In this document: in pieces, positions 1 to 64,000 of the stretch
How the letters are laid out: each line of letters opens with the position of its first letter
Position numbering within the stretch: the first letter of the stretch is position 1
NCBI GenBank assembly: GCA_037447605.1
Contig: CM074804.1
Coordinates: 1,550,001 to 1,614,000 of the forward strand
Length of the DNA stretch: 64,000 nucleotides
Source: Zygnema circumcarinatum SAG 698-1b
Taxonomy: Eukaryota; Plantae; Zygnematophyceae
Direction: 5' to 3'
Notes under the pieces: generated by a model
Told to the model about the DNA's origin: nothing
The model's input: the letters and a program-made list of their open reading frames with translations, nothing else
Database searches by the model: none
Program-made: the position numbers and the translations under genes

Positions 1-145
1 AGCCTTTAAGAAGTCGATTTTTTACCTACGAAAATTAAATTTGCATTTGGTGTCATTGAAAACGTTGAAAGGGGGACATAAAATATTTACTTGTAAGGGA
101 CCCCTGTGGGGGGGCAATGCAGCTCGGGGAACTTTTTTCGGGCAG

Positions 146-551
146 CTACGAAAATAGCAAAAAAATGGCGGCAGCGGAGGAGCAGCAGCACTGCACTGTT
201 CGGTGTTCGACCTTTCATTACAAGAAGACGGTGAGAGTTAGGCTGCTTAAGAATTAGGGTTCAGGAATCCTAGGGTTCGTGGTCTCATGGAATTAGAGTT
301 CATGGTTCTCATGGATTTTAGGGTTCACCACTGTTGTTATCAGCTATTTGAAAGGGAGCGAGAGAGAAAGGGAGAGAGTTCAAGAAGAGGAGTGGAGAGA
401 GCGAGAAAGTGAGGGAGGGGAGTCAGAAAGAAAAAAGGAAGACAAGCGAGACAAGATAGGGAAGAGAGAAGGGGTCAGGCGCGAGAGAGTGAGAGAAAGG
501 GGGAAGAGATAGAAAAGGAATGGAGAGGCATCATATAGAGGGAGAGGCGAG

Positions 552-586
<35 letters not shown>

Positions 587-1388
587 TGAGGAGCCTCTTC
601 TCGTTTAACTCTCTTGTTCAAACCGTCCTTTTGCCCTTATTCCATGAAAGACTCTGCAACCCTAAACCCTACTTTTCATGTGCAGGTTTTGATAGGAGAC
701 GCAGCCCATGCAGTGCTCAATCTTTTGGGGCAGGGCCCCTCCCTTGCGCTGGAGGATGCTCTTATTCTTTCTCGCCTGCTTAAGATTAAGAGGGAGGGGC
801 CGTCCAAAGCGGTTCAAGGAGAAGGGAGAACAATTTTAGAGGCCGGACCGGCGCGGCGGGCAGTTGCAGCTGCTCTGCCGAAATTTACGGCTGACCGGAA
901 GTGGCAGGCAGACATAGCAGCAGGGCTCGGAGAGAAAGAGGCTCGAAGGAGGAGGTGGGTGACGGAAATATTCCGAAAAAAAAAGAAAGAGAGGACCTCT
1001 AACTTCCACATTCGAAAACCCTAACAAAAAGTTTAAAAATCTTACTAACCCTAAAAACCCTAAAAAAAATCAGCCTTTCGATTCTCACTCAAACTTGATT
1101 CCTTGTTTTCCTATTTTTTCGTGTCGCAGTTTTTTGTCTCGAGCTCAATATGAGTTCATGACCTCCATTTCCACGAAGCTCCCCATGTTCCGGCCATGGC
1201 AGGCCTCCATGAGCGCGACCAGAGCCTCCATGGCAGTCGTCGCCTTCTGGCGATCCATGGAGACAGTTCTGTTCCGTATTGCGTTGGCTCTGACGGGACT
1301 GGTTTTGGCTCTACGCGTTTTGTTCGGAGTGAGGAACATGTGGCGCCTTGTTCGCCGAGTTGTGGGCACAATGCAAGTGGGGTTTTAA
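146..1388 (+). CDS. 3' part of an FAD-dependent monooxygenase, kynurenine 3-monooxygenase (KMO)-like; 5' exons lie upstream of the window
   Basis: Exons 146-230, 686-954 and 1130-1388, GT-AG and phase-consistent. They join to ...TVRCSTFHYKKT|VLIGDAAHAVLNLLGQGPSLALEDALIL...ALPKFTADRKWQAD...|SFLSRAQYEF...FRPWQASMSATR... plus a hydrophobic C-terminal segment. This parallels human KMO [30 protein letters not shown]...FIPLYTMVTFSR and its C-terminal anchor (recalled). The last exon could splice further at CAA|gtgggg (1376/1377). Confidence 0.8.
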
Positions 1389-4362
1389 AGTAGAGAACAA
1401 TGTCTGTGTTTGTGATGGCATGGACATGGGGGGGACATGTATGTGATTATGTGTGGTGGTTCTAAGGCATGGGACATACATAGAACATGGCATGGCATGG
1501 CATGGTATGGCATATGTGTGACATCATGGCACATGACTTGTGAGGACTTTGCGCATTTCTTCAAGAAAAACTGTATGCTATGAAGTAATCTTATTCCGTC
1601 AGATCAGGATTGGTTATGTGTAAAGTAAAGCTCTGGAGGCTTCATCGCTTTCATGTTTCAAAATATCTCTGATTGCGTTGTGAGGTGCTATCACCACCCT
1701 GTACAGCCGCCCTGCTGGGGCAGTTTGAAAGTCTACGTAAGTTCAAAAATAGACAGTTTCGAATTTTCACTCCTCTTTTTCTTTTTCCAGCACCCAACCC
1801 AATTGTGGGGTTAATTGTGAAATGTGAGAGAGAGGTGTAAAGTAGCTGTAAGTGAGCTGCAACTGAAGTTCGATCGTGCATGCACGCATGTCCCCATTCA
1901 GACGAGCATCGCCAGAGGGCGGTCCCTTCATTCTGAAGGCGAGGGAGGGAGGGCGCTGCCATGGGGCTGCATTTCAGGCTCCGCAAAGCGAGAGCTTCAG
2001 TGACACTGCTGTCGAACAATCGCCGTTCGAATTTTGCCGAGGGGACTGCATGCCACTGCATGGGAGTTCGTCGAGTCTGCAAAACACAAACAGTTGTTGC
2101 CATGTTGGATCGTAAACACTAAACACGTAACATGTAAGCTAGAACTGCAATTTTTCGCGTGAAGTGACGTGGCGAGACGTGCGATAAGACCATGGTCTTT
2201 GCATGGCTCATCGGTTTGTAATTTTTATTTTTAACAACATTTCCCGTACTGTATTTAATTCCTGGTTGTGATTTGGAAGGGCTAAAAATTTTCTCATTTA
2301 TACGAGAATCGAATTGTACACAATTGCAGCCGAAATATACTGTTAGGGTCGTAGGGTCGATATATTTTTAGTTGCAGCTCGGAATTTTTGTAATTTTATT
2401 TGTGATAAGGCGGTCAGCTCCACTCCAATTTTTTTACTCGTATGGAGCTACGTTCCTGATCCCTCCAAACTTCCAAGCCTTCCGGTTCAGGATCTTTGAG
2501 AACTGCATAAAAGGTTTTCAAACCTTTTGATTTCCTTTCTTTGGACTAAAGCATCTTCAGCAGAGCTCCTCGAATCGAGCTGCTTTGCAAGGTGATGACG
2601 ACCGCTGCTTTCCAAGGCTTTGAAACGATCAGTGACATCATCTGAAGGCGGTTCGGCTTCTCTATTGTTTGCTTGCGATTTTCTTTCAGTTTCGGCGTCA
2701 GGGTGCGTCTTGAATCTCTGGATGCTGCTGTCATTTCAAATGTTTTCCGGTGCTTTTTCAACAATCCTGTAGTGTAGTGAGCACTCTCTGCACGTGCTTT
2801 TCAAATTTTGAGGAATTCTTTACAGGATATATTTCTTTCTCTATCTCTGTCTATCTCTCTCTCTCCGTATTCTTTCTGCGCGTTTCCTCCTGCCGCGCTT
2901 TGGCATTCAGAAATTCCTAAAGGAAAAAAGAACTTCTTTGTATGTCTCTTGGCTCCAAAGCAGAGCTCCCTTCCTTACTCCCTCTATGCTCATGTGATTG
3001 CAGTTGACTTTGCAAATGGCTGTGGACTCTCTGGCTGCCAAAATGGGCCCATCGAGATGCAGCGGATATGGCCTCCCCCCTGATGAAATCAACTTTATCG
3101 AAAAAGACTCCGTGCAGCATCAAACTCCCTCCTTATACCAAGCAAGAGAGTGCGCCCTTCCAGACCCCATAAAAGACATTGAAAACGGAGGATGTGAGCT
3201 CTGTGCAGAAGAGTCTCAATCGAGCAAAGAGGCGGTGGATGAGCTCCTATTGGAGGGTGGGCTGAAGCAGGAGGGGGATAAGTGCTCGCAAGGAGAGAGG
3301 TGCGCGTACGGGGTTGAAGAAGAGTACGCGAATGATGTTGTGGATGTGGACACATGCAAGAGGGAAGTGCCAGCGTGTGTAGGGAGCTCGCGTAGGGAGT
3401 GAATTGCTCCTTGGAGAGGAAGGGAGTGAGGGGGAGCGAGAGGAGGGGAGAGGGAGGGAGGAGGGAGGGAGGGAGGAACAATGGCAACGAGAGTGGAGGG
3501 GGGCAGTGAGAGAGTTTAGGGAGGGAGCGTGGGGAGGAGAGGGAGGAAGGCAGTGCGTGAGGGACGGAGTGTTCCTTGAAAGTGGCTTCATTTTGATCTT
3601 CCACGCGTTACAGGATGTCTAGGATTTTTAGCGTTTCTAGTTTGTGGAGTTCTGGCGATACTTCCAGATGTTAAGTGATGGTTAGGGTTATTAGGCAGTT
3701 TGGAGATGAAGTGATTGGGAAGAGAGGAGAGAAGGGTGGGAGAGAGAGGGAGGGGGGGACTAGAAAGGAGCCAGAGTAAGAAGGATTAGTTTTTTTGGTA
3801 TGCATTTCAGAGGTTTGTAGTAATATTAGAATTCCTACGGGGAGAATCAAACTTGAACTGATGGACTGTGCTTCTAACGGTCCTTGAATTGCATTACTGT
3901 ACAGTACATATCGCCATTGAGAATAAAAGGCAACGAAGCATGCGTCTCCTCTTCCTTTTCTTCTTGTTGATTGGAAAGTCCGCAAGCTGAGTCCTTTTGC
4001 AAATCTGTCCGTCTGTCCTTATGAATTCCAACATTTCTCCTTATCAAAGGGCTGCAATCTTCGACTGACCGAACCAGAGTGACCAACCGGCCGACCAACC
4101 ATTGGACACAAACTACACACCAACAAACCGCAAATTGCAAACTGCACACCATTGACCCCCACCATTTTCAGAGTAGAACACTCCCATCACCCCATTCCCC
4201 CTCCCTCCCACCCCCTCGACCTTCCCTCGCTACGTTTACTCCCCTCGTTTCCTCTATACATACAACTAACATCAGCTGAAAAAAAGCCATTTATTTATGG
4301 AAGTACACTCCGATTCAGCACAGCCGCTTTACCCGGTGCTCTCCTCCCCCCTTGAGCTGCAA

Positions 4363-16466
<12,104 letters not shown>

Positions 16467-16660
16467 CTTCTTCCAAAGTCCTGCACGAGGCAGTCAAACA
16501 GTGTACAGCCTTCCTTGCCAAATTGCTTCCCAAATATTATCCTCTCTCTTGCCAAAATCAAAAACGTCCTCCCTCCTGTCCTGAACACACACCTCTCTCC
16601 CTCTCTCTGTCCAGAGGGAGAGGTTATGGGACGGTGCAGGGCCCCTCCGTTGGGCGCCCT

Positions 16661-16714
16661 CCAATGGCGACTCGCCACGTTGACATTTATGTACACGTGA
16701 CGCATTCCCATTGG
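16661..16714. promoter_or_regulatory. Two inverted ERSE-I-type elements in the RPN1/MED30 divergent promoter
   Basis: 16661-16679 reads CCAAT-ggcgactcg-CCACG on + (CCAAT-N9-CCACG). 16696-16714 reads CCAAT-gggaatgcgt-CACG on - (CCAAT-N10-CACG) and overlaps a CACGTG G-box at 16694-16699. Function is inferred. Confidence 0.6.
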
Positions 16715-16965
16715 AAGATGCTCGAATTTTAGTGCGCAATGAAGGCTTTTAGGGTTAACCGTTAAGGAGAGAGGAAGTGGGAGAGGGAGGAAGAGAGAGG
16801 GGGGAGGAGCGGCAAGCCACGAGATGTAAACAGAAAGAAAGCAAAGCGATTGTTGTGACTCTCATTTTCCTTTCTCTTTCTCTCAAATGCATGCAAGGGC
16901 AGAAAAAACATTTATAGGGCAACGTTTGGATGTTTGTAACACATTTTTAGTTGTTCTCCGTGGTG

Positions 16966-18500
16966 ATGGCTGCTTCCGCCTCGTCTCTGGATGTGCTGGC
17001 GTGCCAAGGAGAGCAGAGCGTGGCGGAAATGGTGGAAGCGGCTGAAGCTTTGCTTGCACGGCTGCAGGACCTCATGGCAGGGCCGTCCTTCTGGTCCCTG
17101 CCACCTGGTGGACCATCATCGAGAACAGATCTGTCCGGTATGTGGCCCTCATATCTCGCCTTGTTTGACGCGTTTTGATGCAATAGTTGGGCATATTCAA
17201 GGTTTTTTGAGCTATGGAAAGCTAGAATGATAAGGAGACTGTTGTTCTATTCAAGTGTTCCTTCCCGTTCCGACCATTTCTTCTTAGGAATTAGAATCAT
17301 TTCTGCACGTGAATCAAGTATCTCAAGAACGTGTATAGGTTCAGCCACACATCGTTTCTGGTGCTCATTTCATAAGAGCGCATGGTTTAATTTGTAGAAC
17401 TAATGAAGGTACTACACATGCTTCGCTGCAGCTGGAGCTTATGGCAGACCTCCAGAGGGTACTCAGATGCCTGAATTTCCTCCCGCTCTGGCTGACCTTG
17501 AAGCTGCCCATCGTCGTTACAAAGAAACAGGCACCATTTTACGAGGAATCATCACACAAATAAGTGAAATTTCTGAGGTACGCCTCTATTATTCTGCCTT
17601 TGTATTTTTACTTTTGCTCACTTCCTTTGCTACTTACTCCTTTTGCAATACGTCATGTTCTATCGTTCTCTATAGCAAGTACGTATGCAGATGTGGCATT
17701 ACTGTCGTGGTAAAGGCAAGCACTTTACTGAGTTTGAGCATTCATGTATATTACGATGGGAAGGCTTTCTGAGTGCGTGAAGGCAGCTCTAGTGAATGTT
17801 CCTCTTTTTTTTGTTCTCCGAATGAAATGCCGCAATTCGCTCTTATGGATACTGTATTCACATATTTGTTTTCCATACATCTTTTCACGGGTTTAGAGTC
17901 TCAGGATCTTAGGGGCTTCAGAACTTTTAGGGCGGTGTTTCAGATGTTTTGCCGTGCCATGCAGTAAATCCGTTAAAGACTGTGCTATCCGACATATCGT
18001 GACGTTATCGTGACGCCTCCGTGTTACGGAAAATCTGTCCGATCTATGCGTCTGCAGCGGACTGAAGACAGTCAAGTCAATGGCTCCACACATGATGACA
18101 AAGAAGGCTCAGATGCGGAACTCAGCCAACTGGAAAGCAGAGCAGCAATGCTGAAGAAGGTGAGAGGGAGGGAGAGAGAGAGAGAGAGAGGAGGGAAGGG
18201 CGGGGGGGTCGGCCGCTACTCTTCAGAACTTGATGCAAATCATGATATGTATTGCAATGGAGGCATGTTTATCTTTATACAATCAGTTGACGCTCAAAGG
18301 GTTGATTTCGAAAGGAGTTTCAGGGATCTTTTTGCAGTGCCTTTGTCGCCTTCTTGTTTTCTTGCTGACAACTATGAGATTGGCTTTGATTGCAGGAAAT
18401 TCAACAGAAAAATGTAATTTTAAAAAGCCTTATCGACCAGCTCCGGTTTCTATTGGACGATATTATCCTGTTCCAGAGCTGTCCGCTAGTTCCGACATAG
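16966..18500 (+). CDS. MED30: Mediator of RNA polymerase II transcription subunit 30 (plant type), 4 exons, ~174 aa
   Basis: Exons 16966-17137, 17432-17577, 18058-18159, 18396-18500, phase-consistent. LDVLACQGEQSVAEMVEAA...MAGPSFWS...LEAAHRRYKETGTILRGII...ELSQLESRAAMLKK|EIQQKNVILKSLIDQLRFLLDDIILFQS matches the recalled plant MED30 pattern (ELAVEGQKHLEETIQAA...LCNPSLWS...LDEASLRYK...[28 protein letters not shown]). Confidence 0.88.
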
Positions 18501-19016
18501 CATTGGAAGAAGCTGATGAACTCGCAGGTCGGAGCAGATTGATATCAGTTAACAGCTCTTATCAGCGATAGTGGTGACAGTGATCCAAAAGTGTATCGTT
18601 TCTGAGTTGGAATGCAAGTCATCCTAAAGGGCCAAGCTACACTAGCGGTTTTCGGTGTTCCCATCAATTTTACGACATTTTTTCGGCTATCAACGGCTTC
18701 ATTGGTGACCCTCCCGATGGTCTTCCGCCTCTCCCTTTGCGCGATGTGCCCCACATTGGCCCCCCTTGAGCCGCGCTGTTGACCCTAGAAGCAGATTTCA
18801 GCACAGTTTTTTCCTTTCGTCCTTAGGTACTTAGGTTTCTCGTGGTTCCTCATGTTGACTTTGTCCATTTACAGGTGATGGCATCGCCACCGTGATGAGA
18901 TCAATGCAAATTTCCATCTTTCATTTCACTTCAGGTCGTTTCAACAGCACTACTGTTCTGTCTCCACATGTCTATGTTGAAATCCAGTTCCGTTCGGTTC
19001 ACCGTTGATGAAGATA

Positions 19017-19198
19017 ACAACATCAACAACACAACAACATCAACATTTAGTTAACAACATCAATAGCATCAACATTTAGCTAACAACATCAACATTCAGC
19101 CAACAACATCAACAGCAAAACATCATCAACATTTAGCTAACAACATCAACAACACAACAACATCACATTTAGCTAACAACATCAACATCTAATAACAT
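19017..19198. repeat. Degenerate AAC-rich minisatellite (unit ~ aacatcaacatttagctaac)
   Basis: Repeated caacatttagctaacaacatc motifs seen directly downstream of MED30. Confidence 0.85.
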
Positions 19199-19797
19199 CC
19201 GTCACGATCTCCATTGCAATGCCAAGTACCGGAAACCGTCGCGCTGTTGGAACCTCGCTGTTATCCGTTCCGTCGCCGTTCCAGTCGCGTTCCCAATAAC
19301 AGCGCGCCGAACAGCGACATGGAGCCTCTCCTTCCCCCTGGCGGGCACCCTGCCCGTCCGTACAGCCCCGCCATGCGATCGCCACATTCGCGGGATCCGT
19401 TTGCAATTTTTCTTTCAGACAGCTGGCGGGGAAAAGACATTCTCTGCCCGTCTTTCACGGTACGGAAAAGAAAAATTTTGAAAGCTAAAAAACGATAAAA
19501 AGGAGAAATAAGCCAGAACGACATCGGATCAGAAGAACCGATTTTTCTTTTAATAAAGAATTATTTAACCAATAGGATGTCGAAACGTAGCCATTCCCCT
19601 GTAACGGTCAGATAGAAAATTTCTTAGTCAGCTGTAACCCCTACGCCATAAAGGCCATCTACCCGAAAATAAATTTCTTTTAAAAAACCTCTTAACGACA
19701 AAATTACTTCCCTGACCGCGGGAATCCCGGAAACGTCGATCCGGGTAGTGAAAAACATCTTTGACAGAATCCGTCAAAGGGGGGGTTGCCGCTTTTC

Positions 19798-19863
19798 GTA
19801 CCGTTCGTACCGTTGGTACATTCGTACATATGTACGGCCCTTGGCAGCTTTGCTTATCCGTAC
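19798..19863. promoter_or_regulatory. GTAC-core cluster (candidate SBP-box/CRR1-type sites) upstream of the TBC gene
   Basis: Six GTAC cores at 19798, 19807, 19816, 19824, 19832 and 19860, ~275-340 bp upstream of ATG 20138. Function is inferred. Confidence 0.4.
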
Positions 19864-20137
19864 AGTTCTGCATCCTGCATTGTGCTCTGCAGCTCCCCTC
19901 CACCTGCAACTGCTCCGAAGGGGCAGCCATGGCTGAACCATAAGAAGGAAGCAAGCGGCGTTCTCTCCGTTTTAATCATTCATTTTCGTGAAATTAGTCG
20001 CATTTTTCAAATAAGTAGTTGCTGGAACCCTTTTTTCTATTTTGCTGTCACAATTTTTTCCTTCTTTTTCCCTTGCATTCGGCATTTTAGAGTTTCTATG
20101 TGCTCGGGAGTGTCCGTTTGGAAGTTAAGGCGTGGCA

Positions 20138-23100
20138 ATGAGGAGCAGTCGGCGGAAGAGCGGGAAGGGATGGCCGAAGCACTCCAAGCCCAAAGAGCAA
20201 CAACCAGTGGAGGCTGTCAGGTGAGTGCCTCCCTCTCTCTCTCTCTATCTCTCTCTCTCTCTCTCTTTCAAGCTCACTCTAATACTTAGCTCTCCCTCTG
20301 TCATCAATGCCAGCTGTCACACCTTTTTTTGTCACTCCCTCTCTTGACGTCACCACTCACTCTCTCTCCCTCTCTCTGTTACTTAGGTCGCCTTCTGTCT
20401 CAATGTCAGCTGTCACTCCTTTTTTTTTATGTCACTTTCTCTCTTAATATGACCGCTCACTATCTCCCGCTCTCTCCATCTCCCTCTCTCTCGCTCTCTC
20501 CATGTTACTCGCTTTCTCTATCCCTTCCTCATACTTTCCTTAGCTCTCTTTGTAGTTTATTTTCATTTCCCTCTGCCCTCTCCCTCCTGTCACTATCTCA
20601 CTCTCTCGCCCGTTTTACTCCCTCTCTCTTGCTCTGTCGTCTAGTTCCCTCTCACTCTCTCTTAATCCTCTTGCTCGCTCTCGCATCACTTTCCCTCATC
20701 TCCCCGCTCTCGCCTTTCTTCTGCCCTCTCCCTTTTCTTGCAACCGTCCGTAAATTCACATTAAGTAGCTCAGTTCAGTTCATTTCAGTAATTGGACGTC
20801 TCTTCCCACATGGAGCTCCGTTCTGAAAAGTATTTGGCAATTAGGCCACTGAAGTGATGGGATGGAAGTGAGAAGGGAGAAAGCGGGGAAAGGGAGAAAG
20901 CGGGGAATGGGAGGAGGGAAAGGAGAGGATGGCGAGAAAGAGGGTCGGTAGGAGAGGAAGAAAGCGCGCTTGAAGAGGGGCATGGAGAGGCAGAAGTGGG
21001 TTGAGAAGCGGAGCAGTTTTACAATGTAATGGAGTAGGAGAGAGGCTTGAAAGGTAGGAAGGAAAGAGAGGAGGGGGAGAGGAGAAGGAAAGAGGTGATT
21101 TTGAACGAGGGGTGGTAGGGAGATGGGGTGAAAGAAGTGAGAATAGGAGAGAGGAGAGGCCAGAAAGAGAGAGAGAGGAAAGGGATGAAGAGTGGGACGT
21201 CTTTCTCCCTCTCACTCTCCACTTAGTTGACAATTGGGGAAAAATGAATTTTCTCATAGCGGATATTGAAAGTTTTAGTCAGCCTTGTGTATCTTTGTTT
21301 CGGTTTGAAAAAATTTCCACTTTGTAGCAAGCTTTAAACTTTTTTTATGTGGCTGTGTAAGATTGTTTGCACACTTCGCTAACCCGTGGGAACGGTTATT
21401 ATTAACTTATCTGAAATTATCTTTACCTTGAACTGCACCTTTTTTTCCTTTTCGTTGTTAATTTGTTGTATGGCCTGTATTAAAACAAGTCATGCAACTT
21501 ATTTTTGGGTGTCTGGAGACAGGGATATGTACGGATTCGCAATCCGTCCACAATACGTGGAGGACTACAAGAAGACATATTCGATTATCTATGCGGTGAA
21601 TTCATGGCAGCAATCTCCTAAACTAGATTTTGCATCAGTATTTTTTTGGCTTGTAGGCAATCTCTTAAGAAAGGACAAGCTTTTTACCTTATAAGAATGC
21701 CTCTTTTGCCTTGAAGCATGACATGCGACATGCGCGTCAAGTTCTTCATGACATGTAATGCTGTACTAGATTTGTAAGTAAAAATGATGTCTTGAACCTC
21801 ACAAAGTGACATATTATACCCTAAAACTTGTAGAGGAATAGGAACCTCGTTCCTGACCTTTTTTATTTGTCGCTGTGGGACAGATTGAAGAGCAAGAACG
21901 GTCGTCTAAGTGGGAAGCCTTCCTCAAAGCTTCCCACGAAAGAAGCAAGAACCAAGAGGAAGCTGAGCAATCACAATCCCAAACCCAATCTCAAACTGAA
22001 ACTCAATCTCAACCCCAAACTGCCGACTGTTCACAGAGTGAGAACGCTCCCGTTCCTGATCCAGTTCCAACTGGTGGCGTCCTCCAAAGGTCCTCAGGCT
22101 CCATTGGATCTTCTTCCCACCTTTGGGCCACTCTGAGGCCTTCACTGAGGCCCATAGAAAAAGCTCTCTCAGAGAAGGGACGGAGAAAAGATAGTAGCTC
22201 GGATGATGGGAGAATCACGCGTTCTCAGTCTATGGCTGTTGGAGAAGTTGAGGGGGAGATTTCTCAGTTAAATAAAGAGCATCAGCCAGATGGGAAATCC
22301 TTGGCAGCGGACATCGGAGAAACTGGTTCGGTGTTGAGTGGGGGGGAAGTTGTTGATGTGAGAATTGGTGATGGTAATTGGAAGAGTGTGGAAGAGATGC
22401 AAGAGAAGGGTCATGATGGGGGTATGGAGGGCTTGAAAAATTTAGAAAGGAGCTCAAGTGGAAGCAGTTACGTAGACTTTAATTCCATCGAAGTGGATAC
22501 AAATGCCGGTAAACTAAAGCGCGCTTTGTCAGGAGTTCCAACAGTCACTGGAGTGCTCGATGGAAACGAATCTATGTCGTTACGTAGAGCGGTTTCGGGC
22601 GTGCCGGACGGAAACGGAACTGGGGTGGTCCTTGCAGAAATCGACGACGAATCAAAAATTTCGTGGGATGACATGCGGGGGACGAATGGGGCGCAAGCGG
22701 AAAATGAAAATGAAGGAGAAGAGTCGGAATTGGCAGATAGGTCGAGGGAATTGTATAACTTAGTCATGTTGGGAGTGCCTATGGCTCTTCGAGGCGAGGT
22801 AAAGAAGAACTCTATTCCCTTTTCCCTCCCTTTTTTTTCCTGGGGGGAGGGGGGGGGAGGGGGGGTGTGCTGGGAAGTGGAGTGGTGAGAAGTGGGGGGG
22901 GAAGACTGTGTAAACTTGCCGAGTGTTCTTATGCGATTCTCTTATACATCGCCAAATTCTCGAACCTCCCCAACCCTCCTCAAACCCACTTATCTCCAAA
23001 GTTCAAAATTTTACAAGCCCAAATACTAAGTTATTAAGATGACTGAATCATGACTGAAGTTCTGAAGTCACCTTGGGTTGTCTTTTTCTTGTGGCTTTAT

Positions 23101-26100
23101 GCAAGCAGCTTTGGCAGGTATTTGTGGGAACAAAATTAAGGAGAATAGAGGGTCTCTATGATGAGCTTCTTCGCGACGATCCTGAGGGGCGAAGTCCGGA
23201 AGGCGGTACTTTTGAAGATATTTACTCGCGAATTCGAGCTAAAGACGCCGCGCAAGCTTCGACCATCCAGATCGACAAGGTGTTTACTCTTACTCCTTAA
23301 ATCACTAAAACATCAAAAGGCTCTATTCTACACTGACCAATCAACCAGCCAACCAACCAACCAATCAACCAACCAGATGCTGCCACAAGGCACGCAAACC
23401 CAATCGTTTTGTGATCGGCCTAGAATTTTCGTATAGTCTGGCATTCACTTTTTTTCGGTTTTGCTGGATGCTAAGTAGATCCCAAAAATGGGAGTGGGCA
23501 GGCCTTAAGAGGGCCCCTTCGACTTTTTTTTCTTCAAACTATTTCGCAGATGCGGACGATTGAAGTTTGGAGTTTGAAGCACTTGGGAATCCTAGTTTTC
23601 AGAAGTCGAAAATCCTACAACCTCCATTTTTAACTCCGGAGATCCAACATGTTTAAGAAGTTTACAAATGAAAGCGTACCCTACAAACTCCAGAAACTCT
23701 ATAAACTGTAAAAAAAAATCAGAAGTTTACCAAAACTATTAAATGCGACCCCAAAACCCAAGGAAAACCCGATATTGTTGAGAAAACAAATCTCTAAAGT
23801 TGGTAATCCCAGATAACTTTACATTATGGGTTCGCAACCCTAGTTCTGCAAATCCTGAGAATTAAACCTTAAGTAAAGGAGTGACTCTGCAAGAACATAG
23901 GCATCCAAATGCCAAAAATCTCCAATCCGGGCTCGTTCTTGAATCCTCAAATTCTAGAAGCTGCAGTGCCAAAATTTGTTCTGTCTTTTTCAAAATTTGC
24001 GCCTTTCAGACTCCAACCATATCCCCCCCATCTCACTCTCTCTCTCTCTTTATCTCTCTCTCTCTCTCCCCCTCTCTCCCTCTCTCTCCAAATACCGCAG
24101 GACCTCCAACGCACATTTCCGGGCCATCCTGCTCTCGATTTAACCAACGGTCGCGATGCGCTGAGGAGCGTTTTGACAGCCTATGCCCGGAAGAATCCGG
24201 ATGTCGGCTACTGCCAGGTGGCGGCTCGTGATAGGCCGAGGGAGAGGGGGCAAGGGATGGAGAGGGAGCTAAACCAGACAAAGCATTAGCTGGCTGGAAA
24301 AATGCTGGGGATAACAGTTGAAGCAGAGAGAGAGAGAGGGAGTGGGAGAGAGAGGAGGGAGAAAGAGATATGTGATTCCAAGGGTTCTCTTTTACTTGCG
24401 GGTTAGCTTGCAAGGCCCCAATTTTACAATGTGCTCAATTTAAACGTTTCCTTCCTTTTCACTCACAGGAATAGAGTTTTGTTTGCAGTCAATACTATGT
24501 ATCTACGTACTTCTAAACCAAGTCTAATGTTTTTTATTTTTTCCCTTTCTTATGTTAACGGTTGTTGCGAAATTGATCGCAGGGCATGAATTTCCTCGCT
24601 GGAATTTTGCTTCTCATGATGCCCGAGGAGAATGCTTTTTGGTAGGTTCTACTCCCCTTAAAAAAGTGGGCTAATCTCGAGGGATACTATGTAGAGAGAG
24701 GGGGAATATGATATTTTATGCATACCTTATCTTTGTTGATGTCAACAAGAAGTAGGAAAAGGTAGGGTGGGAGGGAGTGTAGGCCCCAATTAGAGATAGA
24801 GGAGTAAACTAGCGGTTTCTTTTATTGAAGAAAAGAAGCGGGACATTCTTGAAAGGATGTACGTATTTATTTAAGGAGTTTGTCATTCTGATGACAGGAC
24901 CCTATCGGGAATTATGGATGACTACCTGAAGGGTTACTATGCCGACCAGATGGTTGAAGCACAGGTAAATAAAGCATCACAGTTAAACCCAATTTTTGAA
25001 ATATCCTTAAACTCAAGAACAGGCCAGAGATTCATAGAATACCTTAACCACTGACTGAAAACCCACATTACTGAAGGTCCCTAAAGTTGTGTTGCATTGA
25101 AGAAATCGTAGGACTCGTTTCCGCAATTGAAGACGTTTCTGTCCTTGTCCTTGTTTTTCGGTTCTTCCCTTTACTTTTTTCTTTCTTATATCTCCTCTCG
25201 CTATGCAGGTTGACCAGCTTTGTTTCGAGGAACTTGTGAGGAAACATTTTCCACGACTCGGTCAGTCGATCCAATCATCGTCCAGCATATGTGTTCACTC
25301 CATACATGCATATTACTAACATTACACATGGCTGCTCATTCATGTTTTCCATACTTATTTTTGACATGTGCTCGTGGTTTTCTCGGGTATGCAGTTGCCC
25401 ATCTGGATATGCTCGGTGTGCAGGTCACGTGGGTGAGCAGCTCGTGGTTTCTTTCCGTCTATGTGAACGTTCTTCCCTGGGAATCTGGTAGGGCCAAATC
25501 ATGAACAAAGAGAAACAATGCAAAATGTGCAATACCAAGAAAGTTCTCAGAGTCTCAGAACTTTGAAGTGTATGAGTTACTTACTCGATGCGATTCAGTG
25601 AGAAAGGAAATTCTAGAAATTGAAAACCTGGAAAACCTGGAAGAATTTCCAAATATCTTGAGGCAACTCGAGCTTGCGGCTTATAGATGGGCTATGGCTT
25701 GCTGTTATGCGTGGGGGGGCGCAGTTTTGAGAGTATGGGATGTACTTTTGTATGAGGGAAATCGGAGCATGCTCTTCCGTACAGGCCTGGCCATCATCGA
25801 AATGCACGGTATGTACACAGTGCATTGGAAACATCACTCTTCGCGACATCATCCATGGTCGCATGACCCTTGGCAACGTCATGCATTGTAACATTGTTCA
25901 TGGAAACACCATAGGGACAACATCATCAACTCTTGTCCCACATTTACTGTAGTGTCATTTCTGTGCTGATAAGAGCCCCTGTAACTCGTTTTGGAGGTTT
26001 CATGTAACTGTTGTAATGAAGATGTTGTTTGGAAACATGTTGTAAGGAATGCTGTAGTATAGAAGGAAGTTGTTGGGAACGATGTTGTAATCTCAATATT

Positions 26101-29100
26101 GTTTGAAACGCTGTTGTAAGGAATGATGCTGTAAGGAACAATGTTTTAAGGGATGATTTTGTGAGAAACTAATGGTTGGGTTTTGTTGGGGTTTTGGGCA
26201 GCTGCCTCGGCGATGGTGACCTATGACCCCGGCGATATCATGTCCCTCCTTCAGGCCATGGCCGGAGCATCCTTTGACAGCAGCGGCCTCATATTGAGCG
26301 CCTGCGTTGGATATGTGGATGTGGATGAGCCCTTGTTGGAGGTACTCCCTCTCTCGTCTCTCCAGTCATCCACTCTCTCCCCTCCCCCTTCCGCCCATCT
26401 CCCTCTCCCTTCCCACTCCCTTCCCTCTCCCTTCCCTCTCCCTTCCCTCTCCCTTCACTCTCCTCTCTCCCGCTGACCTGATGCTGTCGCTTGGCAGGAG
26501 ATGCGAGTAAAGCACCGTCCAACTGTTCTGGAGATGCTGAGGGAGAGGAATGAGTCCTTAGCGCGATACCAAAGTGTAAACGCCACTCGTCTTGCTGCTG
26601 AAGCAAAGGTTGCTCTATTGAGCCGGACCTCCTCTACCACTAGTAGCGTTGACAACCCTAATCTGAACCATAGTCCTCCGCCTGAGCGATCTCTAAACAC
26701 CATCCCTTCTGTAACAGGAAAGAATACTTCTACCTCTCCCACTCCTCCAGAAATCGTAGTAAGCCCAGTGGTTGAAGGGCCAAGGAGACCCCAAGTAATA
26801 GCTGCTGTTGAATCTCACAGACAGTCTTTAATCAGGCATCAAAGCATGAAGGGAGAGGGCTTAGCTGCTGCTGCTGCTGCTGCCTTAGCAGAGCTTCCCT
26901 CTACTTCAGGAGTCTCTTTATCTAAATCAAGGAGTCAATCATCTTTGTCTGGAGTTTCTACTCATTCAGGAAGCATGTTGAAGAGGGAAGTTAATCCCAC
27001 GTGGATGCTCTCTCAAGATAGCTTCTTTAGGGACCCTTTTATGGGTGTAAATGGGCTCCCAAATGGTAGTGCCAGTAATGGTAGTGTTCTCTCCCACCAC
27101 AACCCACTCTTAGCCCAAGTTCAAGATCACCGCAACCTTCTCGTTCGACATAAAAGCGAGTCTCCCGTACTGCTCCGAGCACTAGCTGAGAAATCCAAGG
27201 CGGGTTATTTGAAGGAAAATGGGGAATTCCGGTTGAATGGAGTCAATGGGGTAGTGGGTAACAATCGAGAGGGAGCGAGTAATGCAGAGGGAGAGGAAGG
27301 AAGTGAAGGAACTATAAGAAGGACCTCCCTTACTCGACATCAAAGCTTACGATCAGAGGAAGTTGGTGCGGCAGTTAATGCAGCTCTCTCTACCCTAAGT
27401 TCTTCCCTTGAACTTAAGTCCCACAGAGCTCTTAACTCCTCTCCCAATGCTCTTAGACCCCTTCAACCCTTAGTGAGACAGAGCAGCCGCTCTCCTCTCT
27501 TGAATCACAATATGGGGGTCCTCATGGAAGAGGAGGACGGACTATCGGATTTCCAACTTGAGGAGGAGGACGGAAAAAGAGACGGAGAGTTGAGCCCTAC
27601 ATCTTCCACTACTGAAAGTTGCGGAACTGGGTTTGAAACAGAGCCCGAGGAGTCGTTACAAAATTTGCGGAATCAAGTAAAGTTTCGAAAAAACCCTAAG
27701 AATTTGAGAAACGCCCTCAGTTCTTCCTCTCTATCTCTTCCTCTCCCTCTTTTCATCTACCCGTCCCGCTCTGTCTCTCTCTCGTTATGCCTCTCCGTAT
27801 CCCAATCTATGCATTGAAAGCTGTCCTCCTCTTTATCGCCCCTCTTCCTCACCTCTCCCTCACTTCTTTGCCGCCCCCAAATTGTTACACCCTATACAAC
27901 AATTTTTTTTTCTTCTTTAATTTCTTATTGCCTGCACATTCAATCTGTATGTTCGTGAAGGCAGATAGCCGGGGAAACCCTCAAATCAATATCTATCAGC
28001 CATAAAGCTTTAGTATGTCTTTTTGTATTTGCAGGTTCAATGGCTCAAACAACAGCTCATATCAGCTCTGGAAGGTCAAGACGCCGCTGTTACAAAGTGA
28101 GCTCTCTTTTCTATTCCGGTAAATAGCTGTCTGAGATTCTCTATAAAGAGAGGGTGGGCTACTTTTGAAATTTCTTTCTTCCATCAATCCGTGCTCCCTC
28201 CCACATGCAGATCGGCATCATTCGGATTTCAATTCTTTTGCCTTGGGCTGACTTGCGGAGTGTGCTTATCTTCCTATTGACAGCAACAATCTCCTAACAA
28301 TCCTAAGAATCTCAACCTCGGAGATTGTTGAAAACCCTAAACTTACTTAACTTATCCTAAACTTAACTTAACTTAACCCTAAACCCTAAACCCTTATGTG
28401 CAAGCATTCCTGGAAACCCTAAACCGTAAATGCGAACATTTGCGAGGGTGCAGAATTCAGGAGCTTCAGCAAGCTCTTGTCCAGCTGGCAGATCGGTTGG
28501 AGATATCGGAGGAAATGGACAAAATGATGCTTGCAGAGCAGGTGCGGGTCAAATCGCAATCGTTCTCTGTTCATTTTGACCTTTGCTCGAAACCACTCTT
28601 TTTATGGTTAGTCTCTAGTTGCTTCCGTGCATATCCTTTGCTCCTTAAGATGTTCAGGACATTTGAACTCGAATATTGAATGAATATCTTTAACTCCGTT
28701 CCATGAAAGCTCGTCAATCTTAGAAAAAATCGTAGGGGTTTCGCTTCGGGATTCGACTAGCAAACAGTCTGTTTCTGCTTGCTTTCCTCTGAAAAACGTA
28801 CGAGTTTCGAGCTCGTCCTAGTATGGATCTTTTTTAAGATTGAGAATCCCTTTTGGAGCTCACGCCCTCCTCTCTCCCCCTCTCTCTCATTCATTCATTC
28901 ATTCGTGACGTGACGTGACGTGACGTGACAGGTGAAGGCGTTAGAGCGGCGGTGTGCGGAGTTGGAGAAGAGAGCGGAGGGCGCGCACGAGCGGGACGCG
29001 GCGGCGCTGGCGGAGGCAATTTCCAGGAAGGAGCGGCGGCTGGTGGCGGAGGTCGACGACCTGCTGACGGCGCTCGCGGAGAAGGAGGAGCGGCTCCGCC

Positions 29101-31607
29101 GGGACGTGGAGGACGCGGGGGACGCGCTCAGGGCCAAGGAGGGGGAGCTCGCCAGCCTCGCGGAGGTACGGGAGGGANNNNNNNNNNAGGGGGAGATGGG
29201 AGGGGGAAGGGGAGGGGTGAAAGGGAGTAGGTGGGAGAGAGGAAGGGAATGGGAGAATGTGGAGGAAGAAAGTGGAAGCGAGGAGAGGGGGGGGTGGGAA
29301 GGAGTGGAGAGGAAGGGAGAAGAAGGCTGAAGGTTGAAGGGCGAGGGAGAAAAGGAGGAACGAAAGGTGGGAGGGGAGAGGGGGGAACTGAGGATTGAAG
29401 GGAGAAGGGGGAAAAGGAGCTGGGAGAAGGTGGAAAAAGAAAGGGAAGGGCGAGAAGTTAGTGGAGAGGAGTGGAGAGAAGTGAAGCGGAGAGCGGAGAA
29501 GGGAGAGGGGAAGGGGAGGAGCAAGGTGGGGGGCTGTGTGGAGGTGTATGGGAGATGGTGAATAGCAGTCAGGGAATAAAGGAGGCGGAGAGGCGGGAGA
29601 ATAGGAGAGGGAGAATTGGGGTGCGAAGGGAGAAGAAGAGATGATAGTTTAACAAGCAGCCTATGCCTTTCTATAGCCCAGTGGTTCTCCGATACATTTG
29701 GTACCTTAATACCTCTAATTTTCGTAACCTTAAATATTGTTCAAATCTTTCCTTTGTGCAGGTTGTACTGAAACTGCAGAGCGAGCAGAGGACGACGGAA
29801 GATTTAAGGCAAGTAGCTGAGCGACAGGTGGTAACGCAGCGTGAAGTCATCAATTTGTTAGTGGTAATTCTCCTGCCCCACTCTCTCTCTCGTCCTATCT
29901 CTCCCTCTCCCTACCCCCCTCTCCCTCCTCCCCCACTCCTCCTCTCCTCTTTCTTAATTTTTCATTTGTCCTAATTTATTGGACACAATCTGAATCCGGC
30001 AAAGCTCGGCCTTAAGACCCAAATTCGATTTCTGCATGTTAAAAAAATATGCTAAGATCGAATCATTGTTGAAGTATTGAATTCTTTTTTACTGTCCTCT
30101 ACTGCTGCTGGGGAAAGGTTGGAATAAATTAATTAGGGTTCCGGGGCTTCATGGGCATGTACTTTCGTTATTTGGGGTTTGAAACATCCCCTTTGCTCTG
30201 CTGGAGTTCTTTATGGCTGTATTTTTTTCCCGGTATTCAGAATATTCTATTGCTCTCATTCAGTTTTAGTTTGAACGTGTGCAGGAGAAGAATAAAGAAG
30301 CGGTTCAGCGTCAGAATGAGCTTGAAAAGAGAGCTCGCATGGCAGAGAGGTGCTGTTCTAACCTCTCGCTCTCCGTCCTCCGCTCCTCCCTCCCCTCTCT
30401 CTCTCTCTCTCGCTCTCTTATTGTTTCTCCATTCATCCTACACTGCAGTATACTTCATTCCAGTGCTTCTTATTGGCCTAGCCTTTTGCTTAATCGAATA
30501 GGTCTCGACATGGAACTGCTAAATATTAGTTCCCAGGACACTCAAATTTGATGTATTTTCCTTTAGTTTTTGCTTTCTTTTAATGTCTCTCTTGTTGTCT
30601 CAATTGTCAGCTTTCCTTCCTTGTAGATTCCTCGAAATTTTGAGCAATTCTCTCGGTTCTTAGGGTGTCCAGGGTGTCGAGTTTTCGCAGGCAGTTTAGG
30701 GTTTCCGGAATTTCAACGGTTTCTATGTCTTTTAGGGTTTCTTGTACAGCAAATCTGAAATTTATTATATGCTCGTGCAGCATGTTGCAAGCTTTCATGG
30801 CTGCGGCTCCGGATGCTCCATATTCGACTTTTGGGAATGCGAGAGGGAGTGCTGTGGATTCCTCTCCCTCTACTCCTTGGGGTCAAATGGACGATGCGAA
30901 AAAACGTAACACTGTGAGTAGTGAAACCAATGGAGGGTTACAGTCTTAGGAAACGTTCATATTTTTGAAATTCTAATTCAGTATACTCTCTCTGCAAAAT
31001 AAGTGGTAATAGCGGAATACAAAGTACATTCTTCAAAAAAGTTCCGTATCGATTAATACAAGTCTGAAGCGATCTACTAGCTAACTATCTTCTAGATTTT
31101 GAGAGAATCTTCTTACGCCTTCGGAGCCCGGTAAATCTCAAATGCTCCCTAATGCTAACTCCAACCCTAATCCTAACTGTAACCCTAACCCTCACCCTAA
31201 CCATAACCTTAACTCTAACCCTAGAACTAGCCCTAAACCTTCTGAAGCACCATCGTATGGTGATAGAGTTTGTTTCAGCTCTCATATTATTGCTTTCGCA
31301 TTTGCAGTTATGGTCTCTGCTAGGCTACAAAGAGGAGGCCGGCACTCCGGGAGCGTCAGAACCGCAGTCAGGAAGCAGCACTCCCACAGCCTTCTCCCGA
31401 TCAGGAAGAACGCTGACCCTCCCTTCAGAAAATGACCAAGAAAATATTAATAGTAATAATACTTTTGTTAATGTTAATATTCATAGCCCAGTGAGTAGCA
31501 GTGTGGCTGACGCGGAAAGAGGTGATGACGGGTCTCGGCCCCAGTCTCCCCTGGTGGGAACTCCCGGGTCCTTTTTTCGGCATTGGAGAAGCAGTAGTGA
31601 TTCGTGA
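20138..31607 (+). CDS. TBC-domain Rab GTPase-activating protein (plant EVI5/GYP-like) with C-terminal coiled coil, 19 exons, ~1338 aa
   Basis: Exons 20138-20220, 21523-21595, 21884-22798, 23109-23279, 24101-24217, 24583-24641, 24898-24964, 25209-25260, 25395-25487, 25725-25808, 26202-26341, 26498-27676, 28035-28096, 28454-28541, 28932-29165, 29762-29863, 30285-30349, 30781-30913, 31308-31607; sum 4017 nt. Motifs: RDMYGFAIRPQ, GVPMALRGELWQ, R-finger IDKDLQRTFP, Q-finger YCQGMNF, VLRVWDVLLYEGNR, MAESML. Confidence 0.92.
28905..28929. repeat. (GTGAC)5 pentamer directly abutting a splice acceptor
   Basis: (catt)n-cgtgacgtgacgtgacgtgacgtgac-AG|GTGAAG at the start of TBC exon 15. Confidence 0.9.
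31152..31235. repeat. Degenerate interstitial telomere-like (CCCTAA)n hexamer array in the last TBC intron
   Basis: aaccctaatcctaactgtaaccctaaccctcaccctaaccataaccttaactctaacccta. Similar patches at 28331-28425, 39040-39180, 43959-44014 and (as TAGGG) 4680-4812. Confidence 0.7.
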
Positions 31608-33459
31608 GGGAGGGAGGGAGGAGGGAGGGAAGGAGGCAAGGTGGAAGGGCGTAGTCTAAGGTTATAGAGTTTTGACGTTGTAGAGTCAGCGGGAGATGCT
31701 TTCCTATCGAAGCGATCACTTAATACAAACGCGCTCGTTTTTGTACAGCATGTGGTGTTTGTCTGCACGATTAGGATTCAGGGCTGTCTGACAGGGCTTC
31801 TATAGGGTTATGGAACAAGGTTTAAGGGAAATTGGAGTCGAAGAGTTGAAGTGAAGGGGACAAATGATAGAATTTCTTTACTTGAGGGAATTGTATTCCA
31901 AGGCATAAGGAAATATTGTTCAAGTCTGAGAGTCTTGAAATCCTGTCATGATAAGAGTTTTTAGGGTATTTTAGATGATGTAAGGTACAAGAGATGCTCC
32001 TTCCCTCCTTCCCTCTCTCCCTCCCTCCTCTCTCCCATTCCCTCCGTCCTCTAAGGACCTCTCAATCGCTACAAGCCACCTCTTCCTCCCACATCGCTCC
32101 CCCTCCCTGCCTCACTGTCTCTCTCGCTCTCTTCCTCTCACTCCCTCCCTCTCTCCCTGCCTCGTTCCCGCCATTCCCTCTCCTCCCTTCCCATCTGCAA
32201 ATGTGGGTTTTCAGATGATTTTCAGGTCACGTTTCCGTGGCGTGGCAAGTTTTGTTGCACATTTTGGCATTGTATATGGAAAAACTCCGAGACAGACTCC
32301 GTGAAACCAGAAAGTTTGCATGTCAGCCTACGACTCGCGTTTCTTGCCAACTCCCATGAAACACACATGGCAGAGAGAGACGCGATTGGCAGCAAAAGCG
32401 GCGAAGTTGCAATCAGGTTTGCTGCAAAACACTAAAATTGGATGTGCAACTGCAAAGGGGACACAGCACGATCAATCTCCACTTTGAGGGTGAGAACCTC
32501 AGAGCCGACTCGCAAACAAGAGAAAGAGGACCGCCATCCATGGAACCCTAAACACCAGAACCCTGCTGACTCTGAACAACGGCAAACTCGATGGGCTCCA
32601 AAGCATATCCTAAAAAGCTACAATTCTGCTCAAAAGGGGTACAAATGTCCTCGATCCTAATGCAGACTCCACGCAAGACATGTTGAAACGACAACAGACA
32701 ATTGCCAAATCTCCCAAATCCTTGTCTCAAATTTCAGACATGAATTTACCATCAAATTGAACAGAATTCAACAACGCCTTGCCCAGAAAGCGCCCTCTAA
32801 GGAACTCCTAGAGCGGATGGTGAACTCTTTCAGATCCAAAAGAAACAGGTCCGAGTGTACTCATTCCCTCCAGAGGCTTCAATTCGATCTGTTCAACGTC
32901 ACACAGCAGTTCCTAAGCCACCGCCAAAACCTGAACCCTAAAACCTGAGAATGTACAGCTTGCTAAACAAGTGCTCTGACACTGCATTCATCTGCCACAT
33001 TCTGAGATTCATAAGAGATCAGCAAAAGCAGGAAAAAGCGAATCGAATCCCAGGTTCTGAGTTTTCCAAAAAATCGTTGAAAGCAAACACTGCTGGTCAA
33101 ATTTCTTAGTCACATGGCTAACCCTTTCAACCAGCATCCACCATTTTGAAAGCAAGCTCAATTGTTAGGCCACATGCTGAAAACAATATTTGCTTCAACT
33201 GTAGAAACTAGCTGCCTATTCTCTTGACACCGCTTCAGGACCGCAAAATCAGCCTGCAAAGGACTGTGATATAACCAACAGGCGGTCCATAATTCAACAC
33301 ACAATTTGAAAATCTTCAAAGAATTTCTTCCGGCTTTCAATTTGCTTTCCAGTGACCACAAAGGCACGAGGCAGTACTTTTCCCGCACTACAATTCCATT
33401 CATAATTACTATCTTCCGCTCCTTCAACCAATAACAAACCTAGTCTAAATTCATCCCTT

Positions 33460-33987
33460 CTACTTGATGGAGCACTTGGCTCCGGCAGCTTCCAGTTGCT
33501 TCTTTCCTTCCTCTGCGTCCTCCTTCGCCGCTGCTTCCTTCACCTTCTTGGGAAGGCCTTCAATCATATCCTTGGCCTCCTTCAGACCAAGGCCAGTCAA
33601 GGCTCTCACCACCTTGATAACAGCAATGCGGGCAGTGGAAGGAACGTCATCCAAAAATAGGTCAAATTCCGTCTGCTCTTCCACAACAGGGGCAGCTTCT
33701 GCAGCAGCTCCTGGAGCAGCAACCACTCCTCCCATAGGCATCATCGCCGCCGCTGAGACTCCCAACTCTTCCTGCAATCTGTCAGTCAATATTCTCGCCT
33801 GCTCCAAGGTCAGGCTCTTCACATCAGCAACAAGCTTGTCGAGGTCCACTGCGGTAGCAGACACCTTCACAACGGAGCGCCTTGCAACCTTTAGCCCTAC
33901 TGAGCGCTTAGTTGACGTGAAGGATGTGGACGATGCGGCGAGGCCTGCGGGGGCCCTGAGCGCCATGGACTGGGCAAGCGCCGCCAT
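33460..33987 (-). CDS. RPL12: Nuclear-encoded plastid 50S ribosomal protein L12 (bL12c) with transit peptide, intronless CDS, 175 aa
   Basis: ATG at 33987: [25 protein letters not shown] (Ser/Thr/Ala-rich transit peptide)...[22 protein letters not shown]...[49 protein letters not shown]...[18 protein letters not shown], the L7/L12 signature. Confidence 0.97.
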
Positions 33988-34165
33988 GTCTGCCGCTCGG
34001 TCTGTACTGGGGATGCGCCCTCTTTCTCTCCTGCAGCCGCACTGCAAAGGGTAGCGCCTGCGAGGGAGGGCGAGAGAGAGAGAGAGAAAGCACGCGCAAG
34101 CAATTGGCCGCCTTTCCTTCCGAACCCCTCTTCAGAGCTCGCAGGGTTCAACCAATGGCGGCACC

Positions 34166-34286
34166 GTGCGACAAAATCTGCAACCGTGCGACTAAATCTG
34201 CAAGCGTGCGACGGAATTTGTAGCTGTGCGACGACATTTACCGATAGTGTGACGACATATTGCGACAGTGTGCGACGGCGTGCGAC
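34166..34286. repeat. 20-bp-period tandem repeat with GTGCGAC core in the RPL12 upstream region
   Basis: GTGCGAC at 34166, 34186, 34206 and 34226 (exact 20-bp spacing), then degenerate or closer copies at 34247, 34261, 34270 and 34280. Confidence 0.85.
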
Positions 34287-34380
34287 CCTGGAGGATAGAG
34301 CGCCACGCGGCCCACCCACTGAAGGGTTCAGGGTGCACCAAAAATTTGCGGGCGGGTGGGCGACTACGTGGCGCATACTC

Positions 34381-34667
34381 ATTGGTTGGACAGGAAAAAA
34401 AAGTGGATTGGATTACGCAGAGACCCTCAGAAATTTATGAAAAGTTTTTTTACACGTGTTCCGAATGTCACCGATTGGTGGACGTCTTTTTCTGAAAACC
34501 TAAAGTTCTCTGATTGGTCTGCAGACAGCGGGCTAGCACTTTTGGGTACGAAAAAAAAAAGGGATCGGCGGAAATCTACCCTTCTATGGATAGTACGGAC
34601 TATATTTGCCTTACCGTACAGTACCACAAAGTATGGTACGGATGCAGATGCCGACAAGCTCCAGTAC
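34381..34667 (-). promoter_or_regulatory. CCAAT-box cluster plus GTAC cluster upstream of RPL12
   Basis: ATTGG (CCAAT on the gene strand) at 34381, 34407, 34474 and 34513; GTAC at 34593, 34616, 34621, 34636 and 34664. Function is inferred. Confidence 0.4.
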
Positions 34668-35436
34668 ACTAACGGAAGGGCGAGTGGTTCACGGAAACAG
34701 TTCCAGTTAAAACTCCGTGAAACAAATGTACGCCCCTCCGTCAGGAGTTCAATTGCAGTTCCAGTTCGTGTGCACCCAAACTGTCACATGTGTCGTTCGT
34801 TTCGCTGTACAGTAAGCCCTCGATAAAGTGTGCCCCATGGCCATGGGACCAAAGGGTGGGCCCCACATTGAAAGTACTTTTTACCTACATTGCACCAATC
34901 ACAGCATGATGTGTCTCCAAGTCTCACACGTGGCAGACTGTTGTTGGCTGCCACACAAGAGGGGGCCTTCAATGGGCCCCATCACAACATACCTTTGAAA
35001 ATTTAAAGGTATAGCTAAGGTCCTTAACTTTATCGAGGATTACATCTGGTGGGTCTGCCATTTGCCCCTCACTGGACCCAGTTGTGCTAACACGGAAAGG
35101 GGAGCAACGCTTAACTGAGGCGACCCGTCACATGCACAGAGGTCTGCCGGCCAATGAGAGCAGCGCTTGTACCCTACAGCGCCTTACTATAACGAGGAGA
35201 AGTAAAGCTTCATAAAAGCCCTCTGATTGTCACTTTATAGAGGTTATCATTCCCTTTCCTATGTACATTTGATACTGTCGCCATCGTAAGACCCGTGTTA
35301 TTCCAACTTCTTTACTACACCATGTCCACAATAGGCTCCTTCCAACCCTCCAACCTAAGGACCCCCAAAACCCTAAAACCCACTTCGCTTTCCACAAATA
35401 TTCACATTTAAAGGCCGCCCAACAAAAAAAACATAC

Positions 35437-38400
35437 TTAATAATGCGCATTTCCAAGCTCTAAATCCGTTGCTGCGAACACCATAGAACCCATTCCGTTA
35501 TGTCCAACGGCTCCATGTAGCGACGACCCCCCCTCGTCCTCCCCCTCCTCCCACGCACTGCCAACTGACTCCGCGAACCTTTGAAGGGACTGGGAGACCT
35601 CCTCCTCCTCCTCCTCCCCCTGCCTGCTCCCCCTCCTCGACGAGGAGGCGAACTCGTATCTCGGGTGGCCCGAATCGCCACGCAGTTCTATGTACGAAAT
35701 CGGCCGAATATGCCAATCAAACGGACTCCCGGAACGCACGCGACGGGAATTCAGTGCATGGATCTCCTTCCTCGTCGCGCTGCCCGTCAAGTAGTCGCCC
35801 CATGAAAGCAGAATGCACCCCCTGCAGAAACACACCAACCCAGATTCAGAAAATTAGGGTTTCGATCTTCACGTCCATTAAAGTCCTGGGTTGAAGGCCC
35901 TCCTCTCCTCCCCCTACCCCTCCCCACTCTTCCCCCCTGTCCCTCCCTCCCTCCCCCCCTCCCCCCTGTAACCTCCCGATCTCCTCACCCTCCCTCTCTC
36001 CGTCTCCCTCTCCCCTTTCCCTCCCTCCTCCCTCCCTCTCTCTCTGAGGTAGGAGCGCTGACCAGCAGGCTGCACTGAGCAGGAGAATCGCAGAGAAGGC
36101 GATGGGAATCCAAATGTTTGGATTGAACTTGAGAAAGCTGAAAGTTTCCCAACCGAGCCAACACCCGTGGCAGCCATTGGACTCAGATATTGCGATAAAA
36201 ATGGGGCTCAAAACAATGCCTTTTCTTATAAAAAAACTAGATGATTTAAGCATCAAAACAAAGATAAAATGACCAGTTTAAGCGACTAAGAAAGGAACAA
36301 GCATCTTACGCCATGAAGGCCTGAAGGGGGAAAAAAAAAGTCACACCTGCACAAGTCGGCACCACCAATCTCAGATTCGGAGAACAAAATGGATTTCTGG
36401 GTTAATTGACAAAAAGGGAGAAAAGGGACGGCAGAAAAGTAAGGGAAAGGGAGGATGTCTACGGAGGGAGGGAGAGAGGATGGGGGAAGAGTGGGGGAGA
36501 GAGGGAGAGATGGAGAGAGAGTGAGGGAGAGAGCGAGAGGCAGCGTGCATACCCCACGAGAAGAGACGGAAGATCCATCGCCAGTCCCCTTCACATCTGG
36601 AATGTTCTACATGTCCCGCAATAAAAAGAACAGCGCGGAGGACCAAAAGAGAAAATAAAAATCAAAAGGGGATCACAAATGGGAACGAAACAACAGGAAA
36701 TTTCAGAGCTTCCTTATGTTCCCCTTACCTCCCCCACCCCCTTTCCGCTTTTTTTCTATGTCATTCCTTCCGTATATCCTCTGGGCTTTCAACGTTTATC
36801 CCTCTCTCTCTCCCAATCCCTCCCCCACTCCCTGTCTCTTCCTCTCAGCCTCTCCACCCCTCTTCCCCTGTCCCACCCTCCCCATCTTCCTCTCCCTCCC
36901 TATCCCCTCCCTCTCCCCTCCCTCCTCCCTCCCTCCTCCCTCCCTCATCCCTCCCTCCTCCCCCCTTCCTCTCCCCTTCCTCTCCCCTTCCTCCTCTCCC
37001 TCTCCCTCTCCCTCCCCCNNNNNNNNNNGGGAGAGGGAGAGGGAGTGGGAGAGGGAGAGGGAGAGGGAGAGGGTGAGGGAGAGGGAGAGGGAGGAGACAT
37101 GATACAGCAATGAGGATATAGGCGAGGATCTCTATTTGGAGATTGTTAAATATGACAAGAAGGGATTTATCAAAGAAGTTCTTTAACACTGCAAGAGAAA
37201 GGAAGACAGAGAGAGAGAGAATGGGGGGGAGTGGGGGAGAGAGAGAGGACATAGAGAGAAAGCTGTTTTACGATTCTGAAGACGGAAAGTTCAAAGTTCC
37301 CCTGAAACTGAAAAGACCATACACACTAAACCGCTCTATTGATGAATCCACTGACGTCAGTCGCTCGCCAACCCTTCAGTGCCCAGCAAAACGGATTTCC
37401 TATTTCCGGACGCATGTGAGTTCGTCAAATTTTGATATTTTTTTCTTTGCCCAATGTGACAACGTTTTTATTATATTGGTTTCTCTGCTCACCACAATGG
37501 CGTTGGAGATTGCGTAGGCGGTCACTAAGCCCTGCAGCCCAACCCGAGAACTTTCGCCTTCGATCAAACCATAGACACTCTTGTCTCCCTCTCTCTCCCC
37601 CTGGTGTCTCTCTCTCTCCTTTCCCCTCTCCCTCTCTTTCACTCTATCCCTCTCAATGTACAGTACCCCTCTCCACATCTGCCTCTCGCACTCTTCTCTG
37701 CTCTCCCTCCTCCCATTCCTCTACAAGTTTATGTCCTTCACCCCCCATTTCTCTCCTACCCTCCTTTATCCCTCACTTTATCGCTCTCCCTCACCTTCAC
37801 TTTCTCCCCTTCCCTTCTTCCCTCTCCTTGTCCCGTTCACTCTCCCTTTCCTCCTCGTTCTCTTCTCTCTTCTCCCTTCAGCTTTCTCTCTCTCTCTCTC
37901 TCTCTCACTCACCTCAAACTACTTAGTTTCTCACACAGCACCCACATCACCTCCTCCCCACCTTGCATAGAAACTCCTCAACACCATATAACGCAAGATT
38001 CCTTTCCTTCCGTACAGTGAACGACACCAACATGGAGAAAGCATAAAGTAACAAAAGACGAAAACAAAAAAGGACAAGAAAAAGTACAACAATCGAAGAA
38101 TTTTTTTGTTTTTTTAATTTAAATTGAAAATAGTACAGACATAGCCAAGAACATGGAGGTCACTTTAGGGTTTCAGAATTTTAGGGTTAAGGGCCCCTCA
38201 CCAAAGGAGGGGTCAGCCATGAATATGAGAATTCCACGGGTGCGGTCATAGTAAAGCCCGCGATGAGAGCTGCCAGCCAACTCATTGAACGCATGTGCTC
38301 CGCTTTCTCCTCCACCTCTCGTCTATTCACCTCCTTCAGCCTGAAGAAAGTTCAGGAATTAGAAGGAGAAGGGCCGTCTCTCTCTCCGCCTTTCTCTCTC

Positions 38401-39361
38401 TCACACTCTCTCTCGCCTCTCTCTATCCCTCTCTTTCTTTCTCTCATTGTTCTCTCTCTCTCTCCCGCTTCCGCCTGATTTACTTGTGCTCGGGAAAGGT
38501 CATGGGGAACGAAAAGGAAGCTCATAAGAGAGGGCAAAGCGAGTGCGAGAGAGAGAGAGGGGGGGAGAGAGAAGGGGGAGGAGAGAGCGATAAGGACGAA
38601 AGAAGAGGAAAGGGGGGAGAGCGAAAGAGAAAAAGAGAGAAGGACAGAGAGAGGATGGGCTGGAGGAGAGACAAGGCTACCACACCTTGTCCAAAGGTAT
38701 CTGAAGTTACCGAGATTCCGCTGTTGAACGTCTTCGTGCCTCCGTCTGTAAGTTACCAAAGATATCCCAAAACAAAAAACCAATCCAAAAATGTACCGAC
38801 ATTATTAGTCACAATAAACCGCACAAAGAGTTCGCCTGCAAGAGCACCTTACAGTTAGCACCTTGACGTTTAAAAAGAAAATGAATGGAATAATTAAAGC
38901 ATGCGCTACAAGTTCTACGCTTTCTTCTGAACGACGTATTTCATTTAAGCGCTCTCACAGCTCGAAACACTTGAAGCTTTGAAACATTTCTAGAAAAGAA
39001 CGCCTGCCCCGAAATGCTTGAGATGAGGGAGGGGAGAGAGAAACCCTATAACGCTTAACACCCTGAACCCTCCCCTACACCGCCTATAACCCTCGAAACC
39101 CTTCCCTGCGACCCTAAAACCCTCCAACCCTACGACCCTAAAACCCTGGAGCCCTAACCCCTCCAGCCCTGAACCCCGGCCCTCTGACCTCGTCCTGAGG
39201 CGGCGGTGGAGGCGCTGCTCGAGCGCCAGCTGGCGGAGGAGGGCGCGGTACTGGAGGTCCTCGTGGCGCCACGTGGCCCTCTCGTGGCGGAACTCGCGGC
39301 CGCGCTGGCGCCACTCGTGCGTCGTCCACGTGTCCACGGCCGTGAGGGCCGCCTGAGCCAT
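35437..39361 (-). CDS. ORAI: Orai (CRAC, calcium release-activated calcium channel) homolog, green-lineage type; central exons partly unresolved
   Basis: Supported exons: 39361-39189, 38745-38686 (RRHEDVQQRNLGNFRYLWTR), 38340-38202 (LKEVNRREVEEKAEHMRSMSWLAALIAGFTMTAPVEFSYSWLTPPL, TM1 with GF...E spacing identical to ORAI1 G98-F99...E106), 37531-37493 (GLVTAYAISNAIV, start of TM2), 36596-36553 (CEGDWRWIFRLFSWG, start of TM3), 36137-36063 (FLKFNPNIWIPIAFSAILLLSAACW, WVKF-like motif plus TM4), 35821-35437 (GCILLSWGDYLTGS...). The second half of TM2, the TM2-TM3 loop and mid-TM3 could not be spliced confidently; an N gap lies at 37019-37028. Confidence 0.88.
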
Positions 39362-39732
39362 GGCGGGCGGGCCCGGCCCGGGGGAACCCTAATTTCTGCA
39401 AACCCTAACTTTTCTCTGCGCACTTGCGAAGCCCCGTTTTTGCTTCCCTAAGAGAAATGACTAAGAGAAAAGAAAAGCGAGGGGGGATATGAGAAGTAAA
39501 ATACTTGCAAACCATCCTGCGTCACTTTGACATCCTCACTTCTGCATTGGTCCGAACCCTAATTTTCGCTTCATTCGTGAACTTTTCACGTAGCATTCCA
39601 AACTTGGACATACCTCACATGCCACACGGGGATCAGAGCGAAGCAGAAAAGCATGGCAATATTTCAACTGTACACGCTTACAGAGGAGACGAATAATACA
39701 ATGCAACTATTTTCGCGCAAGATGCAAAAGTG

Positions 39733-39854
39733 AGTGGGTGCGACACCCGGACTTCCCGGGAGGTCACCCATCTCAGTACTATTCCGGCCCACAGGCGCTT
39801 AGCTGCGGAGTTCTGATGGGATCCGGCGTAGTAGCCTAGGTATGATCGCACCAC
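39733..39854 (-). rRNA. 5S rRNA: 5S rRNA gene, dispersed single copy
   Basis: Minus strand reads GTGGTGCGATCATACCTAGGCTACTACGCCGGATCCCATCAGAACTCCGCAGCTAAGCGCCTGTGGGCCGGAATAGTACTGAGATGGGTGACCTCCCGGGAAGTCCGGGTGTCGCACCCACT. Box A/IE/box C are recognisable, compensatory pairing is kept (CCUAGGC/GCCUG-GG; CCGGA/UCCGG), and a TTTT terminator follows at 39729-39726. One A.C mismatch sits in the box-C helix. Confidence 0.93.
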
Positions 39855-41316
39855 GACAAAATCGTGCACAAGGACATGTACATTTAAATTGTCTGAGTAA
39901 AAAAAAAAAAAAAAAAAAAAAAAAATGGTGAAAGAAAAATAATGTAATGTAATGTTGAAGTAGTTTCATTCATGTCTTTTTCAATGAGAAATGGCCTCTG
40001 TTTTCTTGCAGAGGCCGACCAAGAATCCATGGCGATGGGCGGAGGAGGCTTCGTTTCGTCTGTGTAAAAATGCGAAAAAGTCGAGTGCTGCACTCGTCAT
40101 TTGCGCCATGCCCTATTTGTGGCGGGTCTGTCTCCCAGCGTCCACCGCCAGCAGCGTTGTGCGTCCACACGTTGTTGGGCCAAAACTCAATTGAATGCGC
40201 GGGAGGAAGGACCAAGGGCCAAGGGCGGGCAGGTCCCTTTCATTCAGAGAACCGTCTTACCTTTCATGGCAGAGCCAACCTGCTTTAAGCGTCAAAGAAG
40301 CTGAAGCTGAAGGAGCTGGAACTGTACTCGCGTTGCAAAGGACCCTTGTTTGTTGCAGGGAGGGGACCTGTACGGTACCTCCACAACACGGCGAAGTCGA
40401 ATGGGTTGTCGTTGTGAGAGAGCGGTCTCAATTGCCATTTTTCTTTATCTTCATGCAGAGTGAGAAAGACCTCGATTCGCTGGACACTGAACATGTGTTG
40501 AACATGAGCTGCAATTCGACGGTGCAGCCCGAAAGCCCTCTAATCCTCTCCTAAAGGGCCCCCACTTACCTACCAACCGACGTCTTGAAGGAGTACTAAA
40601 AACAAAACACAATTTTTTTGTTTTTTGAAACAAGGTAAAGAAAAAGCCTTGACAGAGATCACAAGTAGTTTCCACAGAGCATGCTGATGAGCCATGAACC
40701 CTAAATTCTGGAACATAACCCAAAGACACTGCAACGCTCACAAAAAAATAATGAAAGATCAACTAACTCTAAACCCCCTCCTCTGGTCCTTCCTAACACC
40801 CTTTCTTCAAACAATAAGGCGATTTCGCCCTTCACCCTAAAAAGACCAAATTACTAATCTATTTTTCTCCATAATGCAAAAAAAAAAAAAAAACACAACA
40901 CAAAAAAACGTACGAAAAACGCCTTCCCACTGCTGCAATTCTGCAACGAAGGAAAAAAAGCGTGACGTCACTCCCACATTCCCAGACAGCAAGAATCCTA
41001 CTCCCCACTCCCAAAAAAAAAAAAACCCTCAATCCCATCCTCTTACCCTGAACCCGACCCCCAGATAGCCCTACCCTAACACACTCACACCTCCCCCTCC
41101 CCCCCCTTCCACCCCTTCCCCCCCTCTTTCCCCCCCCCCCCTCCCCCCAAAAAAAAAACTTAAAAAAAAAACATTTAGACAAACACAACCCCCCCCCACC
41201 CCCTCACTCCCAAACTAAAGAAGCAAAAGAAAAGAAAAGAAAACCGGCCGGGAGGAGGAGGAGGGGGGTTGGGTTGGATAGGGGCGAGGGGGGGTGTGAG
41301 TGAGTGAGTGAGTGAG

Positions 41317-43354
41317 TCAGTCCACAGCCGCCATGGCGCTCTCCCCCTCCCCCTCCTCCTCCATCCAGAGGTCCACTCTCAGCTGCAGTGCTCCGTGGGG
41401 GAAGTACAGGTCGGGCCGCGCTAAAACCTCACTCCATGGGCGGCGGAAGAGGTCTCTCGCACCCCACCCTACGGACTGGGGAGGGGAGAATGTGCAGCTC
41501 GACCGTGCCTTCGCAACTTCAAATTTGTGACCCTCTGCGGAGGTTTTCACACAGAAGCGATACTCGCAGTTGACTTCTCCCTCCGTCTCTCCTCTCGGGA
41601 ATGTGACTTGCTTTTCGAGGCGGAGGAAGAGGCCGAATCTCGACCCGCCTTCCTTTTGAAGTTCAAGTTTTGCGTTGAGAGTGAACCATTTTCCTTTCAC
41701 ACAGAAGGTGCCGGAGGTTGCCTGAAAGCCTGCATTGGGTTGCCACATCTTGCAGTAGCTTAAGGGAATGTCTAAGTATGCGGACTTCACAGCAGGACGA
41801 GAGTTTCTTCTCGGTCGGCACCATCCGAGGGAATTTGATCTCTGTACAGACATTCGGAACTCTTCTTCTTCTCCTCGGGCAGCCATGAATACAAGAGCTG
41901 AGAGAAGAAACTTTTGACTCGAGTCGGTCTCCATTTCCGGAGCAGTCATCACCGTTGACTTTATGTAAGCGGCCGACATCCAAGGGAGCCTTACATCTTC
42001 AAGAAGGTTTTCAACGATCGATTTCCGCAATTCTAAGTCTTGAAAATTGTGTCTCGCCCACGCTAAGAGTGCAGTAAAGACAATTTCTTCCGACTCAACA
42101 TCCAAGTTATCAGACTGAAGGAGCACTCGTAGACCCACTGTAGGGAGAGAGAGAAGTTCGTTAGAATCCGGTTGAGACAAAAGTGGGCCGTAATGCTCCG
42201 CCAAACATGTTCTCGACACGTGGCCGAGAGACCTCATCACAGGGAGGTCTTGAATGAGCTTAGGGAGCTCGAGAACACATAGAGCTTCTCGGGCAGTTAC
42301 ATGTGAGAGAGTGTCGTTTAACCGTTTAACGCATAGATCGAAGCACTCCTCCACTCCGAATCTATCAGCGAGCATTAGGAGTTGGAGAGTGAGCTCAAAG
42401 GATTCGGTTATATGGGGGGAGGTAGCGCCCTTATATATGAAGCGGAGGAGTTCCATCATGATCGGCTCCTCTGCAGGGGAGCAAGAAACCACAAGGAGGG
42501 CTCTTAGCAGCAGAAACAGAAGAAAAATGAAGGCTGGGTTTCGGTGTGATTATAGCGACGGAAGGGAGGGAAAAACTGCTTCGCACCACACTCCCTCTCC
42601 TTCTCCCTCCACTCTCTCCAGCTCTTGCCGCTGCTCTCTCCTCTCCGCGTCTCTGTCCCTCCATTGCTCCACTTCTCTTCTTGTTTCCCTCTTCCCCTCT
42701 CTCTCTCTCTCTCGCGCTTTCCCTTTATCTCCACCCTCGCCTGTTTTGTCTTGCTTTCCTTTCCTCCACCCCCTTTTCCACTGCACTCCCTCCTCTCATA
42801 TACATCCCTCCCCCACTCTCTCGCTCCCCCTCCCCTCTCTCTTCTCCCATCTGCCCTCAACCCCTGTCCTCTCGACTAAACCAGCCAAGCACCACCATCA
42901 CATCCTTTTCAAAGCTAAAAGGTCCCCTTGCAGTTTTGCTCCACCTTCGTCTCAGTTCTGTTTCAGTTTCCGTTCCAGTTCTCACCTTCCACTGTCAGAT
43001 GGATCGTGACGTTCGTCCTGTTCAGTGATTCGCTGAGACCGCTCGTGAAGAGCTTCAAGAAGAAGCTTGACTTGGCTGCCAGCACGACAGCTGTCACAGG
43101 GACCTGCTTCACTATGAGAGGAGGGGCCCCCTCCTTTCTCCCAACGACTTCACTTCTCGAGGAAAGGGAGGTGAGGGCGCTTGAGGGAGAGGGTCTGCTG
43201 GGAGGACTGTTCAAGGAAACACTCTCCTGCTCAGCTGCCTGGGAAGTGGATGAGGCTCCTTCTGCATATATCCCATCGTACTCATTAGCATCTGAGGAAG
43301 GGGTGGACAAGGGGGGCAGAGAGGAGAGCGAGAGAGAGGAGAGAGAGAGAGGGA

Positions 43355-43400
<46 letters not shown>

Positions 43401-44423
43401 GAGTTTCTCGACGATAACCTTTGTTTGATGAAAGTGTCGTTCTCCTACATTATCCATTTTGGTCTGCTTTTCATAATATTTGGATTTATTCTCAAGTCTC
43501 AGAACCTCTGCTATTATCATAACTCTCATTTTGACCCAAATTCCCCTTACACTAAAAGTGAAGCTAAGCTCAATTGTCTCCCAAGCACTAAATCCCATTC
43601 AAGCTTGGTTCTATTTCTAACGCGCATCCGGGATTTAATGTTTAACTCTAAATCGATACAAATCCCTCTATTGACCCTAATCCCTAAAACTTGACTCGAT
43701 TTAATTCCTTAATTCTGGATAATTCCATACCCATACTTCTGCACCTTGTCATTTAGTCACCATACACCTTCACGTAACTGTGATTCTAAACCGGTTGCTT
43801 GACTTAATCCTTTCTTAATCCTAATCCCAACATAACATGAATGCAAAGCAAAGGAGTTTTGCAATGCAGGCATTGCCTACATTGCACTTGGAAGGTATGT
43901 ACCAACAGAAATTTTCTTGTAATGTGGCTCATCAGTACTGTCCACAATTTCTTTCTCACCCTACCCTAACCCTAACCCTAACCCTAGCCCGAGTCTAGCC
44001 CTAATTCTAACCATAATAAAGACAGCTTTCGTTCTGAACTAAAACCATAAGAATTGAGTCAATACACCAACCCTAAAATCTTACCACCCCCCTCCATCTC
44101 TCACCTTCTTCACTCTCAGGCGCCCTCCGCATCATCGTCCACTCAGCCGCAGATCGTCCAGGGCTCGGCCTCCCTCTCTCACCGTCTCCCTCTCCCTCCC
44201 CCTCTCCATCCCCCTCCCCCTCTCCCTCTCCCTCTCCCTCACCATCTCCCTCTTCCTCTCCCTCTCGCGCATGCACCTCCAGGAGCAGCACGCAGTCAGC
44301 AAAGGCCTTCTCCATGAAAGCAAACCCAAAGTCAAAGTTCTGCCCTCCCCCACCTTTCTCCCCTTTCTCTCCCACCTGCCCGCTGGAGGGAGACGGAGAG
44401 GCGGGAATGCCACCGCTATCCAT
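41317..44423 (-). CDS. BTB/POZ-BACK protein with C-terminal TRAF/MATH-like domain, LRB/POB1-like CUL3 adaptor, 3 exons, ~592 aa
   Basis: Exons 44423-44105, 43291-42986, 42470-41317 (1779 nt). Motifs DFGFAFMEKAFADCVLLLEV, VTAVVLAAKSSFFLKLFTSGLSES, EEPIMMELLRFIY, LLMLADRF, LLQSDNLDVESEEIVF, VRLPWM, FGLFL, WGARDLFRRPW...LQLRVDL follow the recalled LRB/POB1 pattern. An alternative in-frame ATG lies at 44450. Confidence 0.9.
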
Positions 44424-44561
44424 GGATGGAGGGAGGGAGAAGCGTCTCATGCGGCGGGAGGGAGGGAGCGAGCAAGGGAGGGAGGGAGGGAGGAGCGGGA
44501 GGGGAGGGAGGGAGACGAGGGAGAAGCAGCCCGAGAGAGCCGTTGGCGTCGGGATCTCCGC

Positions 44562-44618
44562 GACGTGACGTGACGTGCGACGTAACAAGACTTTGACATG
44601 ACGTGACGTGACGTGACG
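44562..44618. promoter_or_regulatory. Tandem (TGACG)n / ACGT-core repeats in the BTB gene promoter
   Basis: cgacgtgacgtgacgtgcgacg...tgacgtgacgtgacgtgacg, ~140-195 bp upstream of ATG 44423. It resembles as-1/hex bZIP sites (inference). Confidence 0.45.
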
Positions 44619-44781
44619 GATGCAATTATTCGGATACGTGTAACGTGTGCCACTCTCGCTGGGGGCACAGCGCATTGCCCAGTGCATGCATGCCACATGG
44701 CAAGTAGCGAGCAGTCGTCAATGGGCGCACGCCAGCACAGCAAGGTTTTACGTTTATAAAATAATAAAAACAAGATGAGTG

Positions 44782-44879
44782 TACGCCGGATCCCATCAGA
44801 ACTCCGCAGCTAAACGCCTATGGGCCGGAATAGTACTGGGATGGGTGACCTCCTGGGAAGTCCAGCTGTCGCACCCACA
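44782..44879 (+). pseudogene. 5'-truncated 5S rRNA copy (pseudogene or 5S-derived element)
   Basis: tacgccggatcccatcagaactccgcagctaaacgcctatgggccggaatagtactgggatgggtgacctcctgggaagtccagctgtcgcacccac: lacks the first ~24 nt and has helix-breaking changes (ccagct vs ccgggt). About 55 bp of 3' flank is homologous to the flank of the 39.8 kb copy. Confidence 0.88.
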
Positions 44880-44982
44880 TACATTTTGCTATTTGCACAA
44901 AAATAATTGCATTGTATATTCATCGTTTCCTCTGCATATAGTGTGTACAATTGAATTTTGCTATTGCCATGCTGCTTCGCTC

Positions 44983-45026
44983 TGATCCTTCCCAGAAAGT
45001 ACCGGTGTCGCACCCACATATCTTTT
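44983..45026 (+). pseudogene. Degenerate 3'-terminal 5S rRNA fragment
   Basis: tgatccttcccagaaagtaccggtgtcgcacccacatatctttt aligns to the 5S 3' end GTGACCTCCCGGGAAGTCCGGGTGTCGCACCCAC plus a T-run. Confidence 0.7.
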
Positions 45027-45715
45027 CCTCCTGATCAACTTTTTTGCTCATTTAATAAAAAGATTTGTTCGCCGTTTGCTCCACTTTGTTCACAACGTCC
45101 AACGCGGGAAGGTAGACCCACGCGCTTTGCAAAACCCAAATTTGATCCATGAATTGCAAGCTGAAAATTTGAAGTGCGGTTGATTCGCCTTCACAAGCTG
45201 TTAACACTAGGAACAAACGCGAACCGGCTGAAATCTGGCGGCTTTACTCGCACTGGCAGAGGGGCATTGCGAATGGGGATGGTGTGTAGAATGGACGTGT
45301 TTATGGCTGATGAACGGTATGGGGTGGCCACATTCTTGAAGCACAATGGCAAAAAACGCTCATCCTTTTTAGCAATGCCGGATATGTGTGAGATTTCATG
45401 GTTGGTCTTCTACATCGGTACGTTCGTGTGTCGAATGAATTGTGGTTGGAGTATACCCATTAACAATGTATAGGTCCGATAATTACAGATATTACAGTCC
45501 GATAATTACCCACTACCCACTACCCATTACCCATTACCCACTACATCATAATTATTACCATTATTATGATGTATTAGTTAGATGAACCGCCAAGGTAGGA
45601 CGACCGAGTGTCACACGACCTGGCCGTAAAGGGACTGCGATTATAAAGCCAACAATTCACACACTGACATCGAGGCTCGAAAGACGTGCGCTTATTTAGA
45701 GAAGCCAAGAAATCA

Positions 45716-45749
45716 AAAAAAAAAAAAAAAAAAAAAAAANNNNNNNNNN

Positions 45750-45779
<30 letters not shown>
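45716..45779 (+). repeat. Long poly(A) run spanning an assembly gap
   Basis: A-runs on both sides of the N gap at 45740-45749; true length unknown. Confidence 0.9.
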
Positions 45780-45781
<2 letters not shown>

Positions 45782-46583
45782 AATCAAAACGAAAAAGTTA
45801 GAAACTCCATAAGGTGACGAGTAGTTTTTTGACATTGTGGAGATAGCGACCATATCCCATTTCCCTAGAGTTGCCTCAGCAGCGGCCGGCAGTCGGTTTC
45901 CACAGCTCCAAATTTTTGTTGAGTTAATGGCTATTACTTTCCAATGGTCGCTAAAAATTGGCTCGGATTCAATCCTTCAGAAATTAGGCGCGTTGGTCAG
46001 GAATTTGCCACCAGTATGTATATGACAACAACACAAAAACAATCAACAGGCTCGCGTATTTCTACACCACGGAAATCGGCGCCTTAGGCACAAATTGAAG
46101 GGATAGTCCACAATCTAAAAAAAGTAAAAAAGTGGTTCACCGCTTCAAACCGAGCATTAGATGACACATGCAATCAGCCCTTCCGACTTAATTCTGAAAC
46201 GAATCCAGCTGAACTGACAACTGAACTGTAACTGAACTGTAACTGAACAGAAACTGAAACTGAATGAAACTGACTATCCTCCACCTGCTTTATATCAGCT
46301 CCTTGGCAATTGCAGTTTCCTAAAACAACAAAAGTACCTCTACTCCTCTGTGCTCTTTCTACGCCGTCCACAACAAGGAATCCTAAGACCCAACAGAACA
46401 ACGCTTTAGGCATGTGAATCCAGACCCTGCCTAACAGGGAAAAAGAAAAGAGCGCATGGAACCGGTTTCTCTGTTATTTCCGCACCTACCCACATCCGGC
46501 CCTCGGTCGACAGACACCTCTGAAGCAAAGGACCCTAACATTGCGAAACCTTGAGCTGCTACCAATGCTGGAAAGCCCTAAAG

Positions 46584-46827
<244 letters not shown>

Positions 46828-46892
46828 AAGAGAGGGAGGGAGGAGGCGAGAGAGATAGTGGGAGGGGGGAAAGGGAGGGGAGAGAGAGAAGC

Positions 46893-62435
<15,543 letters not shown>

Positions 62436-62494
62436 CTCCTCTGTCTCTCACTCGCCCCCTCTCTCTCTCTCTCTCCCTCCCTCCCTCTCTCTCA

Positions 62495-62537
<43 letters not shown>

Positions 62538-63458
62538 ACTCCAAAAGGTGAATGCATTCCAAACCATTGCAAAAGCTGGCATTGCTATGCGCGCCTTGCA
62601 GTAAAAACGCCTCACCGTTGTGTTACATTTTTCCAGTTAAAAAAGTTTAATTGCATTCAAGTTAAGGAATGAGGTGCTCTTGTCACTCCATTGTTTAATA
62701 GTTTCACACTATCCCATCCCATGCCATCCCATCCCGCCCCTGCGCGCGGCCCCCCTATGGCCATGCCCGCCAGGAAGGGAGCAGCATACCGGAGGGTCCA
62801 AGGCACTCTGGACAAGCTACGAACCATAATATAATTGATACTCCGCACATGGAAGTTAAGAACACACTTTACATTCGTCTGCAGTTAGCGTTGTGTTTAT
62901 TCTTAATAACGAGGTATTTCCTTGAGTTTGCAAACCTGGGCTCGGTTTCGCAAAGTTGCAAACCAGAGCTTTGTTGGTCAGCCAATTGACCATACCACGC
63001 CTTCTGAAAAATATTAACAAATACATAATTTTCAGAACCTGTACTTTTCAAATCATCATCATATTATACCTCTCCGCATATTTCCAAGTAGAGATGTACC
63101 GATATTTATTCCACGTTTCTTACATAATAACCGGTACATCTTTTTGCCGTTGCGTTGCCCGCGGGCAGAAAAAAAGCGTTTCGGACGGGGCCAGCGGCTC
63201 CGCCACGCAACCAGGGATAGCCTACACGCTTTTAGCTGGCTAATGACTATGACCAAAGACCCTCAAAATAGGCGACCAAAATTGACCAGTGCCTGGTCAG
63301 GTCCCTGGTCAGCCTCTGAACGTTCCCAGCGACCGCTCCTGTCGCCACCGCCCGCCGCGTCGGCCGTGCCCGACCGCTCCTGGCCGTCCGATCGGTATGA
63401 TGGACGGCCACGATTCGTCCCACGCTGACAGGGCGCTGGCGCCCACCAAGTTGGGACC

Positions 63459-63520
63459 GTACGGTAGTGTACGAAATAGTACGACCGACAGAGAAAGTAC
63501 GTGTCACGTCACGGACGTAC
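63459..63520. promoter_or_regulatory. GTAC-core cluster with 10-bp phasing in the intergenic region upstream of KDM5
   Basis: GTAC at 63459, 63469, 63479, 63497 and 63517, within a GC-rich stretch that also carries CACGTCA. Function is inferred. Confidence 0.4.
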
Positions 63521-64000
63521 CCGCCGTAGCCGCATGGCCAGGCATCCTAACTTAAGGGAATTTTGGCTTAAGGTAAGGGCGTTCCCTTTAAATTGGTTTT
63601 GGGAAAAGAAAAAGGAAAGGATTGATCAGTGGTATTGATATCACAAAGATGGCGATGCGATGCCATCAAATGCACATGGACAAAATCAAGATGATGGGGA
63701 ACCACGAGGAGCAACTGGGCGTAAAGGACCCAAGGACAAAAGAAAAAAGCGAGGAGCGGAAAACTACGCCTCGGCTTAACCACGCATCGAGCCCTGCATC
63801 CGGCACCGGCGACTACTTCAACTTTTGCTGACGCAGGTCAACTAGAATGACAGCATTTCGTGCGTGCGGAAGGTTTAAAAGTCTCAGGTTGCAAACTTTC
63901 CGCCGCGGTTTGCAACTGCAGAGCCAGTTTTGGAACAAAGCTGCACAGGTCGGACCAGTGGATCGGCAACCATTGGACAGCCATTGGATGGCAATGGTTG

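Follow-up and report, generated by a model that had tools for sequence, protein, structure and literature searches.

Knowledge of how Orai channels open comes almost entirely from animal proteins and disease mutants. The window analysed here, a stretch of 64,000 nt from Zygnema circumcarinatum, encodes on its minus strand an Orai protein whose pore helix carries tryptophan at the position of human R91, a loss-of-function substitution known from severe immunodeficiency (SCID), together with threonine, a gain-of-function-type gate residue, at the position of V102. According to reviews, STIM is absent from plants and green algae. A natural and long-conserved pore of this kind bears on how the STIM-less channels of plants and algae open, and on whether the effect of R91W is explained by the hydration balance of the pore or by a steric inner gate. 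It also presents a candidate Ca2+ or cation entry pathway for plant biology, lost in angiosperms.

The family to which the gene belongs is already recognised, as is its lack of a STIM partner. Reviews place green-lineage Orai in Physcomitrella, Selaginella and green algae, with a range that extends up to gymnosperms and a loss in angiosperms. The papers on these proteins in the literature searched give presence or absence and the conserved glutamate only, unlike the pore-level comparison made here. In that literature we found no electrophysiological recording of any plant or algal Orai, no functional or pore-level description of a plant or streptophyte Orai, and no account of either the Trp/Thr/Pro signature or the division, set out below, between type A and a Gln-106 group.

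A transcribed gene interrupted by an assembly gap

The gene is spliced and transcribed, its exons being joined in a 1943-nt transcript contig (X1). Exon 1 (39189..39803, minus strand, as are all exons below; X1 record 1, positions 1-615) comprises the 5' UTR and the start of the coding sequence, with the ATG at 39361. Its coding part (39361-39189) specifies the N-terminal MAQAALTAVDTW... helix region, and this N-terminus is homologous by tblastn to residues 1-67 of the Closterium protein P0005. A joint in X1 at 38745/39189, with CT..AC ends, leads to exon 2 (38686..38745, 60 nt), whose joints are present in X1 and in two further contigs, X2 and X3. Exon 2 translates in frame into a segment of the strongly conserved cytosolic helix that precedes TM1 (...RHEDVQQRNLGNFRYLWT...) and matches by tblastn residues 75-95 of P0002, the nearest full-length relative. 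Exon 3 (38202..38340, 139 nt) has canonical AG and GT borders, encodes the end of the N-terminal helix and the pore helix TM1, and is 85% identical to P0002 residues 96-141. Exon 4 (37493..37531, 39 nt; joints 37530/38201 and 36599/37493) provides the start of TM2 (GLVTAYAISNAIV) and is weakly matched by P0002 residues 142-154 in tblastn. TM3 starts in an exon at 36553..36596 ((R)CEGDWRWIFRLFSWG; X1 piece 36551-36599; tblastn match to P0002 residues 220-236) and continues in a short exon of 37 nt (36310..36346; VTFFFPLQAFMA), for which the joint 36137/36310 is found in X1, X2 and X3. The following exon (36063..36137; FLKFNPNIWIPIAFSAILLLSAAC(W); X1 piece 36062-36137) begins TM4 and contains a conserved KF motif, with tblastn matches to both P0002 and P0005. 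The last exon (35079..35821; X1 positions 1199-1940), also matched by tblastn, completes TM4 and encodes a C-terminal tail with a conserved PFDWH motif, the stop codon TAA (35439-35437) and a 3' UTR reaching to about 35079. By tblastn homology, the exons in the window account for TM1, the beginning of TM2, TM3 and TM4.

Two earlier candidate assignments were rejected on the transcript joints and homologues. One was the reading of 36137-36063 as TM2, which is TM4 on this evidence. The other was an open frame at 37188-37106 (...AVLKNFFDKSLLVIFNNLQIEILAYILIA...) proposed as a TM3 exon, which is intronic; this frame has no Pfam match and its inclusion would bring in an in-frame stop. The spurious but plausible-looking open frame in this intron extends over 37267-37100.

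A run of 10 N at 37019..37028, with CT-rich low-complexity sequence upstream and GA-rich sequence downstream, marks an assembly gap within the gene. About 188 nt of transcript exon sequence (62 codons plus 2 nt) are missing from the window: positions 854-1038 of the X1 record are unplaced, the ends of the joint 36599/37493 (GA..AC) are non-canonical, and P0002 residues 155-219, with which the TM2-loop exons were sought, have no tblastn match anywhere in the 64-kb window. The missing sequence presumably sits at the N gap and should encode the remainder of TM2 and the TM2-TM3 loop. The length of the absent transcript preserves the reading frame. Because of the gap, the window protein is incompletely readable, and its own full-length form was absent from the protein collections searched; P0002 was therefore used as a proxy for the fold.

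Register and residues of the pore helix

Read on the minus strand, the codons TGG (38279-38277), ACC (38246-38244), CCC (38240-38238) and GAA (38234-38232), within the peptide ...AEHMRSMSWLAALIAGFTMTAPVEF..., place Trp at R91, Thr at V102, Pro at M104 and Glu at E106 of human ORAI1; the segment from Trp to Glu (38232..38279) also includes L95, G98, F99, T100 and M101. These codons, together with Arg at K87 and Ala at R83, are those given in a preliminary description of the locus, which had called for their confirmation in cDNA. Exon 3 shows no variant letters and zero mismatches against X1, X2 and X3, which derive from three studies.

The ungapped register proposed in that description is reproduced by three alignments. 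The 46-residue peptide of exon 3 matches Pfam Orai-1 (PF07856) with an E value of 1.3e-9 and 38.4 bits (cut-off 25), without gaps and at positions 3-39 in peptide and profile alike; the domain is present in all full-length relatives. A profile of the relatives aligns to Drosophila Orai without gaps in TM1, its top matches being structures of the K163W mutant (equivalent to human R91W), and the plant Trp falls on the mutant Trp. Finally, all structural alignments of modelled P0002 with eight Orai entries start with an offset of 47, so that W116 corresponds to K163, T127 to V174, P129 to M176 and E131 to E178.

The fold was tested on P0002 rather than on the incomplete window protein, and as a monomer, so that the model holds no information on the pore geometry of the oligomer. 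The AlphaFold2 model (mean pLDDT 78.7) has the Orai fold of four transmembrane helices, and its TM1 reaches into the cytosol as a single continuous helix of residues 20-131. Its best eight structural matches are all Orai entries (Z 10.9-15.2; Foldseek probability 1.0; rmsd 2.4-3.7 Å over 125-144 residues). The tail after residue 285 has a pLDDT below 55, with only a short helix at 326-333, and holds the conserved PFDWH.

Animal Orai proteins (human ORAI1; Drosophila Orai, PDB 4HKR, 6BBF, 7KR5) share with this family the Pfam match, the four-helix fold and the ungapped TM1. The selectivity-filter glutamate (human E106, fly E178) is kept, as are F99, L95, M101, a basic residue at 87 and, in Zygnematophyceae, G98. 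In contrast, W replaces R/K at 91, A replaces R at 83, T replaces V at 102 and P replaces M at 104, while P0002 also has M at H134. The hydrophobic gate formed by F99 and V102 in animals is therefore retained at F99 and altered to Thr at 102, and of the basic inner pore (R91, K87, R83) Arg at 87 is the only basic residue left. Where animal Orai has a STIM-binding C-terminal helix, the tail here is predicted, in the P0002 model, to be disordered, and the long, highly conserved N-terminal helix is without a counterpart in animal Orai. The lineage, unlike that of animal Orai, is without STIM according to the literature.

An ancient signature under purifying selection

Among 70 TM1 rows from the green lineage and algae, we define a type A Orai clade of 34 sequences drawn from Zygnematophyceae, mosses, lycophytes, Psilotum and gymnosperms; its members include Closterium, Spirogloea, Sphagnum, Ceratodon, Selaginella, Diphasiastrum, Psilotum, Picea, Ginkgo and Welwitschia. 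The clade has support of 100/99 in a maximum-likelihood tree, in which the window sequence lies within a Zygnematophyceae group (97/94), nearest to P0002 and Closterium. That group is sister to land plants (98/97), with Chara outside. Type A proteins have T102 and E106 throughout (34/34), W91 in 33/34, R87 in 33/33 and an invariant F99; P104 is present in 29, the other 5 having L, I or V there. Type A further has Ser in place of G98 in its land-plant members, Met in place of H134 in P0002, and no basic residue at 83. Chara has Gly at 91 and keeps T102 and P104. At 91 the remaining 36 sequences have N, S, T or F, and at 102 most have Val; a second group of streptophyte paralogues (type B) has lost E106 to Gln. 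Arg or Lys at position 91 was found in 0 of the 70 rows. The window TM1 carries the full type A signature (R87, W91, F99, T100, M101, T102, P104, E106, F107), and the window also encodes the type A motifs ...QQRNLGNFRYLWTRLKEVNRREVEEKAEHMR... in the N-terminal helix, (R)CEGDWRW (RCE-DW before TM3) and, at the C-terminus, GSPFDWHIRP; the motifs of the TM2-TM3 loop fall inside the assembly gap. These relatives were recovered better by a single land-plant query than by a profile search of a large protein collection with alignment A1, which gave 7 matches, low-complexity words having probably swamped the candidates.

On this sampling, the Trp/Thr/Pro residues are the normal, ancient signature of one entire branch among the Orai channels of plants and streptophyte algae. 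The preliminary description had treated them as a peculiarity of this gene. The Trp/Thr combination does exist in a real, expressed gene, but it is not special to it: W91, T102 and E106 are essentially invariant, and P104 is in the majority, from Zygnematophyceae to gymnosperms. Because no sampled green-lineage or algal Orai is basic at 91, the label of a SCID residue is human-centred. The pairing of W91 with T102 arose once, in one clade, and so represents a single evolutionary event rather than statistical covariation.

The nearest relative, an independent transcript (L001), encodes an identical 37-residue TM1 block. The window and L001 differ across these 37 codons by 16 synonymous changes and by 0 non-synonymous ones, and dN/dS against L001 is 0.20 and 0.32, with dS about 1.7. 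By these codon counts, TM1 is under strong purifying selection.

A pore helix with tryptophan at position 91

Human R91W and Drosophila K163W (PDB 4HKS, 6BBH, 6BBI) have Trp at the same position of TM1. In those channels a single pathogenic Trp sits in an Arg-tuned pore and closes it, whereas in type A the Trp is wild type and the pore also differs at 83, 87, 100, 102 and 104. Human Orai1 loses its current when position 91 is Trp (PMC7034092, PMC7825772). Substitution of V102 by A, C, G, S or T is a gain of function, and V102A alone is constitutively open; addition of R91W abolishes this constitutive activity, V102A not being dominant over R91W (PMC7825772). One study by Yamashita et al. observed that STIM1 still opens the R91W/V102A channel, giving a non-selective current, and explained the effect of R91W by dewetting that acts at long range on the outer hydrophobic gate rather than by an inner steric gate (Yamashita et al. 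2020, PMC7034092). This engineered channel, which combines Trp-91 with a less hydrophobic residue at 102 and which is not constitutively active yet openable, conducting non-selectively, is the closest experimental analogue of the natural pore. It differs in having Ala rather than Thr at 102, in being gated by STIM1 and in being human in the rest of the protein.

The behaviour of R91W/V102A is an experimental precedent for a pore with Trp-91 and a weakened 102 that is closed at rest and can still be opened. As V102A rescues R91W in the human channel, the natural W/T pair plausibly makes a compensated, gateable pore. These data bear on the STIM-free channel suggested in the preliminary description; in the double mutant it is STIM1 that does the opening. 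We read the gene as an intact, transcribed streptophyte type A Orai orthologue; the most likely working model, to which we give a probability of roughly one half, is a compensated pore with the conserved N-terminal helix as its gating route. The analysis shows the gene structure, expression, register, conservation across the clade, purifying selection and fold; on the side of function, we infer conduction, compensation, selectivity and the gating role of the N-terminal helix. Where animal Orai has a basic inner ring, this pore would have an aromatic ring of Trp, and Thr at 102, being polar, would make the hydrophobic barrier at the outer gate lower. Such a channel would be closed at rest and would hydrate and conduct once activated; if human R91W/V102A is a guide, its preference for Ca2+ would probably be weaker than that of CRAC. 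STIM would not be the activator, and the most plausible route of activation would be the best-conserved part of the protein, the long helix in the cytosol that leads directly into TM1. The rules drawn from human point mutants may not be transferable to type A; S98 (in land plants), M134 (in P0002) and a non-basic 83 are gain- or loss-of-function states in humans.

It is also possible, if doubtful, that the principal gate now lies at the inner Trp ring, the shift originally proposed, with an outer gate made leaky by T102, P104 serving as a hinge, and opening by voltage, tension, a ligand or the channel's own N-terminus. The fixation of both W91 and T102 in type A, the inner-pore location of the Trp in Drosophila K163W structures, to which the family profile has its best PDB matches, and the human data, in which the constitutive V102A yields to R91W and STIM1 opens the double mutant, are consistent with such a shift. 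However, the study of that double mutant blames dewetting of the outer gate and not a steric inner gate (PMC7034092), and Chara combines T102 and P104 with Gly at 91. Nor is a proline kink obligatory, given the 5 of 34 type A sequences with L, I or V at 104; in the human channel M104 is not pore-lining and packs against TM2/3 (PMC7825772). Loss of human Orai1 current through W at 91 would also fit a type A protein that is no autonomous Ca2+ channel, acting instead as a non-conducting or auxiliary subunit or in some other membrane role. The second paralogue group makes heteromers with type B conceivable, and animals have an Orai-derived branch, Jiraiya/TMEM221, with a proposed non-channel role (PMC7016017). 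We think this distinctly unlikely: F99 is invariant, purifying selection on the pore helix is very strong, and E106 is invariant in type A while Gln replaces it in the paralogues, as expected if type A were the ion-coordinating subunit. The N gap within the gene and the spurious frame at 37267-37100 might raise the suspicion of a sequencing error, a pseudogene or a shifted register. An artefact of this kind is extremely improbable, as transcript contigs of three studies are identical over exon 3, the unplaced transcript keeps the frame, L001 shares the 37-residue block across 16 synonymous differences, and three independent alignments give one ungapped register.

A further and more doubtful reading makes type A a STIM-independent cation channel, closed by the inner Trp ring stacked on the conserved Arg one turn below and freed when the cytosolic helix of about 90 residues moves, perhaps in heteromers with type B. 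If gating by the Trp ring and N-terminal helix is correct, it would be a mode of Orai gating older than, and different from, STIM coupling. A helical-moment analysis of the conserved N-terminal residues against the pore-facing stripe gave a result that depends on the angle. The most conserved stretch of the family is this helix (human-numbered positions 51-87), in which Q58, N63, W68, R70, E73, R76 and E84 are invariant across 35 sequences.

TM1 codons and alignment register

The codons and positions set out for TM1 in the preliminary description were matched exactly when the minus strand was read. The frame there reads ...GAG CAC ATG CGT TCA ATG AGT TGG CTG GCA GCT CTC ATC GCG GGC TTT ACT ATG ACC GCA CCC GTG GAA TTC... 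and includes TGG (Trp) at 38279-38277, ACC (Thr) at 38246-38244, CCC (Pro) at 38240-38238 and GAA (Glu) at 38234-38232, corresponding to positions 91, 102, 104 and 106 of human ORAI1, whose numbering is used below unless a protein is named. These codons lie in exon 3 of the Orai homologue, which has canonical borders (acceptor ttcag/G at 38340, donor TTG/gtgagg after 38202). No transcriptome run contained a variant letter anywhere in this exon, and a sequencing error in the codons is therefore excluded.

The register proposed earlier is upheld by three agreeing lines of evidence. The exon 3 peptide alone (46 residues) matches Pfam Orai-1 with 38.4 bits (cut-off, 25 bits; E 1.3e-9), residues 3-39 falling ungapped on 3-39. 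A profile built from 23 relatives and compared with all PDB sequences found Drosophila Orai as the sole protein, with a gap-free TM1 alignment; the best matches were K163W mutant chains (6BBH and 4HKS), such that the family Trp falls on the engineered Trp, a mimic of human R91W. The AlphaFold2 model of P0002, the nearest full-length relative protein (85% identical to the window in exon 3, with the same TM1), has a mean pLDDT of 78.7, with helices above 90, and its best eight structural matches are all Orai entries (Z 10.9-15.2; rmsd 2.4-3.7 A). All eight structural alignments begin at an offset of 47 (model residues 97, 101, 103 and 109 on chain residues 144, 148, 150 and 156), which places W116, T127, P129 and E131 on fly K163, V174, M176 and E178, the equivalents of human R91, V102, M104 and E106.

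Transcript structure and the assembly gap

Transcript contigs of four public runs were aligned to window positions 34300-40200. One contig of 1943 nt (depth 67.6), from run X1, tracks the minus strand of the Orai gene through blocks at 39803-39189, 38745-38686, 38340-38202 (exon 3) and 37531-37493, then a block of 185 nt with no place on the window, and then blocks at 36599-36551, 36344-36310, 36137-36062 and 35820-35079. Every readable joint ends CT..AC, that is, GT..AG on the coding strand, and the joints are identical in contigs from X2 and X3, runs from two other studies. From an ATG at 39361 the frame stays in phase across exons 1 to 4 (137 residues), while the last four exons supply 179 more residues before a TAA at 35439-35437. 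The unplaced 185 nt, together with a CAG that the aligner had assigned to the intron acceptor, amount to 188 nt (62 codons plus 2 nt), the exact length that keeps the frame into (R)CEGDWRW. Searches of the window by tblastn with four full-length relatives recovered all parts of the protein except P0002 residues 155-219 (the remainder of TM2 plus the loop leading to TM3), for which there was no match within the window. The equivalent segment has to be in the assembly gap, an N run at 37019-37028 that swallows about 62 Orai codons; its low-complexity flanks (36840-37100), one a CT-rich and the other a GA-rich tract, are roughly mirror images. Because the missing segment falls in this gap and the frame is kept by the 188 nt, the gene is whole in the transcript and broken in this assembly. 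Gene models from this assembly alone would be truncated or would include a spurious open frame at 37267-37100.

Position 39773, in the 5' UTR, is T in the window and X1 and C in the X2 and X3 contigs, probably because strains or alleles differ. The introns and 3' flank of the gene hold scattered short telomere-like motifs, CCCTAAA/TTTAGGG (35370-35400, 38170-38200). Also on the minus strand, a long open frame with a BTB/BACK-type look lies upstream (42549-41320), and the next gene downstream (from about 33997 downwards) resembles a plastid-targeted ribosomal protein L7/L12, in keeping with a photosynthetic streptophyte as host.

Distribution and ancestry of the pore residues

The exon peptide was searched by phmmer against 1.84 billion representatives, with two further searches of a 5.8-billion collection, and TM1 was tabulated for 70 green-lineage and other algal Orais. 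The preliminary description had allowed that these residues might be universal in green Orais and already characterised. Universality holds for one clade, type A (34 rows), whose members include four Closterium strains, Spirogloea, Sphagnum, Ceratodon, Selaginella, Diphasiastrum, Psilotum, Picea, Ginkgo and Welwitschia. Here position 91 is Trp in 33/34 rows, position 100 Thr in 33/34, 102 Thr in 34/34, 104 Pro in 29/34 (Leu, Ile or Val in the remainder) and 106 Glu in 34/34. The exception at 91 is Chara braunii, in which Gly accompanies T102 and P104. The other 36 rows have Asn (27), Ser, Thr or Phe at 91, mostly Val at 102, and Phe or Leu at 104. Neither Arg nor Lys was found at 91 in any of the 70 rows; a basic residue there is therefore not a general Orai feature. 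Position 83 is never basic in type A. Land-plant type A proteins carry Ser at G98 (22/34 rows; P0031, P0034, P0036, P0051 and others), whereas zygnematophyte members, including the window, keep Gly. In humans, G98S is a gain-of-function myopathy mutation.

Type A was recovered in a maximum-likelihood tree with support of 100/99. Within it Chara is outermost, and the land plants (98/97) are the sister of a zygnematophyte group that holds Spirogloea, Closterium, P0002 and the window and has support of 97/94. As this tree mirrors the species tree, type A is an orthologous lineage in which W91/T102 was fixed before the Zygnematophyceae-embryophyte split. The W/T pairing has a single origin and hence is not statistical covariation. 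Between the window and L001, an independent transcript encoding P0002, dN/dS is 0.20 in the N-terminal half and 0.32 in the C-terminal half (dS about 1.7), and in the 37-codon block LKEVNRREVEEKAEHMRSMSWLAALIAGFTMTAPVEF all 16 codon differences, both Thr codons included, are synonymous, a pattern that is the mark of a working protein and not of decay. The gene is an ordinary member of a widespread, uncharacterised streptophyte Orai clade.

Gating elements and paralogues

The preliminary interpretation is partly supported: codons and register stand, uniqueness to this gene does not, and the W/T/P pore is not yet evidence for a new gating mechanism. In human ORAI1, V102A/C/G/S/T are gain-of-function, M104 is not pore-lining and sits in a hydrophobic cluster packing TM1 onto TM2/3, and V102A overrides all tested loss-of-function mutations but R91W (PMC7825772). 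Yamashita et al. (PMC7034092) traced the R91W effect to long-range dewetting of the outer hydrophobic gate, and found that V102A restored hydration and that STIM1 opens R91W/V102A, giving a sizeable, non-selective current reversing near 0 mV. In the sole case built, a pore with Trp-91 and a weakened position 102 is therefore shut at rest but can be opened and then conducts. This double mutant is the best available analogue of the natural W/T pair, within the limits that S98 in land plants, Met at H134 in P0002 and the non-basic position 83 set on any interpretation of plant residues by way of human mutants. The analogue favours mutual compensation between W91 and T102 and does not decide which one gates. 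According to reviews, green-lineage Orais are present up to the gymnosperms, STIM is absent there and the activator is not known. The clade's pore differs systematically from that of the animal channel and is experimentally tractable, and we found no paper describing it in the literature searched.

Conservation is higher just before TM1 than in its membrane part. Across 35 aligned green-lineage and algal sequences, drawn from all three groups, conservation is greatest in the helix at positions 51-87 (exons 1-3; about 39230-38290), with Q58, N63, W68, R70, E73, R76 and E84 invariant and W51, R52, R59, N75, R77, V79, E80 and E81 nearly so. This helix is without counterpart in animal Orai. The P0002 model has a single unbroken helix from residue 20 to 131 (112 residues), the cytosolic part of which, about 90 residues long, leads directly into TM1. 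Further motifs occur between TM2 and TM3 (GK-x-[FY]V, EEEF, PPAPRRTF-x-FW, RCEDDW) and in the tail (PFDWH). Conservation of these cytosolic surfaces points to a possible conserved partner or intramolecular gating element, and we infer that the N-terminal helix is the most likely transducer. Arg-87 accompanies W91 in type A (33/33; mostly Lys elsewhere), and a cation-pi pair between these residues, one helical turn apart, is conceivable.

Type B paralogues (P0038, P0039, P0056, P0058-P0062, P0064, P0065 and P0067, from Closterium, Selaginella, Sphagnum, Diphasiastrum and others) have a TM1 of the form ...SNLAALFAGFAVVTLTQF, with Gln at the selectivity-filter position, and occur in species that also have type A. 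Human E106Q is non-conducting. The coexistence of the two types raises the possibility of heteromers or of a non-channel role. In two other proteins, P0009 (Chromochloris zofingiensis Cz07g20190, 433 aa) and P0017 (532 aa), a single chain carries a pair of segments resembling Orai TM1 (34-73 and 333-368; 33-69 and 305-340), with Gln at 106 and Phe, Ser or Thr at 91 in both repeats, which suggests that they may be natural tandem Orai concatemers.

Follow-up and report, generated by a model that had tools for sequence, protein, structure and literature searches.

Orai proteins are widespread among eukaryotes, are present in green algae and non-flowering plants, and have been lost in angiosperms (PMC7016017, PMC11085791, PMC8318260, PMC11894410). 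The origin of STIM, on the other hand, is placed near the base of animals (PMC7016017, PMC8318260), among other sources by a survey of 216 eukaryotes that included the streptophyte alga Chara (PMC7016017), and the literature reports no STIM in the green lineage (PMC7016017, PMC8318260, PMC11894410). Because STIM arose near the animal base, it has been argued that green-lineage Orai is gated otherwise (PMC7016017, PMC11085791, PMC8318260, PMC11894410); the idea of STIM-independent gating for these proteins is already published and is not new here (PMC7016017, PMC8318260, PMC11894410). Members of the family have been reported from Chlamydomonas (Cre01.g025000), Physcomitrella and Selaginella, and in these reports (Collins & Meyer 2011 and Edel et al. 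2017, as they are cited in PMC8318260 and PMC7016017) Orai was present, STIM was not found and alternative gating was proposed. Our literature search found no functional data on any green-lineage Orai, streptophyte proteins included. For the human channel, it is known that the substitution R91W dewets and closes the pore of Orai1, and that V102A rescues this pore, with a current that is non-selective (PMC7034092).

The locus described here, from the alga Zygnema, is a genuine gene whose transcripts are correctly spliced; it codes for a calcium-channel subunit of the Orai type, and adds a further species to the green-lineage proteins already reported, with which it shares family membership. Like animal Orai1 and Drosophila Orai, the pore subunits of CRAC channels (PDB 4HKR, 6BBF, 7KR5), it belongs to the Pfam family Orai-1, and its TM1 aligns with L95, G98, F99 and E106 (E178 in dOrai; human numbering is used throughout unless stated). 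As judged with the closest homologue, TM2-TM4 are collinear, with the algal WGxYL motif at the place of the TM4 hinge (LVSHK region). In contrast to the animal proteins, the Zygnema protein has W for R91, T for V102, P at position 104 and a single basic residue in the inner pore. Its N-terminal cytosolic helix is also long (approx. 90 residues before TM1 in the model of the closest homologue, approx. 65 in the Zygnema protein by position), the outer loop between TM3 and TM4 is very short, with the sequence NPN, the model of the closest homologue has no helical or coiled-coil extension behind TM4, and no STIM is reported in the lineage. The proteins of Selaginella, Sphagnum, Diphasiastrum and Psilotum share both the motif set of the Zygnema protein and its W/T/E pore. 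The human R91W/V102A double mutant (PMC7034092) resembles these proteins in that it has a Trp ring in the inner pore and, at the outer gate, a residue of lower hydrophobicity; however, it is engineered, still needs STIM1 and is non-selective, whereas the algal pair is natural and conserved, with Thr rather than Ala at the second position.

Gene structure, transcription and family membership

The window analysed here, i.e., the whole stretch of 64,000 nucleotides, carries this multi-exon gene on the minus strand, with a coding span from 39361 to 35437. Our gene model comprises nine exons and approx. 379 residues, with one exon (exon 5) inside an assembly gap, and is one component of an explanation that we consider probable as a whole. 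The features are as follows.

39362..39500, minus strand: 5' UTR; mismatch-free contigs of four runs lie on 39189-39500, and transcripts extend upstream of 39500
39189..39361, minus strand: coding part of exon 1 (173 nt), starting at the ATG (MAQAALTAVDTW...); charged, W/R-rich N-terminal helix
38686..38745, minus strand: exon 2 (60 nt), ...RRHEDVQQRNLGNFRYLWT(R), containing RYLWT(R)
38202..38340, minus strand: exon 3 (139 nt), with the (L)KEVNRREVEEK motif and the pore helix TM1, including ...APVEF
37493..37531, minus strand: exon 4 (39 nt), GLVTAYAISNAIV; start of TM2 (first 13 residues)
37019..37028, assembly gap, no strand assigned: hidden exon 5 (approx. 188 nt, approx. 62 codons), rest of TM2 and TM2-TM3 loop
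36553..36596, minus strand: exon 6 (44 nt), (R)CEGDWRWIFRLFSWG / (R)CEGDWRWIFRLFSW(G); start of TM3
36310..36346, minus strand: exon 7 (37 nt), (G)VTFFFPLQAFM(A); middle of TM3
36063..36137, minus strand: exon 8 (75 nt), FLKFNPNIWIPIAFSAILLLSAAC(W); FLKF, end of TM3, very short outer loop, start of TM4
35437..35821, minus strand: coding part of exon 9 (385 nt); end of TM4, WGDYLT, PFDWHIRP motif, acidic tail, TAA at 35439-35437
35300..35436, minus strand: 3' UTR; contigs run on below 35300

An earlier note on this DNA had read the locus as an Orai/CRAC-family gene, and this reading was borne out by exon 3 alone, which matches Pfam Orai-1 (PF07856) with 38.4 bits (E = 1.3e-9) against a cut-off of 25. 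A Pfam scan of the remaining exons taken singly gave zero matches, and a domain scan of the last exon found none. As these single exons are too short for Pfam, we used a family profile, which was built from 29 relatives and run on the six frames of the whole 64-kb window. The profile matched seven window exons, all on one strand and in collinear order (exon 7, with 37 nt, is too short to score), and no match with E below approx. 0.5 was found in the rest of the 64 kb. The green-lineage motifs described in the same note (all four groups) were likewise found on the minus strand at the places given for them.

Exon 1 covers profile positions 5-63 (41.5 bits, E = 1.6e-11), and its start agrees with those of the Closterium, Sphagnum and lycophyte homologues; its joint with exon 2 (38745|39189, CT..AC ends) was seen in four runs. 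Exon 2, bounded by this joint and by 38339|38685, covers positions 62-84 (E = 7.4e-5), followed by exon 3 with the strongest match (positions 83-126, 82 bits, E = 7.8e-24). The match of exon 4 is weak (positions 129-148, E = 0.81), and its joint 37530|38201 is present in four runs. Contigs lie on 36551-36599 for exon 6 (positions 206-223, E = 4.5e-5; splice-site context checked), on 36062-36137 for exon 8 (positions 232-261, E = 6e-4) and on 35300-35820 for exon 9 (positions 261-357, E = 1.9e-6). Exon 7 was placed by a tblastn match to Closterium AGITFFFPLLATMA, by the joint 36137|36310 (CT..AC ends, four runs) and by 35 nt of record 1 that align there, and its splice sites were checked.

The 46 residues of exon 3 align with TM1 of Drosophila Orai in the PDB, and the Glu of ...APVEF falls on the selectivity-filter Glu of ...AMVEV, i.e., dOrai E178 or human E106, in agreement with the proposal that an E106-equivalent Glu is present. 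A PDB search with the family profile returned Orai chains only (E = 7e-14), with TM1 and TM2 aligned; the top-scoring chains were K163W mutants, since the clade carries Trp at that position. Full-length homologues match Pfam Orai-1 across positions 3-172 of 173, with E-values from 1e-30 to 1e-41.

Spliced contigs from four public runs, representing three studies, align to the window without mismatch and omit positions 36138-36309, 37531-38200, 38340-38684 and 38746-39188. Every omitted stretch has CT..AC ends on the plus strand, which corresponds to GT..AG on the strand of the gene. As DNA would retain introns, we read these contigs as derived from RNA, the RNA label of the runs itself being a guess. 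The gene is transcribed and its splicing is canonical.

A candidate exon at 37106-37188 (NFFDKSLLVIFNNLQIEILAYILIA) was also considered and was dropped, as its phases do not fit. The depth of the main transcript over this segment is 0 in run X1, and it is covered only by low-depth unspliced contigs.

Relatives and residues of the pore

A full search with exon 3 retrieved 30 proteins. The closest full-length protein among these was P0002 (384 residues, transcript-derived, 85% identical over exon 3), followed by Closterium proteins; the window's own full-length protein was absent among the database matches, none of which was approx. 100% identical to the window. Matching was performed per exon, and P0002, as a full-length homologue, stood in for the tests of family and fold. 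A word search with P0002 combined with a cluster look-up identified relatives in several Closterium strains, Spirogloea muscicola, Chara braunii, Sphagnum, Selaginella, Diphasiastrum, Psilotum and the chlorophyte Chromochloris, and all of these match Pfam Orai-1 over the full length of the domain. With Closterium, the Zygnema gene shares the N-terminus MAQAxLTAxDTW and an identical exon layout, both of which indicate kinship with this genus. Within the overall explanation that we favour as probable, the gene belongs to a streptophyte clade that includes Closterium, Spirogloea, moss, lycophytes and a fern.

The AlphaFold2 model of P0002 consists of a helix of approx. 110 residues that runs into TM1, three further TM helices and a disordered tail; after TM4, the tail has pLDDT values below 50 and contains no long helix. 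When this model was compared to the PDB with Foldseek, Orai chains took ranks 1-7 and 10 and mostly reached target TM-scores of 0.50-0.72; the E-values are weak (approx. 0.01), and the model is a homologue's and not that of the Zygnema protein.

The TM1 residues of the Zygnema protein are W91, L95, G98, F99, T102, P104 and E106. In the inner pore, R91 is replaced by Trp and R83 by Ala, so that only the position of K87 is basic (Arg); in the hydrophobic gate, F99 is retained and V102 is replaced by Thr. A whole streptophyte clade has this variant of the pore. Among the 29 relatives, F99 is invariant and the filter Glu is present in 26. W91 (14 of the 29) and T102 (15 of the 29) are conserved together, and this combination defines a group that contains the Zygnema gene, Closterium, Spirogloea, moss, lycophytes and a fern. 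The 13 sequences of a second clade have N91 and V102; they include another Closterium paralogue, in which the filter Glu is exchanged for Gln (P0050, P0009). Outside the pore, the invariant residues cluster on the cytosolic side, i.e., in NRRxVEExxE before TM1, GKxxVxE after TM2 and PPxPxRxFxxxWxxRCExxW before TM3; a PFxWH motif follows TM4.

As Trp at the position of R91 closes human Orai1, conduction and selectivity of the algal protein cannot be assumed. It is conceivable, and in our judgement unlikely, that the protein has an Orai-like fold and provides no Ca2+ entry at the plasma membrane, being instead a non-conducting or endomembrane protein (as has been proposed for the Orai-derived animal protein Jiraiya/TMEM221) or a poorly selective cation leak. 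The effect of Trp at this position in the human channel would fit such a protein, as would the reduction of the basic inner-pore cluster to one residue and the exchange of the filter Glu for Gln in a sister clade of the same algae. However, the filter Glu, F99, L95 and G98 are retained in the clade from algae to ferns, which points to a conserved pore function, and an exchange such as Thr at position 102 is of the sort by which the gate of R91W channels is wetted again.

In the explanation that we favour, homology with the Drosophila and human proteins predicts that the subunits form a ring in which the TM1 helices line a cation pore, and that the Glu residues equivalent to E106 make up a ring at the outer mouth of this pore. 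The algal channel may conduct cations with a selectivity lower than that of CRAC; this proposal is made because in the human protein R91W alone closes the channel, and a less hydrophobic residue at position 102 (V102A) opens it again at the cost of Ca2+ selectivity.

Possible routes to channel opening

The explanation that we consider the most probable overall is that the gene encodes an Orai-family subunit whose opening is STIM-independent and proceeds via other elements. Opening would depend on something other than STIM, as the STIM-binding tail of the animal proteins is not evident and STIM is reported to be absent from the green lineage. The most likely candidates for gating would be cytosolic elements that are conserved in the green lineage, i.e., the long W/R/E-rich helix that is continuous with TM1 (NRRxVEEKxE), the TM2-TM3 loop (GKxxVxExxEEEF ... 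PPAPRRTF) and the C-terminal PFxWH motif.

A true store-operated system, in which Orai is gated at contacts between the ER and the plasma membrane by a divergent Ca2+ sensor of the ER, be it an analogue of STIM or a very distant homologue, appears improbable, and more so than a leak or a non-conducting protein. The survey of 216 eukaryotes, with Chara among them, puts the origin of STIM near animals (PMC7016017), and the tail that follows TM4 in the model of the homologue shows no helical STIM-binding extension.

Returning to opening through elements other than STIM, we tentatively suggest a more specific version, which we regard as possible and hold with clearly less confidence than the general one: in a streptophyte clade that ranges from zygnematophyte algae to ferns, W91, a residue known from human immunodeficiency and here carried naturally, may be offset by the polar T102 and, together with cytosolic motifs specific to the green lineage (the W/R-rich N-terminal helix, the EEEF loop and the PFxWH tail), this may give a channel that is independent of STIM, follows a gating logic of its own and probably has relaxed selectivity.

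The coding exon missing from the assembly

The gap at 37019-37028 sits between exon 4 and exon 6, and the sequences that flank it do not join directly. A contig of 1943 nt from run X1 has the end of exon 4 at record position 853, and its alignment resumes at 1039 with the piece 36599-36551; the 185 nt in between, i.e., between window positions 37493 and 36599, align nowhere in the window (X1 record 1, X2 record 4, X3 record 12). A length of 185 nt is likewise obtained for X2 record 4 and for X3 record 12 (375 nt = 76 + 35 + 49 + 185 + 30), which come from two further studies. Searches of the whole 64 kb by tblastn with five homologues and with the family profile found no counterpart of profile positions approx. 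149-205, which represent the remainder of TM2 and the TM2-TM3 loop.

The orthologous locus of Closterium sp. NIES-64 has the same exon layout. It contains a 39-nt exon with the same length and boundaries as exon 4, ending ...GTG|gtgag, after which a single exon of 215 nt encodes the remainder of TM2 and the loop and ends ...CAG|gt; the next exon starts A TGC GAG. The alignment of the contigs to the window extends to 36599, three letters (CAG) past the canonical acceptor at 36597, because, as we read it, the missing exon ends in CAG like that of Closterium; most likely, then, the missing exon ends in CAG and has a length of 188 nt. This length also agrees with the reading frame. Exons 1 to 4 sum to 411 nt (phase 0), after a further 188 nt two codon bases are left over, and the first base of exon 6 completes this split codon (AG|A, Arg), followed by CEGDW. 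With a 188-nt exon, the full coding sequence has 1140 nt and encodes 379 residues, as compared to 322-384 residues in the closest homologues. Exon 5 is known by its length and frame and not by its letters, and the length preserves the frame.

The gap lies at the centre of an inverted pair of low-complexity segments (92/92 nt, CT-rich and GA-rich), and is therefore a likely break point of the assembly. As exon 5 is hidden in this gap, the four-TM architecture claimed in the earlier note can be read from the window only in part: the window has TM1, TM3 and TM4 but, of TM2, just the initial 13 residues, and the remainder of TM2 is absent from the assembly. That the gene is instead a broken gene or pseudogene, with the exon for TM2 and the loop truly deleted from the genome, would account for the lack of any trace of this exon in the window and is very improbable, as contigs of three studies agree letter for letter with all window exons, the extra 185 nt occur at exactly this junction and keep the frame, and an assembly gap lies in the interval. 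The gene is intact in the organism, and it is the assembly that is without one coding exon; because of this, annotation from the genome only would yield a truncated or wrongly joined protein here.

It is still an open question how Orai channels opened in the time before STIM, and the Orai proteins of the green lineage are natural test cases for it. To these, the Zygnema locus adds a transcript-backed nine-exon model from an alga closely related to land plants. This model, the proof that an exon was lost in an assembly gap and the clade-wide evidence for W91/T102 are what is new here, and the last of these indicates that the W91/T102 pore variant is a feature of the clade and not a one-off.

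Putative neighbouring genes, 5S rRNA genes and the upstream end of the Orai transcripts

Three large open frames on the minus strand were judged by eye and look like neighbouring genes, and two 5S rRNA genes were also located in the window.

33460-34047, minus strand, putative chloroplast ribosomal protein L7/L12-like protein
41317-42492, minus strand, putative BTB/POZ-type protein
60510-62435, minus strand, putative JmjC/PHD (KDM5-like) protein
39735-39853, minus strand, 5S rRNA gene (100.9 bits)
44757-44874, plus strand, 5S rRNA gene (59.2 bits)

The higher-scoring 5S rRNA gene lies on the same strand as the Orai gene, approx. 370 nt upstream of its start codon. Two transcript contigs from separate public sequencing runs (X1 record 1 and X2 record 10) extend 303 nt past position 39500; if these contigs are colinear with the window, their 5' starts would fall within this 5S rRNA gene.

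Low-complexity introns and the sequence beside the assembly gap

Several introns of the Orai gene carry a CT-rich tract followed, on the same strand, by a GA-rich tract, and such inverted pairs could base pair within the pre-mRNA. Two examples are as follows.

38360-38480 and 38540-38660, inverted CT/GA tracts
36700-37018 and 37029-37100, inverted CT/GA tracts

One unspliced contig of low depth, X4 record 20, tracks the window from 36570 to 36846 and then continues with 21 nt that differ from it; the CT-rich stretch at 36846-37018, which adjoins the assembly gap, may itself be misassembled.

In the Closterium sp. NIES-64 orthologue (locus L001), the region of the TM1 exon is present in three tandem copies and the 39-nt exon 4 is present twice, in both cases inside introns.

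L001 4885-5426 and 5776-6210, copied TM1-exon and exon 4 regions

Several Closterium database proteins of the Orai family look mispredicted and seem to include translations of low-complexity intron sequence.

Residues of the pore helix

38232-38279, minus strand, Orai pore helix with Trp, Thr and Pro at the positions of human R91, V102 and 104, respectively

When the family profile of this clade was compared with Drosophila Orai (dOrai) chains, K163W mutants, altered at the position of human R91, scored higher than the wild type (54.6 and 50.5 bits, respectively). The pairing of Trp at the R91 position with Thr at the V102 position is kept from zygnematophyte algae through ferns.
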